Shown: one piece after another, positions 1 through 64,000 of the stretch
Position numbering within the stretch: position 1 is the stretch's first letter
Layout of the letters: every line of letters begins with the position of its first letter
IMG/VR virus record: IMGVR_UViG_3300019776_000693
Coordinates: 32,001 to 96,000 of that record
Direction: 5' to 3' (one strand)
DNA length: 64,000 nucleotides
DNA from: a virus
The notes under the pieces: model-generated
Database searches by the model: none
What the model was told of the DNA's origin: nothing
The model's input: only the letters and a program-made list of their open reading frames with translations
Translations under genes and position numbers: made by a program

Positions 1-3000
1 ACCTTTCCCCTACAAGTCCTGTATAAGCTGTCATCCATGAAGTAATAGGTACAATAGGATTAAAAGATAAACTTAAATTCTGTTTCCATCTGTGAATATA
101 CTTCAATATCTTAGTTGCGTCTACTTCTCCTAAAATAGGAATACTAACTCTCGCTCTTGTAACATCTTCCACTCCAAATATAGCATTATCTATATATGAT
201 TGTGCCATTTTAAATGTGTTTGTTGCTTCGGCGGATTTTCCTATTCCTGAATATCTACTACTATCTGATATAGCATCTCTTAAGGCTGAAACTTTATTAT
301 AATTTTTAACTCTGTTCTTTCTTAAAATCGCTTGTTGGCGCATTAACGTCATAGAATAAAACAAATCATCAGAAACATTTTCAGCGTTTTCTAAAGGATG
401 CACATAATATTTTGGAATTACTCTGATATTTGAATGATATAAAGTGTTACCTTGTTCATCTCTTTCTCCACTATCAATTTCCCCAACTCTGTAACTTTTA
501 ATACTTTCTAATTTTTCTTTTAAAACGTTTTTTACCCCACCTTTTAAAGAAGTTTCAATATTATTAATAATAGATTTTGGAACTTGTGGCATTAAATAAG
601 CATTGCCTTGTTCATGGTCAGCATCCTTTAACGACTGAGATTGATAATTTACAATTAAGTCATGTAATGATACTAATTTACTATCATTTTTTATTTTATC
701 CCATTTTTTATTATTAAAATTAAATTCTTTTCCAAATACTTTTGGTCTTTTAATTAAACTTGGTTGCGAAATACCTCCTTTAAAATTTACATCTCTTAAA
801 GGGTTTAACATATCATTAGATTCTGAATTATCCATATAATCATAAGAAACAGACATTCTAACATCTTCTGATTTCTCCAATTCTGCAACTAATTTTGATA
901 AAGGTTCATTAGTAGTTCTAACTTTTCTATAAAAATCTTGTAAATCTATTGGCGCATACGAAGAATAATAAGGAAGAAGTCTTGTTTGAGCATATTTTAA
1001 AATACCTTCTCTACTTTCTCCGTAAGGCTCTAATAAATTCTTCATCTTATCGTTTAAAGAATCCGTTTCTAATGCTCTTAAAAGTGAAGATACCTTTTCT
1101 CTATTAGCAGAAGTCATATTTTGTTGTGCAAAATCTAATTTTTCTTCTGTGGTTTGTAAATTTAAGTCTCCCATTCTTCCGAAAAATGCTTCATTTGCAT
1201 TTACCGAAGCCCTTCTTTCTTGTATTTCTCCTCCTTTACCTTTAATATACATAAATATTTGAGAAGATTTTACATCAATACTCTCAGATAATTGTCTAAT
1301 TTGTTGTCTAACTCCTTCGGGCATTAAATCAACATTAGTATTAACAGAGTTTTTAGAATCTTTATATTGTTTTAACAAATTGCGTCTTTGTTTTAACAAA
1401 TTTTTATATTCTTTTATTTTATCTCCAATAATTTCATCTTCTAAATAGTTTTCAAATATATCTACATATTCATTATCTTCAAAAAATTTATTAGAGAAAC
1501 CTAAAGATGTATTAAGGTTAAACCAAGAAATAATATCTTCTCTTGTCATTTCAGGGTCATTTTCCATATCTTGTAAATCTTTTCTCCAAGATTCTGAAAG
1601 TCCTTCTGTTGTTTGTCCTTGTTTTTCTTTAATTTGGTCTATGAAGTTTCTGTTGTATTTATTTAATTCAAATGCTATAATAGCTTCTTTTGTCGCTAAA
1701 GAATAATCTAATCCGATATACTCATTTTCAGATATTTTTACACTGTTTTCAAACGGTAAACTTTCTAAAATAATACCTGTATGAAGCTTACCAAATGAAT
1801 CGTAAATGTTTAAATGTTTTGCTCTTTCCGAAGCTATAATATCTAAATCAATTTTATTTTGTCTTGTTAATACAGGAATACCATTTTTAGATTTTTTCAT
1901 CTGTCTTCTTACTTGTCCTCTCATTTGAGATAAGTTTCTTAAAACAGTTTTTGTAGCTTCATTATATCCTGCTAATCTTTTTTCTTGTTCTTTTATATAT
2001 TTATCAGCTAGAAAAGTTTCAGAACCTGTATTTACAATTTTTTGAGCCTCCGTTTTTACTTTTTGAAATAATTCAAAGTTTGATATTAAGGGTAATTCTT
2101 TAAATTTTGCTAAAAATTGCTCGTCAGTAAGCCCTAAATATTCTTCATGTTCTTTTGCAGACTTATTCTCACTTTTTAAATCGTCTATAATAGCTTGTAA
2201 ATTATCTTTATATGCCTGTGCTTTAGCATACCTTGTAAATTCTTTAAACTCTGCGAAATCCCATTTAGAAGTTATATAACCGTCTTTTTGAACTAGCTTG
2301 GATAAATCCTGCTCTTTAAACCCTAATTTTCTTAATTCGTTTTGAAAATCTTTAGTAACATCTTGAAATTCTTCTGCTGTATCCTGGTATAAATCTCCAA
2401 TCACTGACCCTAGCATATTTAAAAGCGGGTCTTGTGCGTGAGTAATTTGTCCGAAATAACTGTATAATGAATTAGTATCTTTCTTTGCAGAAGTGAAAGC
2501 ATTTAACAATTCTTGTCTAAGTTCATTATCATCTTCTCTTCCGTCTCTTTGTAAAATAGATTCTACAATATCACTTAAAATTGTAGTTTCACTTTGATGT
2601 AAAGCACCAACAGCATCATTTATTTCTTCTTGTATTCCTTTAATATCAATAACTTCCGAAGAGTAATTTTTATTTTTTTCGATAGAAGTTTTAAGTAATG
2701 ATAACGCAGGATTAATTACATTTTTTAAATTTTGAAATACGATATTTTCCTCATTAGAAAGAATTGCACCTCTACTGTTTGCTGATTTAATAGCCTCATT
2801 AATATAGCTTGTTTGTCTTCTAGCTAAACTAATTAAATCTCTTACAGAAGTTTCTTCTAATGTTTTTTCTAAATATCCTTGTAATTTATGTAATTGTTCG
2901 GCAGAACCTCTTCCTAATTTTATTAAAACTTTTTCTTGTTCTTGTAAAGCTTTAATTAAATTGTGTTGAGGATTAGCTGACTTATTTAAACTGTATAATT

Positions 3001-4180
3001 TAAACTTCTTATTATCAAAATTACTTGTATTTAAATAATTACTTAAATTATTAGTAAGTAATGCATCCTCAACTTTAGTTGTTAAGTCTTCTAATTTTTG
3101 TCTGTAATTATCTTTCAATACAATTTTATCAAAGAAATTCAACATTGCGTTATACATTCTCTGTAAAATATTTTGAGGCGTAGTTTCAGAAGTAAATTTA
3201 TTCTGTAACGCTTTTGCTAACTCTTTACCTAAAACTTCTTTTCTTACTAAATATTCGATTGCAGATTCACTCATAGAAGGGTTTTCCTTACTATAAACTT
3301 CTCTGTAATTTTCTGAATGTTCCCCGTAAGATTGAGTTTTATGAATATCTCTAACTAAATCATTAATTTCTTGAACATCCCATCCTTCGACAATAAAGTG
3401 GGCTGTTTCTTCTGTTAAAGCTTCTACACTGATTTTACCTTCTCTAAATGCTACAATTCTATTAGAAATATCTGCTAAGGCATTAGCTGAAACATCTACA
3501 TTATATCTTTTACTATAATTTTCAATATTGGTTATTGATACTCCTATTTCTTTTAAGAAATCTAATAATCTGTTTTTTAATACTTTTTCCGATAATTTAC
3601 CTTGTTTTGTACCATATACTCTACTAAAAGTTTTTCTTATAGAATCAGCTACAAAATTATTTTTTTTTACTTGGTCATCTGTAAATTCAATCCTACCGTC
3701 TTTATGAACTATTGTGTTAGACCTTAAATCTTTAGTTACATTTTCATTTATAATTTGTCTAATTAATGAATTTCCTTCCGCTTTTAAAAATGATTTTCCT
3801 TGGTCAATAACTCTTTCATCAGAAATAATATTTTCTTTTATAAGATAGTTTGTAAGACCTTCTTTAGTATTTTTGTTCGTATTAGCTGAAATAGTTAGTA
3901 AAGAAATATCCCCCGATTTAACTTCTATATTACCACCATCACTATCTAATAAAGCATCTTTATATGTGGTAAATTCATTTCCTTTTTCAGAAATAAAAGT
4001 TAAAGGTGTTTCTCCTTTATAACCGTCTTTATATACGTTTTGGTAAGCTGTTAAAGATTGTTCAAGAGTATTTATTTGTGGAATTTTAGCGATTTGATTA
4101 AATAAAGTAGATTCTTCTCCACTTGGAGTATTTACTCTGATTATTTGATTATCGTTATTGTATGTTATTTGACAAGCCAT
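1..4180 (-). CDS. giant internal virion (cargo/ejection) protein, N-terminal >1393 aa, runs off the left edge; contains an EExxH zincin-like motif
   Basis: Not in the ORF track because it has no stop in the window. ATG at 4178-4180 overlaps the TAA of the upstream ORF (TAATG). Begins MACQITYNNDNQIIRVNTPSGEESTLF; ALTEETAHFIVE near 3390-3420; frame checked as open at both ends and at an internal point; position matches the crAss-like giant cargo genes. Confidence 0.8.
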   Translation of the reverse strand, partial: MACQITYNNDNQIIRVNTPSGEESTLFNQIAKIPQINTLEQSLTAYQNVYKDGYKGETPLTFISEKGNEFTTYKDALLDSDGGNIEVKSGDISLLTISANTNKNTKEGLTNYLIKENIISDERVIDQGKSFLKAEGNSLIRQIINENVTKDLRSNTIVHKDGRIEFTDDQVKKNNFVADSIRKTFSRVYGTKQGKLSEKVLKNRLLDFLKEIGVSITNIENYSKRYNVDVSANALADISNRIVAFREGKISVEALTEETAHFIVEGWDVQEINDLVRDIHKTQSYGEHSENYREVYSKENPSMSESAIEYLVRKEVLGKELAKALQNKFTSETTPQNILQRMYNAMLNFFDKIVLKDNYRQKLEDLTTKVEDALLTNNLSNYLNTSNFDNKKFKLYSLNKSANPQHNLIKALQEQEKVLIKLGRGSAEQLHKLQGYLEKTLEETSVRDLISLARRQTSYINEAIKSANSRGAILSNEENIVFQNLKNVINPALSLLKTSIEKNKNYSSEVIDIKGIQEEINDAVGALHQSETTILSDIVESILQRDGREDDNELRQELLNAFTSAKKDTNSLYSYFGQITHAQDPLLNMLGSVIGDLYQDTAEEFQDVTKDFQNELRKLGFKEQDLSKLVQKDGYITSKWDFAEFKEFTRYAKAQAYKDNLQAIIDDLKSENKSAKEHEEYLGLTDEQFLAKFKELPLISNFELFQKVKTEAQKIVNTGSETFLADKYIKEQEKRLAGYNEATKTVLRNLSQMRGQVRRQMKKSKNGIPVLTRQNKIDLDIIASERAKHLNIYDSFGKLHTGIILESLPFENSVKISENEYIGLDYSLATKEAIIAFELNKYNRNFIDQIKEKQGQTTEGLSESWRKDLQDMENDPEMTREDIISWFNLNTSLGFSNKFFEDNEYVDIFENYLEDEIIGDKIKEYKNLLKQRRNLLKQYKDSKNSVNTNVDLMPEGVRQQIRQLSESIDVKSSQIFMYIKGKGGEIQERRASVNANEAFFGRMGDLNLQTTEEKLDFAQQNMTSANREKVSSLLRALETDSLNDKMKNLLEPYGESREGILKYAQTRLLPYYSSYAPIDLQDFYRKVRTTNEPLSKLVAELEKSEDVRMSVSYDYMDNSESNDMLNPLRDVNFKGGISQPSLIKRPKVFGKEFNFNNKKWDKIKNDSKLVSLHDLIVNYQSQSLKDADHEQGNAYLMPQVPKSIINNIETSLKGGVKNVLKEKLESIKSYRVGEIDSGERDEQGNTLYHSNIRVIPKYYVHPLENAENVSDDLFYSMTLMRQQAILRKNRVKNYNKVSALRDAISDSSRYSGIGKSAEATNTFKMAQSYIDNAIFGVEDVTRARVSIPILGEVDATKILKYIHRWKQNLSLSFNPIVPITSWMTAYTGLVGER

Positions 4181-5862
4181 TATTGACAGTTAAAATATTT
4201 TGATTCTGCTTCTTTTAAGTTTTCTTTTTTTATTTCTGTATATGTATCAGGAAATGTAGATTCATTTAAATATCTATTAATATTTATGTCAGAAAATGTT
4301 TTTTCTTCTGCTTCTACTTCTTTGTAAAAAGAAATGTTTCCTTCTTGATAAATCATTTCATAATTTGCTTGATTAGTGCTTAAAAATTGATTTGTATTGT
4401 TTTTAGTTAATAAAACACCGTCTTCTAATATTGTGTAATTTGTTGTTATTTTAGGTGCTACTATTTCTCCTTTAAATATTTTACTTCTTAGCTCATCTTC
4501 TGTGTTAAAACTTTCTTCTTGAACAATTTCTTCTTTGTATAAATCTGCTTTAGCTTTTGTTATAGGGTCATTACTTACAAGTTGAATTCCTTTTGAAGTT
4601 GCTTTTAAAAATGGATTATTTATAGCTTCTGATAAATTTACAAAAGAAGGTTTTTTATTTGATTTAGTTTTTATAGGTGCATTTAAGAAATTTTTCCAAA
4701 TATACATAGCTTCTAAAATATCAGATTCTGTTACTTCATCTTCTACTTGCATTTCGGAAACTTTAGCTTGTACTTGCTCTTTTGTTTTTAACTCTTTTTG
4801 TTGTTTAAAAAAATAATTATATAAATCTTCTATGTTTTCAGGAACTACTTTTGTGTAAACATCGCCCTCTTTTCTAATTAAATTGTGGTCTCTGAATAAT
4901 TCATATTCTGTTAATTCTGTATCTAGTTTGATATCATTGCCTAAATCTTGGGGTTCTTCTGCCGAGATATTAAAAAAATTATCATAAATTTCTGAAAAAT
5001 TATCATTAGGGTTTTTTATATATGCTTCTAAACTTCCTATGAAAGATTTAAATTGATTTAAAGGTAATACTTTATCTTCTATTCCTCTTAAATCAATTCC
5101 ATATTTTACCACTTCTGTTTCTATTCCTTTTGCAACATCCTTTAATTCTGTGTTGTTTCTTTGCGCAACATTTTCAGTAACTGCAAACACAGATGAAAAT
5201 AACATATCTAATTTTTGTGAAACAGGTTCAGAATTAATAGGATACGTTTTTCTTAAAGTTTGTAAAGTATCAGATTTTTTAGGTTGTATTTCTCCATTAA
5301 TTATCTCATTTACACCTTCTTCTTTAACTTCAATATAAACTTTTTGTTTTCCAAAAATTGTAAGTTCATCTGAATATTTTAATTCCTCTCCATTATAATC
5401 TACATTAAATTCAGAATTATTAACTTTAAATATATTATCTTTTATAGAATTTTGTAATTCTTTATTAGATAATATAGCTGTTATTTCATAATCATTATAT
5501 CCCGCTTTTTTAAGTTTTGTTTTATTAAAAATAACTACATTGTTATCATCCAAAAAAGCTTGTTGTAGTTGAGTAAAAAGTTCATAATTATTACTTACTC
5601 CGCTTTCTATAACAGATTGTTTTTGTTCTGTTGTTAATTGCTCTTGTGTAGATGTAGCGTAAGTTATTACATCTTTTATAGTTGGTGCTGTATAAATTGT
5701 TTTAAAATTATCTGTTTCTGTTAAAGCATATAAATCTAACGCTTTTTCTGCACCAAATAAATTTTTTAATTCATCAAATAAAACACTTCTTTCTCCATTA
5801 GGTAAATTAATATATTCTATTTCATTATTTTGATTGTAATGTATATCACAAGCTATTCCCAT
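4180..5862 (-). CDS. 560-aa putative internal virion protein; N-terminus paralogous to the downstream giant protein
   Basis: ORF track; MGIACDIHYNQNNEIEYINLPNGERSVLF resembles MACQITYNNDNQIIRVNTPSGEESTLF; translationally coupled to the next gene. Confidence 0.7.
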   Translation of the reverse strand: MGIACDIHYNQNNEIEYINLPNGERSVLFDELKNLFGAEKALDLYALTETDNFKTIYTAPTIKDVITYATSTQEQLTTEQKQSVIESGVSNNYELFTQLQQAFLDDNNVVIFNKTKLKKAGYNDYEITAILSNKELQNSIKDNIFKVNNSEFNVDYNGEELKYSDELTIFGKQKVYIEVKEEGVNEIINGEIQPKKSDTLQTLRKTYPINSEPVSQKLDMLFSSVFAVTENVAQRNNTELKDVAKGIETEVVKYGIDLRGIEDKVLPLNQFKSFIGSLEAYIKNPNDNFSEIYDNFFNISAEEPQDLGNDIKLDTELTEYELFRDHNLIRKEGDVYTKVVPENIEDLYNYFFKQQKELKTKEQVQAKVSEMQVEDEVTESDILEAMYIWKNFLNAPIKTKSNKKPSFVNLSEAINNPFLKATSKGIQLVSNDPITKAKADLYKEEIVQEESFNTEDELRSKIFKGEIVAPKITTNYTILEDGVLLTKNNTNQFLSTNQANYEMIYQEGNISFYKEVEAEEKTFSDININRYLNESTFPDTYTEIKKENLKEAESKYFNCQ

Positions 5863-5900
5863 TGTCTATTTAATTTTAAAATTTGTTTAATGTGGTAATA

Positions 5901-6125
5901 CTACTTTATTGGTTTAAATTTACTAATATGTTCTTTAAAGTTTGTATCTGCTTGTTCTTTAGATATAGGATTTCCATTATCATCTAAGTCTATCCAAGTG
6001 TTTTTAGGCAAAGACATAATTTTATTAAGATAATCTTCATCTTCAGGTTTTAGAATTGCACCACTTTCCTTTGCTATCTTTAAAATATTAGCTCTTATTC
6101 CTCCGTTCATTATTTGTGTACTCAT
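5901..6125 (-). CDS. hypothetical protein (74 aa)
   Basis: ORF track; same strand as neighbours, downstream of the promoter at 6421. Confidence 0.55.
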   Translation of the reverse strand: MSTQIMNGGIRANILKIAKESGAILKPEDEDYLNKIMSLPKNTWIDLDDNGNPISKEQADTNFKEHISKFKPIK

Positions 6126-6294
6126 AATTTTATATTTTAATTATCATACTATTGCCAACAAATGTTTGTGTAAATAATCATAGTAACTATTAGTATTAAG
6201 TTTCGGCAGTTTTTTAAATTTTTTGCCGAAGTTTAACTTTTGACTAAGTTAATTAAAATTTTCTTTTATAAAATAATTAGTTTCATAGTTATAA

Positions 6295-6396
6295 TCAAAA
6301 TAATCTCTCTGTTTTACCGTTCACATCATCTATATAATCAACGTAATAAGCTAACATAATATTACAATATCCTCTTTTTAAAAACTTTACAACCAT
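6295..6396 (-). CDS. possible 33-aa peptide (MVVKFLKRGYCNIMLAYYVDYIDDVNGKTERLF)
   Basis: Read manually; first ATG after the promoter at 6421-6451. Confidence 0.3.
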   Translation of the reverse strand: MVVKFLKRGYCNIMLAYYVDYIDDVNGKTERLF

Positions 6397-6420
6397 AAAT
6401 TCGTTTACTTAATTCTTATG

Positions 6421-6451
6421 CAAATATAGAAAAATAATTTCAGATATCAAA
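6421..6451 (-). promoter_or_regulatory. Bacteroidota-type sigma70 promoter (TTTG-N19-TATATTTG)
   Basis: + strand CAAATATA at 6421-6428 and CAAA at 6448-6451. Confidence 0.7.
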
Positions 6452-6462
6452 ACTAATTAAAG

Positions 6463-6488
6463 AAAAAAGGAGAGATTTCTCTCTCCTA
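6463..6488 (-). terminator. intrinsic terminator after the 1673-aa gene
   Basis: - strand GGAGAGA-GAAA-TCTCTCC followed by a T-run. Confidence 0.8.
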
Positions 6489-9400
6489 ACACTCTTTTTT
6501 ACTTTTAGAGGATTCTTTTTTCTTATCTTCTTGCAATTGAATTATATCATCATATTCTGCTTTTAATAAAAAATCTGAATTAATTTTATTTTCCAATTCG
6601 TTTATTTTTTTATTTTTTTCATTATACACAGAGAAAAAGTTTTTACCTCTATTTGTAGCCATTTTTTTAATCTGACTTAATACCTGGTCTTTTATTCCTT
6701 CTGAATAGGAATTATAATCTTCAACTAATTTAGAAAACTTTTTATTAGAAACAGACATCGAATATGTATTTCCTTCATTATCTGTTATATAATTAAAATT
6801 AGCTCCTTCAAATTTAAACGTGCTTTCTGTCACACTTGTTGGAATATTTCTTCCTATTTTACTTAACTCTTTTCGCGCTTCAAATAAATCATTTATTTCC
6901 TGAGATATTTTTTCTTCTGTTTGTATTTCATTTTTGGCGTTTACAAGGGTATTATAATCAATCACAATTTTTGGTGATAATAGCATTGGCTTTTCAACAT
7001 CTAAATTAACAGATATTTCTTTTGTTAACTGTTCTTTATTGTGTCCTTTTTCAAACCAAGCTGTACTATACTCTACTTTATCTTGTAATTTGTTTAATTG
7101 TTCTATGGCGATTTCTAACTCTTCAGAAGTTTTTCCGTCAGGCTGAAACATATTATTGTTATCTTCGGAAATATAGAATAATTCAGAGTTAATACCATTT
7201 AATTTCAATTGTCTATTCATTTCAATGGCTAATTGAGCTTTAGGTAAACCTCTTTCCATTATCTCAGTTCCTATATTTTTATCAATTGTTTTTAAAGCTA
7301 CAGGATATGCAAATTTAATATTACCTTCTTGTAAAATTATAATAGGTAAATTTTTATTTAAACCTTTTAAAAAATCTGTTCTTACTCCTTTAGTAGCTCC
7401 TCTTAAATTTGTTTTTGCGCCGTCCCAAACTCCATAATCTAAAACTCTTTCGGGGTTTACAATATCAAATTCTTTTATTTTACCACTATCGTCTAAAACA
7501 ATATTTGGCGCACCTAAAAATACAGTTTGTACATCTACATATCCTAATTCAATCCTTGTATTTCCGCTTGAATTTAATAAATCATAAGCTTTTTCTCTAA
7601 AAGTTAAAAATGATGTATTATCTTCTCCTCCGTAATTAGCTTTTAAATCTGCTACTTTATTTCCATTAGTGTCATAAAAAGAAATTTTTAAATTGTCTTT
7701 TATTTCTTGTTCAGATTTATCAGAGTTTACTAAAGTACTATTATAAGAATCTTGTAAATCTATGATAGCTGTTAACTCATCGCCATTTTTTAAATTGTAT
7801 ATTTCTTGTGCGGAATAAGTGTCTACATCTGTAAATTCAGATTTCATAGGTTCTCCATTCAAATAAACAATAGAGTATCCACTTTTGGTTTTTCTAAATG
7901 GTAGGTTAAAAGCATCTTTTTTAATTACTAATTTTCCACCTTTCAAAACTCTTACATTAGTATTTCCATAAGAAATTACATCTCCTTCTTCAACTTTTAT
8001 TCTATCATTAATAGAAACTCTTTTAGATGATTTTGCGCCACTTTTAGTTAAAATTGCTTCTATTTGTCCTTGTGCTTCTAAAAGTTGATTAGGAGTCATG
8101 TGAGAGATTATTACATCTCCTTTATCCTGTCTTACAAAAACATTTTGAGGTGTTTGTAAAATATCAAATCTCCTGTCTTTGTCCTCTAAATCTTCTAATT
8201 TTTCAACATCCTCTTCTGTTAAAACTCCTTCATCGGTAGGTTTTGTTATCTCTTTATTTAAAACGATTTGTTGTTGAATAAGCTCTGCAATAGATACTCC
8301 ATCATAAACAGCTCCCTCTAATAATTGCCAATTAGCAAACTTGGTATTTAACTCTACAAGTCTATCAATTTCTTCTTGATTTAAATACTTTTTAAATAAA
8401 TCTAATTGTAAATTATTATAAGTGAATTCTTTATTATCAAAACTAGGGTCATTTAATACAGGAGAGTATAGTTCTATATATTCTATTAATTCTTCATCTG
8501 TTGGTAATGTTTGGTCGAAATTTTCTCCGACTTGCTCGAATAAGTAAGGATTATTTTTTATTAAATCTGTAATGTATTGAACTAAATTTTGTTTATTATC
8601 TATACTCTCTTGAGGTCTAATTGATACTCCATCTTTTTGTTTAGATTTTTCAGTGACCTCTTTTATTTTATTCTTAGTGATTTCTACCTCTGCATTATCT
8701 TTTTCAAAATGAGTATCCATTAAGGATTTAATCATTTCTAAGGCATCCTCATTAGGTGTAGTTTTTCTAAGTAACAATTGACTCAGAGGACTTCTTCTTC
8801 CTAAATCAATATTAATCATTTGATTAGTTCTCTCAGAATATTTTTTCCACGCCCCTAAAGATTTTTCATACTCGTTTAAAAGTACTGTTAATCTTTCTGC
8901 TTTTTCAGGATTAGCGTTTCTTAATTGCTCAATTGAAGATAGTGTTTCTTGTATATTTTTATCTAAATTATTTAATTCATCATTTGAAATTATTTCATCT
9001 TTATTCTGTCCTAATGGATTTTCTAATTTAGCTGATTTATATAAAACATTCCATGAATTATTTAATTCAATTTCTTTTTGAGATAACTCATCTCTTTTTT
9101 GAGTTAATTCGTTTAAATTGTTTAAAGCTGTTTGTCTTTCCTCTGGCGTGGTTGCTTTTTCAACAATTGCTTGTAAATCTCTAAAAGTTTTTTCTGTATT
9201 TTGTAATTCTTTTTGAACGTTGCCTAATTCTTTTTTAGTTTCATTAAGTTTTCTTTTTGTAGCAGTTGTTGATTTTTTAATAACATCTGCTATTTCAAAA
9301 CTTTTACTAACTCTTGTAGAACCAAAAGAATTTTGCAATTCATTATGAAAAGCTCCTAACATTTCATCAGCATGTTTATAGGCATTTTCGCCCATAAATA

Positions 9401-11507
9401 ACTCATAAGTTAACGCCTGTTTTAAAATATCAGACGCTTGCTCTTTGGAAACTTTACTTCCTAATTTTTTAGTTACTTCTTCTAATTCTCCATTTCTTAC
9501 TTTACTTCCAATGATAAAATTAGAAAATTCATTTATTCTTTTATAGTTTTTATATTGAGATTGTAATTCTTCTTTCATTGAAGCTTTAACTTCTTGTGCT
9601 TGCTCTAAAGAAATACCTTGATTATTAGCTATTTGATTTTCATCTAATAAATCTATTTGGTTTTCTAAAAGACCTACTTGCTCATCTAAGAAATTTAAAG
9701 CATTTCCTCTTTGAAATTGAGCGTGTAAAGCAAAAGCTCTTGCTTGTTGTCCTCCTAATAAGTCTCCTTTTCTTTTAGCATTTTCTTCGGCTTTATTTGA
9801 AGCTAAAACACGATTTGCCATAATCATGTTTTCAATGGCTACTTTGGAGGTATAATTAGAGTTTTTACCGAATTCTTTTTCTATTTCTTCATTTCTTCTT
9901 TTTTGCGCCGTAAATTCATGGTCAAAGTTTAATCCTTTAGTACTATACATTCCTGTCATATTACCTGCTAAAGCACCTACAAGCATCCCTGTAAACACTT
10001 CATTAAGCCCTTCTTTTGTAGAATAAACATCACCAAAAGATTTAGTAAATGATTCAACTAAACCATAATTTTCTTTTGCATAATTTTTATCATACGAACT
10101 TTTAATCATATAATCTGCTGTACGACTACCAACAGATTGCAAACCTTCTTCAAAAGCTCCTTCTACTAAAGCACCTTTACCAAAAGTTGACCAACCTATT
10201 TGCAGACCTTTTTGAAATCTTGAGGCTTGGATAGTTTCTACTGCTCCGTCTACCACTTTAGTACCTACTCCAAAAATAGATTTATTTAATGATTCTGTAA
10301 TTCCTGTTTTAGGAAGTTTAAAATTCATTAATTTGCTAAATTGAGCTAAATTTGAAGCCCCTACTAAAGCTAAATTATATGTAAATAGTCCATTAGCTGT
10401 TGATTTTAATTTATCTTCAAAATCTGACAACTCTTCTGCCTCAGGTTCTCTACCATTTTGTTTTTTAAATTGTTCTTTAAAATCTCTTCTAGCTTCATTC
10501 ATGTACGCACGAGCTTCAAATCCTGCTTCGTACCCTGCACTAGTAACTACACTTCTTGTTATGTTTAGAGCTTCTCCTGCTCTTCCTCCGTAAATACCTC
10601 CTTTAAGACCTAATAATGAGTTTCTTGTCGCTAAAGACGGTAAGATAACTGCTTCTTGTTTAGCTACTTTTGCCAATCTTGTTACATCATCTAAATACTT
10701 AGTTGCGTCTAAAGTTTTGTCTGTAATTCTGCCTGCTTTCCCTAATATATTAGCTATTATTGTACCTAATCTTGTTCCTGTTGTTGATAAACTTGTACCT
10801 CCTGTTACAGTAGCCCATATTCCTTCTGTAACTAGAGCTCCTGTGGTAAATGCTAATCCTTGAAATATATCATCAAAAATAAGATTAGCAGTTCCTTTAC
10901 CCATAAAATCTTGTTTATTTTGAGCAGAAATGTAATTAGCATAATCTACATTCATTTTTTCTTGATGTAAATCTAAAGCTTTATTAAAGTCATTATCATA
11001 AAGGGCAGAAAAACTACCCTCTTTAATCATATTACCAATTCCATATAAAGCTCCTAATGTACCTCCTATAATACCTACTCCAGTAGTATCTGCAAACTTA
11101 ATCAACCCATTTTCTGCTTTATCCCATACAGATTGACTTTTAGCATAATTCTCATAATTATTTATTCCTGGAGTGTATGTTTCAAATTTTTTATACATAC
11201 TACCATCAGAAAGTTCTTGATACAATTCTCCTACATTATAATTTCTTGTCGTCCAAGATAATTTAGGATTATTTTCTTCAATTCTTTTTCCAAAAGCTAA
11301 TCTAGGGTCTCCCGAAGCAGATACTTTATTTATTCTGTTTTGAATCTCTGCTTTTTTACTTTCTAATGCGGAAGATTTACTAAATTCATTTATAGCTTGT
11401 AATGATTCAGTAGATAAAGAAGAAGGAGGATATGTTTCCTCCAACGACTTTTTAAATATATCAAAATTTTGATTGGCTAATTCTTTTCCGTCTATTTCTC
11501 CAAACAT
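6486..11507 (-). CDS. 1673-aa internal virion/DNA-ejection protein with hydrophobic Gly-rich segments and a coiled coil
   Basis: ORF track; GVGIIGGTLGALYGIG, GLAFTTGALVTEGIW and VFTGMLVGALAGNM segments; position among crAss-like cargo genes. Confidence 0.7.
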   Translation of the reverse strand: MFGEIDGKELANQNFDIFKKSLEETYPPSSLSTESLQAINEFSKSSALESKKAEIQNRINKVSASGDPRLAFGKRIEENNPKLSWTTRNYNVGELYQELSDGSMYKKFETYTPGINNYENYAKSQSVWDKAENGLIKFADTTGVGIIGGTLGALYGIGNMIKEGSFSALYDNDFNKALDLHQEKMNVDYANYISAQNKQDFMGKGTANLIFDDIFQGLAFTTGALVTEGIWATVTGGTSLSTTGTRLGTIIANILGKAGRITDKTLDATKYLDDVTRLAKVAKQEAVILPSLATRNSLLGLKGGIYGGRAGEALNITRSVVTSAGYEAGFEARAYMNEARRDFKEQFKKQNGREPEAEELSDFEDKLKSTANGLFTYNLALVGASNLAQFSKLMNFKLPKTGITESLNKSIFGVGTKVVDGAVETIQASRFQKGLQIGWSTFGKGALVEGAFEEGLQSVGSRTADYMIKSSYDKNYAKENYGLVESFTKSFGDVYSTKEGLNEVFTGMLVGALAGNMTGMYSTKGLNFDHEFTAQKRRNEEIEKEFGKNSNYTSKVAIENMIMANRVLASNKAEENAKRKGDLLGGQQARAFALHAQFQRGNALNFLDEQVGLLENQIDLLDENQIANNQGISLEQAQEVKASMKEELQSQYKNYKRINEFSNFIIGSKVRNGELEEVTKKLGSKVSKEQASDILKQALTYELFMGENAYKHADEMLGAFHNELQNSFGSTRVSKSFEIADVIKKSTTATKRKLNETKKELGNVQKELQNTEKTFRDLQAIVEKATTPEERQTALNNLNELTQKRDELSQKEIELNNSWNVLYKSAKLENPLGQNKDEIISNDELNNLDKNIQETLSSIEQLRNANPEKAERLTVLLNEYEKSLGAWKKYSERTNQMINIDLGRRSPLSQLLLRKTTPNEDALEMIKSLMDTHFEKDNAEVEITKNKIKEVTEKSKQKDGVSIRPQESIDNKQNLVQYITDLIKNNPYLFEQVGENFDQTLPTDEELIEYIELYSPVLNDPSFDNKEFTYNNLQLDLFKKYLNQEEIDRLVELNTKFANWQLLEGAVYDGVSIAELIQQQIVLNKEITKPTDEGVLTEEDVEKLEDLEDKDRRFDILQTPQNVFVRQDKGDVIISHMTPNQLLEAQGQIEAILTKSGAKSSKRVSINDRIKVEEGDVISYGNTNVRVLKGGKLVIKKDAFNLPFRKTKSGYSIVYLNGEPMKSEFTDVDTYSAQEIYNLKNGDELTAIIDLQDSYNSTLVNSDKSEQEIKDNLKISFYDTNGNKVADLKANYGGEDNTSFLTFREKAYDLLNSSGNTRIELGYVDVQTVFLGAPNIVLDDSGKIKEFDIVNPERVLDYGVWDGAKTNLRGATKGVRTDFLKGLNKNLPIIILQEGNIKFAYPVALKTIDKNIGTEIMERGLPKAQLAIEMNRQLKLNGINSELFYISEDNNNMFQPDGKTSEELEIAIEQLNKLQDKVEYSTAWFEKGHNKEQLTKEISVNLDVEKPMLLSPKIVIDYNTLVNAKNEIQTEEKISQEINDLFEARKELSKIGRNIPTSVTESTFKFEGANFNYITDNEGNTYSMSVSNKKFSKLVEDYNSYSEGIKDQVLSQIKKMATNRGKNFFSVYNEKNKKINELENKINSDFLLKAEYDDIIQLQEDKKKESSKSKKEC

Positions 11508-13990
11508 TACTTAAGGGTTTGTTTTATAGTTTCTTTTGTTGCATATTCATCAGAAATTTCTTTACTTAATTCGTATAAAGTGAATTGAGCAGGAAATATT
11601 TGTTGAGCATGAAAATATTCTTTATTTATAGAATCGCTTGTAAATTCTTTTGTCTCCCCATTGATTTTTAAATTCCAAGCACTGTTCATAGGTACTAAAT
11701 CTGCTCTTACTGCTTTTCTAGCTACTTTATCAACTATATTTGCTGACATATTTTGTGCTTCTTGTTCTGAAAATCCTTTTTGTTGTAAAATTATAGAGAA
11801 CATATCAATAGCATCTTGCTTACTTGCAAATGTTTTTAAACCGTTAGCTAATTCTATATCTTTTATTGTACTATCTATATTTTTATATGTACTTGATATT
11901 TGCTTTCTTTCTTTTAATCCATCATACACTCTATGTTCTTTTGAAGCAAATATTGGCTTACCTTTTTCAAAATCAGAGGCTTTTAAACTTCTTTCATTAT
12001 CATCAATAGATAATTCTAGTTGACTTGCTAGAGCAGAGCCTTTTATTGGAACTATTGCTTTTGCAATTTTTACATTTCCTTTTGAATCAACTCCTTGATA
12101 TTCTGTTAACTCTAAAGTTCCTTCTTCTGTATTTTTTTTAACTGTTATATTAGCTTTTTCAGAAAATTTTTGACCCGATAACGCATCTGAAGGTACTAAT
12201 TTTAAAACTTTTTGAGCACTGTCTCCTGAAATAGTTATAACATTTTTTTGTAAAATATATTCAGATTCAGGTATGTCTTTTAAATTTTTACCAATATCCT
12301 CAGTGGTTGGTTCTGTTGCTTGTCCATAAACTGGGACATCTTGATATTGAGGTATACCTTTAACAGAAGAAGGTATTTGTTGTTTTCTATATCCAACTAT
12401 AACTCTTCTAGGTACAAAATTTTTCTGTGCTTTTACTTCCGCCTCTTTTAATAATTTTGCGATGCGTCTTCTTTGGATATCTGCTTCTACTACTTCTGCT
12501 TCAACTTGAGCACCGTTAGCACTTTCTATATCCATTCGTGATTCATAAAAAGCTTTTATAGAAGCATCTGCTTTAGATGCTGTAACTCCTTTTCTTAATG
12601 TAAAATCATCTGTTTTTGGGTTATAATCAAAACCTGATTTTTTCATAGAAGCTATATAACCAATTTTAGTATCTCCTTCGGGTAAATTTTTAAATGCTTC
12701 TGTTGTATTATTAACTACAGTGTTATAACCGTCGTTATATGCTTTTTTAACTTGTCCATAAACATCTAAATCAGGAACAACTTGATTCAATTCAGGATTT
12801 AAAGCTATATCGGAAAGTGGAATGGCTTGGTCATAAGTGCCATTAGCTGTTCTTTTTAAACCTTTTTGTAAAGCCTCTGCTTCTTTTAACGCTAATGCTC
12901 TGTCTGCTCTTACATCATCTCTGTATGCTTTAGCTATATCTTCTTTTGCTTTCCATACATCATTAACTTCATAAGTTTCATTAATTCTAGCTCCTGCAAG
13001 CTCTGAAAATGTGTTTACAAGTTGGTTCTTTTTTAATAAATATCCTATATTATCTACTGATAAATTATCTATATTATTTAAGTTTTGAGTATAGCTATCT
13101 CTTCTACTTTCAAGAATATTTTTTTGTCTTGTAGCGTCTTCTACTTTATCTTTTGTGACATTTGCTTTTATAGTAGCTTCTTGAATTGCGATTTCATCAT
13201 TCATTCTATCTATACTTGTAGTAAGCATATCTCTGAAATCTTTTTTTGCTTCTGCGGGATTTGTTTTATATTCTCCCCATCCGTCAATAACTAATTGTTG
13301 TTCTGTCTCTGTATCGATTATACCTGGAATATATTTTAAGATTTCATCTGATGTAAGTCCGTTTATTTTTCTTACTGTTTTTTTTGCAGGGTCATTAGGG
13401 TCTACAATTTCAACAGTTTGTTCTCCTTTCAATTGCTTATATTTCAAAGCTTTTTCTGTCATTTTTTCTATTGGGTCACCTGCATAAGGAACATAAGATA
13501 AAGTGCCTAATTTAGTATCTACATTTCCACTTAAATAATTATTAAGCCCTGCTTGATATTTAGCATATTCATAATTATTTTGATTAAATGATTTTGGGTC
13601 TTTTTCTTTTAATTTTGCTACTCCTGCTTCAAAATTTTGAATATCTTGAGCATATTTCATGTGAGTTTTTACTTTATCATCAATGGCAGAAGTGATATAT
13701 CTACTTAATTCTGTTGTAACTGAATTACTTAATAATCCTCGTCCTGCACTTGCTTTTAGGTTAGCATTTACTAAATTTAAAGCTCCTTGTACTTTATCTC
13801 CTAAATATTTTTTAGCATCTTCTTGTAATAAAGGAATAGAGGAGACTTTAGAAACAAGTTCCTCTAATTTTGCTGTATTTACATCAAATTTTTGTTGTAG
13901 TGCCCCTTGAACCTGTCCACTTAGTAAAGCATCTTGTAGATAATTTACAGGTTGTCCAAAATTTTTAGGAATATATTCGCCAAATGACAT
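11507..13990 (-). CDS. 827-aa putative internal virion protein
   Basis: ORF track; TAATG coupling with the 1673-aa gene; promoter at 14008. Confidence 0.65.
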   Translation of the reverse strand: MSFGEYIPKNFGQPVNYLQDALLSGQVQGALQQKFDVNTAKLEELVSKVSSIPLLQEDAKKYLGDKVQGALNLVNANLKASAGRGLLSNSVTTELSRYITSAIDDKVKTHMKYAQDIQNFEAGVAKLKEKDPKSFNQNNYEYAKYQAGLNNYLSGNVDTKLGTLSYVPYAGDPIEKMTEKALKYKQLKGEQTVEIVDPNDPAKKTVRKINGLTSDEILKYIPGIIDTETEQQLVIDGWGEYKTNPAEAKKDFRDMLTTSIDRMNDEIAIQEATIKANVTKDKVEDATRQKNILESRRDSYTQNLNNIDNLSVDNIGYLLKKNQLVNTFSELAGARINETYEVNDVWKAKEDIAKAYRDDVRADRALALKEAEALQKGLKRTANGTYDQAIPLSDIALNPELNQVVPDLDVYGQVKKAYNDGYNTVVNNTTEAFKNLPEGDTKIGYIASMKKSGFDYNPKTDDFTLRKGVTASKADASIKAFYESRMDIESANGAQVEAEVVEADIQRRRIAKLLKEAEVKAQKNFVPRRVIVGYRKQQIPSSVKGIPQYQDVPVYGQATEPTTEDIGKNLKDIPESEYILQKNVITISGDSAQKVLKLVPSDALSGQKFSEKANITVKKNTEEGTLELTEYQGVDSKGNVKIAKAIVPIKGSALASQLELSIDDNERSLKASDFEKGKPIFASKEHRVYDGLKERKQISSTYKNIDSTIKDIELANGLKTFASKQDAIDMFSIILQQKGFSEQEAQNMSANIVDKVARKAVRADLVPMNSAWNLKINGETKEFTSDSINKEYFHAQQIFPAQFTLYELSKEISDEYATKETIKQTLK

Positions 13991-14007
13991 AGTTTTCTAT
14001 ATTTTTA

Positions 14008-14039
14008 CAAAGATAAAGAAATTATAATTAATTTCCAAA
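14008..14039 (-). promoter_or_regulatory. Bacteroidota-type promoter (TTTG-N20-TATCTTTG)
   Basis: CAAAGATA 14008-14015 and CAAA 14036-14039 on the + strand. Confidence 0.7.
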
Positions 14040-15785
14040 TCTATTTTTATTAAATTTACCTCCTTTTTTCAGAGTTATAGGTTTTTGTATTTGAGGGGTA
14101 TTAATTACTTGATACGTAGAACCATCGTAAGAAATATCGGGATTCAAAACATTGTTACGGTTTAGTTGATTAATATACATCCATTTTTGAAAATTATCTT
14201 GGAATCTTATATTACTTTGATTCTGCAAATCAGCTTCATATCCTTCCAACTCTCTTCCCATTAAACTTTGATATTGTGCAGCAGATTGTGCATCAGCCAA
14301 ACTTTGTCTTGTTTTAACTTGAGCATCTTCGTAACTTTCTCTTTCTCTTGCTTGCGCATTATATCTCGAAGTTTCTGCAATAATTTTAGAAACTGCTTGT
14401 GCATTATTTGCATCCATAGAAGATAAAGTTGCAGCTTTTTGAGCATCAGGAAGTTGGTCTATTTGATTCTCAGTAGCCATTCTACTTCTATTTATTTCAG
14501 ACAATGCTTGCTCAGGATTTATTTCTACTCTTTCTCCTGAATAAATTCTTGGTTGAAATTTTAAAGGTGCTCTAAAAGTAGGGTTTAATAAATCTCTTTC
14601 TGGTAATAATACCATTCCTAATCTCTTAGCTCCCTCCTCTGTTTTAGGTATGTTTGTTGCTTTTTCTTCTTCTGTCGGTATTTTGGCTAAATTTAAATTT
14701 GGTGCGGTTGGTGTTAAACTGATGTTACTTGGTTCAGGTTTTACCGTTTCTGATGAAGCTACCATTGGATAACGCCAATCCCATTTATTATCTTGAAATT
14801 GTTCTAACCAAAAATTATCATCTACTCCCACTGTTTTAGCTAAAGCATCTTTTTCTTCTGGTGTGAAATTAGTCGAATCTCTATTTACATCTAAACCTAG
14901 CTGTTTAAAAGCATCGGGATTAGATTGTTTTAGTATATCTACTCCTTTTGCTGTCATTGGTTGTCCGCTATCTTTAAAATAAGAAACCACTGCTTGAGGA
15001 TTATTAGCTACCATAAATTTTTGTAACTTACCCGCCTCTTGTCCTAAATCACCTTTTAAGTTTAAATCTCCTTCATATCCTAAAGCTACAGATTGATTAT
15101 AAAAATCTTTTAATCTCTCTTTTTGCTGTTCTCCTCCATACTGAAATTTACCGTTTTTATTCTCTTTATCTTTTTTTACGGCTTCTTGTGCAGTGTATAA
15201 AAGATTAAACATTTCTTGTTTAGGTTGCTCTAATTCTTGAAGTTTTTCTCCATATTCTCTGATTTCATCCATCAAAATTTCCTGATTCAAAGCTAAAGTA
15301 GTTTCATCATCTACTTTTTGTTTTTGTTCATCAAGTTCTTTAATATATTTTTCAGCTTCTTCTGTTGCTTCTGTATGTCCTATTTTCTTTAAATATTTAT
15401 CGAGTACTTGAGAGTAAGTATCAGTAGCTTTTATTTTAATTTCAAATTCTTTAGTTAATTTTTTAGCTAATTCTCCACCTACTTTTAAGTGATTAGATAA
15501 TACTCTTGACCCATCTTCCAGATTAGTTTTTATACCACCTTGTTCGTGACTTTCTCCTTCTGCTTTTTTAACGCCTGAAGTATCTTTAACGTATTCTCCA
15601 TCTTCGATTTCGCTATTAGCCATATCCTCAGCATGTTCAGGAAGTTCTCTGATAAACTGACCTGTCATATCTTTATACATCTCTTTTTTTTCTCCTCCAT
15701 TTTGGAAGAAAATTTGTTCAAAGATATTTTTCGGTATTGAAATTGTTTTACTCATAGCTAATTTCGTAATCACCTGTTTGTTCAT
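14028..15785 (-). CDS. 585-aa putative internal virion protein (HEQGG motif, coiled coil, xxxGG motifs)
   Basis: ORF track; AEIEDGEY...GESHEQGG motif typical of crAss-like cargo proteins. Confidence 0.65.
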   Translation of the reverse strand: MNKQVITKLAMSKTISIPKNIFEQIFFQNGGEKKEMYKDMTGQFIRELPEHAEDMANSEIEDGEYVKDTSGVKKAEGESHEQGGIKTNLEDGSRVLSNHLKVGGELAKKLTKEFEIKIKATDTYSQVLDKYLKKIGHTEATEEAEKYIKELDEQKQKVDDETTLALNQEILMDEIREYGEKLQELEQPKQEMFNLLYTAQEAVKKDKENKNGKFQYGGEQQKERLKDFYNQSVALGYEGDLNLKGDLGQEAGKLQKFMVANNPQAVVSYFKDSGQPMTAKGVDILKQSNPDAFKQLGLDVNRDSTNFTPEEKDALAKTVGVDDNFWLEQFQDNKWDWRYPMVASSETVKPEPSNISLTPTAPNLNLAKIPTEEEKATNIPKTEEGAKRLGMVLLPERDLLNPTFRAPLKFQPRIYSGERVEINPEQALSEINRSRMATENQIDQLPDAQKAATLSSMDANNAQAVSKIIAETSRYNAQARERESYEDAQVKTRQSLADAQSAAQYQSLMGRELEGYEADLQNQSNIRFQDNFQKWMYINQLNRNNVLNPDISYDGSTYQVINTPQIQKPITLKKGGKFNKNRFGN

Positions 15786-17076
15786 TCAACTTATATCCTG
15801 TTATTTTCTTACCAATTAATTGGGAAATGTATTCACCTCCATCTTTCATTTGTGGAATCTCTTGTTGTTGCATAGGTTGACCTTGTTGCATAGCAGATTG
15901 AATAATTTGTTGAATTTGGTCTTGTGGAACACCCATTTGCATTAACTGTTGAGCTATTTCTTCGGGAGAAATTCCACTATTTAATGCTTCTATAACCATT
16001 TGTAGTACTTGTTGAGGGTCAGGGGGTGGTAATTGTTCTCCACCATTTTGATAAAATCCTGTCATTGCATCCCTTTGGTTATTATAATAAGTTTTCAAAG
16101 CTTCATTTTTAACTCTTTCTTGTCCTATACCTGAAAAAATATTTCTAGCTGTTCCTGTTGCTACTTTTAGTGCTCCTGCAACTGTTTCTAAAGGGCTTCC
16201 TGATTCTATTCCTCTTCCTAATGCTTGTGCTCCTCCTGCTAAATCAACATCGCTATACGGATTAAAAAACTGATAAGGTTGATTAAAATTTGGAGTAGTG
16301 TTTTGATTATTTACTACATTGTTATTAGTATTTGTTGTTTGTTCAGGTGATAAAGATATTAAATTATTTTGTGCTTGTGTGGTGAATAAAGGAGGATTTT
16401 GGTCATACCAACCCCCATCTTGATAAGAAGCGATAGGATTAGAGTTAAAATTAGGTTCTTTTTTAGAAGACATATAATTTCTATAATTACTCATTTTTTG
16501 AAAATCTTTTTCTCCTTGTGCATCTAAATAATCCACAGAGCCGTCATTATAATAAACCTTAGTATAATTTCCTTCTGGTAATCCTTGTTTTGGTTTATTA
16601 GTTTGCACATTATATTTTATATCACGTATTGATTTTTGTTGTGCAAAAGTTGGTTTATCATATTCACCATAAAGTTTTGTAGGTACAAAAGGTGTATTTG
16701 AATTTATTCTGTTTGTATAATCGTTATATGCTTTAGTATCTTTCATCAAATTAAAAGCCTCATTTTTCACAAATTCAGAATCCCTATCTGCTAAAAATTG
16801 TGGGTCTGATGGGTCTCTATAAAAAACTTTTACACCTTCACCCATAGAAGGATTAAATACATTTGGTTGTATATTATAAATGTTTTTTAAATTAGATTGC
16901 AAACCACCGTCTTGGTGTTTATTATGCTTTTGATTATACATAGAATAAGCTATTGCAACAGCTCTGTCTTTTTCATAGCCTTCGTTAATTAAAACACCTA
17001 TTTTGTGACTAATCCATTCGCTTTTATTTCCACCTTCTTTATATGTATCTATTTTAAATCTGTTATTTTTTTTCAT
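15748..17076 (-). CDS. 442-aa modular low-complexity virion protein with five [YHM][QK]xGG motifs
   Basis: ORF track; YKEGG, HQDGG, YQDGG, YQNGG and MKDGG delimit short modules, including a Q/M-rich one. Confidence 0.65.
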   Translation of the reverse strand: MKKNNRFKIDTYKEGGNKSEWISHKIGVLINEGYEKDRAVAIAYSMYNQKHNKHQDGGLQSNLKNIYNIQPNVFNPSMGEGVKVFYRDPSDPQFLADRDSEFVKNEAFNLMKDTKAYNDYTNRINSNTPFVPTKLYGEYDKPTFAQQKSIRDIKYNVQTNKPKQGLPEGNYTKVYYNDGSVDYLDAQGEKDFQKMSNYRNYMSSKKEPNFNSNPIASYQDGGWYDQNPPLFTTQAQNNLISLSPEQTTNTNNNVVNNQNTTPNFNQPYQFFNPYSDVDLAGGAQALGRGIESGSPLETVAGALKVATGTARNIFSGIGQERVKNEALKTYYNNQRDAMTGFYQNGGEQLPPPDPQQVLQMVIEALNSGISPEEIAQQLMQMGVPQDQIQQIIQSAMQQGQPMQQQEIPQMKDGGEYISQLIGKKITGYKLNEQTGDYEISYE

Positions 17077-17105
17077 TTTTTAGAATATAATAATTTAATG
17101 CTATT

Positions 17106-18650
17106 TTAAATATCTGAAGCGGGTGATTCAAGTATACTATTTGTATTTTTAAAGAAATATTTATTATTTGGTAACATTAATTTTGTTTCTAACGTCTCTA
17201 AAGAAGTTCCTAAAATAGGATAATTAATGTTTTTCATTGTTATACTTCCATCAGTAGGAACTTGTACAATTTGATTTGGGTAATCATACATTCCTCTTGA
17301 ACTTATTGGAATTTGACCTCCATTTTTTGCTATAAATTCTTTAGGTTTATTTTCTACTGATACTGTTTTATTTAATAAATTTAAAAGTTGTTCATCATTA
17401 AACATATCTAATTTGAATAACTCTTTATTTTTACTGTTTTTTAACTTTTCTGGGTCAATTATTTCATTAGGTTTATATTTATTAAACTGTCTAAATTGCA
17501 TTAATCTTGAATGTACTTCTGATGGGTCTAATAAATAATTACCTTGTGCTCCTAAATTTTTAACTTTACTTTCAGTTTCTTCTGATATATTTTTATAAAT
17601 AGGGTCAGATATAAATTTTACTGTATCCTTTGCTGATAATTGGTCTTGTATATAATGATTTATTTCATGCGGTAGTATTCCTGGAAAACTTTGATAATTT
17701 GGACTTAAAAGTACTTCTTTACTAGAAGGGTTGAATTCTCCATAAGTGCTTTGAGGTAAATCTTCACTTATTTTAGTTACAGGGTTAAAATTAAAATTAT
17801 ATTTAGGTACTTCTATTACGTTTCCTTGTTCATCTAAAACAGTAGTTCTCCCTTGATACCAATTTTTTATAAAATCTTCATCTTCTTTTGAATAAGTCCC
17901 TCCTTCTTGAAATTCAGTTATAGGTGTATATTCTATTGGTTGTAAATCTACTTGATATAGTAATGGTGCTTCTTGATACTGTTGCTCTTGTGTAACAGTA
18001 TTTTGCATTTGTTGTTGAAACATTTGCTGTTCTTCTTGAAAGCTTTCTTCTAATAATTTTTTTGAAGCTGTTTCTTCTTTAGTTTCTTTTTGCTGTTCTT
18101 CTGTGTTAAAAACTTGTCCTACTACTATTGGTAATTTTTCGTCGATATTTGCATAACTATTGACAACTGGTTCGTCTTCAATAATTTTTTCACTTTCATT
18201 TATTGGCATATCCCAAACAGATTTTAAATAATCCATTTTTCTTGCTTTTTGTCCTCTATAAACACTACCTCCTGTTGCTTTTGGTAAAGAAGCCCATTCT
18301 CCTGATAATTTATTTATAGCTGTTTCAAACTTATTATTTAAAATATCATTTAAAGCTCCTCTTTGTTTTATTAAACCTATCGCAGCTAAATCTTGTGAAC
18401 GTGGAGAAAAATCTTTTAAACCTAGTTTTTTAGAAATTCCATCCCATGTTTTATTTAAAAATTGATATGCTCCTTCTGCCGAAGAATAGTCTTTTATACT
18501 CGGTATATAAACTTTTTGTCCTGGTTTTTTACTTAAATCTGAAAATCTTTCGCCTCCTACTCTTGTATTATAATCTGCTCCTTCGGCAGTTCTAATAACT
18601 TTAAGCATTGCTTGAATTTTAGGGTTGTTTAACAACTCTTCCTCATCCAT
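17106..18650 (-). CDS. virion-associated peptidoglycan hydrolase: lambda-type lysozyme/transglycosylase domain plus HExxH metallopeptidase-like domain
   Basis: LKVIRTAEG...SSAEGAYQFLNKTW...QDLAAIGLI...EWASLP (lambda R-like); ILPHEINHYIQ...EVHSRL. Start moved to MDEEELL (18650) because a promoter lies at 18685-18692. Confidence 0.8.
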   Translation of the reverse strand: MDEEELLNNPKIQAMLKVIRTAEGADYNTRVGGERFSDLSKKPGQKVYIPSIKDYSSAEGAYQFLNKTWDGISKKLGLKDFSPRSQDLAAIGLIKQRGALNDILNNKFETAINKLSGEWASLPKATGGSVYRGQKARKMDYLKSVWDMPINESEKIIEDEPVVNSYANIDEKLPIVVGQVFNTEEQQKETKEETASKKLLEESFQEEQQMFQQQMQNTVTQEQQYQEAPLLYQVDLQPIEYTPITEFQEGGTYSKEDEDFIKNWYQGRTTVLDEQGNVIEVPKYNFNFNPVTKISEDLPQSTYGEFNPSSKEVLLSPNYQSFPGILPHEINHYIQDQLSAKDTVKFISDPIYKNISEETESKVKNLGAQGNYLLDPSEVHSRLMQFRQFNKYKPNEIIDPEKLKNSKNKELFKLDMFNDEQLLNLLNKTVSVENKPKEFIAKNGGQIPISSRGMYDYPNQIVQVPTDGSITMKNINYPILGTSLETLETKLMLPNNKYFFKNTNSILESPASDI

Positions 18651-18684
18651 ATAAAAAATGCCCCTTAAATTAAACATTAAGAGG

Positions 18685-18692
18685 CAAAAATA
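18685..18692 (-). promoter_or_regulatory. -7 promoter element TATTTTTG
   Basis: CAAAAATA on the + strand, about 35 nt upstream of MDEEELL. Confidence 0.55.
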
Positions 18693-18720
18693 CAAAAAAG
18701 TTAATAATTTTTAAAATAAG

Positions 18721-21700
18721 TTAAACATCTACATTAGAAACTGCAAATTTAAAAGTTAAGCTAAATCTGCTGTCTTTTGAATAACTAAATTTATTTAAAA
18801 ACCAATCTCCTTCTAAACGTTTTAATAATTTATTACCTGTAAAAGTTATCACAGAATTATCAATTGTTTTTTCGATTTGGTTTTTATCGTAGTTAATAAA
18901 AGGTACGTTTTTTGAATTATTTCTAACTCTATCAAAAAAATAATTATACGCCCATTTAAATCCGTCTTTATTACTAATCAATATGTCTTGAGTATTATCT
19001 GAATTTGTTTTTGGGTAATTCTTATTCCCTGCAAAATTATTTTTTTGCGGAATTAAGTTTAAATATCCTGAACAAACCATATTATTCCAAATTAAAGATT
19101 TATCAAATGTACGTTCATAATCAATAGCCCAATCGTATTCGTTATGATATCTTTTAGCTTCTGTCCATAAAATAACAGATTCTAATTTTTTAGTAGCTAA
19201 ATCTGATTTTACAGGTATTTCTAACTCAAATGGATACTTATTTCCATAAAAAACTTGATACGACTTATTTGTCAATAAATGTGACCATAATCCATTGTCT
19301 TCTCCAGTAGAGTTGATACCTGATTGAAAATAATTATTATGACTTATATAATAATTAGGTTTAAAATCATAAAAACTCATCCAAGTTCCTAGTATAGGAG
19401 AATAAGCGATTGTCCATGAAACATCTTGAAAATAATCAGGGTCTTCTAATGAAACTTCTATTAAAGGACATTCGATATTTTCTGCAATAATGTTAACCAC
19501 TTCTCCTGATATTCCAACACCATTAGAATTAAAATTATAAACTCCGTTAGTTTGGTCAGCATAGTATTTCATTACGTAACTTAATGATGGTAATATATCA
19601 TTAGGTATATCTGGAGCTATATCTGTTCCTTGTAAAAAAGAAGTTTGAAAAGGAAATATTTGAATTCCTCTTTCTCTTGCATCATTAGATATATTTATGA
19701 CGTTATTCCAATCTGTTATATCATAAGCGTCGTTTAATCCAGAAGGTAAAGCATCTGTTATTAAAAATATAGCTTTTGCTGCATCGGGTCTAAATTCCCC
19801 TATTGTAAGTCCTCCAATAGTAGTTCCTGTATTATCTATTCTCTGAGTGTTGTCCAAAACTGCTCTTAAAGCTTTATCTGTTGGTTCAGGCGTTGCTCCT
19901 CCACCAATTGCTGTAAGACTTGAAACTTCTGTAAAAAATTGGGTCTCATTTTGTAGTGACATGGGTACATTAATAGTGAATAATGGTACTCCACTGAATA
20001 AACTATCATTAACCGCTACTAAGCCTAATCTATAATTATCTCCAAATTTTGCCTGAATAGCAGGTACTATTTGAGTTATAATATTATTTTTTATATTATC
20101 AATAGCAGGTTGTTGTGAACTTGTCTTATCAATAATAAATACAGCATCAATACCATTTACATCATTGCAATTGTCACAATTACTATAAAAATGACCATTT
20201 TGATAAAGTACACAATCTTGTTTTGGAATATAATCTTTTTTAGTTATAAAAACTCTTCTATATCTACTATCCCAAGCCATTGATATACCAATTCCGTTGT
20301 AATTATTATCAACATCTACATCTTTAAAATTTTTTAGTATTTTAAACGGAAGATGTTCTTTAAACCAATTTCTCATTCCTGATGGTTTTCCACCTATTAA
20401 AGAAGATATTTCTTCCATTTGTTGACCTGTAGGTTGAGTTTGAATAACTTGACCTCTCTTAGCATCCACATGAAAATGTCCAAATTCACAACTCACACTT
20501 GTTGTATTTTGTGTGCCTCCAAATCCTAATTGTGCATTGTAAAAAGAAGCACTTCTACGTTGGAATGCTACAGAGCCTCCTAAAAAATTTCTACTAGGAT
20601 TCTGCCCATCATCTACTGTGGTGTCTACTTTATTATACAAAATAGAAGTGTTTTCAAAACGAGTTAAAATAGCTTCATTTTCAATTCCTTGTACATCTAT
20701 TAGTTTTCCATAATTAGTTGGAAACTCAAAGAAATCTAATGGTCTGTATATTAACCAAGGGTCATAGCTGTTGTTTTCGCTATTATCAGGGAGTGATGCT
20801 ATAATTCCATTAGGAAAATCTGTCTTACAATCATTAAAAGTTTTATTGTAACTATTAGATAATGTTCTTAATTTTAATGGAGTGGTTTGTTTAGAATAAG
20901 TCCTATTATAAAAAAACCAATTTTTTTCTCTTATAGGTACATTTTTTTCTTGTGTCCATTCTCCTAAATCTCCTACTTGAGGGTAAAACTGTCTATGATA
21001 AGGCTCTTCTGCATATCTAAAATTAGTATTTATCCTAGTCTCACAAAGAAAGTTAGGAATACCATAATAATATAAATAAAATTTAGAAGGTGGTCTATAA
21101 TAGAATTTACTTTTAGTGTCATTATCAAAATTAAAATCACTATCTATATCAGGAAACACTTTTCCATTTTGGTCAAACTCTTTATCTATTTCATAAGAAA
21201 TATAGAATAAAGGGTTTCTTCCAATATTATTGTAAAAAAAATAATTAAATGGTGTTCTGTCAGCCTGTCCCATAGCTGTGACTAAAAACTGAGAGTGTTT
21301 TCTTTTCAACGTGTGTCTGGTAATAAATGTATCACCACCAAAAACAGATAAGCAATCAGTTCTTGGATTTGTTAAGTCACCTCTATATCCAGTACTTAAC
21401 CATTTTATAGTATTTATTGTACCATGTTGTTGTGGTAAATATGTTTTTAAAGCAACATAAGGAGATGCAATATTTCTTTGAATTTCAGTACTTCTGCCTG
21501 AATCCGATATACCTAATTCAGAAGAGTAAAATAAGCTAGAAGTATATGAATCCCTATCGTATTTTTTATAGCTATCTGGGTAAGTTAATGGGTAATCTCC
21601 AAAAGATAAAAATACAGAAGTTTCTCTATTAATGTTATTTATATCAATTCTTTTAGCAGTAACTTCATTGGTAAATCTATCTGTACCTTCTTTTAAGTAT

Positions 21701-24700
21701 TTAGATATGTTTAAAGAACGTATTTTTTGTCCTTCTTCTTGTTCTAATTGTAAAAAATTGTACTTACCTTCTGCAAAATAGTAATAAGCAAAATTATGAG
21801 GTTTACCAAGATTTCTAAAAGTTTCTAACCATTGATATCTATATCTACCATAATCTGTTATCGCTTTGGTTACATTAGCAATTCCATCTGCTACATAAGC
21901 TAATATAGATGTTACTATTCCTCCTGGATTAAATATTACTACAACTCCTGCTCCTATTTGATAGGATTGGGCTGTTGCAGATAATGTTTGTGCTGTTCTA
22001 ATAGCAGCTTCTGCTACAACTTCTAATCCTGCTAATATTCCTGCTAACTCTCTAGCCTTAGCAGTAAGTACAGTGTATTTAGGATGATTTAAAACTTCGT
22101 CAAAATGTCCTCTTGAATTACCGTACATATACCCCTGCACTGATAATTCTGTAGATAATGTAGGTCTAAAATAATCTGTTTCTGGTGAATGAAAAGTGTA
22201 GTCTGAATTACTTTCTCCAAATTCACTCTGAACTATTTGATTTAATTTATCATTAGCGTAACTATTAAACGGGTAGTTAGGATATTTTATATTTTTACCT
22301 TTTTCAGAGTATTCTCGCATATCGTATAATAACCCTGATGATAGAACACTCCTGTTTAAAGTTAAATCTCCTCTTACTATTTCATATCCTGTTATTTTTT
22401 GCCTATCTTGTGTAGATATTAAATTATTTGATTCGGCAATATCTAAAAAAGAATTAACAATTTCTTCATTTAATGTTACACCTAGTGGAAATATTACAGT
22501 AGATGCAAATGGTAATTGCCTGATATCATACATAAATGGTGATTTTGCATTATCAGGAAATTTAAAATGTCTTATGTTTCTACAAGTAAAATCCACTATC
22601 TCTTTTCCATTATCATCGAATTTCCAAAGATAATTTCCTTCTATATCAACTGTAGCAAAAGATTCTTTAAAACTATCTCTTATACTTAAAGGTATTTGGT
22701 CTTCCTTTATACTTAAAAAAGAAGAATTGTATAATTCTGTATTATCAGGATAAACCTCTTGACTTTCCCAATATGCAAAATTACCTCTTTTATAAGGCAC
22801 TGCTTTACACGCTTGTACTATTGGTTGTTCAAAAGAACAAGTCGCTGTATATTCTATTTTTTTTCTAAGTGTTATAGAGCTCCAAGAAATATCAATTCTT
22901 TTATCTTCTAAATTTCTTGTAGATATTGTATAACAACCTTTACTAGGAGTAGTTGTCCATATAAGGTTTTCATCTACGGATAATATATCACCGCTTCCTC
23001 CATCTATAACAAATGAATATTTTGTAGAACTTATTATTCTATTATCAATAGTAATAAAAAATTTCTTATTTGAAAACCAACCATTAGTTATAGTAGTATA
23101 AGGTGTTCCATCTTCTTTTGTTATAATTAAATCAGCTCCCGATTTTTCTAACTTAAATATTCCCCCTTGTTCTAAATCGACAAACTCTGAAAATATAGCA
23201 TCTGTCGATGTACAACTTTTAAATATTGACATTCTAACAGTCTGTGTTTTATCTGATATCGAATCTATTGGGGATACTATTTTTTGCTTTGATATATCTA
23301 AAATAAAGCTAGTTCTTCCATTTGTATTTCCAGAAAACCATAGTGCACCTTTATGTATTTTATCTAACCATGCAACAGCATCATATTTTACATATAAATT
23401 TCCTGTGGTATCTATTTCATCAATATTGTAAGTTATAGCGTTAGTTAAGGTTACTATATTTGAAGATATAGATAATATCCCCCCAGTTAATGCTTCAATA
23501 GCTGTTTTATGTGTTGTATAAAAAGAATTTGCAGTAACTACCATTGACACCGAGAAAGGGGTTGAAAATAAATTACCATTAATATTTACAGTCACTGAAC
23601 CTGAATCACCTGATTCAAAAGTTATATCTTCGGTTATGTCAAAATTTGAATTATTTTTTGTTGTTTTTAATTCTGATAAACTATTTGAAGAGTAATAGTA
23701 ATTATTAAAATAAGAAGCCCCGTTATTTACTACAGGATTTTGATTTTCATTTATAGTTGCAGCATAAGCACAAGATTCTTCTATAAAATCAGAATCTCTT
23801 TTATATACTGTCATTGATAATATATCAGAAGCCACTGAATCTGTTTCTTTATTACCTGATGAAGAATCTATCTTATATATATTGCATATTCTAGGAGGTA
23901 CTATCTTAGTATAATCTGCCCCGAAAACTTTAGGTACTCTAGTTGAAATTTCACCTTCAAAACTTACAGTTCCTGTTCCTGTTCCTGCTAAAGTAGCTAT
24001 AAATTCTTCTCCAACAGTATTTGAATCTGCCCCTATTGAGGTAAAATCAGTGTCTCCTACAGTTTCTATCCTGTATCTTTTACCTTTTATTATATCTTCT
24101 ACATCTATTATACTTCTTATTTCAGCTACTTCTATTATAGGTGTCCCTACTATTGTTGGAGATTCACAATCAAGACCTTCAAACGGGTCATCTGAACACT
24201 CTATATCGCTATAATCTGCATACAAGGCTTCACAAATATTTCCTCCTGTTGAATTTTCATAAAATTCACTACATTCTGCTTCGCTACTACCTGCATTGTC
24301 ATTTATGTAATCTTCCAGGTTAGTGAATTCTGTGTCTAACTCTATTGATACAGTTCCTTCTTCTATTGTGGCTATATCTTCAATTATACAAAACCTGTTA
24401 ATTTCTTCGGTAACTGTTATAGTTTCTAAATTTGTAGAGCATGGTACATCCTCCACAGTAGCGTCATTATAATATTGCCATCTCCTAGTTCTTATAGTAG
24501 AATTACAATCACTTTTATTTGCTAATATAGATGTAATATCCATATTATCTACATCAACAGGTTCTCCTGTTTCTTCATCTACTACAATATCTAAATCTTC
24601 CTCTGTTGCTATTCTACCTATAAAGGGGAATATAGAAGTTTCATAACCACCATCTAATAAAAATTTAATACCAAAAGGCACTACTTCTTCTCTATTATAT

Positions 24701-25944
24701 CCTGTATATAAAGAAATTGCAATTCCATTTTCATAGAGATTTTCAGGAGCTATATGAGATTGCCATTGAAGAAATTGTCCCATAAGATTAACCACAGGTT
24801 GTAAATTAATCTCTTTTTTAGATGTTATTCCATATTGGTATAGAATATTATTAGCTGTAGCAACTCCTTCCGATTCCTCTACATGTAATGAAATTCTAGC
24901 TAAGTTATCAACAGATGTTTCTGATTTATTTTGTTCAGTAGAATAAACTATAGAAGTATCATTTATAGTATGAACACCTTCTATAAAATACCTAGTTGCA
25001 CCTTCAATATCTGCTGTTTGTATCACAGCTATTTTATAATGTGTATATTTAGTGTCTAGTCCTTCTACATTTAATCGTATTGCAAAACCTGTTCTATCTG
25101 CTAAATTAGGTTGACCTAATATAATATTATTTCTATCAAAAATTGATATAGGGTTAGTTATTGAAAAATACTCTGATATTTCTCTTCCTTCTGCGTCACA
25201 ATATGCTATTAAAAATTCATATACGCCCATCTTTAAATTACCTCCTAATTCAATAGAAGTAGGAACTAATTGAGGAATATTAAATAGTTTAAATATTCTC
25301 ATTTTATCAAAATCAGGGCATAATAGTACAGTATCATCCGAACATACGTTTTCCTGAATAAAATAGTCTTGTATTCTATCTATATTTATATGTCTTGGTG
25401 GATTACCTACATGTGAAAAATATATAGTCTTACCGCATTTTTCATTTTTTATAACAGATTTTTTTATAGGTTGTAATATATTAAAATTAAAACCTTTTTC
25501 AGGCTCATTATTTAATACATGACATTCATCTGATATTTTTGTAGTATAGGTTTGTAATTCTAATTGTTCTAAATTTTCTAAAGGTTCTGCTAATTCTTTT
25601 ATAGAAGCACAATTAGGACAATCTAAAGTAATGTCTGATAAATCATTTATATCTTGATTGTTTTCTACAACTCCAAATTCTCCTATTCCTGTTTCTGGGT
25701 TAACTAAAAAGAAATAAGTATTTGTAGTATCTATATCATTTATAGCATGTATTACTTTAAAGCCCTCTTTAAATTTAGTAGCTAATATGTTTGATTTTTC
25801 ATTTGTAGCATTTAAAGAATTACCAGACTCGTTTTCTATATTACCATTAAGTAAATGTGTATACTCTATTTCTTTTAGCTGACTAGGGTGGCTATCTTTA
25901 TTCATCCCTACTTTACCTAATGATATGTTTTGTTTATTTGCCAT
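18721..25944 (-). CDS. 2407-aa tail muzzle/stabilisation protein (crAss-like, P22 gp10-like role) with an inserted vWA domain
   Basis: N-terminus GKVGMNKDSHPSQLKEIEYTHLLNG, GVYEFLIAY, DAKRG, SWTIAYSP and RLEGDWF motifs typical of crAss muzzle proteins; position after the ring genes. Confidence 0.75.
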   Translation of the reverse strand: MANKQNISLGKVGMNKDSHPSQLKEIEYTHLLNGNIENESGNSLNATNEKSNILATKFKEGFKVIHAINDIDTTNTYFFLVNPETGIGEFGVVENNQDINDLSDITLDCPNCASIKELAEPLENLEQLELQTYTTKISDECHVLNNEPEKGFNFNILQPIKKSVIKNEKCGKTIYFSHVGNPPRHINIDRIQDYFIQENVCSDDTVLLCPDFDKMRIFKLFNIPQLVPTSIELGGNLKMGVYEFLIAYCDAEGREISEYFSITNPISIFDRNNIILGQPNLADRTGFAIRLNVEGLDTKYTHYKIAVIQTADIEGATRYFIEGVHTINDTSIVYSTEQNKSETSVDNLARISLHVEESEGVATANNILYQYGITSKKEINLQPVVNLMGQFLQWQSHIAPENLYENGIAISLYTGYNREEVVPFGIKFLLDGGYETSIFPFIGRIATEEDLDIVVDEETGEPVDVDNMDITSILANKSDCNSTIRTRRWQYYNDATVEDVPCSTNLETITVTEEINRFCIIEDIATIEEGTVSIELDTEFTNLEDYINDNAGSSEAECSEFYENSTGGNICEALYADYSDIECSDDPFEGLDCESPTIVGTPIIEVAEIRSIIDVEDIIKGKRYRIETVGDTDFTSIGADSNTVGEEFIATLAGTGTGTVSFEGEISTRVPKVFGADYTKIVPPRICNIYKIDSSSGNKETDSVASDILSMTVYKRDSDFIEESCAYAATINENQNPVVNNGASYFNNYYYSSNSLSELKTTKNNSNFDITEDITFESGDSGSVTVNINGNLFSTPFSVSMVVTANSFYTTHKTAIEALTGGILSISSNIVTLTNAITYNIDEIDTTGNLYVKYDAVAWLDKIHKGALWFSGNTNGRTSFILDISKQKIVSPIDSISDKTQTVRMSIFKSCTSTDAIFSEFVDLEQGGIFKLEKSGADLIITKEDGTPYTTITNGWFSNKKFFITIDNRIISSTKYSFVIDGGSGDILSVDENLIWTTTPSKGCYTISTRNLEDKRIDISWSSITLRKKIEYTATCSFEQPIVQACKAVPYKRGNFAYWESQEVYPDNTELYNSSFLSIKEDQIPLSIRDSFKESFATVDIEGNYLWKFDDNGKEIVDFTCRNIRHFKFPDNAKSPFMYDIRQLPFASTVIFPLGVTLNEEIVNSFLDIAESNNLISTQDRQKITGYEIVRGDLTLNRSVLSSGLLYDMREYSEKGKNIKYPNYPFNSYANDKLNQIVQSEFGESNSDYTFHSPETDYFRPTLSTELSVQGYMYGNSRGHFDEVLNHPKYTVLTAKARELAGILAGLEVVAEAAIRTAQTLSATAQSYQIGAGVVVIFNPGGIVTSILAYVADGIANVTKAITDYGRYRYQWLETFRNLGKPHNFAYYYFAEGKYNFLQLEQEEGQKIRSLNISKYLKEGTDRFTNEVTAKRIDINNINRETSVFLSFGDYPLTYPDSYKKYDRDSYTSSLFYSSELGISDSGRSTEIQRNIASPYVALKTYLPQQHGTINTIKWLSTGYRGDLTNPRTDCLSVFGGDTFITRHTLKRKHSQFLVTAMGQADRTPFNYFFYNNIGRNPLFYISYEIDKEFDQNGKVFPDIDSDFNFDNDTKSKFYYRPPSKFYLYYYGIPNFLCETRINTNFRYAEEPYHRQFYPQVGDLGEWTQEKNVPIREKNWFFYNRTYSKQTTPLKLRTLSNSYNKTFNDCKTDFPNGIIASLPDNSENNSYDPWLIYRPLDFFEFPTNYGKLIDVQGIENEAILTRFENTSILYNKVDTTVDDGQNPSRNFLGGSVAFQRRSASFYNAQLGFGGTQNTTSVSCEFGHFHVDAKRGQVIQTQPTGQQMEEISSLIGGKPSGMRNWFKEHLPFKILKNFKDVDVDNNYNGIGISMAWDSRYRRVFITKKDYIPKQDCVLYQNGHFYSNCDNCNDVNGIDAVFIIDKTSSQQPAIDNIKNNIITQIVPAIQAKFGDNYRLGLVAVNDSLFSGVPLFTINVPMSLQNETQFFTEVSSLTAIGGGATPEPTDKALRAVLDNTQRIDNTGTTIGGLTIGEFRPDAAKAIFLITDALPSGLNDAYDITDWNNVINISNDARERGIQIFPFQTSFLQGTDIAPDIPNDILPSLSYVMKYYADQTNGVYNFNSNGVGISGEVVNIIAENIECPLIEVSLEDPDYFQDVSWTIAYSPILGTWMSFYDFKPNYYISHNNYFQSGINSTGEDNGLWSHLLTNKSYQVFYGNKYPFELEIPVKSDLATKKLESVILWTEAKRYHNEYDWAIDYERTFDKSLIWNNMVCSGYLNLIPQKNNFAGNKNYPKTNSDNTQDILISNKDGFKWAYNYFFDRVRNNSKNVPFINYDKNQIEKTIDNSVITFTGNKLLKRLEGDWFLNKFSYSKDSRFSLTFKFAVSNVDV

Positions 25945-25953
25945 TTTTTATAA

Positions 25954-26802
25954 TTACATCGGGAAAAGTTTCTCAAATTTGTTTGTATAACGAATATTAT
26001 TTTTTCTTATTCTTCTGTCCCAATTTCCTAAATTTTCAAATTTTACAGAAGTTTGTGCGAAACCATATAATCTGTCCTCTTCTTGTTTAAAATACTGTAA
26101 TTTATTTATTAAATTTGTATCATCATCATTAGACCACACCATTTCTATAATTTTTCTTTTGCAATATGCTATAAGATATTCTTGTAAATTTCTGTTATCT
26201 GGAATTTCTAAATCATTATCTTCGTTTAAAGGTAATCCATAGTACTGTATATAAATATCACCTTCTTTGAAATTAACTTGTACTTTTTCCCCCACTATAT
26301 TAAATTCATAGGGACTTTTATGTATTTTTAAATTTGGGCAAACATTAGAAATAAACTCTCTTTTTAATCCTTTTACAGGTTTCATTAAAATAGGATTAGA
26401 ATATCTAAATGTAACTGAAGCATCATTAAATAATAACTTTTCTTCAATACATTTAAAGTCTACACCTTTATGAGAATTTGATTGGTTATCCCATTCATAA
26501 GTATTTTCTAATCTTTGGGTATAAAAATAAGAAGATTGAAAATGTGTTTTGTCCCCTTTTTCAAAACAATGTGATTCAGGAGTACATTTTACAGCAAAAT
26601 ATAAATTAAAAAAATTTTCAGGTAATTCTGCTATACCATTTTCAACTCTTAATACTTTTTCAGTGAGTTGCATAACATTATTACCAAACCTTTTTATTTC
26701 GTTTTTTATCCATCTGTTTAATGACCTGTAGTCGATTAAACCTGATTCGTCATATTTTTTAAATTCTGTTAATATCTCAGCTATTAGTTCTCTTCTAGTC
26801 AT
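25954..26802 (-). CDS. tail tubular/ring protein
   Basis: ORF track; AELPENFFNLY and GDIYIQYYGLPLNEDNDLEIPD motifs; crAss-like synteny. Confidence 0.65.
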   Translation of the reverse strand: MTRRELIAEILTEFKKYDESGLIDYRSLNRWIKNEIKRFGNNVMQLTEKVLRVENGIAELPENFFNLYFAVKCTPESHCFEKGDKTHFQSSYFYTQRLENTYEWDNQSNSHKGVDFKCIEEKLLFNDASVTFRYSNPILMKPVKGLKREFISNVCPNLKIHKSPYEFNIVGEKVQVNFKEGDIYIQYYGLPLNEDNDLEIPDNRNLQEYLIAYCKRKIIEMVWSNDDDTNLINKLQYFKQEEDRLYGFAQTSVKFENLGNWDRRIRKNNIRYTNKFEKLFPM

Positions 26803-26804
26803 TT

Positions 26805-27305
26805 TTATTTTTTACGTTTTTTCTTATTATTGTAATAAAATAAAGAAGGATTAAACATATAAGCATAACCATTTCTCAGATTTTCAGTTAATCTTTTTTT
26901 CATTACTTTTGTAAATGCCAAATCCATACTATATGTTCGTTCTATTGTAGTGTATGAAATAGGTACGAATGATAGATAATATACATCTCCATCTGTATTA
27001 AATCTACCCATATATTCTCTTAAGTATGCTATTTTTTTTGCGGGAGTCTCTACATGTTTACAAACTCCAAAATATCCTAATCTGTCGATGTAAATTCCTC
27101 CTAAATTATCTGCTAAATGCTTTTCAGCAATTCTATAAAATTCTGTTAGTATCTTACCATAATCAACAAAATCCTTCACATCTCTCCTATTATTATGTTC
27201 AGAATGTTTTTTATAAAATACGTAAGCTTTATGGTCTATAGTAGAGAAGGTTTTTAAATTTGGAGCTGTTTTTCTACCCTCCATTTCAAACATTCTACTT
27301 CTCAT
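26805..27305 (-). CDS. IHF/HU-like protein (crAss-type)
   Basis: YGKILTEFYRIAEKHL...GGIYIDRLGYFGV helix-strand pattern; crAss phages carry an IHF-like gene at this position. Confidence 0.45.
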   Translation of the reverse strand: MRSRMFEMEGRKTAPNLKTFSTIDHKAYVFYKKHSEHNNRRDVKDFVDYGKILTEFYRIAEKHLADNLGGIYIDRLGYFGVCKHVETPAKKIAYLREYMGRFNTDGDVYYLSFVPISYTTIERTYSMDLAFTKVMKKRLTENLRNGYAYMFNPSLFYYNNKKKRKK

Positions 27306-27957
27306 TTGAATTTAAATTTGGGTTTTCATCGACAGGTATATTCTTTTTTATAGATATAAAATTTACAGCTTCAGCCACAGCAATTTTTAACAGTTTATCT
27401 GGGCATTTAAATTCGTATTCCCATAAAGATTTACAATCACAATTTTTATCACAATCCACTATGTTTTCTTCTTCTAAGGTTATCAAGTATAAATTTACTC
27501 TACTTACTTTCGTATCCAATAAATATAAATAACCGTCTTTTACATAATAGTCAACATAATCTGATTTTCCTCTTAAACTGTCTCTTCTATATTGTGATGG
27601 TGTCGTTGCTTTAAATTCTGTCTCATCATCTAAAGATGTTATTTCTTTTATAGAATTTCCTAATTTTGAAGATATTAATTTTGGTAATTTGTTAACTGAC
27701 CTCATTATCCTTTTTGCGCGACGAAACTCGATAATATCACATTTAACTACGTCAAAAGGCTCTAAAGCAAAACAATTTATAACAGTGTATATATTATCTT
27801 CTCTATGTAAAGAGCCTTCTGATAATTTTTGCGATATTAAAAATTCTGCCTCTTTTCGCAAAACATTTAAAACATATCGCCTTGGTAATATATTATCTTT
27901 ATTAATAGAGTTAAAACTATTCATAACTCTACTAACAACTTCTGCATTAGTATTCAT
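27295..27957 (-). CDS. tail ring/adaptor protein
   Basis: ORF track (start adjusted to MNTNAE, downstream of the TACTTTTG element at 27976-27983); YYVKDGYLYL motif; synteny. Confidence 0.6.
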   Translation of the reverse strand: MNTNAEVVSRVMNSFNSINKDNILPRRYVLNVLRKEAEFLISQKLSEGSLHREDNIYTVINCFALEPFDVVKCDIIEFRRAKRIMRSVNKLPKLISSKLGNSIKEITSLDDETEFKATTPSQYRRDSLRGKSDYVDYYVKDGYLYLLDTKVSRVNLYLITLEEENIVDCDKNCDCKSLWEYEFKCPDKLLKIAVAEAVNFISIKKNIPVDENPNLNSNEK

Positions 27958-28022
27958 TCTAATAAAATTTAACCACAAAAGTAATTAAAAAACAACAAAA
28001 TTAAAAATTAGTTAAAAAGAAA

Positions 28023-28045
28023 AAGGTGACAAAATTGCCACCTCC
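28023..28045 (-). terminator. hairpin terminator after the fibre gene
   Basis: - strand AGGTGGC-AATTTT-GTCACCT followed by a T-rich run. Confidence 0.6.
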
Positions 28046-28076
28046 TTCAAACAGAAAAATAGGTAAAACCAAAAAC

Positions 28077-29987
28077 CTATATTAAAATATCTCTTACAAT
28101 TAAATCTGCTGTTCCTGTTCCTGTTCCTACCCCTGTGGCTGTAAAATATAAACCGACAGTATTTGCAGAAGCTCCTATTAAAGTGAAATCAGTTGTTCCT
28201 ATCGAAGATATTTTATATTCAACTGTAGGTACAAAACTACCTGCTGTAATTACTTTTCTATTTATAAAGGCACTTCCTGTAAATAATCCATCTGCTTGTG
28301 CTGCATTTTTAGAAGAGTATAAAGGTAAAGTTTCAATTACTTGAGAGCCTAATTCATTAACAGAATTAGTTGAAATTACCATTTCATTAACATCAAACAT
28401 ACTTGTTAAAGTACCACCTATTGTTGAATTTTTTAATTCTATAGGTTGGGGATTTGAGGTAGAAGATAATATAAATTTATTAGTTAAAAAAAGTAGATTT
28501 GTATTTACATTAACTCCTGAAAACGTTATAAATTCTGTTGCTGATACATTATTTAGAAAATTATTTGAATTTCCTCTAAATTCTGTATTTCTTATTATTA
28601 TATTTATATCACTACTGTTTAACTCTTCTACTTTAAATACTGTATCTACTATATTTGATAAACTGTCTATTTGTATTAAACCATTACAACTTAACATTTG
28701 TATTTCTCCACCCTTAAAGTCGAAAGGTACTGTTGCTGTATTCATTGTTAATGTTATTGGGCTACAAAATTGAAAATTTACATTTTCAAATAATAAAGCT
28801 CCGTCTCCGCCCTTCATTACAAATGGAGAATTATGTGATATAACATTAATACTGTTTACTGAAAATAAGGCGGCTGATGGATTTCCGTAACCTACTGTAG
28901 AAGTATAGTTTGATTCAAAAATAGTTTTTATAGAAGGTGAACCTGTTGAATCTGCTAAAGCTGTTATAGTTCCTGTTCCTTTTATACGAAGTATTTTATA
29001 GTAAGAACTATATATACCTGTTGTTCCATCATTTATAAATCCCTTTTTTGTCAGAGCTATATTAGAATTCTCATTTAATATTATAGTACTATCTATGTTA
29101 TCAAGTACGTTCAAAGAATTAAAATCTAATAAATAATTTCCAGAGGAAGGGTTTGAATTTATAACTGTTCCAGTTTCTAACTCTAATATAAAATTATTAT
29201 AATTTAAATTTCCTGTGTATACATAATCTGTACTTGCTCTTGTTATAAAAATAATAGCATTGGCAAATTCTGGATTAGTTACAGAACCTGTTCCTACAAA
29301 TGCAGTAAATGCATTTTCAATAGTTTTAAAAGGCTTGCTTACTGTTCCTAATTCTTCTACACCTGCATAATCTTTATTTACAATAAATCTTTGTATTTCT
29401 GAAGACTCTGGAGATTCTATACTTATTTCAGTATCTGTTGATGATATCATTAACGTATTTGATTTTATTGTTTTAAATTCAAATGTTGTAATATCTCCTA
29501 CAGGAGCAGATACAGGCTCTATTGCTATTTCTTCACCTGTGCCTAAATTATTTAATGTATATTCTTTTTGATTGTCTTCTATAAAATCATTTAATGCGTC
29601 TTCGTCTATTCCTAATGATATATCATTAGGGTTTTGAGTTATTGTAATTATATCAGAACTTGAATTAATTTTTCTTATTTTTTTCTCTCCAAGTAAATTA
29701 TCTCCTGCATAAATTTCAGCTCCTGTTCCTATATTAATTAACCTAAGATATTTTTTTACTTCTTCTATTGCACCACAAAAATATGAAACAATTAATTGTA
29801 AAGCATTTGATAGTATTGTATTAGTAGGTACTATTACTGTTTCTCCGCAAGATATTTCTTCTTTATTATAAAGTACACAATCAGTTGATAAATCAACTAT
29901 TGGGCATTCACAAGGTTCTGGAGTTTGACATTGATTGCAGATATTTTGTTCACATCCACAATTATTATTACATGAGGCACAAGACAT
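28077..29987 (-). CDS. 636-aa tail fibre/spike with Cys-rich anchor and a probable beta-helix receptor-binding domain
   Basis: MSCASCNNNCGC...STDCVLY anchor; two NxGTGxEI repeats; ELGTVSKPFKTIENAF beta-helix-onset motif; Asn/Ile-rich body. Confidence 0.7.
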   Translation of the reverse strand: MSCASCNNNCGCEQNICNQCQTPEPCECPIVDLSTDCVLYNKEEISCGETVIVPTNTILSNALQLIVSYFCGAIEEVKKYLRLINIGTGAEIYAGDNLLGEKKIRKINSSSDIITITQNPNDISLGIDEDALNDFIEDNQKEYTLNNLGTGEEIAIEPVSAPVGDITTFEFKTIKSNTLMISSTDTEISIESPESSEIQRFIVNKDYAGVEELGTVSKPFKTIENAFTAFVGTGSVTNPEFANAIIFITRASTDYVYTGNLNYNNFILELETGTVINSNPSSGNYLLDFNSLNVLDNIDSTIILNENSNIALTKKGFINDGTTGIYSSYYKILRIKGTGTITALADSTGSPSIKTIFESNYTSTVGYGNPSAALFSVNSINVISHNSPFVMKGGDGALLFENVNFQFCSPITLTMNTATVPFDFKGGEIQMLSCNGLIQIDSLSNIVDTVFKVEELNSSDINIIIRNTEFRGNSNNFLNNVSATEFITFSGVNVNTNLLFLTNKFILSSTSNPQPIELKNSTIGGTLTSMFDVNEMVISTNSVNELGSQVIETLPLYSSKNAAQADGLFTGSAFINRKVITAGSFVPTVEYKISSIGTTDFTLIGASANTVGLYFTATGVGTGTGTADLIVRDILI

Positions 29988-29989
29988 AT

Positions 29990-30217
29990 TTATGGTAAAT
30001 TATCAATTTGTTGTTGTAGATTTTCTAAAGTAGCTTTCATATTTAAAAAGGCAGTGTATATTGCCATATTTATCTCTTCTTGTGTTGAATCTGCTTCTAT
30101 ACCTAACTCAGCATATACGTTTTCATCATAAATACACTTAGTACTATATTGTTTTCCGTCACACGGGTCATTTTCTAGTGGTGGTATATTAATACCTGAT
30201 TGACATTTTATAGGCAT
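29990..30217 (-). CDS. small fibre-associated protein (75 aa)
   Basis: ORF track; STKCIYD motif shared with neighbours; C-terminal coiled coil. Confidence 0.6.
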   Translation of the reverse strand: MPIKCQSGINIPPLENDPCDGKQYSTKCIYDENVYAELGIEADSTQEEINMAIYTAFLNMKATLENLQQQIDNLP

Positions 30218-30228
30218 ATTATTTTATT

Positions 30229-30651
30229 TTAAGGTATATCATTATTTATTAATAATTGTAATAATTGTCCATAAGTTGTGATAGGGTCTCCACAATTATC
30301 TACTAATCCTGTAACATCTACACAATCACCTAAAGGTGCATTACAAAGAGGTCTGTTTTTTAATTCTTCAATTTCTGTTTTAAGTTGACATATCTCTTCT
30401 TCATATTTTAATAAAACTATCTTTACTTTTATTCTTCCGTCTTCTGTAGTATAATTAAGACAATTTTGACCTAACTCTGATAAATTTATATCTTCTAGTT
30501 GTGCGTATATATCTTGAGTAGTTTCTTCTATACTTTTACATGCTTCAGAGTCTAAAGAAGAATTTGTATTTACATCTCCTTCAAATTCTATACAATCAGC
30601 AGGAGTTGTTTTTTCACATGTAAATTTTAATTTATTTTTACAATTTTTCAT
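30229..30651 (-). CDS. Cys-rich fibre-associated protein (140 aa)
   Basis: ORF track; TPADCIEFEG motif and coiled coil. Confidence 0.6.
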   Translation of the reverse strand: MKNCKNKLKFTCEKTTPADCIEFEGDVNTNSSLDSEACKSIEETTQDIYAQLEDINLSELGQNCLNYTTEDGRIKVKIVLLKYEEEICQLKTEIEELKNRPLCNAPLGDCVDVTGLVDNCGDPITTYGQLLQLLINNDIP

Positions 30652-30663
30652 TTTGTTCTATTA

Positions 30664-30894
30664 TTATAATTCTTCTTTAATTTTCTTATCTATCCACTTA
30701 ATAGATTTACAATCATTTGAATCTAATGCTTCTTGATATAAATAAGCATGTATGAATAAATTTTCATTGTAACCATTTTGTATTGCAAAATTTTCTTGCA
30801 TAAAAAATAAATCTGCTTGATTAAGCATTGTTTTTTGCGCTTTTTCAAACAGAGTTATTTGATTATAATTTCTTAGTTTTTCTTGACCTGCCAT
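30664..30894 (-). CDS. hypothetical structural-module protein
   Basis: ORF track; start adjusted to MAGQEK. Confidence 0.55.
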   Translation of the reverse strand: MAGQEKLRNYNQITLFEKAQKTMLNQADLFFMQENFAIQNGYNENLFIHAYLYQEALDSNDCKSIKWIDKKIKEEL

Positions 30895-30895
30895 A

Positions 30896-31423
30896 TTATT
30901 TATTATAATTATCAAGCATCTCTCTAGCCTCTAAGAAAAAATTTTGAGCTTTAGCAAAATCTCCTTCTGAAGCATGAGCTTTAGCAACTAATAATATTGC
31001 TTTTATTTTTATAATATAATTTAAAAATGCCTCGTCTCTTTTAAATTCAAATCCATACTTTACAAGAGTTTTATTATATTCTCTTTCAAATAAATCTGTT
31101 TTTAGGTAGAATGACTCTTTTTCAATATTTTCAAATGATGATTTAACGCAAACTGTATAAATCCCATCTGGTAAATCTAAATATACTTCTTCCTGACAAT
31201 TTCCTTTTAAACAACTTATTCCTAAATTGTGAGAATTAAAAGCGTTTAAATTATGTTTTTTAAAAATAAAAGTTTTCTTTTTCTTTGAACCAGGTAATTG
31301 TATTGTTATATAAGCAGGTTTATCTTCGGCATAAATCCAATCAGACATATCTCCTATAACTATATGTGTTGTTTTTCTTGAGAAAATATCAAAATCTATT
31401 TTTATTTCACCTACTACTTCCAT
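30896..31423 (-). CDS. tail hub-like protein
   Basis: IVIGDMSDW, ITIQLPG and LPDGIYTV motifs seen in crAss-like tail hub proteins. Confidence 0.55.
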   Translation of the reverse strand: MEVVGEIKIDFDIFSRKTTHIVIGDMSDWIYAEDKPAYITIQLPGSKKKKTFIFKKHNLNAFNSHNLGISCLKGNCQEEVYLDLPDGIYTVCVKSSFENIEKESFYLKTDLFEREYNKTLVKYGFEFKRDEAFLNYIIKIKAILLVAKAHASEGDFAKAQNFFLEAREMLDNYNK

Positions 31424-31426
31424 TTT

Positions 31427-31879
31427 TTAATTATATATTCTTATTTCTATAAAATGATTACCTAATAAATCATTGGATTTTGCATAAACTCCCTCCTCTA
31501 ATACATAAGATTCAATAGCAACCTCACTACCTCCAAAAAAATCTATATTGATTTTTTGACTTCCATCAGAATATCCAGAAGTCTGAGTTAAAAGTCCTAT
31601 TTTTTCCGTATCAAAATCCGTAGATTTTGCGACATGGTAATTTCCAATATCATCATAAAACCATGTGAAAACTTCTCCTGTAGTATTTTCCAATACTACT
31701 GCTGTTGGTGCACTTGTTCCTGTTTGTGTAAGTAGTGCGGAGTATACTTTGTAGCTTGGTTGATATACATTTAAATTTAATTTTCTAAGAGCTTCAGCTA
31801 CCATTTTTGGAAGATTAAAGAATCTTGAGGCTGATATTTTTGATATTAATTCTGTTATTGTTAAGTTTGAATAATCCAT
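31427..31879 (-). CDS. short fibre/decoration protein, paralog of 35475..35954
   Basis: RFFNLPKMVAEALR and YKVYxALLTQTGTxxPxxxVLENTxG shared with the paralog. Confidence 0.65.
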   Translation of the reverse strand: MDYSNLTITELISKISASRFFNLPKMVAEALRKLNLNVYQPSYKVYSALLTQTGTSAPTAVVLENTTGEVFTWFYDDIGNYHVAKSTDFDTEKIGLLTQTSGYSDGSQKINIDFFGGSEVAIESYVLEEGVYAKSNDLLGNHFIEIRIYN

Positions 31880-31906
31880 TTATATTTTTAAGTATTAATA
31901 TTAAAT

Positions 31907-32437
31907 TTAAGCTTTTTTTAACCTTTCCGCGTAATTAAATTTTTTATACTGTGCACCATTATAATAGTATGCAAAAGTATCCCAATCTCCTTTCTGTAAA
32001 GCTTTGTACATTTTAGGAGTTAATTTAATAAAAGCTACCATCATTTTTAGTTGATTCTGTTCAGATTCTTTCATATAATTCCAAAAATCACCAACTGAAT
32101 TAAATCCTAATTTTTTCCAATGAAAGCCCATTATTTGAGGTAAACCTATTGAAGTACTTTCCATTGCCGATATTGGGTTTACACTGTATGCACTATTAAA
32201 TGCTTTCCATTCTCCTTCTTGTTTTTCAACTTTATTAGTTGCCCAAACTCCTGCAAAATTAGACCAACGTGGAAAAAGTCTTTTAAACCAATGCGGTTCA
32301 AATTGTATTAATATTTTACCTGTTGTTTTATCAAAACCATATCCCCCACTCTCTACTGCAATTACTTTTCTTAAATTATCATAAGGAATGTTATTATCTA
32401 GAGCTATTTTTTGAATATCTGTCTTAGTTAATTTCAT
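31907..32437 (-). CDS. endolysin, N-acetylmuramidase (DUF3380-like)
   Basis: VIAVESGGYGF, ILIQFEPHWF, STSIGLPQIMGFHW and FAYYYNG motifs. Confidence 0.9.
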   Translation of the reverse strand: MKLTKTDIQKIALDNNIPYDNLRKVIAVESGGYGFDKTTGKILIQFEPHWFKRLFPRWSNFAGVWATNKVEKQEGEWKAFNSAYSVNPISAMESTSIGLPQIMGFHWKKLGFNSVGDFWNYMKESEQNQLKMMVAFIKLTPKMYKALQKGDWDTFAYYYNGAQYKKFNYAERLKKA

Positions 32438-32438
32438 T

Positions 32439-32708
32439 TTATTCCGCAGTTATATCCTCTTCTTTTTTCTCTTTGTTTGCTAGTTTTTTACCAAATTCGG
32501 AAATACCCATAAGAGTAGCTTCAAATATGAGTAAACTGTTAAAAACTTCTATTGCATACTGATTAACTTCTTTCTCTAAAATTTTATCACTTAGTACAAT
32601 AAAACTACCTAATGATAATATAAAAAACATTACAACAAATGCGGTAAGTCTTTTCATACTCCATTTGTTATTAACTTTTAAAGTATCTAATATTATTTTA
32701 TTTATCAT
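32439..32708 (-). CDS. putative holin (2 TM)
   Basis: KWSMKRL followed by two hydrophobic helices; adjacent to the endolysin. Confidence 0.65.
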   Translation of the reverse strand: MINKIILDTLKVNNKWSMKRLTAFVVMFFILSLGSFIVLSDKILEKEVNQYAIEVFNSLLIFEATLMGISEFGKKLANKEKKEEDITAE

Positions 32709-33042
32709 TGCTTTTGTTTTTTATATTAAAAAACTTATATATCTTATTTTTAATTTTCTGCTCCCATAGAGGTTCTATTATTTTTTTAGCTATAAAACTT
32801 ACAATTACTACTACAATTGCAGTAAATATAGTAAAAAATGCTTTTATGAGTTCTTGAGTAATTAATCCAGTGGGTTCAGAAACAATTATAGGTATGTTTA
32901 AATATGTAAACATGCTACAAAATAAAGATGCTCCATATTGTATTGGATTTGAAAATATATCGTCTGCTAATTCTTGATTAAACTGTTTTATCCCTATCAT
33001 GGCGAAAAAACCTAAAATTATAAATTTTATTGAGGAGAACAT
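32698..33042 (-). CDS. membrane protein of the lysis cassette
   Basis: Hydrophobic segments and a basic C-terminal tail. Confidence 0.55.
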   Translation of the reverse strand: MFSSIKFIILGFFAMIGIKQFNQELADDIFSNPIQYGASLFCSMFTYLNIPIIVSEPTGLITQELIKAFFTIFTAIVVVIVSFIAKKIIEPLWEQKIKNKIYKFFNIKNKSNDK

Positions 33043-33364
33043 TTTTATTTAATGTTATTATTGTTATTAAAATAGCTATTTCTATTGACATTAAATCATT
33101 CCATTCGAACACTTTAACATTAAAAAATAACCTGTCTACTATGTCCTCTAATAAGATTGTGCAAAAAATAATAAATATAACCTTATTATAAGTTTTATAT
33201 GTTATTGATAAAATTATCAGGATTACTAGAGAATACAACACTTTTTTAAAATCCCAAAAATTATCTATATCTTGAGGAGTATTTCCTGAGTAAATTAAAT
33301 TAGAAATTTGACTACTAAATGACCATAATAAAATAGCTATGATTAGTAATATATTTCTATACAT
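32978..33364 (-). CDS. multi-TM membrane protein of the lysis cassette
   Basis: 3-4 hydrophobic segments. Confidence 0.55.
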   Translation of the reverse strand: MYRNILLIIAILLWSFSSQISNLIYSGNTPQDIDNFWDFKKVLYSLVILIILSITYKTYNKVIFIIFCTILLEDIVDRLFFNVKVFEWNDLMSIEIAILITIITLNKNVLLNKIYNFRFFRHDRDKTV

Positions 33365-33446
33365 CTTTTTCTTTTGGGTTAGGTTTAGGGTCAGGATTAA
33401 CTGTATCTGTTTGTATTAAATTTTGTTCTAATTCTTTATCTTCCAT
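33357..33446 (-). CDS. 29-aa peptide MEDKELEQNLIQTDTVNPDPKPNPKEKDV
   Basis: Read manually; fills the gap after the terminator and overlaps the next start. Confidence 0.45.
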   Translation of the reverse strand: MEDKELEQNLIQTDTVNPDPKPNPKEKDV

Positions 33447-33459
33447 TTTTTATAGATTA

Positions 33460-33481
33460 AGGGAGGATGTTTCGCCTCCCT
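33460..33481 (-). terminator. intrinsic terminator after the 649-aa gene
   Basis: AGGGAGG/CCTCCCT stem, 8-nt loop (CGAAACAT on the - strand). Confidence 0.75.
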
Positions 33482-33497
33482 ATTTTTAAGTTATTTA

Positions 33498-35447
33498 TTA
33501 TGCAGAAACCGTAGGCAATCCCGCAGCGGTTGCTAGTGCATTAATATAAGTCTCTACTGCTGTATGTCTTCCATACTCTGCTACAACTAAGTAATTAAAG
33601 TTTTCAGCTAAATCTCCGCTGAAAGACTGTGCAAAACGTACTGGACGTACTCTCACTGAATACACTACATAGTATCTTAAAGGTTTTAATAAAGACTCTT
33701 CACCTAATACTAATTTAGCATAATTATTTCCGTGATGTCTTTGTGCTCCTGTAAAGTAAACTCTGCTTCTTTCTTCTAAATCAAATAAATCTTTACCTAA
33801 TCCAGAAGGGTCTTGTGCGCGAGAAATTAATTTTAAAGCAAATCGTCCGTTTGTTCCTTCATTAAAAGAAGAATTTACCATTCCTGGAGCTTCATTTGCT
33901 ACTGAAATTCTAGTAGAAGAATATAAATAAGGAATTTCATCTCTGTATTCTTCTGAACCTGCAAAAATATTTTCTTTTCCTTCAAATACAATACCCATTT
34001 TAGCATCAGCGTCATATACTTTAGCTTCTTCAACCCAATCAATGAATTCAAATGATTCAGGAGCTTGTGCTATAAATAAATCTCTCAGTAAAGGAGAACA
34101 ATCTTCACAAACTACATCTGTAAACACTGTTGTTCTGTACAAAGTTTGACATACTGTTGAATTCTCAGTACCTGAACCTGCAATAGCTGATAAAGTACCT
34201 GCTAAATTTCCTGATGCGTTAGCAACAGAAATAATTGGCATTGTTCCAGAAGGTGCTGTAAAAGTAATTAAACCTCCCGCGTAAGTAACTGTAGTTCCTG
34301 TTGATGCTAGTATAGTCGCTGAATTTGCTGTAACCCAATCTTGTTCGGTTGTTGATAAATTTGTATTAAATGTAGCTAAATAATCAACTCCTGCTACTGT
34401 AATATTAGCTGTTCCTGAAGTACCTGTTAAGTTTATAGTCTGTACTTGATTAGGTGTGTCAATTAAAATATCTAAATCAGGGTAATACGCTTGTAAATCA
34501 GCTAATTTATCTGAGTCACATTCATCTGCTAATTGCAAAGTAAAGTTTTTCTGAATTGCTGTACAAGTATCTCCTTCTTCCCATGCTGTAGAAACTGTAG
34601 AAGTACTTGGCGAACCTTCTCCACAATTAGGGTCGGAAATTGTAACAGAAACTTGGTCAAAATCTGCTAATACTGTTCCTTCTGGGGCTAAAATAGTATA
34701 GACTGACTGTCCATTCAAATAGTCACTTCTTTTTACTTGATATAAAGGATATTGAGCTTGTACTAATCCTAAATCAGATTCTCTTCCCTCATCAGAAACT
34801 GTTAGTGAATAAAACACATAATCTACCCCTGAAACTGATACAGGGTTTTCACTATTAACAGGTGCAATTTTAATATATTGTGTGATAGGTATTCCACCTT
34901 TTAATTTTACCGCTTTTAAACGTTCTACTGCTTTTTCTACAATTTCATGCATTGTAAAAGAACCTTCGTTTGGAGCTTCTAAATAAAGTTTTACAGTTAC
35001 TTTAGAATTTGCATATCCTAACATTCCGATAGCTTCTCCCTCTAAAGTGATATCAATTACTTCATTATCTCCGTTTTGTAATACAATAGCTGTACTATCA
35101 TTAAATCCATCATATCCTAAAATCCATTTATCAACAGAAATTCCAAGTTTAGGAGCGGATACAGAAACATCTACTACTTCAGAAAGTTTAAATGGACGTG
35201 ATTTCCATGATTTGTTAGTTTGAAATTTAGAAGGAGTTAAATCAGGTGCTCCTACTACTAATTCAAATAATCTGTCTTTAGGGGTAGTGGCGATTGTAGA
35301 TGTAACTCTTTGTCCTAAAGCTGTTGGTGCAGCTCCTTTATCTATAATACCAAATTGCCCTCTTCCTAAACGTGCTGAATAGCCGTTAGTCATTACTGAA
35401 CCATTATTGGTTACAAATAATACTGTTTGTGGTGCGTGACTTGCCAT
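33498..35447 (-). CDS. 649-aa major structural protein (auxiliary capsid-like)
   Basis: ORF track; crAss-like synteny downstream of MCP; followed by a strong terminator. Confidence 0.6.
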   Translation of the reverse strand: MASHAPQTVLFVTNNGSVMTNGYSARLGRGQFGIIDKGAAPTALGQRVTSTIATTPKDRLFELVVGAPDLTPSKFQTNKSWKSRPFKLSEVVDVSVSAPKLGISVDKWILGYDGFNDSTAIVLQNGDNEVIDITLEGEAIGMLGYANSKVTVKLYLEAPNEGSFTMHEIVEKAVERLKAVKLKGGIPITQYIKIAPVNSENPVSVSGVDYVFYSLTVSDEGRESDLGLVQAQYPLYQVKRSDYLNGQSVYTILAPEGTVLADFDQVSVTISDPNCGEGSPSTSTVSTAWEEGDTCTAIQKNFTLQLADECDSDKLADLQAYYPDLDILIDTPNQVQTINLTGTSGTANITVAGVDYLATFNTNLSTTEQDWVTANSATILASTGTTVTYAGGLITFTAPSGTMPIISVANASGNLAGTLSAIAGSGTENSTVCQTLYRTTVFTDVVCEDCSPLLRDLFIAQAPESFEFIDWVEEAKVYDADAKMGIVFEGKENIFAGSEEYRDEIPYLYSSTRISVANEAPGMVNSSFNEGTNGRFALKLISRAQDPSGLGKDLFDLEERSRVYFTGAQRHHGNNYAKLVLGEESLLKPLRYYVVYSVRVRPVRFAQSFSGDLAENFNYLVVAEYGRHTAVETYINALATAAGLPTVSA

Positions 35448-35474
35448 TGTTTAAATTTAAATTATATTTTATTA

Positions 35475-35954
35475 TTAATTATATACTCTTATTTCTATTG
35501 GTGTGTTACTTAATATATTATTAGCGGGCGTTGGTTCTCCTGCTAATATTGTACCTGTATCAATTATAAAAAATTGGTCATTTACTGAAAATCCTGTATA
35601 AGTTGAAAATCCACTAGAAGGGGGAGCTGAACTAAAGAAAAATTCTCCGTTGTTTATCAACTCTGTGTAATAGTTTCCTACAGAATCGTAAATAAATTCT
35701 AAATCATATCCTAGTGTATTTTCTAATACCATAGGTACAGGTGGATTTGTACCTGTTTGAGTTAATAAAGCTATATACACTTTATAATCTGGTTGTAAAT
35801 TTGTTACAGAATTACTTATATTTTGAATACTAATATCTGTTGAACTTTTTAGGTTTCTCAAAGCTTCAGCTACCATTTTTGGGAGATTGAAGAAACGAGA
35901 TTTCTCTATTTTATCTATTAATTCTACTATTGAAAGACTTGAGTAACTAAACAT
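35475..35954 (-). CDS. short fibre/decoration protein, paralog of 31427..31879
   Basis: Shared motifs as above; both end EIRxYN. Confidence 0.65.
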   Translation of the reverse strand: MFSYSSLSIVELIDKIEKSRFFNLPKMVAEALRNLKSSTDISIQNISNSVTNLQPDYKVYIALLTQTGTNPPVPMVLENTLGYDLEFIYDSVGNYYTELINNGEFFFSSAPPSSGFSTYTGFSVNDQFFIIDTGTILAGEPTPANNILSNTPIEIRVYN

Positions 35955-36619
35955 TATATTTTATTTATTGATTGTTGCTTGTTAACTTGATAACTTGGGT
36001 CTGATAGATTAATCTTCATCTCTGATACAGCCATAGAAACAATTCTATCTGTAAACTTATCATCAAAATCTATTTTTTTTGTTTCGTCAAATTTTGACTC
36101 TGGGTTATCCTCATCTATTAAAGATATTTGAGTTGGATATCTGTAGTATGATAAATATAACTCTTTGTGTGTAAAGTTTTCTTTAAAAACTAATAAATTA
36201 TCTGAGGAAAATATAAAAGGAGCTTCTCTTGCGATAAAAGATGGTTTATTAAATTCGTCTGACATTATTTCTATACTGTCATCATCTTTTATTTCTCGTA
36301 AGTGTATTTTTTGTAATTGACAATCTTTTTTTGTGGCTTTAGTGTATGCCGAAGAAAAATCAAAATAATTGTCAGGAAGTTTAAAGTAATCTGCGGTTTC
36401 TTTTGAGGAATTTTTTAAGATTTTAAAATCTTTTTGTAATAACTTTTGTATGTATCTTATTTCATCATTACTCTTTCGGTCTAATATATTTTCGACCATT
36501 TTGTTTTGAGCTTCATTGAAAATAATAACAAACCTTCCTCTGTCAACCGCTACTTTTGAAGTTTCAAAATTTTCGTCAACTTTTATTTGAAACTTAGTAT
36601 AGGCTTGTTCTACTAACAT
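35954..36619 (-). CDS. head-tail ring protein
   Basis: RFVIIFNEAQ, FKLPDNYF and LSYYRYP motifs of crAss-like ring proteins. Confidence 0.65.
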   Translation of the reverse strand: MLVEQAYTKFQIKVDENFETSKVAVDRGRFVIIFNEAQNKMVENILDRKSNDEIRYIQKLLQKDFKILKNSSKETADYFKLPDNYFDFSSAYTKATKKDCQLQKIHLREIKDDDSIEIMSDEFNKPSFIAREAPFIFSSDNLLVFKENFTHKELYLSYYRYPTQISLIDEDNPESKFDETKKIDFDDKFTDRIVSMAVSEMKINLSDPSYQVNKQQSINKI

Positions 36620-36634
36620 AAGTTGTATTTTAAA

Positions 36635-36656
36635 GGAGGGTATTTTTCAACCCTCC
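36635..36656 (-). terminator. hairpin terminator
   Basis: GGAGGGT/ACCCTCC stem, loop TGAAAAAT on the - strand. Confidence 0.7.
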
Positions 36657-36661
36657 GTTTT

Positions 36662-37621
36662 TTAATTTAAAAATTGTTCAAATAATTCTCTTAATTCAGA
36701 ATCTTTTGCTATTTTATATGCTGCATTTTTATAACCATTTTCAACATATACATTATCTAAATAAATTTCTCCTCTTTTTACTTTAACTATATCTTTAGTT
36801 TTAAGTTCTTTCAATTTAGAGAAGATGAAAAACAAATCTCTTCCTTCTTTAGAATTATATTCTTCAACCGTTTTATTAAATAATCTGTCATTTTGATACC
36901 TATCTACTTTATCATCTAACCAATTGTTGAATACTCTTACCAAAGTGGTTTGCTCTGTTTTTTTATTTACAGATATTCCTAAATAATCTAAAATGTTAAA
37001 TAAATCATCTTTATTGTTTTGGAGTAATGTGAAGAACGATGCCGAAGCTTTCATTCTTTCTAATTCTGATTCAGATTCTCTTGAAATTGAACCTTCTTGG
37101 TCTACAATTACATATTGAGAAATTCCTTTAAAATCAGGATGAGATTCTAAATCTTTGGGCGTAAGTCTTTTATGAATTAAACATAAAAATAAATCTAATC
37201 TATCTTTTGGTTTAGAAGTATCAAAAACCTTTCCTCTTCCAATTTCAATTTTATAATTATCCCAATATTCATTTGTTTCGGGTGAAGGTATATGATTTAA
37301 TCTTCCTTCTCCTGATTCTTTTTCAAAAGGTCTTACAATGTAATCGTTTATATTTCTGAGTAAAGATTTTAAATCTACATCTGGAAATGCTTCATTTAAA
37401 GCTTTAGAGCCTTCATATAAAGCTGTATCCCAATTTCCTTTATTTGAATCCCAAACTGCTCCTGCTTTTCTATCAATAATATCAAAAGACATTAGTTTTG
37501 TAGTTCGAGCTTTTTGAAGCCCATCAGGTGCTGATGAATCGTATTTTTCTTGCACCTCGTATAAGGTGTTTGTTTTAATATCAAATCCGTAAGGACTGAT
37601 GATTACTTTTTTATCTGACAT
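36662..37621 (-). CDS. conserved crAss-like protein downstream of MCP
   Basis: ORF track; synteny; FDTSKPKDRLDLF motif. Confidence 0.55.
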   Translation of the reverse strand: MSDKKVIISPYGFDIKTNTLYEVQEKYDSSAPDGLQKARTTKLMSFDIIDRKAGAVWDSNKGNWDTALYEGSKALNEAFPDVDLKSLLRNINDYIVRPFEKESGEGRLNHIPSPETNEYWDNYKIEIGRGKVFDTSKPKDRLDLFLCLIHKRLTPKDLESHPDFKGISQYVIVDQEGSISRESESELERMKASASFFTLLQNNKDDLFNILDYLGISVNKKTEQTTLVRVFNNWLDDKVDRYQNDRLFNKTVEEYNSKEGRDLFFIFSKLKELKTKDIVKVKRGEIYLDNVYVENGYKNAAYKIAKDSELRELFEQFLN

Positions 37622-37627
37622 TTGGTT

Positions 37628-39286
37628 TTACTTTTTGGTTTTAAATTTTAAAGAACCTGCATCGTAAATTCTGCTAAATCCTCTTTCACTCATTATCTGT
37701 TTTTCTGTTTTATTTTTATCAAATCCTTGCTTAATAAGTTCTGATTTTCTATATTTGAATCTATTTTCTCTTTCTGTACCTTTTGTATAAAAATAGTTTG
37801 GTTCAGATTGACTAACTAATTCATAATTTAATTTTTTGTATAAATTCCCGTCGCTCCATCTTAAATCCGCGTAAGAAATTATTTCTTTTGGTTTGTATTT
37901 TTTTTCAAAATATTTTTGAAGTTTAGAAGCCCCTCCCACAACATTTGTATTTAATTTGTTGCAAAATCTTAATAATTCAAAACTTCCTTCCTTACTTTCA
38001 GTTCCTAAGTTTTTTCTTAGTCCTCCAAAAGTCATTAAAGAGATTAATTCATTATTATGATACAAACCTATTCTATGGCTTGCTCCTAACTTTCCTTGTA
38101 TATGATTTTCATTTAAAAATTTACTACTGTCTTTTGAATTAACTTCTCGTATTTCACAATTTCTAGCATAAATCTTTTCTTTTGAGATTCCTAGTAGGCT
38201 AAATAATCTTGATAAAACTATATCTTTTTTATTCAACCACTCATCCTCAAAAATTTGGATTAATCTAATCCCTTTTTCAGAACACTTGTTAAGTTTTATT
38301 AAGTGGTCATTAGGTTGTTTGAATTTATCTGAGTGCCAATAAAGTCCATTATATTCAATAGCTAAATTTTTACTTGGAATAAATATGTCTAATTCCAATC
38401 CATTTAGAACTTTTTTATTTGATTGTTCTAAATCTACAAAATGTTCTTTTAATATATTTGCTAATTCAGTTTCTGATTTTGAAACTGTGTGGATACAAGT
38501 CTTACAACCATTACCTCCTAAATGTCCATTTGGAATTTGTTGGAATTCTCCGTGGTGTTTACAAATTATAGTTACAGGAGTTATTGTATTGTAATAATCA
38601 ACTTTAGAATAGTCATATTTATTTCCATGAATTTCTAAAGATTTTTGAATAAATTCTTCAGTATTACTCCTATTTTTATCATTAGCACACTTTTTACATC
38701 CTTTTCCAAATTTAAAATTTCCAGGTTGTACTTCAAATAATCCATGAGTTTTACAAATAATTTTAACTTTAGTTTTAGAATCTTTATATTCTACTAAAGA
38801 ATAATCATATCTATCTCCGTGAGTTTCTTTAATTCTACTTAAAAATTCTTCTTGCGTACAATATTTAGCTAACTCAGCTCTTTCTCTTCCACATTTAGGA
38901 CATCCAATACCTTTCTTATGAGAATTTATAGATTGTGAAAAATACTCTTGATGTTTATTACAGAAAATATCTATTTTTTCATGACAAGGTTTAAATTCTG
39001 TAAACTTATCATATTTATATTTGTCTTCGTGCTTTTCTTTAAAAATTTGAAGTAAATCCTCTAATTTATTTCTTCTAGCTAATCCTGTCTTATCTCTTCC
39101 GCATTTATTGCATCCTTTTCCAACAGAATGACTACTAATAGATTGTTTAAACAATCCATGTATAGGGCATTCAATATCTATTATATCTCTATTACTATTA
39201 TATTTGAAGTTAGGATACTTATATTTGCTATTGTGGACAGTATTTAATTTTTCTAAAAAGTATTCTTCACCTTTTTTAATTCCCAT
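37628..39286 (-). mobile_element. free-standing Hef-like homing endonuclease (4 Zn-ribbon repeats + PD-(D/E)xK-type nuclease + GNAT-like domain)
   Basis: Four H..KY.Y....C..H...F.Q....H..G.GC.KC repeats; LDIFIPSKNLAIEYNGLYWH; VVGGASKL...SYADLRWSDG. Confidence 0.8.
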
Positions 39287-39301
39287 ACTACTAATTTTTT
39301 A

Positions 39302-39333
39302 CAAATATACGAATTATTCAGCAAATATACAAA
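39302..39333 (-). promoter_or_regulatory. Bacteroidota-type promoter driving the endonuclease (TTTG-N20-TATATTTG)
   Basis: CAAATATA 39302-39309 and CAAA 39330-39333; a second CAAATATA at 39322-39329. Confidence 0.7.
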
Positions 39334-39361
39334 CAAAATTTCTAAGAACAATATAAGTTAA

Positions 39362-39387
39362 ATATCCCCTATTTTTCAAGGGGATAT
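39362..39387 (-). terminator. terminator after MCP
   Basis: Perfect 9-bp stem ATATCCCCT/AGGGGATAT, loop TGAAAAAT on the - strand. Confidence 0.8.
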
Positions 39388-39398
39388 CTTCTTATTTA

Positions 39399-41111
39399 TT
39401 AGTTATAACCTTTTCTTGCAGCAGGGTCTAATTCTAACATTACAAAACGAGAGGCATCTGATACGTGTATGTCTGCTATCTGAAAACACCAGAACTCCTG
39501 ACCTATTTGTTTTATTCCACCTGTCATAATATCAGAAGAACGCTTATAATCATAACGTCCATTTGTAGAACCAAAAAATAAATGCTCACCTTCAGGCTTA
39601 ACTAAATGGATATTAGCTCCCATTCTACCGCCTTCAATAAGTTTAGCTCCTTTTGGAAGTTCTTTATTATTTGAGTATTCTTGAGAATCTGCATCCCACA
39701 CAATTACTGCGTAAGCTGTAGAAGCCATTCCTTCAGGGTGAATACCATTAAACATTCTATCATCATCAGTGTAGTTTAATGAAGTGTCTTCTTCAATGTC
39801 TACCATTCCAATTCCTGAAATAAATACATTTGTGAAACGTACAGGTTTTACTTGTAAATTCATTAAATCATTTCCTGTAACAACTCCTTTAATTAAAGCA
39901 TCTGCTCCTAAAAATGGTGCTAAGTTAGCAATTTGTTGGTTTACTTCGTCTTTGAAAATTTCAAGAATGTTTTCGTAAGCGTAACGTCCTGCTTTTAATT
40001 TAATACGTCTTTCAACAACAGGTTTGTTAGGGTTAATTCTGAATACATACTCAATCATCTCTTTAATATGTGCTCTTGTAATTCCACCTGGACGAGCATA
40101 TTGCATTACTTTACCTCTACGTAACTGATTCCATAACCCTTCATTAAGTTTAGTAACACCATTAGAATCAGAAATTGTACCTGCATTACCCCACATTAAT
40201 CTGTTATGAGTAAGTTTTTCTAATTCACGCATTGTTAAGAACTCTAAAGTAGCTCCTAATTTCATGTTTTTGAAGTCAGGTCTTCTCTGTCCATCAGCTC
40301 CTCTTTTTAGTGGTGCTAATACAGCATATTGATTTTCTGCGCCCATTTCTTGAGACATCATATCCAAATACTGTTTTGATTGTGCATCGCCTCCACGGAA
40401 AGAACGTGAATCAGCTTTACCTGTCATATAAGCTTCAACTCCTGAAAATGCTCCAAGTCTAAACTCACATTTCATTGTACCAATTGTATCAGGCATATCA
40501 ATATGAGAGAAGTTTGTGCCTCTTTCACCTAAAATAGCGTGACCAATTTTCTTATATTTAACTCCTTTTACTAAGTATTTTTTAGCATAAAAAGTTGATT
40601 TATCATTATCTGTTAGAGTAACTGTGTGTTCAAAACCTTCTGCTACTGCTACTACTGGCTCTTCTCCACTTACAATAACTTCTTGACCATACATTTTATC
40701 AGCTTTTAAACGGTCTCCTGTTGTATAAGCTTTGTTTAATACTAATTTGAAAGAATTTCCTTCAATACCAGGATAAGCTTGGTCAGAAGTGTCTCTTGTA
40801 GTATAACAACCTTTATAATCATTAATAGGTAAGTCGTATGTGAAACCTCCATCCCATCCATTTACTTCTAAGACATCATTTTTCATAATAAGGTCTTGAA
40901 GGATATTTGAATTTCTGTAGTTTATAGGTGACTGTTGTCCCCATAAAGACATCATTCCTTTATGATTATTATTTGGGTCTTCTCTATACCATGATGCGAT
41001 AGATGGTACATCAAAACCATTTTGCATTGATGTTACTGTCTTTTTATCAGTGAACATAATGACATTTTCACCGTTCACATAGTGTGGGATATTTTTTTGT
41101 GTGATGCTCAT
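39399..41111 (-). CDS. major capsid protein (crAss-like, HK97 fold)
   Basis: 570 aa; position terL-portal-scaffold-MCP; RLMWG...GLWNQLRRG motif; strongly biased codon usage. Confidence 0.85.
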   Translation of the reverse strand: MSITQKNIPHYVNGENVIMFTDKKTVTSMQNGFDVPSIASWYREDPNNNHKGMMSLWGQQSPINYRNSNILQDLIMKNDVLEVNGWDGGFTYDLPINDYKGCYTTRDTSDQAYPGIEGNSFKLVLNKAYTTGDRLKADKMYGQEVIVSGEEPVVAVAEGFEHTVTLTDNDKSTFYAKKYLVKGVKYKKIGHAILGERGTNFSHIDMPDTIGTMKCEFRLGAFSGVEAYMTGKADSRSFRGGDAQSKQYLDMMSQEMGAENQYAVLAPLKRGADGQRRPDFKNMKLGATLEFLTMRELEKLTHNRLMWGNAGTISDSNGVTKLNEGLWNQLRRGKVMQYARPGGITRAHIKEMIEYVFRINPNKPVVERRIKLKAGRYAYENILEIFKDEVNQQIANLAPFLGADALIKGVVTGNDLMNLQVKPVRFTNVFISGIGMVDIEEDTSLNYTDDDRMFNGIHPEGMASTAYAVIVWDADSQEYSNNKELPKGAKLIEGGRMGANIHLVKPEGEHLFFGSTNGRYDYKRSSDIMTGGIKQIGQEFWCFQIADIHVSDASRFVMLELDPAARKGYN

Positions 41112-41135
41112 TTGTTTTTATTTATTGTTTAATTA

Positions 41136-42224
41136 TTATTCAAATACTAAATCAGGGAATTTATCCTCTTCTGTTTTATTTTTTGTTGGGTCGGATGCTT
41201 TTGAGGTATTTCTTACAATGCTTACTTTTCTCAATAAGTCTTTTTGTACTTCTTTTTTAGTGTTTGCACCAACTTTTTTCAAATAGTCTTCTTCATCTAA
41301 AAGAAAATGCAATAATCTTGAGGCTTTTTTAGGGTCTTTCATCCACTCATCATAAATAGAATCAATTTGTAATTGACCATCTTGATTATACTTTGTAGCT
41401 ACATCAGCAAATTTTCTTGCCATTCCTTCCTCAACATCATTTTTTAATTCTTGCACAAGTTCTTTCTTGTATTTTTTGATGTTTTCTTCTTCTTGTTTTT
41501 TTTCTTCGCGAACTTGCTCTTCAGCTTGTTTTATTTTTTTATGATATTCTTCTTTTTGCCAATTAACAATTTTTTCTGCTTTTTGGTCTAAAGTTCCATC
41601 TTCTTTAGCTACATTAAGTAAAGCTTTAATTTCTTTTTCAGAATTTCCCTGTCCACTATAATACCAAGATAATACTTGAATATTATGAGCTTCATTATCA
41701 GCATCATATCCTTGAAAAGGTTCTTCTAATTGTTGAGGATTTTCAAATAATTCTCTTGCTTTTTCTAAATCACCTGTTTTTACAATATTAATAAGTGATT
41801 TTTGAACTTCTGTGAGACCATCTATTTTTACATATTTAGAATTTACTTCTTCCTCTTTATGTTTTAAGTGGTCTTCTAGTAAATTTTGATAATCTTCTTC
41901 TGAAATATTTTCTATCTCCGAAATAGGTTTTTCTTCACCCTCATTTCCAAATAATACGTCTTCCCACTCACCTGTTCTTAATTTCTCTTTTACAAGTTGT
42001 AAATAAATTGAAGGTTGTTCTAATGATATATTATCCTCTTCTTTTTTCTTTTCTTCAATTACAGGAGTAGTTTTTACTTCATCCTCTGTTTCTTCTTGTT
42101 TTTTATCTTCTACCTTTTCTTCTAAAGTAAAATCTATTTTTGAAGCTTCTTCGTTTGATGGGAACGTTAACATGTTTTCTATCTCATCAAAAGATAGTTT
42201 TCCATCATTTTGGTTTTCTGTCAT
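41136..42224 (-). CDS. acidic scaffolding-like protein
   Basis: Very Glu/Lys-rich with coiled coil; between portal and MCP; TAAATTTG element at 42233-42240. Confidence 0.65.
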   Translation of the reverse strand: MTENQNDGKLSFDEIENMLTFPSNEEASKIDFTLEEKVEDKKQEETEDEVKTTPVIEEKKKEEDNISLEQPSIYLQLVKEKLRTGEWEDVLFGNEGEEKPISEIENISEEDYQNLLEDHLKHKEEEVNSKYVKIDGLTEVQKSLINIVKTGDLEKARELFENPQQLEEPFQGYDADNEAHNIQVLSWYYSGQGNSEKEIKALLNVAKEDGTLDQKAEKIVNWQKEEYHKKIKQAEEQVREEKKQEEENIKKYKKELVQELKNDVEEGMARKFADVATKYNQDGQLQIDSIYDEWMKDPKKASRLLHFLLDEEDYLKKVGANTKKEVQKDLLRKVSIVRNTSKASDPTKNKTEEDKFPDLVFE

Positions 42225-42307
42225 TTCTGTTGCAAATTTACGTTATTGTTTTTTAATAGAAAAAAATGTTAAAAGTGTTAAATTTCTATTTTATTGTTAA
42301 TTATTTT

Positions 42308-45103
42308 TTAATTTTTAAGATTTTTATCAATACTGTTTCTAAAAGAATTTTCTTTTGATGCTTGTATAGCTTCTCTCTTTAATTGTAAAGATTCCGCTTG
42401 TAATCTAAGACTTTCAGCTATATTATCTACTTTTGACTTTTCATTTTCAATTTTATTTTGTGCTAAATTTTCTTTAATGCTTACTTCTCTTTCTTTAAAG
42501 TCGTTTTGTAAGGCTTCTTTAGATGCTTGGTTGATTTGTTCAAAACCTCCTTCTGAACTTTTTTTATCCACTGCTCTCCCTAATGCATTTATTCTCTCTG
42601 TTTCTATCTTAGTTTCTCTATCTTTATCTCCTTCAGAAGCTTTGAAATCTCTTTCTAATTGTTTTTCTTGCGCAATTGCTTGTATTTGTTTGTCAGCTAA
42701 TTGTTGTTCATGGGTTCTTTGTGCTTCAATTTCTTTTTGTTTTTCTAAGCGAGCTTTTCTACCAATAGAAATTAGTTCCACCATTGTATCAGAAGCCATA
42801 GCAGAAGATATATCTAATAAATCACTACCTAGGGTATTTGTGTTCATTAAATAACTTCTCACTTGTTCTAAAATTCTTCTTTCATTCGGTGAATTGGAAG
42901 GTAATAATGCTAATCTTCTTAAAGGAAAATCGGGGTCTGTTAAATTGATATATGTTTTATCATTATCAGAACCTGTGAAAATAAAGTCTTTATCTATGTA
43001 TTCTTTTTGACAATATTGGGCTACCGCTAAATGCAACTCCATAGCTTTTAGTCTTGCTGTGGACATTTCTGTAAATAGTCCTGCTGTTTGGTCATAAGTT
43101 GCGTCTACGCCTTGTTGAATTCCTGTTGCGGTCTCATAAGTAGTGGCTTGCCCTAATCTTTGAGGTGTGAATCCTACCTGTTCTAAAGCTTTATTTAAGT
43201 AATAATTTGCTAATGAAATTCTACTATTAATCTGTTTATCAAAAGATACATCTTGAACCATAAAAGTGTTCATATTCTGAGCACCTTGGATATTTTGTTT
43301 TTGGCTATCAATAGGAACGAATCCTGTTTCTTTTGCTAAAGTTTGAAGTTGTTCTAAAGAGTCTGCAATAGTTCCATTATCTTTATATTCCGACGGTAAA
43401 AAATTAATATCAAATAAAAAGAACATTCCTATTTCTTTGGAAAGTAAATTAAATATCTGATTTAAGCAAATATTATATCCTACCTGAAATGGTCTTACTC
43501 TTTTAGCCATAGCATTACCTATGATTCCTGCTACGGGCAATTTTACATCAAATAAATTACTGTCCCCTTTTATTTGGTATGGAAGTGGTTGTACATTTAA
43601 ATATAAATCTTCACCTAAAATAGAATTTCCCGCATTAATTTTTATTCCTTGCCAAACTTCTGGAATCCAAAATTCATACATTGTATCATCATCTAAAACA
43701 TCTCTTTGTAAGTCTTGTAGTGATTTTGTAGATATTTTTTTAATTCCATGTTCTTCTATAAATTCAGGAAGTAAATCATCAGTAACAATTTCAGATGTTC
43801 CTCTTCCATTTTTATCTGTGTAGTTTAAAAACCACATTCTTTTCCAACTTCTCCAATACGCTTCTGTTACTTGTAAAACGTCTGTTCTTACATTGATATC
43901 GTCTCTTGTATTTTGTGAAAAAGAATAACCTAAATAATTTTGATTTTGAAAAGGAGATAACCAAGAAGGTATTTTTTCTTCTCCGATTATTGTTTCTCCC
44001 ATAGGAATGTCTAAAGCATCCTGAATTTGAAGTCCTAAATCATAATCATAATATTGTCTAAATGGTACTGTTTGTTGTTGTCCAAAGAATCCATTATCTA
44101 ATATTGTTTTCCAATTCTTTACAGGCGCATTTACATTTTCATCTGAACCACCAACCCTCTTATTTAAAGTTTTTATGTGTGCAGGAGTAAGTAAATGTCC
44201 ATACCTTTTCATGATTTGAGAAGGAGCAATATAAGTGATACGTCCCACATATTCTCCGTCTTGTGGATATTCTGCATCTACGTCTTTTGAAAAGAATGTT
44301 TCTGCGGGATGCCATCTCTCAGGTTTATAATAGTCATACCCTACATAATAGTGTCTAAAAAATCTACCTGTTAAAAGGTAATCTTCCATTTCTTGACCAT
44401 CAAGTTTATCTAAGAAGAATCTTCTTTGGTCATTATCCATTGTATGTTCTGCCCATTCAGAAGCTTTTGTTTTAAAGTTCTTGGACATTTCTCTATCTAT
44501 AACATCAGGAGGAATAATTTTAGCTTTTTCCTGCTCTAACATTTGGATATATTGTTGTTGCTCTTCTTCTGATTGGAATTCTTTTCCTGTAGTATTTATT
44601 CCCGCTTTTAAAAGACCAATTTCAAATTCATTTTTAAAAGTTTGTAAAGTGAATTCATTTGCTCTTTGAGTACGCTCTCTTAAAAAGTCATTTTCTGAAA
44701 TTTCATCTGCTGTAGAATTAACTTTAAAATTATCTTTTTGTTTAAGCCATTCTCCAACAAGTTTGCGAGTCATTATACCAATAATGTCATAATGTTTTAC
44801 AAATGAAGGAACTCCTACACCATCTCCTAAAGTCTTAATTTTATCTAGGATTGAGTTGTCTTCCAAACCATAATCTGAAAAAACTAAACTTCCGTCTAAC
44901 ATTTTATAAAATTCTCTAAGCTTGCAATTTTCTCCCATTTGAGAAACACCTATGGATTCCAAAGAGTCCATACAAGCTTTCTGAAATTTAAATTTCTTTT
45001 TATTATTTTCAGATATAGTTTGTTGAGGAAGTGCTGTTGTATTTATTGTTGTAGAGCCTACACCATTAAAAAAATAGTGCATGTCTGTTCCTATTGTACT
45101 CAT
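42308..45103 (-). CDS. portal protein
   Basis: 931 aa; VKHYDIIG, EDYLLTGRFFRHY, EFWIPEVWQG and GFTPQRLGQ motifs of crAss-like portals; TATTTTTG element at 45123-45130. Confidence 0.85.
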   Translation of the reverse strand: MSTIGTDMHYFFNGVGSTTINTTALPQQTISENNKKKFKFQKACMDSLESIGVSQMGENCKLREFYKMLDGSLVFSDYGLEDNSILDKIKTLGDGVGVPSFVKHYDIIGIMTRKLVGEWLKQKDNFKVNSTADEISENDFLRERTQRANEFTLQTFKNEFEIGLLKAGINTTGKEFQSEEEQQQYIQMLEQEKAKIIPPDVIDREMSKNFKTKASEWAEHTMDNDQRRFFLDKLDGQEMEDYLLTGRFFRHYYVGYDYYKPERWHPAETFFSKDVDAEYPQDGEYVGRITYIAPSQIMKRYGHLLTPAHIKTLNKRVGGSDENVNAPVKNWKTILDNGFFGQQQTVPFRQYYDYDLGLQIQDALDIPMGETIIGEEKIPSWLSPFQNQNYLGYSFSQNTRDDINVRTDVLQVTEAYWRSWKRMWFLNYTDKNGRGTSEIVTDDLLPEFIEEHGIKKISTKSLQDLQRDVLDDDTMYEFWIPEVWQGIKINAGNSILGEDLYLNVQPLPYQIKGDSNLFDVKLPVAGIIGNAMAKRVRPFQVGYNICLNQIFNLLSKEIGMFFLFDINFLPSEYKDNGTIADSLEQLQTLAKETGFVPIDSQKQNIQGAQNMNTFMVQDVSFDKQINSRISLANYYLNKALEQVGFTPQRLGQATTYETATGIQQGVDATYDQTAGLFTEMSTARLKAMELHLAVAQYCQKEYIDKDFIFTGSDNDKTYINLTDPDFPLRRLALLPSNSPNERRILEQVRSYLMNTNTLGSDLLDISSAMASDTMVELISIGRKARLEKQKEIEAQRTHEQQLADKQIQAIAQEKQLERDFKASEGDKDRETKIETERINALGRAVDKKSSEGGFEQINQASKEALQNDFKEREVSIKENLAQNKIENEKSKVDNIAESLRLQAESLQLKREAIQASKENSFRNSIDKNLKN

Positions 45104-45158
45104 TTAATAAATAAATTAACTGCAAAAATACTAAATATACAGTAATTCTTAAAATTAG

Positions 45159-48100
45159 TTAAAAGAAGCCTCTGTTTTTAGTACCAAACATTTTTTCTCC
45201 TAAAGTTTTTTGTCTTTGTTGTGGTTTTTGTTCTTCTCTTTGTGTTTTTCTTTGTTCTAGTTTAGGTAACATCCAGTTTGTATAGTAATGAAATTCTAAT
45301 CCGAGACAAGACATAAATGAAGTAATGCGGTCAACGTTATTACCTTCTCTATAATCAATCATTTCTTGTATAAGACCTATATCATTTAATTTTTGAACTC
45401 CTGTAATTGTTATTTCTTTTCCATCTTCAGTTTTTTCGGTAAATTCTTCTTTTGTATACTGTATTGCTAAATTTTTTAAATATCTAATATTTGCAGGAGT
45501 TGGTGTCCACCCATATTTTCTTCTGTTAGTTGAAGCTTGCGAAGAATCGGCTTTGAAATCTAAAGATGTTTGTAACCATAAATCAGCCACATGTTTCTTT
45601 TCTAAATATTGTTTGTACCCGTCATCTGCATTCTCCATAAAGCATACAGCATTAAAAGCTTGTTGTAATAAGTACATTTGTCTATAAAATTTTAAATGTG
45701 GGTCAGGTCTTGTAGCTAAAGAAGCAACTATTCTACCTTTCCACTTATCTTCGCCTATATTAACTTTATAAACATGAAATGAGCCAACTGAATCTGTGTC
45801 TGATTCTTCTTGTTTATAATCATCTAAAGAACATACATATAAGTATTTAGGAGGTGTGTTTTCTGGTAATTCTTCATATAAAACAATAGGAGCATCTACA
45901 AAACCTCCTTTATGAGGATATTCTGCTAAAGGTTGTGAACTTAACTCATAAGTAATTTTACCATCTGTTTTTTGTATTAAAGTTACTTTCTTACCTACAT
46001 CTCCTGTTTCAATTAATTCTTGTTTTCTTTTTCTAAGTTCTTCCACAGGAAAGGGATTTAAAGCACCTGACATAAAAATTTCAGAAGGTTTTATAGGACA
46101 ATATACCACTTCTTTCTGATACTTAAGTCTATCTTTTTCTGCTTTTTTTCTTTTTTCTTTTATTATTTCTAAAGACTTTTCCCAATCAGTTATATTTATA
46201 TCTACTTTTTTTAAAGTTTCTGATTTTACACCTAAATAATCTGCTAAATTACTTTTTATTTTTGGCATATCTACTCGACATTGACCAGGAATAAAAGTTC
46301 CAAATGGTCTTAGTTTATCTTCTTTCCATGTAATGAACTCTTCTTTTATACCCCTTTCAAGTATATCCCATTGCATTGGTAATACATCATAAGTTATTGG
46401 GTCTGAGAGTGCTTTATATCCATCTTCTGATAACTTTTCAGTTCCTCCTGTATTATGTGTTATAAAATTATTAGCAATATAAGTGTGAGTAGTGTCCGCT
46501 GTTAAATTATAAACATCTTTTTCTCCAATATATTCTATATTAATAACACTCACTCTTCTAAATTTACCTATATTCTTTTTATCTTTAAAAAACAATCCTT
46601 TACCGTTAGTTTGTTTTATCTCTATTAAAGAAGTAGGTTTATTTTTAATAATTAAATTATTTAATAATTCATTGTTAAATATTTTATTTTCTGAGTATAA
46701 TTTTATAGTTTTACAAAAAAGAGTAGAGTCATATGAAGAATTTATAGAGAGCTCATATATAGGTTTTCTATTATATTCTTTATCGTGTATAATAGTTTTT
46801 TTTTCATTAGATAGTGATATGGAAGAGTGTATTCCCAATTTTAGTAATGCTGTTTGTAATTCGTAAACAACTTCTCTGCTAATACTTCTATATCTGTATC
46901 TTAAACTGTTTTTTTTAATGTCATAACTCATACTACCATCAGAATCAAATAACCCACCTATGAGTTCTTTTAAACTCTCTTCATTATATTCTGACCAATT
47001 TATAGGTAGTGTTTTATTTTGCTTTGTTTTCTCTGAAATACCAGCTTTTTTAGTTATAACACCGCTATTATTTATATAAATTCTCCTGTAAGTGGTATTA
47101 TTTTTTGTCTGAAAAGTTCTCATTACTTTGTTTTTATAGTTTTCACAAAGCCATTTATAAACACCTTCTCCATTAAGGTATAATTCAGAACCTGATTTTG
47201 CATTATATCCATCACCAACAAGTAATCCTAAAAGTCTTGCGTCTTTTTCTTTAATCTCTCCAAATACATCTACTTTTTCAGGTAAAAACATATAACTACC
47301 TATTTTTAAATCTTTAGATTTTTCAAAAAAAGCTCTCTTAGGATTTGTTATTAATGATGTTAATATTGGATGGTCATCACTACATTCTAAAGACATTCCA
47401 TAGGTTGTTGTTATTTTATAACAAGGTTTTTTAGCAGGAGGTTTCATCCATGTAATATCTGATTTATATACTCCATTTAAACCTTGTCCTATAATTCCCT
47501 CTTCTTGTTTTAAATTTTCTATATTTACTAACTTACCACTTTTTGTAAAAACTTTTGTTCCTGCACAAACACATCCACTTAACATTCCAAAAGCTCTAAT
47601 CATACCATCCGTACCTTGCATAGCAGGTATTAACCCTTCTAACGCTTCTAAAAATTTACTTTTCATCTGTTCATCTCCTACTACAATATCTGGGGTAAAT
47701 CCCGCAAATATCTCTTTATTATTCCCATCATCTGTATTTATGATATGTAAAGTGGATAATGGTATTGTTTTTTGATTTTTTGTTTTAATACCTATTTCTA
47801 CTTTCTTAGTCCAATCATTAGCTACATTATATATGGCAAAAGCAGGATTTTTATATAAAGTATCTGTTTTAAAATTTTTTGCTAATTGTCCTAAATCTTT
47901 TGCATTTGCTCCTGCACATAGTAATTCTTTTTTCCCAATCGTAGCAGCATGTCCTAACATAGAAGCTTCTGCTGTTGTTTTAGCGGCTCTACGTGTTGCA
48001 GCAACAAACATAAATAAAGTTTTTGTCTTTTCTTGTAAGGCTCTATTTTCAAATAACATCCAATCAGAGTCTCTTAATGGAGGATTTATAATTTTATCAA

Positions 48101-48929
48101 CAGAATCATAATCTTTTTTAAGAGGATTCCATATTTTATGTGGAATAGGTGTTACAAATACATTGATATGGTAATACGCCCATCCTGAAATATAAACACC
48201 ATCTATGTTAATTCCATTCCTTATTTTTTTAAATTCATTAACATAAAATTGCAATACGTCTCTATCTTGCTCCCAAAAATGCTTTTCTACATTCCATTTA
48301 GGAACATCCTTCATATTGATTAACATTTCATTTTTAGGCGGAGATGTAAAATCAATTTTCATTAAGTCTAATGCTTTTTGTATTTGAGGATATATACTAA
48401 CTAATACTTCTAGCATAGATAATGGGGCTTTCGCATTATCATAGAATTCTATTCCATCTGTTGCTTTTGCATCATCTGTTTTTAGATTCAACGAATCAAA
48501 ACTTTCCCATATAAGAGATGTAGCTTGATGTAAATGTCTATGAAAATCTATTTCATTTGAACGTAAATCGGAGAGTTCTGTATTTTTTGCTTTTTCAAGA
48601 ATATCAGATTTTAAAGTGTATTCTTCAGCTCTTTGTTTGTGCAGTTCTAACAGTTTTTTTATTTCATCAACATAATCTTTGAATATTTTTAAATGGTGAC
48701 TTCCTTCGCTTTTTTTCCCCACTGATTTTAATCTACTAATAATAGTAGTTAAAATATTATTGTGTAAATTAAATTCTTCTTTTCTTACATCAGTATCTTG
48801 CTTGGGTTTACCTACTCCATTCCATTTTAATTCAATCCAATCATTACTTCTAATATATTTTTTATACTTATTAAGATGTTTTTTTTCATCTTTAACTAAT
48901 AAATCTATTCTATTTTCCATAAAAGACAA
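45159..48929 (-). CDS. terL: terminase large subunit, intein-containing, with N-terminal extension
   Basis: ATRRAAKT Walker A; VVGDEQMK Walker B; LSG|TGG motif split by the intein; C-terminal nuclease SLDDYKQEE...NVDRITSF. Confidence 0.9.
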   Translation of the reverse strand: MSFMENRIDLLVKDEKKHLNKYKKYIRSNDWIELKWNGVGKPKQDTDVRKEEFNLHNNILTTIISRLKSVGKKSEGSHHLKIFKDYVDEIKKLLELHKQRAEEYTLKSDILEKAKNTELSDLRSNEIDFHRHLHQATSLIWESFDSLNLKTDDAKATDGIEFYDNAKAPLSMLEVLVSIYPQIQKALDLMKIDFTSPPKNEMLINMKDVPKWNVEKHFWEQDRDVLQFYVNEFKKIRNGINIDGVYISGWAYYHINVFVTPIPHKIWNPLKKDYDSVDKIINPPLRDSDWMLFENRALQEKTKTLFMFVAATRRAAKTTAEASMLGHAATIGKKELLCAGANAKDLGQLAKNFKTDTLYKNPAFAIYNVANDWTKKVEIGIKTKNQKTIPLSTLHIINTDDGNNKEIFAGFTPDIVVGDEQMKSKFLEALEGLIPAMQGTDGMIRAFGMLSGCVCAGTKVFTKSGKLVNIENLKQEEGIIGQGLNGVYKSDITWMKPPAKKPCYKITTTYGMSLECSDDHPILTSLITNPKRAFFEKSKDLKIGSYMFLPEKVDVFGEIKEKDARLLGLLVGDGYNAKSGSELYLNGEGVYKWLCENYKNKVMRTFQTKNNTTYRRIYINNSGVITKKAGISEKTKQNKTLPINWSEYNEESLKELIGGLFDSDGSMSYDIKKNSLRYRYRSISREVVYELQTALLKLGIHSSISLSNEKKTIIHDKEYNRKPIYELSINSSYDSTLFCKTIKLYSENKIFNNELLNNLIIKNKPTSLIEIKQTNGKGLFFKDKKNIGKFRRVSVINIEYIGEKDVYNLTADTTHTYIANNFITHNTGGTEKLSEDGYKALSDPITYDVLPMQWDILERGIKEEFITWKEDKLRPFGTFIPGQCRVDMPKIKSNLADYLGVKSETLKKVDINITDWEKSLEIIKEKRKKAEKDRLKYQKEVVYCPIKPSEIFMSGALNPFPVEELRKRKQELIETGDVGKKVTLIQKTDGKITYELSSQPLAEYPHKGGFVDAPIVLYEELPENTPPKYLYVCSLDDYKQEESDTDSVGSFHVYKVNIGEDKWKGRIVASLATRPDPHLKFYRQMYLLQQAFNAVCFMENADDGYKQYLEKKHVADLWLQTSLDFKADSSQASTNRRKYGWTPTPANIRYLKNLAIQYTKEEFTEKTEDGKEITITGVQKLNDIGLIQEMIDYREGNNVDRITSFMSCLGLEFHYYTNWMLPKLEQRKTQREEQKPQQRQKTLGEKMFGTKNRGFF
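46452..47573 (-). mobile_element. 374-aa intein with LAGLIDADG homing endonuclease
   Basis: Begins CVCAGTKV; block B LECSDDHPIL; LLGLLVGDGY and LIGGLFDSDGS; ends VYNLTADTTHTYIANNFITHN followed by Thr. Confidence 0.93.
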
Positions 48930-48937
48930 AAAGCCCC

Positions 48938-49372
48938 TTAACTAGAGGCTTGATTTTTAAGTATTTGCATTAATGGTAGGCTATCTAAAGCTTTTCTTTG
49001 GTTTTCTAAAGCTTCTAAATCTGTTACTATTACTTTATCTGTTTCTATTTTGAATATTTCTTTTGTTTTTATCGGCAAATAATCGTTGTAGAATTTTTTT
49101 ATTTCTTCGGGCAAATCTGACTCTGTTTCTGAATATACGCTAATTAAAAACATTAAGTGTTCAAAATTCATTCTTACTTGAGAATTTTTGATAATATTGT
49201 CTTTGTAGAAATTTTTTAGATTGTCTGCATTTTCTTCAATATTATCTCCGTTCATTAATTTTTGAAATAAATCTTCTTTTGATTGGAGTTCTTTATTTTC
49301 CTGTCGTTGTAGTTCGTCAAAAGTTTTATATTCGTTATATAATGAAAGTATTTTTTCTTTAATTTTAAACAT
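48938..49372 (-). CDS. hypothetical protein (144 aa)
   Basis: ORF track; operon context. Confidence 0.6.
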   Translation of the reverse strand: MFKIKEKILSLYNEYKTFDELQRQENKELQSKEDLFQKLMNGDNIEENADNLKNFYKDNIIKNSQVRMNFEHLMFLISVYSETESDLPEEIKKFYNDYLPIKTKEIFKIETDKVIVTDLEALENQRKALDSLPLMQILKNQASS

Positions 49373-49562
49373 ATTCTTTTTCTGTTTCTTTAGCTTTGTT
49401 TACGGCGGTATACAATTCTTCATCTTCTTTTTCTAAGAATTCTGATTTGTTTGTAATTTTTAATTCGCGCGAAATTGTATAAAAAATTTCTCCCAAACTC
49501 ATCTGTGGGTGTTGATTAATAAAATCTTGTAATTCCCTTACTGTGTTGTTTTTATAATTCAT
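49365..49562 (-). CDS. hypothetical protein (65 aa)
   Basis: ORF track; overlapping coupling with neighbours. Confidence 0.6.
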   Translation of the reverse strand: MNYKNNTVRELQDFINQHPQMSLGEIFYTISRELKITNKSEFLEKEDEELYTAVNKAKETEKEYV

Positions 49563-49564
49563 TT

Positions 49565-49858
49565 TTAGTATTTAATATCATATTTATCAATCAAATCTTT
49601 AATTTTACTTAGGTATGAAAAAGGATTTATAGTATGTTTAACTTCTCCGTCTATCTTAACAATTGAACAAGGTACTTGTATTTCAATGTTATCTCTTACA
49701 CAAATAATTCCTGCATCCCCATTAGAAGAACTTACAAACCCTATTTGATGCAATAATTCTATCAAACTTTGCCCTTCATGTTTTTTTAAAAATTCTCCAA
49801 ATTTTTTAAGTTCTTCTAAAGATTTTATGAACTCTTCTAATAATTGTGCTTTCATCAT
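49565..49858 (-). CDS. hypothetical protein (97 aa)
   Basis: ORF track; operon context. Confidence 0.55.
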   Translation of the reverse strand: MMKAQLLEEFIKSLEELKKFGEFLKKHEGQSLIELLHQIGFVSSSNGDAGIICVRDNIEIQVPCSIVKIDGEVKHTINPFSYLSKIKDLIDKYDIKY

Positions 49859-50172
49859 ACTACTTGTCCTTTTAAATCTATTTTTACTTCTCCTTTTGTA
49901 GTTTTAATCTTAACCCATTGATTAATTGTTCCTACTTTATTAGTATTATAACTAATATTTACTTCAAAATCTTCTCCTAATAGTTCTATTGTAGGTTCTG
50001 TACATGAGCAAGACCTATTGTTAGTTAAGAAAGCTGTATCTTTAAATAATACTTTTACTTTTGAGTCTGAACCTTTCTTAATTGTTCCGTAACTGATTTC
50101 GTAATGTTGGTTCTCTTTTTTCTGTTTGAAGAAGGGTTTATTGCTTGTTATTACCATTTTTTTTGCGGGCAT
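49855..50172 (-). CDS. DUF1573-like Ig-fold protein
   Basis: YGTIKKG...SCSCTEP...INISYNTNKVG pattern typical of Bacteroidota DUF1573. Confidence 0.65.
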   Translation of the reverse strand: MPAKKMVITSNKPFFKQKKENQHYEISYGTIKKGSDSKVKVLFKDTAFLTNNRSCSCTEPTIELLGEDFEVNISYNTNKVGTINQWVKIKTTKGEVKIDLKGQVV

Positions 50173-50450
50173 TTTAGTTCTACATCTTCTTGAGTTGATT
50201 TGTGTATTAGATTACATCCACAATCTGTGCAAATTGCTTCATCATCTACTTCTACTCCCATAAACCAATTTAAAAGTTTATTTAAGAACATCATTACTTT
50301 ATCTTTTGTTCTTAGCTGTTCTTTATTATTTGAATTTAATGGGCAAGTTTCACAAATCTTTAATCGTCTTTTTTGTTCTTCTGTTCTTTCTTTTTTATAT
50401 TCGCGTCTGCTTTTAACCGCCACCACGATATTTTTCCATGAAATGTTCAT
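50151..50450 (-). CDS. Zn-binding protein (CxxC...CxxCGC...CP..KW)
   Basis: RRLKICETCP, CTDCGCNL and CPQKKW motifs. Confidence 0.65.
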   Translation of the reverse strand: MNISWKNIVVAVKSRREYKKERTEEQKRRLKICETCPLNSNNKEQLRTKDKVMMFLNKLLNWFMGVEVDDEAICTDCGCNLIHKSTQEDVELKCPQKKW

Positions 50451-50883
50451 TGTTTACTTCGCTTACTTTTTTAAATAATGAATAAAAATTTTTAAATATT
50501 CCTACATGAGCCTCACCTGTTGCCAGATAATTCTGTTTCTGCACCATAAGCCTATTAAAATTTATAAAATCCCATCCATGATTCTTAATACATTCATCCA
50601 TTTGTGCTTTTTTAGCTAACATTACTTCATGTTTTGGATGACCTTTTAAATATCGCCCAACCATAAAAAAATTTAAAATTAAAACCCCTAAAGCAGGAAG
50701 TCTAATATTTATAGCTTCTTTTTCTTCATTCATTAAATACTTAATATAATCTACATGAAGCGAAAGCATTTCTTCTAATAAAGCTCTTGGTTTTCCTGTT
50801 TTTTCTTCCCATTCATCTATTAAATCTTTTGTCAGCGAGATTGAATTTCTTTTGGGATTATTATTTGGGTTATATAAGAACAT
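50413..50883 (-). CDS. IHF/HU-like DNA-binding protein (tentative)
   Basis: Helical N-terminus followed by INIRLPALGVL (HU/IHF-like arm). Confidence 0.4.
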   Translation of the reverse strand: MFLYNPNNNPKRNSISLTKDLIDEWEEKTGKPRALLEEMLSLHVDYIKYLMNEEKEAINIRLPALGVLILNFFMVGRYLKGHPKHEVMLAKKAQMDECIKNHGWDFINFNRLMVQKQNYLATGEAHVGIFKNFYSLFKKVSEVNNEHFMEKYRGGG

Positions 50884-51258
50884 TTATTGTGCATATTTAA
50901 AACCTAAAACATATATTGCTGATTTATGTTCATCTAAAATAAAAGAATTTCTTAAATTCTGCATATCTGTGGAAAGAGTTGATTTTCTAAGATTAGTTTT
51001 ACCTAATTCCAGGTATCCTTTACTTCTTAAATGTGTATTAGCCACTCTAATATCAATATCAGATTTTTTCTCATCATCTTTTATGTGAGACATAGCTTCT
51101 TCATTAAATCCATATTTGATATAGTATTTCATTACAGTCATTTCAAACTGTCTTATTGGACTTCTTTTTCCTATGGCGTATATTTGTAATAATAGTTCAA
51201 TTAACTCTAAATCATTTTTATAATCGACTATTAATGATGGGTATTTTTTATCGGTCAT
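50884..51258 (-). CDS. putative winged-helix DNA-binding protein
   Basis: IRVANTHLRSKGYL recognition-helix/wing pattern. Confidence 0.45.
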   Translation of the reverse strand: MTDKKYPSLIVDYKNDLELIELLLQIYAIGKRSPIRQFEMTVMKYYIKYGFNEEAMSHIKDDEKKSDIDIRVANTHLRSKGYLELGKTNLRKSTLSTDMQNLRNSFILDEHKSAIYVLGFKYAQ

Positions 51259-51472
51259 TTTTTATTTTAAAAGTGAATGTATTAAATAATATAGAAACTA
51301 ATATTCTTCTTATTAATGTTACAGAAATATTTCCGTCCATTTCGTAAATTCTGTAAAGGTCGAATGTTATAGTGTCGACAAACTCTTTGTTTTGAAGGAC
51401 AAATTCTTCTGAAATTATAGTACTGGAAATATTTCCCCAAAGTTCATTGTAGAACTCTTCAAAATTATACAT
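51248..51472 (-). CDS. hypothetical protein (74 aa), first gene of the leftward arm
   Basis: ORF track; directly downstream of the promoter at 51497-51528. Confidence 0.55.
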   Translation of the reverse strand: MYNFEEFYNELWGNISSTIISEEFVLQNKEFVDTITFDLYRIYEMDGNISVTLIRRILVSILFNTFTFKIKNDR

Positions 51473-51496
51473 TTATTATAATATTTATTTTAAAGG

Positions 51497-51528
51497 CAAA
51501 AATACAAAATTAAAAATTATTAAACAAA
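51497..51528 (-). promoter_or_regulatory. leftward Bacteroidota-type promoter (TTTG-N20-TATTTTTG)
   Basis: CAAAAATA 51497-51504 and CAAA 51525-51528; at the strand switch. Confidence 0.75.
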
Positions 51529-51627
51529 CTAGTTAAACTTTATTTATCATTTTTATATAAATTTATTTTTAACTAATTTGTATAATTGAAATATTTTTAT
51601 TAAATTGCGCCCTAATAAATACAAAAA

Positions 51628-51741
51628 CCTGCTCACCGTCCCTATAAATAGTCTAAGGAACTAAGAGGTAGAATCACTTTTCGGTGAAATAATGGTAGGA
51701 CATTTAAAAATCTAAGTGTAGGTAAGTTATAGGTGACTTAC
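51628..51741 (+). ncRNA. candidate structured RNA upstream of tRNA-Gln
   Basis: Nested stems CCTGC/GTAGG and TCACCG/CGGTGA, plus hairpin GTAAGTTA-TAGG-TGACTTAC in an otherwise AT-rich intergenic region. Confidence 0.4.
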
Positions 51742-51745
51742 AAAT

Positions 51746-51817
51746 TGATTTATGGTGTAACGGCTAACACGACTGCTTTTGGCGCAGTAATTTGAGGTTC
51801 GAATCCTTATAAATCAA
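51746..51817 (+). tRNA. trnQ: tRNA-Gln (anticodon TTG), no encoded CCA
   Basis: Acceptor TGATTTA/TAAATCA; D stem GTGT/ACAC; anticodon stem ACTGC/GCAGT with loop TTTTGGC; T arm TGAGG-TTCGAAT-CCTTA. Confidence 0.92.
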
Positions 51818-51832
51818 CAAAATTAAAAAATA

Positions 51833-51864
51833 TTTGCATATTATAATTTTTATCCTTATATTTG
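51833..51864 (+). promoter_or_regulatory. Bacteroidota-type promoter (TTTG-N20-TATATTTG)
   Basis: TTTG 51833-51836 and TATATTTG 51857-51864. Confidence 0.8.
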
Positions 51865-51884
51865 CATTTTAAAACATTACATAT

Positions 51885-51997
51885 CGGAGTTTATTTAGAG
51901 TAGTGCCTAAATAATCGAAAACAATAAAGACGAAAGTCCTATTAAACTTAAAACAACCGTGCACTACATTTGGTTGTTTTGTTTTTTAGGGCTTTTG
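51885..51997 (+). promoter_or_regulatory. 5' leader with two hairpins whose loops are complementary (kissing loop)
   Basis: Loop GTAGTGC (51900-51906) is the exact reverse complement of loop GCACTAC (51961-51967). Confidence 0.7.
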
Positions 51998-52010
51998 CGC
52001 ATTTATATAC

Positions 52011-52847
52011 ATGACAAAAAGAGTTTACATAAATAACGTAGAATATAATATTATCTTCAACATTAATTCTGTTGATTCAGATAAGTTATGTTCTGTTTTT
52101 GTTCATTTACGTGGCTCAAAAAACGGAAAAAGAAGATATTCTCCGCAAGGAAGATTTAGACACTTTTCATTATTAAAACAAGAAACAGGATTATCAAGAC
52201 ACACTATTGAAACTTATGTACCAATCTTAGTTAAATTAGGACTGGTTACTTTAAATTCTGATGGCGGGGTGTCTGTTATTGGCTTTGATTCTTCTTTTAA
52301 GACCTTTAGAACAACCAAATCTAAAAAAAAGTATATTCCTATTGAAATGCATAAATCGCATCTTAAAACGGCGGTTTCTGTTGGGAATGTGCGTATAATA
52401 AACTGCATAAATAATCAAAAAAAACATATCGACAAAAAGGATACGCAAACTAAACTATTTAAGAAACACTCCTTTCAAGTTAAAAATCCACATTTACAAA
52501 TTTTATCAAAAGCTGAAAAAAGAGCTATCGATAGATTGTTGACTAAATACGGCTCGGAAGAAAAATTCCTTTCTACTTATTGCGCAGAAACAATCCTAAG
52601 TCAAAAAGGTTTTACCAACCTAAATAAAAATAAAGACGGTAGATATTTTAAAAAGCAATTAGTAGATTGCGGAATGATTGAATCAAAAATTAGAGTTGAA
52701 AAATTAACAAATCAAATTAGTTATAAAAAATTCTTAACTTTAAAACAAACTATTATTTTAATTAATGGTAGAGGTATTTATTGGTGTCCTTTAGATAAAT
52801 GTGTGTATAAATATTTATCTTCTAGAATTAATAGTATTGTTTCTTAA
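52011..52847 (+). CDS. basic winged-HTH protein (regulator or replication initiator-like)
   Basis: LKQETGLSRHTIETYVPILVKLGLVTL wHTH pattern; Lys-rich. Confidence 0.6.
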   Translation: MTKRVYINNVEYNIIFNINSVDSDKLCSVFVHLRGSKNGKRRYSPQGRFRHFSLLKQETGLSRHTIETYVPILVKLGLVTLNSDGGVSVIGFDSSFKTFRTTKSKKKYIPIEMHKSHLKTAVSVGNVRIINCINNQKKHIDKKDTQTKLFKKHSFQVKNPHLQILSKAEKRAIDRLLTKYGSEEKFLSTYCAETILSQKGFTNLNKNKDGRYFKKQLVDCGMIESKIRVEKLTNQISYKKFLTLKQTIILINGRGIYWCPLDKCVYKYLSSRINSIVS

Positions 52848-52880
52848 GTAGTGGGGAATTTTCAGCAAGTTTAAAAAATA

Positions 52881-52912
52881 TTTGTGTAATTGAATTATTT
52901 TATGTATATTTG
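52881..52912 (+). promoter_or_regulatory. Bacteroidota-type promoter (TTTG-N20-TATATTTG)
   Basis: TTTG 52881-52884 and TATATTTG 52905-52912. Confidence 0.8.
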
Positions 52913-52985
52913 TAAAAAATAACGTTGTCAGTCTTTGTGTCTGTTGCATAAAAATAAAACAAATTTTAATTTAAACATTACAAAA

Positions 52986-53279
52986 ATGAAAGAAATATTA
53001 AATAATAACGAAACAGCCAATGGCATAAAACCTGTGTTACCTACTGTTTTTTCCTCAGTTGAAGAAGCTGTTAAAGTTTTAAAATTAGATAAAAGACATA
53101 AGTGGTATGAATTCCAAGGTGAAATATCTCGTGATGTGAAATGTACTTTACGCTGTTCTGGGTGCGATGGTGGAGGTTGCTTCGAATGCGGTTATCAAGG
53201 TAAAAGAGTTAATTATTTCCCAGTTCCTTTATATCACCCATTAACCAATGAACCTATTAAAGTTTTGTCAATAAAATAG
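52986..53279 (+). CDS. small protein with a DnaJ-like Cys motif (CSGCDGGGCFECGYQG)
   Basis: ORF track; start adjusted to MKEILNN. Confidence 0.6.
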   Translation: MKEILNNNETANGIKPVLPTVFSSVEEAVKVLKLDKRHKWYEFQGEISRDVKCTLRCSGCDGGGCFECGYQGKRVNYFPVPLYHPLTNEPIKVLSIK

Positions 53280-53332
53280 TAGATAACTACCATATTTACG
53301 CAACAATATGTAAACACCAATAAAATAAAATT

Positions 53333-53512
53333 ATGGAATATGTAATTTGTTTTTACGATGAATATAAAATAATACACAGATATGTTCAGAGCGTATATGA
53401 TTCAGAGAAAAAAGCACAAAAAGAAATTGACTATTATACAAATCAACACGGAAGAAATGAAACAAATAAATTGTTCATAACAACTTACGATAATTTTCTT
53501 AAAAGACGATAA
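53333..53512 (+). CDS. hypothetical protein (59 aa, MEYVICFYDEY...)
   Basis: Read manually; fills the gap and ends 3 nt before the next ATG. Confidence 0.6.
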   Translation: MEYVICFYDEYKIIHRYVQSVYDSEKKAQKEIDYYTNQHGRNETNKLFITTYDNFLKRR

Positions 53513-53515
53513 AAT

Positions 53516-54061
53516 ATGATAGATTATAAATTAATAAACGATTTAATATTATATTACGAAGATATAGGATTTAAAAGAATAGAAACACCTTGGTTAGTTA
53601 CAGAAGCAGTTGATTCAATAACCAGACCAAAAGAAATTGAACCATTTATTGTTCAAGCCAAGAAGAAAAACTTAATTGCATCAGGAGAACAAGGATTCTT
53701 ATATTTATATTTAAAAGAATATTTACCAAAAGGTACTTTCCAAACAGTTACACCTTGTTTTAGAAATGATAGTTTTGATTTCACACATTCAAAATATTTT
53801 ATTAAAAATGAATTAATAAAAACAGATAAAGTAGACAAATATTCTTTAGAACAAATGGTCACAAATGCAAAATATTTTTTTGACTCTCTTTTTAATACTG
53901 AAACAAATATTTTAGAAACAAATGATGGGTTTGATATTATGTTAGAAAATATAGAATTAGGAAGTTATGGTATAAGAAATTGTGAATTTTTAGATTGGAT
54001 TTATGGAACAGCATGTGCCGAACCAAGAACAAGTAAATTAATAAAATTATATAATAAATAA
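53516..54061 (+). CDS. minimal class II aminoacyl-tRNA-synthetase-like catalytic domain
   Basis: Motif 1 YYEDIGFKRIETPWL; motif 2 TPCFRND...HSKYFIKNEL; motif 3-like IELGSYG...GTACAEPR; only 181 aa. Confidence 0.7.
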   Translation: MIDYKLINDLILYYEDIGFKRIETPWLVTEAVDSITRPKEIEPFIVQAKKKNLIASGEQGFLYLYLKEYLPKGTFQTVTPCFRNDSFDFTHSKYFIKNELIKTDKVDKYSLEQMVTNAKYFFDSLFNTETNILETNDGFDIMLENIELGSYGIRNCEFLDWIYGTACAEPRTSKLIKLYNK

Positions 54062-54303
54062 TGGGATATCATATAAAAGAAATTGAAAAAGGAATTTTAG
54101 GAGAATTTTCAAAAATAAAAGAGGAATATCAAGAATTAGAAGATGCTTTTGAACAAAGAGATAAAATATTACAATTATGTGAGTTAAGTGATTTAATAGG
54201 AGCTATAGAGTTTTATTGTCAAGAAAAATTTAAAATAACATTAGAAGATTTAAAAAGTTTTTCAGATAAGACAAAATCGGCGTTTAAAGAAGGTAAAAGG
54301 TGA
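54061..54303 (+). CDS. MazG-like all-alpha NTP pyrophosphohydrolase
   Basis: KIKEEYQEL...ELSDLIGA (EExxE...ExxD) pattern; coupled to the aaRS-like gene. Confidence 0.65.
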   Translation: MGYHIKEIEKGILGEFSKIKEEYQELEDAFEQRDKILQLCELSDLIGAIEFYCQEKFKITLEDLKSFSDKTKSAFKEGKR

Positions 54304-54587
54304 AATTAAAAGACATTGGTATATTAAACCATTCAGATTTAAATCAAGAATTTTACAATATACTTGAACCAAAACATAAAGAAGCTGTTACTATGATAAT
54401 CAGTTGTTGTGGTAGTGAGTATTATTACAAGAAACTTATAAATGAGACTTTGTGGAAATACGATTTAGTCATTCTTGAAGATTTATTAGTGTTTTTTGGT
54501 TTGCAAGACATGTTTCAATTTTGTTTTTTAATTGACAGAAGTATAGAAATAAAAACATTGCAAAAAATAAATGAATTTTTAAAATAA
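54300..54587 (+). CDS. hypothetical protein (95 aa)
   Basis: ORF track; GTGA overlap with the previous stop. Confidence 0.55.
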   Translation: MKLKDIGILNHSDLNQEFYNILEPKHKEAVTMIISCCGSEYYYKKLINETLWKYDLVILEDLLVFFGLQDMFQFCFLIDRSIEIKTLQKINEFLK

Positions 54588-54591
54588 AATT

Positions 54592-54852
54592 ATGAGTGAA
54601 TTTAAAAAATTTAGAAGAAAACAAATTGCGGAAATTAGAGAAGTTACAGAAGCAGACATAAACCAGTATGCTGAAAAAGATTATATCAGTGTATTTGGGT
54701 GGCAATATGTTGTTTCTATTTCTTCGGTTGATTTAGAAAATGGAAGTCCAAAAATAGGCGATATGATTGCAAGAAATCCAATTGACCATAATGACCAATG
54801 GTTAATTGAAGAACAATATTTCAAAGATAATTTTGAACAGTTAGTTGAGTAG
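54592..54852 (+). CDS. small beta-rich phage protein of the [YF]R[KR]K...GDxI...F..xE type
   Basis: FKKFRRKQIAEI...SPKIGDMIARNP...QWLIEEQYFKDNFE. Confidence 0.6.
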   Translation: MSEFKKFRRKQIAEIREVTEADINQYAEKDYISVFGWQYVVSISSVDLENGSPKIGDMIARNPIDHNDQWLIEEQYFKDNFEQLVE

Positions 54853-54867
54853 AAAAGTATTATAAAA

Positions 54868-55251
54868 ATGCCACCAAAAAAGAAAGAAACAGAAGAAAAA
54901 ATAACTATTAAAAACTTTAAGGATAAATCTTCTAATTGGTTTGTAGACGGAGTTCATTATCATTTAAATGAGTTAGGAGATATTATTTTCTGTGCTGGTG
55001 GTATAGATAGCGAAGAAAGAAGAGAAGCTCTTAAAACGTTTATAAAGAAAAATAAAAAATGTTTTGTTCCGCGTGAAAAAAGTATATTTGAACAAGAAGA
55101 AGTGGAATATAGTACAATAGGTTTTGGAAAATATTCTAAAGAAACAACCTTAAGTTTAGTTAATATTGATAAAAGGTACGCGAGCTGGCTTTATGAAAAT
55201 TCCGCAAATAAAAAGATTAAAGAAGAGTTGAAAATATTATTAAAAAAGTAA
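54868..55251 (+). CDS. protein with a C-terminal ExoX-C-like (FGKY...D..Y..W) module
   Basis: IGFGKYSKETTLSLVNIDKRYASWL. Confidence 0.55.
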   Translation: MPPKKKETEEKITIKNFKDKSSNWFVDGVHYHLNELGDIIFCAGGIDSEERREALKTFIKKNKKCFVPREKSIFEQEEVEYSTIGFGKYSKETTLSLVNIDKRYASWLYENSANKKIKEELKILLKK

Positions 55252-55274
55252 TATCGTAAATCGCAATATAAAAT

Positions 55275-55478
55275 ATGTTAGAATTTAAAAGTATATCAAA
55301 GCACTATATTACAGGAAGAGGTGAAGTAATTGTTGTTAAAGCACAATCAGATAAAAACATTGTAGGAGAAATAATTAATATAGATGGTGAAGAATATAAA
55401 ATCAAAGGCGTTGAAGTACAGGGATATTTAAGAAAAGGTAATAATATAGGATTATTAGTTTCTAAAAGCATAAAATGA
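55275..55478 (+). CDS. stand-alone EF-Tu domain II-like beta-barrel (67 aa)
   Basis: YITGRGEVIV...VGEIINIDG...IKGVEV...KGNNIGLLV versus EF-Tu FSISGRGTVV...VGEEVEIVG...TGVEM...AGENVGVLL. Confidence 0.55.
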   Translation: MLEFKSISKHYITGRGEVIVVKAQSDKNIVGEIINIDGEEYKIKGVEVQGYLRKGNNIGLLVSKSIK

Positions 55479-55807
55479 TAACCGTAGTAAACAAATATAA
55501 ACATATTCCAACTAAGAATGATATTTATATTGGAAGAGGAAGTGTTTTAGGCAATCCTTTTACAAGTATAAAAGATAGAACTACTAAAGCTGAATTTATT
55601 TGTGATAGTAGTGAAGATAGCATCTGTTCTTTCGATTCTTTTTTGCGCGAAAAAATTAAAAATAAGGATAAAAACATTTGTGATGAATTAAATAGAATTT
55701 ATAAACTAGCACAGACAGAAGATGTATATCTAGTATGTTTTTGTAAACCAAAAAATTGTCATGGAGATGTTATAAAAGATATAATAATTTCCGCACAAAA
55801 GAAATAA
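55475..55807 (+). CDS. DUF4326-like protein
   Basis: VVNKY...IYIGRGSVLGNPF...LVCFCKPKNCHGDVI. Confidence 0.8.
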   Translation: MITVVNKYKHIPTKNDIYIGRGSVLGNPFTSIKDRTTKAEFICDSSEDSICSFDSFLREKIKNKDKNICDELNRIYKLAQTEDVYLVCFCKPKNCHGDVIKDIIISAQKK

Positions 55808-55810
55808 AAA

Positions 55811-55842
55811 GTTGTATTTTAAATAAATAATCACTATATTTG
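55811..55842 (+). promoter_or_regulatory. Bacteroidota-type promoter (GTTG-N20-TATATTTG)
   Basis: GTTG 55811-55814 and TATATTTG 55835-55842. Confidence 0.7.
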
Positions 55843-55861
55843 TAGAATAAAATTACACTAA

Positions 55862-56134
55862 ATGAATTACATAAAAGAAGATTGGTCGAAATACAAAGAA
55901 AGATTAGAAAAATATAATTATACGCCTGAACAAATTCAAAATGTTTTTAAAATCCGCGAAAATAAAGATACAGAACAGATAACAAAAGACCAATTTGATT
56001 ATCTAATATTTAAAGGAATAATTAAAAGAACAAGAAAACTAAAAAAGATAAGAAATCTTTATGTGTTTGATAATAAAGTATGGTATCTTGAACATTTTGA
56101 AAAACAATTTTGTTGGTGTGGAATATTTAATTAA
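55862..56134 (+). CDS. hypothetical protein (90 aa)
   Basis: ORF track; follows the promoter. Confidence 0.6.
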   Translation: MNYIKEDWSKYKERLEKYNYTPEQIQNVFKIRENKDTEQITKDQFDYLIFKGIIKRTRKLKKIRNLYVFDNKVWYLEHFEKQFCWCGIFN

Positions 56135-56138
56135 AATT

Positions 56139-56312
56139 ATGGACGTAGATAGTAAAAAATACAAAAGAATATTCAACAGTAATAAAACTTTTCAACAAAA
56201 ATTAGATTTAGCAGAAAAATATGCTATGGAAGTAGTTAAGTATAAAATACAAATGTCCACTTTAATGCGTTATTATGTTTCTTGCAAAATTATGCCAATA
56301 AATTTGAATTAA
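56139..56312 (+). CDS. hypothetical protein (57 aa, MDVDSKK...)
   Basis: ORF track with start adjusted to avoid overlap. Confidence 0.5.
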   Translation: MDVDSKKYKRIFNSNKTFQQKLDLAEKYAMEVVKYKIQMSTLMRYYVSCKIMPINLN

Positions 56313-56313
56313 A

Positions 56314-56345
56314 GTTGTAAAATAAAAATAAATTTCTTATCTTTG
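56314..56345 (+). promoter_or_regulatory. Bacteroidota-type promoter (GTTG-N20-TATCTTTG)
   Basis: GTTG 56314-56317 and TATCTTTG 56338-56345. Confidence 0.7.
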
Positions 56346-56351
56346 TAATCT

Positions 56352-56735
56352 ATGAAGCGTTATAGTAAAAATGGATTAGAAAAAAGAAAAGAAGAACGAA
56401 AATGTCTTCCTGAATTTTTTTCGCGACACGTTGAAATAATAAAGAAGAATAAATTGTGGTGCGAGAATTGTGGAGAAATATTAAAAGGAGATGTTTCAGA
56501 AATAGCTCATCGCTTAGCTAAATCATATTTCAAATCTATACAATGTGATGATGAAAATGTAGTGTACTTAGGAGGAAGATTTAGTAAATGTCAGTGTCAT
56601 TCTTTGTATGATGGTACGAACGAACAATTACAATCTTTAAATATTTTCGCGGAAGAAAGAATAAAAATAGAAAAATTATTAGAAAGAGTAACAGAAAACA
56701 TAAATTATAAAATATACGATAGATGGCTTCTTTAG
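56352..56735 (+). CDS. HNH/NinG-like Zn-binding nuclease
   Basis: CENCG...EIAHRL...NVVYL...CQCHSLYD. Confidence 0.6.
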   Translation: MKRYSKNGLEKRKEERKCLPEFFSRHVEIIKKNKLWCENCGEILKGDVSEIAHRLAKSYFKSIQCDDENVVYLGGRFSKCQCHSLYDGTNEQLQSLNIFAEERIKIEKLLERVTENINYKIYDRWLL

Positions 56736-57697
56736 AAGAAACACTTAAAAAATTAAATAAAGGAAAGAGGGAACAAGATAATTATTCCTTATTAAAAGAT
56801 AAGGAGGTTGTGCGTACAAGAACTTCAACAGGAAGTCCATACTTAGACTATCTATCTGGAGGTTTTATGAACGGTGGTTATAACTGCATTGTGGCTAAAG
56901 GTGGTAGTGGAAAAAGTTCAATATCTCTATTAGCTTGCAAAGATGTTATTTCTAGAGGAAAGGTTGCTGTTTATTTCGATGGAGAAGGCACTTTAGATGA
57001 TTCCTATTTCAAAAGAATGGGTGTGAATAAAGATAATTTTATACATATTCGACATAGAAATTTAGAAAGGATGTTAGATGAAGCGGAAGCTTTTGCACAA
57101 ACGGATGAAGTAGGAATTATTGTATTTGATTCTATTCCAATTTTTAAATCAACAGTTGTTCAAGAAAAATCTGCAAGTGATTATACTATAGGTATAGAAG
57201 CCCAAAGATGGGGTACTCGTATGACATTGATTGAAGGGTATGCTGTTGCAAGAGATATATGTTTATTAGGTCTGCAACATTATAAAAAAGACCCAGGAGT
57301 TATGATGGGGGATAATCGCACACTTTCACGAGGCGAGTGGCAGGGTACTATGATGAATACGTTTATTGATTTGACTAAGAAAAAAATGATTTTTGATGAA
57401 GATAAAAATTTAATAGGTCACACTTTAGACGTGAGAATAAAAAAATCTAAGGGAAGTGCTTACGACCCGACAGAAACATTTACAGTTAATTTTTACAACG
57501 AAGGTGGATTCAATCAAATTGATGAATATGCAAGAGTTTTTATAGAAACAGAAATTGCAAAACAAGGTGGAGCGTGGGTTAAGTTTCCAAATGTAAACGC
57601 AGAGGAAATAAGTGTAAATGGTGTTGATAAGTTTATTGAGCACTTAAAAAACAATCCTGAAGATTTTGAATTTTTAAAACAGCAATTAAATGATTAG
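56723..57697 (+). CDS. recA: RecA/UvsX-like recombinase
   Basis: STGSPYLDYLSGG; Walker A AKGGSGKS; YFDGEG; Walker B IIVFDSI; KQGGAW. Confidence 0.85.
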   Translation: MASLEETLKKLNKGKREQDNYSLLKDKEVVRTRTSTGSPYLDYLSGGFMNGGYNCIVAKGGSGKSSISLLACKDVISRGKVAVYFDGEGTLDDSYFKRMGVNKDNFIHIRHRNLERMLDEAEAFAQTDEVGIIVFDSIPIFKSTVVQEKSASDYTIGIEAQRWGTRMTLIEGYAVARDICLLGLQHYKKDPGVMMGDNRTLSRGEWQGTMMNTFIDLTKKKMIFDEDKNLIGHTLDVRIKKSKGSAYDPTETFTVNFYNEGGFNQIDEYARVFIETEIAKQGGAWVKFPNVNAEEISVNGVDKFIEHLKNNPEDFEFLKQQLND

Positions 57698-58121
57698 ACC
57701 TTTAGAAGAAATCTTAACAGACTACGAAGAACTTAGAAATTCATATAGAGTTTTCACTAAGAATGGAGATGGTAATAAAAATACACTAATAGAATTTCAA
57801 GGAAGGTTTATTGATTTAAAGGCTGATTTGAAATATTGGAGAGTTAAATATACTCATGAATGGACTCGCCGCGACGACAAAGCAGCAACTGCGATTAAAT
57901 TTAGAATTGCTGTCGCTATGACAAGAGGTGAATATCCAAGTGGTGACGATGAAGCTAAATTACCCACTATTACAAACGCCGAAAAATTAGCAAGTGGTAG
58001 TAAAGAATACAGAGAGTTTGTTGAACAACGAGGATTTTATAAAGAGTCTTTAACTAATTTAAGTGATACTCGTGAGGATATTAATAGCTATATTAATGAA
58101 ATCAAAGATAGATTAAAATAA
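57690..58121 (+). CDS. UvsY-like recombination mediator (tentative)
   Basis: Helical 143-aa protein coupled to RecA; TITNAEKLA...EY pattern. Confidence 0.45.
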   Translation: MIRPLEEILTDYEELRNSYRVFTKNGDGNKNTLIEFQGRFIDLKADLKYWRVKYTHEWTRRDDKAATAIKFRIAVAMTRGEYPSGDDEAKLPTITNAEKLASGSKEYREFVEQRGFYKESLTNLSDTREDINSYINEIKDRLK

Positions 58122-58122
58122 A

Positions 58123-58326
58123 ATGCAAAATATTTCAGATAAATCAAGAGATACATTATATGATGCAGTTCATAATGATATAATGGATACCAGAGTAAAA
58201 ATTAATACTTTATTAGTAGGGACTAATTAGTTTTTAAAAGAATTAATTGATAAAGAGTTATTTAAATTATCTTGTTCCGCGCCACAAAAAGCAATAAGTT
58301 GTTTTAATTACAATAAAGAGAGATGA
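58123..58326 (+). pseudogene. 67-codon gene interrupted by one in-frame TAG (58228-58230)
   Basis: Frame stays open after the TAG up to a TGA that overlaps the next ATG (ATGA). Confidence 0.5.
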
Positions 58327-58496
58327 CAGAAACAGAGTTAATAGGTAAAAATGAATCTATTTTAGATAATTTAAAACAAGAGTATAGAATCGTATCAAGA
58401 GATGATAAACCTTATATAGTTACTTGTGATTTTAAAATAGAAAGATTAAATATTTATATTGAGAATAATATTATAGTAAAAGTAACTAACGGATAA
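58323..58496 (+). CDS. 57-aa potato-inhibitor-I / I78-type protease inhibitor-like protein
   Basis: Read manually; LIG...YRIV...IVTCDFKIERLNIYIENNIIVKVTNG matches the VTxD[YF]xxxRLN...V...G signature. Confidence 0.7.
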   Translation: MTETELIGKNESILDNLKQEYRIVSRDDKPYIVTCDFKIERLNIYIENNIIVKVTNG

Positions 58497-58499
58497 ATT

Positions 58500-58874
58500 A
58501 TGACACACTTAATTTACATATACTTAATAATAAACAGTTTTATTTCAGGTAATTATTTGTTTGATACCTTTAATGGTGATAAAGGATTTAAGAAGTTTGG
58601 AATTTTTTCTGTTTTATTATTTTTTGGTGCGCCGTGGATTTTATTATACTTAATAAGTGAATTACCTATATTTAGGTGGATAAAAAATGAATTTTGGTTT
58701 ATATATCATTTTTATATTACAGACTATTGGAAAAACGTGGTGGAAAATAATGAAGAAAGAACTAAAGAAGGAGTATTAGAATTTTTAAACAATTCTACAA
58801 AAAATGCTTCAAAACAAGTTAAAAGACACACAAGATTAATAATTAAGAAATATGCCACCAAAGAAAACAAATAA
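58500..58874 (+). CDS. membrane protein (2 TM)
   Basis: ORF track; two hydrophobic helices. Confidence 0.55.
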   Translation: MTHLIYIYLIINSFISGNYLFDTFNGDKGFKKFGIFSVLLFFGAPWILLYLISELPIFRWIKNEFWFIYHFYITDYWKNVVENNEERTKEGVLEFLNNSTKNASKQVKRHTRLIIKKYATKENK

Positions 58875-59370
58875 AGAGATTATAAATTGGATTTTTGAAG
58901 GTAAACAGATACAAGAAATAGATGATTTTCCAAAACAATTTCAAAAATACGAAGGTTTTGTATATTTAATATCTTTTTTAAACGGAGACTACTATATTGG
59001 GCAAAAACAAATAAGACTTAGTAATAAAAGAAAAATCGGCAAAAAAGAATTAGAAACATACCCTGACAAAAGGAGATTAAACAGAAGAAAAGTAAAAACA
59101 GGCAAAAGTAAAGGAGAATGGGTTTATTACGAAGAAATATATAAAGAAGATTGGCAAGAGTACATAAGCAGTTCAGATATTGTTAAAGAAAGAATAAAAT
59201 ATGGAGAAGATTATAAAAAAGAAATAATATTATTTGTAAAAAAAGTAGGGTTATTAAATTTCTTTGAAACAAAACAAATAATGTGTTCAAATTGCATGGA
59301 AGATGAAAAATGTTTAAATGACCATGTTGGTAATTACTACAAAAGAAATATTTTAAATAAAAATTGTTAG
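58852..59370 (+). mobile_element. GIY-YIG (Seg-like) endonuclease
   Basis: GFVYLISFLNGDYYIGQKQI...WQEYISSS...ETKQI...CLNDHV. Confidence 0.75.
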
Positions 59371-59375
59371 GATAA

Positions 59376-60074
59376 ATGAGAGAATTAAAAAATGAAATCC
59401 ATTATAAAATATCTTTAGACGAAGACCAGAAAAAAGTTAAAGCGGATATATATGAAAAAGAACTTATTGTTATTACAGGACAAGCGGGTAGTGGTAAAAG
59501 CCTTGTAGTAGCTCAAACAGTATTAGATTTAATTTTTAAAGGGCATATAGACAAAGTCTATGTAACTAGAGCTGCTGTTGAGGTTGGTAAATCACTCGGA
59601 TTTCTTCCAGGCGAGTTATCCTCCAAATTTGACCCATATATTGAAGCTTTTAGAGATAATCTTTACGCCTGTTATGATAAGAATAAAGTGGACAAACACT
59701 TAACACATTTAAGTGGAGGAGAAGAAAATAAAGACAGAAACGCTAATAAAACAACAATTGCAAAAATAGAAGGTATCCCTACTCAATATATTAGAGGAAA
59801 AACAATTGGAAATAGAGAAATATTAGTCATTGAAGAAGCTCAAAATTTATCAGAACATGAAATGGAAGCCTTGTTGACAAGATTAGGAAAAGGTGGAAGA
59901 ATAATAATCAATGGGGATAACAATCAGCGAGATATTAAAGAATCATATACAGGATTAAGTTTTGCCATTGATATTGCAAAAGCTTTTGATGAAGTTGGGT
60001 ATCATAAATTAAAATCAAACCATCGTTCAGATTTAGTTAAGAAAATTTTAGATTTTAAATATAATAAACAATAA
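59376..60074 (+). CDS. phoH: PhoH-like ATPase
   Basis: ITGQAGSGKS, LGFLPG, YIRGKT, VIEEAQN, LLTRLG and GDNNQRD. Confidence 0.92.
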   Translation: MRELKNEIHYKISLDEDQKKVKADIYEKELIVITGQAGSGKSLVVAQTVLDLIFKGHIDKVYVTRAAVEVGKSLGFLPGELSSKFDPYIEAFRDNLYACYDKNKVDKHLTHLSGGEENKDRNANKTTIAKIEGIPTQYIRGKTIGNREILVIEEAQNLSEHEMEALLTRLGKGGRIIINGDNNQRDIKESYTGLSFAIDIAKAFDEVGYHKLKSNHRSDLVKKILDFKYNKQ

Positions 60075-60689
60075 ATGACACAATTCCAAGGAAATTTTAA
60101 ATATTTCTTAGATAATAAAGAAATTACAGATATTAATGATTTACCTACGTTTTATAAGACTGTGAAAATAGATGGTTTAAATATTTATTTTACTTCTGTT
60201 TCCGCGCCGAAAAAGGAAATAAATACATCTTCTGATATAACTAAACCTTTTTATTTAGATGAAGTTATAGATAGTTTACCAGAATATAAAGAAGCTTTTA
60301 TGGAGGATATTTTAAATGGTTGTTATGTAAAGGTCACAGGAGATAAAATGTTTAATATTGAAACTGTAAAAAAAGATAATTTAAAAAAAGCCTATAAAGA
60401 AACAGAGGGTAAAATAGATTATTCTGAAATTAATTTAGGTATTTTAGATTTGATGGCGGAAAGAATGCAAGAAAATAAACATAAGTATCCTGTTGGAAAT
60501 TCTAAAAAACCTATGAATATTAAAGGGTTGGAATGGGCGTTATTTAGACACCTTAAAAAAATGATTCAACCTATTAAAAATGACCCTGAAACATATAAAC
60601 AACATTTGTCAGCTATACTCTGCAATGCGTCTATGATTTTAGACCAATTGGAAATAATTTCAAAAGAAAATTTGGATAATAAAAAATAA
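60075..60689 (+). CDS. protein with a C-terminal dATP/dGTP diphosphohydrolase-like (DUF5664) domain
   Basis: LDLMAERMQENKHKYPVGNSKK...ALFRHL...HLSAILCNASMI. Confidence 0.65.
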   Translation: MTQFQGNFKYFLDNKEITDINDLPTFYKTVKIDGLNIYFTSVSAPKKEINTSSDITKPFYLDEVIDSLPEYKEAFMEDILNGCYVKVTGDKMFNIETVKKDNLKKAYKETEGKIDYSEINLGILDLMAERMQENKHKYPVGNSKKPMNIKGLEWALFRHLKKMIQPIKNDPETYKQHLSAILCNASMILDQLEIISKENLDNKK

Positions 60690-60702
60690 TTCACTATCTT
60701 TG
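60671..60702 (+). promoter_or_regulatory. Bacteroidota-type promoter (TTTG-N20-TATCTTTG)
   Basis: TTTG 60671-60674 and TATCTTTG 60695-60702, directly ahead of the HNH gene. Confidence 0.75.
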
Positions 60703-60726
60703 TATAAGAAATAAAATAAAGAATAC

Positions 60727-61518
60727 ATGAACCCTAATAATCAAAAAACACTATTAGCTTTTAAAAAAGAATATACAAATAAGATATTTAAAACAAATAA
60801 AGGATTAAATCTAAAAATATTAGATTATAGAGGTGTTAACGATATTACTGTAATTTTTGAGAATGGATATACTACAATCACTAACTTAGATTGTATTAGA
60901 AAAGGTACTATAAAAAACCCTCTATATCCCTCTGTTTGTAATGTAGGTTATTTCGGTGTAGGTATTTTTACAGCTACTATATTAGGAAAAAACACTCCTG
61001 AATATGAAGCATGGAGTGGGATGATAAAAAGGTGTTATGGCGAGAAAAAATTAGAAAAATATACCTCTTATATTGGATGTTCTGTGGATGAGAAATGGCA
61101 TAATTTTCAGAATTTCGCTAAGTGGCACGAAGAAAATTATAATCCTGAGATAATGAAAGATTGGCAATTAGACAAAGATATTTTAGTGAAAAATAACAAG
61201 ATATATTCACCAGAAACTTGTTGTTTTGTTCCACGAGACATCAATAATGTCATCAAGACTAATAAGAATAAAAGAGGAGAATTACCTGTTGGTGTGTCAA
61301 GAAGAACTATTAATAAAAAAGAAATGTTTAGGGTTTCAATAGCAACGGCAGTTAAAAAAAGTAATTTAGGATACTTTAACACTCCAGAAGAAGCTTTTCA
61401 AGTGTACAAAACAGCAAAAGAAAATTATATTAAAGAAGTTGCAGACAAATGGTGTGGATTGATTTCAAAACGAGTATATCAAGCATTAATGGATTATAAA
61501 ATAGAAATAACAGATTAA
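60727..61518 (+). mobile_element. HNH-type homing endonuclease with a C-terminal AP2-like domain
   Basis: YEAWSGMIKRCY, WHNFQNFAKW, LDKDIL...YSPETCCFVP..IN and LGYFNTPEEAF. Confidence 0.8.
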
Positions 61519-61521
61519 AAT

Positions 61522-61986
61522 ATGTCAAAACCAAGAATGCTGTTTTTAACAGTCATATCAACAGAAATAAACGAAAAAGGTAAAATTAAAGTTCAAAAAG
61601 CTAATAACATAAAAGAACCAACTGATGAAAGGGGGTGGACAAAAGAGAAGTATGAAGATTTAGGAATACCTGTCCCACAAGAACTATTAAATCAAGAAAG
61701 TACTTTTAGTTTAAATGGAGATATTGAACTTCAAGAGGGAGAATTTGAATATGTATATGATGAATTAATTTTAGAAAGAAGTGATTTTTCTTCTGCACTA
61801 GACACAAAAGATGGATTTACACAAGTGTCCACAAAACAAGGACTTATATATGATGTAATAGAAAACACAGATATGATTTTTGAGCAAATTTATTTAATAG
61901 ACCAAAATTGGTTTGAAAAAGTTTGTGATGAAATAAAATGGAGAATAAAAAGAATATTTAAAAAAGAAAAAGATTTAATATTATAA
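61522..61986 (+). CDS. hypothetical protein (154 aa)
   Basis: ORF track. Confidence 0.6.
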   Translation: MSKPRMLFLTVISTEINEKGKIKVQKANNIKEPTDERGWTKEKYEDLGIPVPQELLNQESTFSLNGDIELQEGEFEYVYDELILERSDFSSALDTKDGFTQVSTKQGLIYDVIENTDMIFEQIYLIDQNWFEKVCDEIKWRIKRIFKKEKDLIL

Positions 61987-62001
61987 ACAAGGAAAGCGAA
62001 A

Positions 62002-62718
62002 ATGAGTAACATTTATTTACAAATTAATTACAGTGACGGTCAAGTGTATCAGTATAGCAAAGATGCAAAAGAAGGGTATGAAAGTCACAAAAACACTAAA
62101 GGAGTAGAATCTTTTAGAAAATACTATAAAAAAGGTATTTATGGAACTTTAGAAGGAGTATCAATCAGAGAAACAGATTTTGGAAAAGAAATTTCAGTGT
62201 CCTTAAAAGATAAAAACGGAGATATAAATTTCTTAAATATGCCTTTATTTGATACAAAGAAAAATTTAGCAAGTTATGCGGAATCCCTAATTACAGTTCT
62301 ACCTTCTTTAGTTTTAGGTAAAGGTTATAGATTTTTTCCATACAATATCAAAGAAGAAGGTCAAAAATACAGTAAAACGGGTGTTTCAGTTGTTTTAGCT
62401 GACATTACTAACGAATCTGTTATTGAAAATGTGGAAAAACCTAAAAAACTTACTTATACATATACAAAAGATGGGGTAGAGACTAAAGGTGATGTTCCCG
62501 CAATAATTTGGGAAGAAGATTTTGATGGTTCAAGAACAATGAATGCTAAGGCTAAAAATAAATACCTTTATGATATTTTAATGGCTAATTTAAGTTCAAA
62601 TTCTCAATCTAATTCAGCAGAATCTAAAAAAGAAACACCAAAAGCAACTCCTCAACAAGCGTTTGAACCTGCACCAAGCACAAACCAAAAAGATTTTTCA
62701 GACCAGTTGCCGTTTTAA
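62002..62718 (+). CDS. ssb: single-stranded DNA-binding protein (crAss-type)
   Basis: OB-like body, flexible Ser/Gln/Pro-rich linker and acidic C-terminus DFSDQLPF. Confidence 0.75.
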   Translation: MSNIYLQINYSDGQVYQYSKDAKEGYESHKNTKGVESFRKYYKKGIYGTLEGVSIRETDFGKEISVSLKDKNGDINFLNMPLFDTKKNLASYAESLITVLPSLVLGKGYRFFPYNIKEEGQKYSKTGVSVVLADITNESVIENVEKPKKLTYTYTKDGVETKGDVPAIIWEEDFDGSRTMNAKAKNKYLYDILMANLSSNSQSNSAESKKETPKATPQQAFEPAPSTNQKDFSDQLPF

Positions 62719-62771
62719 GATTTAATTAATAATTTAAAAAGTCATTTTATTTTTCATTAGTTGTGTTATAT

Positions 62772-62796
62772 TGAGGGTTAGACTTCCCTCATTTTT
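62772..62796 (+). terminator. intrinsic terminator after ssb
   Basis: TGAGGG/CCCTCA stem followed by TTTTT. Confidence 0.75.
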
Positions 62797-62815
62797 AAAA
62801 TTTAAAAAATAGTAA

Positions 62816-63223
62816 ATGAACCCACAAGAATACGGATATTTAGGAACAGAAAAATTTGAAATTACATCTTCTGAATTTATGCTTTTTAAAATGGCATTAG
62901 AACAAGGATTAAGACTTACAGAAGTAGTTACATATCCTCAAGTATTTGAATATGTTGACCAAGAAGGTAAAGTAGTTAAGAGTCCATCAGAGGAAGATTT
63001 AATTACAGGAAAAGTGAATAAAGTTCCAAATACAGAAAAAACTTTCTCAGATGAGAATTTAACGGTTACTTATAATGCTGATAAAATTACTAAAGAAATG
63101 TTAATGGCGCAAGAGTTATTAATGGATTTACATTTTAGAAATATTGAATCAGGAGTAGCTAAATCTATTGAAGAGCTAAAAAGTGCTAAAGAATTAACTT
63201 TAGAAAAAGAGGATGTTAGATAA
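62816..63223 (+). CDS. hypothetical protein (135 aa)
   Basis: ORF track. Confidence 0.6.
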   Translation: MNPQEYGYLGTEKFEITSSEFMLFKMALEQGLRLTEVVTYPQVFEYVDQEGKVVKSPSEEDLITGKVNKVPNTEKTFSDENLTVTYNADKITKEMLMAQELLMDLHFRNIESGVAKSIEELKSAKELTLEKEDVR

Positions 63224-63446
63224 GTTAAAAATAGAATTAGGAGAGAGATGTACTTTTCTCTCCTATCTTAGAGATAAAAAGAAGAACGAAAATGGAGAAT
63301 TTAAAGAACGTCTTTGTTTAAAAGTAGTTTTGAAAAACAAACTAGGCGGTAAAGATAGTTTAGTCTTACCTTTAAACGATGGAGCAACTTACGATTCTGT
63401 TTTACATATATTGAAAAATTATGAGCGAAGCGCAGATACAATATAA
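63213..63446 (+). CDS. hypothetical protein (77 aa)
   Basis: ORF track; overlaps neighbours. Confidence 0.55.
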   Translation: MLDKLKIELGERCTFLSYLRDKKKNENGEFKERLCLKVVLKNKLGGKDSLVLPLNDGATYDSVLHILKNYERSADTI

Positions 63447-63606
63447 CGCAATGTTAGAGAACGGAGATTTAGAAATTTTATTTCCTTCTTTATCAGGTGA
63501 GTGGAAAAAAGATAAAAAGAAATTTGAATTAATGTGGGCGGAAAATAAAAAATTAATAGATGAGACAGAAGTACGCCAATTTAAAGAAATTAAATCTAAC
63601 CGTTGA
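63421..63606 (+). CDS. hypothetical protein (61 aa)
   Basis: ORF track. Confidence 0.55.
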   Translation: MSEAQIQYNAMLENGDLEILFPSLSGEWKKDKKKFELMWAENKKLIDETEVRQFKEIKSNR

Positions 63607-63859
63607 TGTAATTTTAAAATTATTTTTAGATAACGAAGAGGATTGTGATACAAATATTGCTAAAGAAATAGTTTACAGAATCTTTATTTTAGATTTTTTT
63701 ACTATTTTATTTTTATACGGCGAAAAACCTCTTTTACTTATCTTAAAAATGTTAGAAGAAAACGAAGAATATGAAATTTGTCAAGTAATATTAGAACAAA
63801 TAGAAGAGCAAAATATAATAAACAAAGATGCTAAAATTAGGACAAGATACGAAGAATGA
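63560..63859 (+). CDS. small helical protein with an EExEEYExC (UvrB/C-like) motif
   Basis: LEENEEYEICQVI. Confidence 0.5.
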   Translation: MRQKYANLKKLNLTVDVILKLFLDNEEDCDTNIAKEIVYRIFILDFFTILFLYGEKPLLLILKMLEENEEYEICQVILEQIEEQNIINKDAKIRTRYEE

Positions 63860-64000
63860 AATATTAAAAGGGGTGAATAGAGTTGCGGAGGCTGTAAAAA
63901 AGACGGCAGGACAACAAGGAAAATTTGCTTTAATAGAAAACAATTTAGGGTTACCACCACATCCAACAAAAGACGGAGTAACAGTTTTAAATAGTATTTA
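63828..64000 (+). CDS. groEL: GroEL-like chaperonin, 5' fragment (runs off the right edge)
   Basis: Read manually: MLKLGQDTKNEILKGVNRVAEAVKKTAGQQGKFALIENNLGLPPHPTKDGVTVLNSI, compared with GroEL ...[42 protein letters not shown]. Confidence 0.85.
   Translation, partial: MLKLGQDTKNEILKGVNRVAEAVKKTAGQQGKFALIENNLGLPPHPTKDGVTVLNSI

Follow-up and report, generated by a model that had tools for sequence, protein, structure and literature searches.

Comparative evidence for a structured leader RNA with complementary hairpin loops upstream of a winged-helix gene of an uncultured phage

The window, by which we mean the whole stretch of 64,000 nucleotides that was analysed, corresponds to bases 32001-96000 of a virus record that is 130,620 bp long, carries direct terminal repeats and has a G+C content of 27.9%; its source is an uncultured Bacteroidota-type phage. 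Two divergent genes are separated by a gap of 538 bp, from the end of a leftward ORF at 51472 to the start of a rightward ORF at 52011, and this gap houses the subject of this report: a 5' untranslated leader of about 140 nt (51871-52010) that belongs to the rightward gene, an early-type gene for a winged-helix protein. In window coordinates, the features of the gap and of the gene are these:

51528-51497, minus strand: leftward promoter in the same intergenic gap
51746-51818, plus strand: tRNA-Gln gene (Rfam tRNA match), directly 5' of the promoter and leader
51833-51864, plus strand: host-type promoter, with TTTG at 51833-51836 (-33), a 20-nt spacer and TATATTTG at 51857-51864 (-7)
51884-51918, plus strand: P1 hairpin of the minimum free energy (MFE) fold, with outer pairs TCGG/TCGA
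51891-51914, plus strand: main stem of P1 and its loop, TTATTTAG (51891-51898), loop L1 AGTAGTGC (51899-51906) and CTAAATAA (51907-51914)
51900-51906, plus strand: K1, GTAGTGC, the loop-1 half of the kissing helix, complement of 51961-51967
51919-51923, plus strand: A-rich linker from P1 to the long hairpin
51924-51928, plus strand: P0 5' strand, AUAAA, partner of 52002-52006
51929-51938, plus strand: P2', an alternative hairpin (GAC-GAAA-GUC), mutually exclusive with P2
51931-51941, plus strand: P2 5' strand, CGAAAGUCCUA, partner of 51987-51997
51933-51941 and 51987-51995, plus strand: basal stem AAAGTCCTA/TAGGGCTTT, part of P2, with one U.G pair
51944-51947, plus strand: P2c 5' strand, AAAC, partner of 51981-51984
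51950-51980, plus strand: P3, the apical terminator-like hairpin, AAAACAACC (51950-51958), loop L3 GTGCACTACATTT (51959-51971) and GGTTGTTTT (51972-51980)
51961-51967, plus strand: K3, GCACUAC, the loop-3 half of the kissing helix
51977-51987, plus strand: U-rich run after P3, UUUUGUUUUUU
51987-51997, plus strand: P2 3' strand, UAGGGCUUUUG
52002-52006, plus strand: P0 3' strand, UUUAU, 5 nt 5' of the AUG
52011-52847, plus strand: ORF, the gene for the 278-aa winged-helix protein

A check base for base confirmed all hairpins, loops, complements and coordinates quoted in the initial annotation of this stretch, and also the ATG at 52011. The second hairpin of that annotation is P3, the tip of a long composite hairpin (P0-P2-P2c-P3) that it did not recognise, and its basal stem is part of P2. 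Scanning for the pattern TTTG-N19-21-TAnnTTTG located the promoter at 51833-51864, which fits the Bacteroidetes -33/-7 consensus; from its position, transcription is predicted to start at about 51870-51873. Equivalent full promoters are found 5' of the leader in 11 of 18 homologous loci. Other promoters of the same pattern that lie within 30 nt of an ORF stand 12-30 nt from it, as compared to 146 nt for the leader promoter, so the long leader is exceptional within this phage genome.

The 278-aa protein has 38 homologues (46-90% identity), all of them metagenomic, and matches no Pfam or PHROG family. A profile search returned 116 clusters of proteins of similar size; when ten distant relatives were compared with Pfam, three gave weak wHTH matches below the cut-off and seven gave none. 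The AF2 model (pLDDT 86.6) has an N-terminal winged helix, whose fold matches are weak and include ORC/Cdc6 winged-helix domains and wHTH regulators. Among solved structures the best match, tied with many wHTH proteins, was the plasmid replication initiator 4pta, 'MDR initiator' (Z 6.4, rmsd 3.4, 92 residues), and BFVD returned uncharacterised phage proteins, with replication proteins at E 0.008-0.03 only. In relatives the gene heads a block that includes RecA, RNase H and ExoX-like genes. A role as replication initiator or organiser is plausible but unproven. A search for cultured relatives gave no DNA match beyond the tRNA and no protein match in 50,697 phage records; Gundel_1 was considered as a relative and set aside, as it is not syntenic. 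Further downstream in the window, a 181-aa ORF (53516-54061) matches PHROG 4806 ('histidyl tRNA synthetase') at E 1.6e-37 and, weakly, Pfam families of the class II aaRS core, and is too short for a full synthetase.

Folding the leader of the window gave an MFE of -35.2 kcal/mol, against -20.7 +/- 2.9 kcal/mol for 200 dinucleotide shuffles (z = -5.0), and it ranks second in stability among the 140-nt regions upstream of 97 ORF starts of the genome. The most stable such region, at genome positions 111647-111790 (outside the window; -39.6 kcal/mol), contains a long near-perfect hairpin 5' of a 251-aa ORF.

We fetched 25 loci, which yielded 17 further distinct leaders and hence 18 with that of the window; the proteins encoded after them are 46-90% identical. 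Viral contigs supplied one locus, metagenome contigs five (two with unique full leaders) and genome contigs none, and the distant homologues P0040 and P0043 led to no further loci. By nhmmer and cmsearch, the leader is single-copy per genome and always 5' of the winged-helix gene family. Read side by side, all 18 leaders have a 5' hairpin followed by a long second hairpin, and constrained folds agree on the order P1, A-rich linker, composite hairpin P0-P2-P2c-P3. P1 is often bipartite, with outer pairs GUUU.../...AAAC, and the linker is A-rich in all relatives, at a length of 4-16 nt. The placement of the kissing segments is constant: in L1 the segment starts 1-2 nt into the loop and abuts the 3' arm of P1, and its partner in L3 lies directly against the 5' arm of P3, with 4-6 unpaired bases after it. 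A coaxial stack of the kissing helix between P1 and P3 would fit this constant asymmetry.

Complementarity between the apical loops is present in all 18 leaders and spans 6-11 contiguous Watson-Crick pairs (mean 8.0), whereas the 306 non-cognate loop combinations give 3.5 pairs and shuffled loops also 3.5. These values, those of the cross-control included, come from loops delimited by their own stems in a hand parse, which was made with the complementarity already known; the covariance-model test described below is independent of the parse. In every leader the cognate value is the maximum of its row, with two ties. The sequences that pair are at the same time highly diverse, with at least 16 distinct pairings among the 18 leaders: GTAGTGC/GCACTAC in the window; AGTGAAGC/GCTTCACT, GTGGGATG/CATCCCAC and AAAGGAGAG/CTCTCCTTT in other leaders; and GTAGCTGA/TCAGCTAC, GTTGCAGTT/AACTGCAAC and CCGTTAC/GTAACGG in further relatives.

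When the leaders were aligned with MAFFT, their structures fell out of register, and the hand parse, the cross-control and a covariance-model alignment were used instead. In an in-register alignment of five sequences the kissing helix is 100% paired, with double-sided changes in four of its eight pairs. From this alignment we built a covariance model that omitted the loop-loop helix, and used it to align 16 leaders; here the kissing helix is 93.9% paired and seven of its eight pairs show double-sided changes. The model misplaced L1 in the window and in leaders L009 and L025, and set the loops off-register in three other rows, errors by which the pairing and covariation figures can only be lowered. 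The two most divergent leaders, L022 and L024, were missed by the model, and their kissing pair was seen by the hand parse.

Across the whole structure, 87.5% of positions in the 16 leaders are paired, as compared to 69.4% with shuffled partners and 42-54% with slid partners; double-sided changes occur in 34 of 49 pairs, and none of 500 shuffles reaches any of the five measures. Such changes are found in 6 of 10 pairs of the P1 helices (95-96% paired), in 11 of 17 pairs of P2/P2c, where relatives have ACGG/CUGU, ACGU/ACGU, CAGA/UCUG, CUAA/UUAG and others for P2c, and in all nine pairs of P3. P0, which is AU-only and nearly invariant, is 82.5% paired, and its predicted pairing rests on prediction more than on covariation. 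The more stable fold is that of the sense strand in 17 of the 18 leaders (mean MFE -34.4 kcal/mol, vs -26.5 for the antisense strand), and the 18 predicted structures contain 68 G.U pairs, each of which would be an A.C mismatch on the other strand or would have no bearing on duplex DNA; together, the G.U pairs and the greater stability of the sense fold indicate that the element is a sense-strand RNA, and neither a protein-binding inverted repeat nor an antisense transcript.

As a check on its proposed kissing loop, the initial annotation had called for a comparison of homologous leaders, and in that comparison the complementarity is conserved by compensatory changes (18 of 18 leaders, with seven of eight pairs covarying). 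Since the loops stay complementary in all 18 leaders while their sequences differ, these comparative data, which we regard as decisive, indicate that the leader is a real structured RNA.

How fast the kissing segments change depends on the leaders compared. Over all pairs of leaders they evolve no faster than the P3 stem or the unpaired parts. Between the close relatives L012 and L006, 4 of 16 kissing positions and about 6% of stem positions differ, and in the closest pair of leaders most differences fall within the kissing segments. A separate observation concerns L024, the most distant leader: its apical hairpin (L024:2440-2460) contains GTGTAACGGCTAACA, a 15-nt exact match to the D-arm of the window tRNA-Gln (51755-51769), and its loop 1, CCGTTACAC, is the complement (chance expectation about 1e-5). 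A captured tRNA fragment might account for this, as might base pairing with a tRNA.

Translation in Bacteroidia and their phages starts without Shine-Dalgarno pairing, and only few cis-regulatory RNAs have been described for them. Searching Rfam 15 with window positions 51000-52600 at E up to 10 returned the tRNA-Gln and chance-level rows only, and at the gathering score the 16 homologous loci gave tRNAs only. A targeted literature search found no published description of such an element. We consider the leader, from its 18 distinct examples and from covariation that includes the tertiary loop-loop contact, to represent a new and well-supported RNA family.

The base of the long hairpin falls on the translation start. 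Between -20 and +3 of the start codon, a mean of 15.6 of 23 nt is predicted to be paired across the 18 leaders (at least 12 in 16 of them), with the AUG itself paired in eight. The window has 12 of 23 nt paired, leaving the AUG and the 4 nt before it free, and L022 has 5 of 23. Opening the start region is predicted to cost a mean of 14.0 kcal/mol across the 18 leaders; the cost in the window, 10.9 kcal/mol, ranks third among 97 ORF starts, for which the genome median is 1.3. Ribosomes of Bacteroidia initiate without Shine-Dalgarno pairing, and the secondary structure of the mRNA tunes them (PMC6847099), so that a structure burying the start should limit initiation. Moreover, because the helices that bury the start lie 3' of the U-run and covary, the full-length leader is under selection, and not only a terminated stub. 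This pattern points to translational gating as at least as well indicated as attenuation.

On balance we think it probable that the leader gates translation initiation in cis and that the kissing loop is the latch of this gate; attenuation at the U-run possibly contributes as well. In the ground state, prediction together with covariation shows P2 and P0 at the base of the long hairpin to pair most of the 20 nt 5' of the AUG, and with this base closed the winged-helix gene would be poorly translated unless the base opens. We infer that the 5' strand of P2 and P0 can refold as the local hairpin P2', giving an open conformer, and that P1 and P3 are stacked through the kissing helix. Given the short linker (4-16 nt), this coaxial stack would be hard to combine, in cis, with a fully zipped rod of about 35 bp, and would suit the open conformer better; kissing and full zippering would then exclude one another. 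The kissing loop could in this way balance a zipped (off) state against an open state made of P2' plus the kissing helix. The predicted kissing duplex (mean -11.0 kcal/mol over the 18 leaders) is similar in size to the cost of opening the start (about 14 kcal/mol), which fits a balanced switch. The U-run after P3 possibly adds transcription attenuation, and candidate triggers include temperature, Mg, the kinetics with which the nascent RNA folds, and a protein, for instance the one that the gene itself encodes. The most likely function of such a leader would be to dose the amount of winged-helix protein made.

Folding of leader prefixes bears on the open conformer. P2' forms in eight of eight prefix folds that end before the 3' strand of P2. 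Of 17 leaders, 15 form this hairpin when its segment is folded alone, at -2 to -5 kcal/mol and with a mean z of -1.26; stems in relatives include GAC/GUC, GACG/CGUC, GACUU/AAGUC, AGCUU/AAGCU and AAAGA/UCUUU. Thus the competing GAC-GAAA-GTC hairpin of the initial annotation does recur in relatives and in all eight prefix folds, but it is weak and not individually significant. These predictions are consistent with an open conformer that contains P2', and do not prove it.

A promoter-proximal attenuator would account for several of the same features, and we hold it possible, if rather unlikely, as the main function of the leader. In such an attenuator P3 and the U-run would stop most transcripts at about 51981-51987, leaving an RNA of about 110 nt, and a phage or host factor would permit read-through into the gene; the kissing interaction would pre-organise an otherwise poor terminator with a 13-nt loop or, when blocked, weaken it. 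The terminator-like character first ascribed to hairpin 2 is borne out: in 17 of the 18 leaders P3 is succeeded by a run of at least 4-6 U, which fits attenuation equally well. The stems of P3 covary, but they are AT-rich, containing 2-4 G-C pairs and enclosing loops of 12-18 nt, and a terminator consensus scan made no call at the P3 site. K3 adjoins the 5' arm of P3, so that L1 could capture K3 before P3 closes, and the competing hairpin P2' exists; much of the U-run, however, is paired with an A-run inside the long hairpin. Beyond the U-run lie the 3' strands of P2c and P2, and both helices covary strongly, which argues that the read-through RNA is itself under structural selection. Attenuation may in any case coexist with translational gating rather than replace it.

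RNA stability or processing seems an improbable primary role. The long irregular hairpin might be a target of a double-strand-specific RNase or a protective 5' structure, and could set the half-life of the mRNA or separate the message from read-through transcripts that begin at the upstream tRNA genes. RNase III substrates occur in phage early leaders, and the composite hairpin of about 35 bp resembles them; in the window, and in 5 of 16 homologous loci scanned, tRNA genes do adjoin the leader upstream on the same strand. Such a role does not explain why a hypervariable loop-loop contact should remain strictly complementary, nor why, in nearly all relatives, the hairpin has its base at the start region.

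Covariation within identical molecules does not distinguish intramolecular from intermolecular pairing, and L1 of one RNA might instead pair with L3 of another, either in dimers or by action of a short leader on nascent leaders. The variable pair would then give each phage an address of its own, as happens in incompatibility or immunity under antisense control. We regard such a trans-acting or self-associating RNA as decidedly improbable. At least 16 pairing sequences among 18 leaders, and the concentration of differences at kissing positions in close relatives (L012 vs L006), would suit an address of this kind, and the short linker would make kissing in cis sterically awkward on a zipped rod. 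Over all leaders, however, the kissing segments are not faster evolving, and so give no signal of special diversifying selection. No conserved minus-strand promoter of the TAnnTTTG type, the type searched for, was found in or near the 18 leaders. Neither loop sequence has further copies in the loci (1-6 kb each), where only the two leader sites occur; genome-wide, matches to the loop 7-mers fall in unrelated surroundings, without a match in their flanks or a hairpin around them, so the genome provides no convincing extra target either. Between the loops and the start region (-18 to +30), complementarity was 3.6 and 3.9 nt (L1 and L3) within the same leader and 3.4 and 4.0 nt in cross-combinations, so that neither loop is complementary to the start region and no third pairing site emerges. 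A descriptor scan of the genome for hairpin pairs with complementary loops gave 15 matches, as compared to 7-13 in shuffled genomes, which is no enrichment. The initial annotation had drawn on the antisense pairing of P4 CI and P1 C4 immunity and had suggested relevance to superinfection or the carrier state; with no antisense promoter, third site or convincing trans target found in these searches, that suggestion is not upheld.

There is an outside chance that kissing is intermolecular for a geometric reason: the fully zipped leader would be a rigid rod, with L3 at the tip and P1 tethered at the base by only 4-16 nt, so that molecules might join through reciprocal L1-L3 contacts as antiparallel dimers or chains, or a terminated short leader might act on nascent ones. 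Should this be so, expression of the initiator-like gene would depend on the concentration of the leader, and the hypervariable pair would be an address that tells self from co-infecting relatives.

A DNA-level element, in which the inverted repeats serve as protein half-sites or as an origin cruciform, is hardly credible: the downstream winged helix weakly resembles replication initiators, and replication origins often adjoin initiator genes, but the strand asymmetry (68 G.U pairs, with the sense fold about 8 kcal/mol more stable on average), the location on the transcribed strand between promoter and start codon, and the exchange of all bases with only complementarity kept, which binding sites would not undergo, all speak against it.

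The favoured reading, a cis-acting gate on translation, has a counterpart in the rep leaders of I-complex plasmids (ColIb-P9 repZ, and repA of IncB, IncK and IncL-M), which are described as forming a pseudoknot (Asano and Mizobuchi 1998, PMC1170848, via PMC10724649). Both kinds of leader lie upstream of a replication-initiator gene, a possible one in the phage, and in both, on the outline given in that account, a 5' hairpin loop pairs over a long range with a structured region further 3', in which the translation start lies; the I-complex pairing is there a molecular switch for translation, and it is in this respect that we liken the phage leader to it. As outlined in the same source, the I-complex loop pairs beside the ribosome-binding site, unlike L1 of the phage, whose partner is an apical loop some 45 nt away from the AUG. 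Antisense RNA and a leader peptide are likewise presented there as essential, whereas no antisense promoter of the TAnnTTTG type was found for the phage leader and no conserved upstream leader ORF is visible on inspection of the 18 leaders. The two share no sequence or Rfam relation.

The guanidine-IV (mepA) riboswitch also has two hairpins in a 5' leader, with kissing between the first and a hairpin that overlaps a terminator-like structure (PMC11611296), and in it, as in other kissing-loop riboswitches, kissing decides the fate of the expression platform (PMC11611296). Unlike the loops of that riboswitch, which are conserved for a ligand pocket, those of the phage leader are hypervariable, with complementarity alone kept through at least 16 pairings; the phage leader also lacks an Rfam match, precedes a winged-helix gene rather than mepA or an efflux gene, and has nothing that suggests a ligand. 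A third likeness is to pT181 repC, characterised in the review that cites it as a countertranscript-driven attenuator (Novick 1989, cited in PMC10724649), and to P4 CI and P1 C4, where a leader hairpin loop pairs by a terminator-like hairpin before the first gene and the pairing sequences could carry specificity. Those systems use a separate antisense or processed RNA and repeated targets, in contrast to the phage leader, for which searches found no antisense promoter of the TAnnTTTG type and no extra targets.

The leader precedes the first gene of a replication/recombination module, and it would be a compact natural system that combines a kissing loop, a terminator-like hairpin and a start-sequestering helix. 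Its variable, self-matched loop pair could serve as an orthogonal part for RNA engineering.

Several minor observations concern the region upstream of the leader. In the window, and in 5 of 16 homologous loci that were scanned (L003, L009, L010, L012 and L021), the leader is immediately preceded by tRNA genes of the same orientation, with up to 13 consecutive tRNA genes at L010:475-1974; given this position and orientation, read-through transcripts may include the leader. 5' of the tRNA in the window, 51609-51629 is 81% complementary to the 3' strand of P3/P2 (51972-51992) and resembles the leader's own 5' strand; long-range pairing between the two segments was considered and found unconvincing, as it is limited to the window and its closest relative, L009. 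The segment overlaps a multi-stem RNA that the initial annotation placed at 51628-51741. The leader promoter has a near-copy at genome positions 114882-114913 (outside the window; locus L002), with 80% identity over 54 nt; it sits 17 nt 5' of an ORF whose N-terminus presumably resembles an HNH/NUMOD-type endonuclease, and no structured leader follows it. Finally, four loci (L005, L007, L012 and L020) have an extra conserved hairpin domain (..ATCAATCCGTSYCC...GSACGTTAAAA) about 60-150 nt 5' of the leader, between it and the upstream promoter or tRNA. This domain has no match in Rfam, and it shows apparent compensatory changes, with CGTC/GACG as against CGTGC/GCACG.

Follow-up and report, generated by a model that had tools for sequence, protein, structure and literature searches.

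A phage gene pair couples a minimal SerRS-like class II synthetase core to a HisE/MazG-like partner and recurs in CPR bacteria and DPANN archaea

The locus lies in a 64,000-nucleotide stretch of the IMG/VR virus record IMGVR_UViG_3300019776_000693 (positions 32,001 to 96,000; hereafter the window), where two genes encoding proteins of 181 and 80 amino acids sit within a tightly packed, co-directional gene string (Table 1). Both open reading frames described in the original prediction were found, and they share a TAATG at 54059–54063 in which the stop and start codons overlap by one base. No terminator-like sites were detected on the + strand between 52.3 and 55.4 kb, and a sigma-70 promoter scan returned only chance-level matches in this AT-rich DNA. 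The larger protein matched phrog_4806 with an E value of 1.6e-37, and the smaller matched phrog_6408 at 1.7e-29. The name attached to phrog_4806, "histidyl tRNA synthetase", is a misnomer under which databases mislabel the family.

Table 1. Predicted genes and sequence motifs of the pair; positions are those of the window.
Feature	Position	Strand	Basis
Mini SerRS-type class II catalytic core, 181 aa (phrog_4806)	53516..54061	+	ORF, ATG start
Motif 1, G18-F-K-R-I-E-T-P25-W-L-V, class II dimer-interface motif	53567..53599	+	Family conservation
S56-G-E58, counterpart of the SerRS T-x-E loop (alpha-amino group of amino acid)	53681..53689	+	Alignment
Motif 2, TPCFR83 ... H91 ... F95-I-K97-N-E99	53750..53812	+	Alignment to SerRS TPCFRSE...HQFDKVE
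E147-L-G-S150, like SerRS E355-I-S-S358	53954..53965	+	Pattern comparison with E. coli SerRS
Motif 3, G164-T165-A-C-A-E-P-R171	54005..54028	+	Family conservation; strand-to-helix junction
HisE/MazG-type all-alpha NTP-pyrophosphohydrolase-like partner, 80 aa (phrog_6408)	54061..54303	+	ORF, ATG start
First acid cluster, E21-E22-x-x-E25-x-x-D28	54121..54144	+	Conservation in 58 relatives
Second acid cluster, E41-x-x-D44 ... E50	54181..54210	+	Conservation in 58 relatives

An AF2 model of the 181-aa protein (pLDDT 97.3) contained a complete class II aminoacyl-tRNA synthetase (aaRS) core, and all 181 residues belong to it, with no anticodon-binding or other extra domain. The best structural match was seryl-tRNA synthetase (SerRS), which aligned over 180 of the 181 residues at Z 18–19.6 and an rmsd of 2.3 Å (VIA-align); at least 500 class II structures in the PDB were matched at E ≤ 1e-3, and Foldseek placed the model with the cores of PylRS, SerRS and PheRS at a TMq of 0.71–0.75. 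The earlier expectation of a class II fold in a protein below normal synthetase size and lacking an anticodon-binding domain is therefore upheld. At the sequence level, a PDB search with the single sequence gave no matches, whereas the family profile matched SerRS in the PDB at E 7e-8, with the TxE loop, FRxE and FxKxE aligned, and hhalign of the family against E. coli SerRS gave a probability of 90%. The curated SerRS models (Pfam tRNA-synt_2b and Seryl_tRNA_N, NCBIfam serS) did not score the protein above their cut-offs; weak matches were obtained to tRNA-synt_2d (19.8 bits) and tRNA-synt_2 (19 bits), and scores for the pheS and PylS models fell far under the thresholds. The catalytic-domain fold of canonical SerRS (PDB: 7u2a, 2dq0, 2dq3, 1ser; class IIa, bacterial/eukaryal-type) is shared over all 181 residues, and methanogen-type SerRS (PDB: 2cim) reached only Z 14.8. 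By model and profile comparison, the protein is specifically a predicted bacterial-type SerRS core, referred to below as the mini core.

Conservation of the mini core was computed across 129 family members, and the class II motifs 1–3 that had been noticed in the single sequence are present and conserved throughout this set. Motif 1 has the consensus G18-F-x-x-I-E-T-P25-W, with P25 and W26 at least 90% conserved, and adopts a helix-strand topology in the model. Within motif 2 (consensus T79-P-C-F-R83 ... F95-x-K97-x-E99), the invariant residues are P80, F95, K97 and E99, and conservation of R83 reaches at least 90%. The motif 3 consensus, G164-T165-x-x-A-E-P-R171, spans a modeled strand (residues 159–169) that is followed by a helix (171–180); T165, A168, E169, P170 and R171 all reach at least 90%. 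The motif 2 arginine singled out in the original prediction is thus kept, as is its motif 3 equivalent. In our alignment, S56-G-E58, in which S56 and E58 are invariant, corresponds to E. coli SerRS T237-A-E239 and to the IPTAEV and IATSEQ segments of solved SerRSs. Profile and pairwise alignment of the C-terminal half with E. coli SerRS failed, and this half was compared by pattern only: E..S and G[ST]..A..R are common to both proteins, and the motif 3 counterpart in E. coli SerRS is G-S391-G-L-A-V-G-R397. E147, G149 and S150 are at least 90% conserved, and E147-L-G-S150 is presumably the Mg/ATP-site strand, by comparison with established SerRS structures. The canonical serine- and ATP-site residues of SerRS (TxE loop, FRxE...FxKxE, E..S and G[ST]..A..R) are therefore represented in the mini core.

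Canonical SerRS is about 430 aa long and uses an N-terminal coiled-coil arm to bind the long variable arm of tRNA-Ser. This arm is absent from the mini core, whose residues 1–181 map to SerRS from about position 170–230 onward. In addition, the motif-2 loop is approximately 7 residues shorter than that of SerRS and the hairpin before motif 3 approximately 18 residues shorter. The mini core also differs from SerRS in having an obligate HisE/MazG-like partner and in coexisting with a canonical SerRS. Ligases of the amino acid:carrier-protein type (aa:CP ligases), which derive from methanogen-type SerRS, are likewise truncated SerRS-like class II cores with no tRNA-binding domain and a small partner gene adjacent (Bll0957/Atu2573), and the ligase structure 3mey matched our model at Z 16.5. 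In contrast to these ligases, the mini core is closest to bacterial-type SerRS, and a conserved carrier serine is lacking from its HisE/MazG-like partner. EpmA/PoxA (PDB: 3a5y; Z 13.7) and AsnA (PDB: 11as and 3p8t; Z 13.2–13.9), whose cores are of class IIb (LysRS/AspRS-type), gave lower structural scores than SerRS, and neither was matched by the mini-core family profile.

For the 80-aa partner, 58 relatives were compared. Invariant residues are E21, E22 and E25 in the first acid cluster and E41 and D44 in the second, with D28 and E50 at least 90% conserved. The Pfam PRA-PH (HisE) model matched the protein at E 0.005 with 17.7 bits, under its 21.3 cut-off, and matched 37 of the 58 relatives at E ≤ 0.01 (best 7.9e-6). 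The partner profile found weak PDB matches to 1vmg (E 0.27) and HisIE 7bgm (E 1.5). A similar-size helical architecture and the EExxE...ExxD acid cluster are features of HisE (phosphoribosyl-ATP pyrophosphohydrolase) and MazG, and in the fusion model described below, the partner domain comprises an extended N-terminal segment and three helices. The partner departs from these enzymes in being only 80 aa long, in its coupling or fusion to a synthetase core, and in its extra invariant residues (Y3, H4, S17, K18, Q32, T71, F75 and R80). Together, the weak profile matches and conserved acidic motif suggest a HisE/MazG-like protein, in agreement with the MazG-like label first given to it. An ACP-like carrier-protein reading was also considered and rejected because Ser43 in "ELSDL" varies (S, T, C or A among the 58 relatives and the fusions), while the acidic residues are kept.

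The family comprises 1,452 representative clusters (50% identity) at E ≤ 1e-3, which, taken with the PHROG E values, puts the pair far beyond chance. It is carried by hundreds of isolated phages, including phages of E. coli, Klebsiella, Acinetobacter and Caulobacter, and the pair is found in ordinary chromosomal contexts of CPR bacteria and DPANN archaea as well. In a gene-neighborhood survey of 80 IMG/VR loci, both genes were found on the same strand within 2 kb in 79; they were adjacent in 52 and fused in 3, and either gene order was seen. At least 12 independent natural fusions were identified, with 9 fusion clusters among the representatives and further examples in CPR and DPANN genomes, and the proposal that the pair is conserved therefore holds well beyond this phage. 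The fusion model had a pTM of only 0.69, too low to show how the active sites are placed with respect to each other. CcrColossus gp133 (284 aa) was rejected as a candidate fusion, since its N-terminal extension is unrelated; its partner is probably a separate upstream 87-aa gene. No Pfam domain or conserved tail was seen in the remaining long forms, which comprise P0252, P0264, P0381, P0380 and proteins extended at the N terminus. These data indicate that the pair is real and ancient. Our literature searches found no published study of it; a jumbo-phage survey mentions MazG-like enzymes in general terms only (PMC7824862).

A new finding in CPR and DPANN genomes is the translational coupling of the fused gene, in 7 of 7 such loci, to a small radical-SAM gene whose product is MoaA/viperin/NrdG-like. 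In three of the 7, nrdR lies divergently upstream; the NrdR-box consensus had no match in the Woesebacteria locus, and an 11-mer common to two nrdR–radical-SAM intergenic regions but missing from the third is too weak for any claim. Neighbors in cellular loci encode NrdR, NUDIX, uridine-kinase family (Udk), AAA_28, CYTH, ThyA, DHFR and TK proteins. At one locus (L111), a canonical 441-aa SerRS is encoded 1.5 kb from the fusion, which argues that the module is not a SerRS substitute. None of the 80 viral loci carries the radical-SAM gene of the CPR/DPANN type, nor does the window phage. Recurrent phage neighbors include genes for thymidylate synthase, NMNAT-Nudix, NAMPT, a dNMP phosphatase and RNA ligase; the gene order is frd-pair-td in Morganella phage MP1 and pair-nrd in Phapecoctavirus, but in the window phage, the pair is distant from the ThyA and RNR genes. 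The phages have no constant third partner gene, with none present in more than 14 of the 80 loci. A phage-specific role in counter-defense or translation takeover, suggested originally, is at odds both with this and with the presence of the same module in CPR/DPANN chromosomes near nucleotide-salvage genes and beside a canonical SerRS, and we consider it unlikely.

We tentatively favor a reading in which the pair is a tRNA-independent, two-subunit enzyme of nucleotide metabolism that combines serine adenylation with NTP pyrophosphohydrolysis. The two genes would encode the subunits of one enzyme, which in some lineages is a single polypeptide, and a physical complex between the two proteins is highly probable. 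Subunit A, the minimal SerRS-type core, would probably dimerize through motif 1, bind L-serine or a small amino acid closely resembling it together with ATP, and form the aminoacyl-adenylate. That the core is active in adenylation is likely; that its substrate is serine is an even call. The loss of the tRNA arm and of part of the motif-2 loop makes a small non-tRNA molecule the most likely recipient of the activated amino acid, and an acceptor other than tRNA is somewhat favored overall, while a substrate of the nucleotide type is plausible at rather less than even chances. Subunit B may cleave the alpha-beta bond of an NTP, possibly a modified one, to NMP and PPi, and thereby supply, consume or tidy the nucleotide partner of the reaction. 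A purely functional analogy is offered by phage Z-base synthesis, in which the MazG-type MazZ feeds NMP to the ligase PurZ; PurZ is not aaRS-like, and no homology is implied. The module would thus belong to a nucleotide-pool or salvage metabolism common to large phages and ultra-small symbionts (CPR, DPANN), with the radical-SAM enzyme adding a third step in the latter.

A more specific version of this proposal, an undescribed tRNA-independent pathway in which core and partner attach activated serine to a nucleotide or derived metabolite, or process such a metabolite, is improbable as it stands. The CPR/DPANN version of such a pathway would include the coupled radical-SAM enzyme, possibly under NrdR control. 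GluQRS/YadB, a truncated aaRS that loads a modified nucleoside with an amino acid (PMC9437257), is a functional analog only, since it is a class I enzyme that acts on tRNA, and no homology to the mini core is implied. Counting against the preferred nucleotide-metabolism reading, none of the characterized truncated aaRS paralogs listed in PMC9437257 has a free nucleotide as acceptor. The distance of the pair from ThyA and RNR in the window phage, which also has no radical-SAM gene, tells against it as well.

The strongest competitor, although unlikely, is a tRNA-directed role, in which the pair would belong to the equipment with which large phages maintain tRNAs. The core would act on 3′ CCA ends, by arm-independent serylation or by protection or repair of the acceptor end, and the partner would either supply NMP or clear an adduct, be it a nucleotide or pyrophosphate. 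The mini core has an intact catalytic site, the site at which SerRS also accommodates A76; 24 of 60 viral loci have same-strand tRNA genes no more than 6 kb away, with the pair embedded in tRNA arrays in four (L017, L063, L066 and L079); and one of only two tRNAs in the whole window phage, tRNA-Gln, is 1.7 kb upstream. This proximity and the recurrent RNA ligase favor such a role. The tRNA isotype is not constant, however, and five isolate phages have no tRNA within 3.5–4 kb of the pair, while the CPR/DPANN context is one of nucleotide salvage and a radical-SAM gene rather than tRNA genes. The missing arm, together with the shortened motif-2 loop, which contacts the acceptor stem in SerRS, also argues against such a role. 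The acidity of both proteins (median pI about 5.2) counts against it only weakly, because SerRS is acidic too.

Several class II synthetases make Ap4A from aminoacyl-adenylate, and the intact ATP site and the NTP-pyrophosphohydrolase acid cluster of the partner would suit a signal-nucleotide module, with the core producing ApnA/ApnN or a related alarmone and the MazG-type partner degrading these or other alarmones. We regard this as quite unlikely: fusing maker and breaker in one polypeptide would create a futile cycle, the strict conservation of S56, E58, E99 and T165 exceeds what ApnA synthesis needs, and no sensor or effector gene co-occurs in the 80 viral loci.

It is less likely still that the core has no catalytic activity and instead senses serine and ATP, turning the NTP pyrophosphohydrolase on or off as HisZ regulates HisG. 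HisZ-HisG also pairs a class IIa paralog with an enzyme of nucleotide chemistry, and a regulatory subunit that is an aaRS paralog thus has a precedent (PMC9437257). HisE, which the partner resembles, belongs to that pathway too, and HisZ structures match the mini core at Z 16.7–17.9. However, HisZ is an HisRS-derived protein of about 380 aa that has lost adenylation activity (PMC9437257), whereas the mini core is SerRS-like rather than HisRS-like by sequence and retains both the arginines of motifs 2 and 3 and the strand with E147 and S150, and no HisG was found among the neighbors in the 80 viral loci.

Least probable is that the core aminoacylates a protein, which might be its own small partner. 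Truncated class II paralogs do modify EF-P (EpmA) or load carrier proteins (aa:CP ligases) (PMC9437257), and both the good structural match to Bll0957 and the adjacent ~80-aa helical partner fit this pattern. Against it, the sole serine of the partner at an ACP-like position varies, in contrast to six acidic metal-site residues that vary little or not at all; the partner matches PRA-PH and not carrier-protein families; EpmA and AsnA are more distant than SerRS; and the 80 viral loci have no co-occurring gene for a Ppant transferase or a target protein. The aa:CP ligases are, as described in PMC9437257 citing Mocibob et al. 2010, zinc-dependent enzymes of ~300 aa that load the phosphopantetheine arm of the carrier.

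Truncated synthetase paralogs have repeatedly revealed new chemistry, including EF-P lysylation, carrier-protein loading and queuosine glutamylation. Few natural class II cores whose active site is apparently intact are as small as the mini core (181 aa), and its size bears on ideas of minimal and ancestral synthetases. The obligate and sometimes fused HisE/MazG partner, together with the radical-SAM enzyme coupled to the pair in cellular lineages, suggests a metabolite or modification not described before, a question that is directly testable because the pair is carried by tractable phages. If activated serine were indeed joined to a nucleotide or derived metabolite, the pair would represent a novel branch of the metabolism of nucleotides or cofactors, common to large phages, giant-virus-like elements and ultra-small symbionts.

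The core, a mini SerRS-type class II protein, and its HisE/MazG-like partner are encoded as the original prediction described, by 181-aa and 80-aa ORFs joined via TAATG, in which the core stop overlaps the partner start. The pair sits within a dense co-directional gene string starting past a strand switch near 51.5-52 kb, and no terminator-like sites were found across 52.3-55.4 kb. GC and AT skew flip sign at window ~51500-52000, marking a divergent transcription switch, and a tRNA-Gln gene 1.7 kb upstream of the pair heads the rightward string. The source is a complete phage genome (130,620 bp, direct terminal repeats, 27.9% G+C) with two tRNAs in total; no close isolate relatives were found. 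Its ThyA and RNR genes lie tens of kb from the pair.

Features of this phage (window positions unless stated) and close radical-SAM (rSAM) members beside core-partner fusions on compared contigs (L numbers)
Feature	Position	Strand	Remarks
tRNA-Gln	51746-51818	+	
Core ORF	53516..54061	+	181 aa
Partner ORF	54061..54303	+	80 aa
DUF4326 protein	55475-55807	+	110 aa; Pfam E 5.7e-15; phrog_464; weaker DUF488-N3a match
UvsX/RecA-like recombinase	56723-57697	+	downstream of pair
phrog_447 protein labelled 'NAD synthetase'	58852-59370	+	downstream of pair; E 1.8e-17
PhoH-like ATPase	59376-60074	+	downstream of pair
HNH endonuclease	60727-61518	+	downstream of pair
tRNA-Met	genome 121512-121587		
rSAM	L090:4201-4971		
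rSAM	L103:5794-6477		
rSAM	L106:~1990-2659		
rSAM	L111:4001-4702		
rSAM	L112:4001-4720		
rSAM	L113:4001-4687		
rSAM	L116:~3929-4609		

An AlphaFold2 model of the core (pLDDT 97.3, pTM 0.91), built from an alignment of 129 diverse relatives, was matched by Foldseek to class II cores only, with PylRS, SerRS, and PheRS-alpha at TMq 0.71-0.75. In a Foldseek-independent scan of 48,161 PDB representatives, SerRS cores ranked first (Z 18-19.6, rmsd 2.2-2.5 A, 179-180 of 181 residues); the other scores were 15-18 for HisRS/HisZ, 17.4 for PylRS, 16.5 for both ThrRS and the aa:CP ligase Bll0957, 13.2-13.9 for AsnA, and 13.7 for EpmA/GenX.

Pfam gave only borderline class II matches (tRNA-synt_2d, E 6e-4; tRNA-synt_2, E 8e-4), and PHROGs assigned the core to phrog_4806, labelled 'histidyl tRNA synthetase' (E 1.6e-37). 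The same label is carried by CcrColossus gp133 (NC_019406.1, L002:3743-4597), which has an extra N-terminal ~85 aa that GenBank labels an RNA polymerase alpha CTD-like domain and that is unrelated to the HisE-like partner. SerRS was the top sequence match of the core family profile (PDB: 2dq3, E 7e-8). Across the 129 relatives, S56, E58, P80, F95, K97, and E99 are invariant, and conservation reaches at least 90% at P25, W26, R83, H91, E147, G149, S150, T165, A168, E169, P170, and R171. An hhalign comparison with E. coli SerRS (90% probability) paired S56-G-E58 with T237-A-E239, TPCFR83 with TPCFRSE, and F95-x-K97-x-E99 with FDKVE, and showed the motif-2 loop of the core to be 7 residues shorter. 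Profile methods did not align the C-terminal half with E. coli SerRS; pattern comparison matched E147..S150 to E355..S358 (E-x-x-S) and G164-T165..R171 to G390-S391..R397 (G-[ST]-x-x-A-x-x-R), separated by a hairpin ~18 residues shorter in the core. In SerRS structures, we take these positions to bind the amino group, serine hydroxyl, Mg2+, and ATP. The tRNA-binding arm of SerRS is absent. The structural and sequence matches, together with the conserved residue patterns, indicate that the core is apparently a stripped, catalytically complete bacterial-type SerRS core without this arm. Conservation of the predicted ATP, Mg, and amino-acid residues argues for real adenylation chemistry, which would use serine or a close analogue. 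With the arm lost and the motif-2 loop clipped, ordinary charging of tRNA-Ser is disfavoured.

The partner belongs to phrog_6408 (E 1.7e-29). Pfam PRA-PH (HisE) matched the window protein below cut-off (E 0.005) and 37 of 58 relatives (best E 8e-6), and PDB profile matches were weak (MazG-like 1vmg, E 0.27; HisIE 7bgm, E 1.5). Residues Y3, H4, I8, G11, S17, K18, E21, E22, E25, Q32, E41, D44, G47, A48, T71, F75, and R80 are invariant in the 58 relatives, and D28 and E50 almost so; the acids form an EExxE(xxD)...ExxD cluster typical of all-alpha NTP pyrophosphohydrolases, which supports the proposed MazG-like nature.

Among deposited phage genomes, tblastn matched the core in 241 and the partner in 266, including Phapecoctavirus, Acinetobacter, Caulobacter phiCbK-like, Brevundimonas, Pectobacterium, Cronobacter, Microcystis, and huge uncultured phages. 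In annotated isolates the genes are adjacent, mostly partner first. Both lie on the same strand within 2 kb in 79 of 80 IMG/VR loci (52 directly adjacent, 3 fused, both orders seen), and 9 of 150 representative clusters are fusions of 260-274 aa. The pairing is therefore real, and joint action of the two proteins is evident from the fusions and from their near-perfect co-occurrence. For one fusion, the model (pLDDT 92, pTM 0.69) does not define domain packing. No third family exceeds 14 of the 80 loci. One viral locus, L009, carries two tandem 79-aa partner genes (5386-5625 and 5849-6088) downstream of the core gene.

A survey of one genome per prokaryotic species yielded 19 cellular loci, mostly CPR (Saccharibacteria, Woesebacteria, and Magasanikbacteria) plus one Woesearchaeote. 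Some lie on contigs of 0.9-1 Mb. The surroundings of these cellular loci are those of an ordinary chromosome, with genes such as Mur ligase, VanY, and PMT_2 on the flanks; the genes next to the module often encode NrdR, NUDIX, uridine-kinase-family, or AAA_28 kinase-like proteins. In Woesebacteria and Woesearchaeota, the fusion gene overlaps a small rSAM gene with CNAxCTFC and GGGEPxLHP motifs; the two rSAM proteins are homologous (E 1e-13) and only weakly resemble MoaA, viperin, and NrdG models. This rSAM family is small (54 clusters, confined to DPANN and CPR), with proteins of about 225-255 aa. The fusion adjoins a close member in 7/7 loci examined, usually overlapping, and was absent from both examined loci with distant homologues. 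The order is fusion then rSAM in DPANN, and divergent nrdR, rSAM, fusion in CPR. Nearby genes include ThyA, DHFR, PRK/Udk, CYTH, AAA_28, and TK. A canonical SerRS of 441 aa is encoded near the fusion in L111, so the mini core is no substitute for it. No rSAM gene was found in the viral loci or this phage; a language-model atlas suggests, as a lead only, that similar small rSAM proteins are common in tailed phages.

An 11-mer, TATATAGATAA, recurs between nrdR and rSAM in two CPR-type loci (L090:4092-4183 and L106:1909-1919) and may be an operator; L090 has three variants (at most one mismatch), confined to that intergenic stretch, and the third nrdR locus, L116, lacks it. In another locus, a 329-aa adenylosuccinate-synthetase-family gene (L109:1404-2393, minus strand), short and recalling phage PurZ in size, is convergent to and abuts a core-partner fusion.

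Phage neighbours are mixed. The pair is flanked by dihydrofolate reductase and thymidylate synthase genes in Morganella phage MP1 and directly followed by ribonucleotide reductase genes in Phapecoctavirus; thymidylate synthase, NMNAT-Nudix protein, NAMPT, DNA ligase, GIY-YIG endonuclease, RNA ligase, and dNMP phosphatase recur inconstantly. Of 60 loci, 24 have same-strand tRNA genes no more than 6 kb away, at times on both sides of the pair. Nucleotide and tRNA themes are thus both visible, and neither is universal. In two viral contigs, CUA-anticodon tRNAs ('tRNA-Pyl' in ARAGORN) lie near the pair (L048:11013-11087 and L049:214-289); these may act as amber suppressors, in which case the phages concerned would recode a stop codon.

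We lean, tentatively, toward a nucleotide-metabolic, tRNA-independent role, given the recurring neighbours from nucleotide salvage and dNTP metabolism and the NTP-type character of both the partner and the rSAM neighbour. The main rival, a role at tRNA ends, seems unlikely; an ApnA or alarmone role is more doubtful, and a HisZ-like sensor slightly more so again. Protein or carrier modification is the least probable. Ser43, the partner's sole carrier-serine candidate, is replaced by T, C, or A in some relatives, ruling out an ACP-like partner. The observation is confirmed, and the original prediction is supported in part. It holds for the class II core, the MazG-like partner, and the conserved pair; its suggestion of counter-defence, as a phage-only device, is disfavoured by the CPR and DPANN chromosomal contexts and the coexisting canonical SerRS.

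A review of aaRS paralogues names none for SerRS other than SerRS2, SLIMP, and aa:CP ligases (Table 1; PMC9437257), a jumbo-phage survey does not discuss the pair (PMC7824862), and our literature search found no study of it. The pair combines a shortened aaRS paralogue with an obligate partner that is so far undescribed. The association of the fusion with rSAM and nrdR in CPR and DPANN is new here, and the core-partner family is widespread and mis-annotated.
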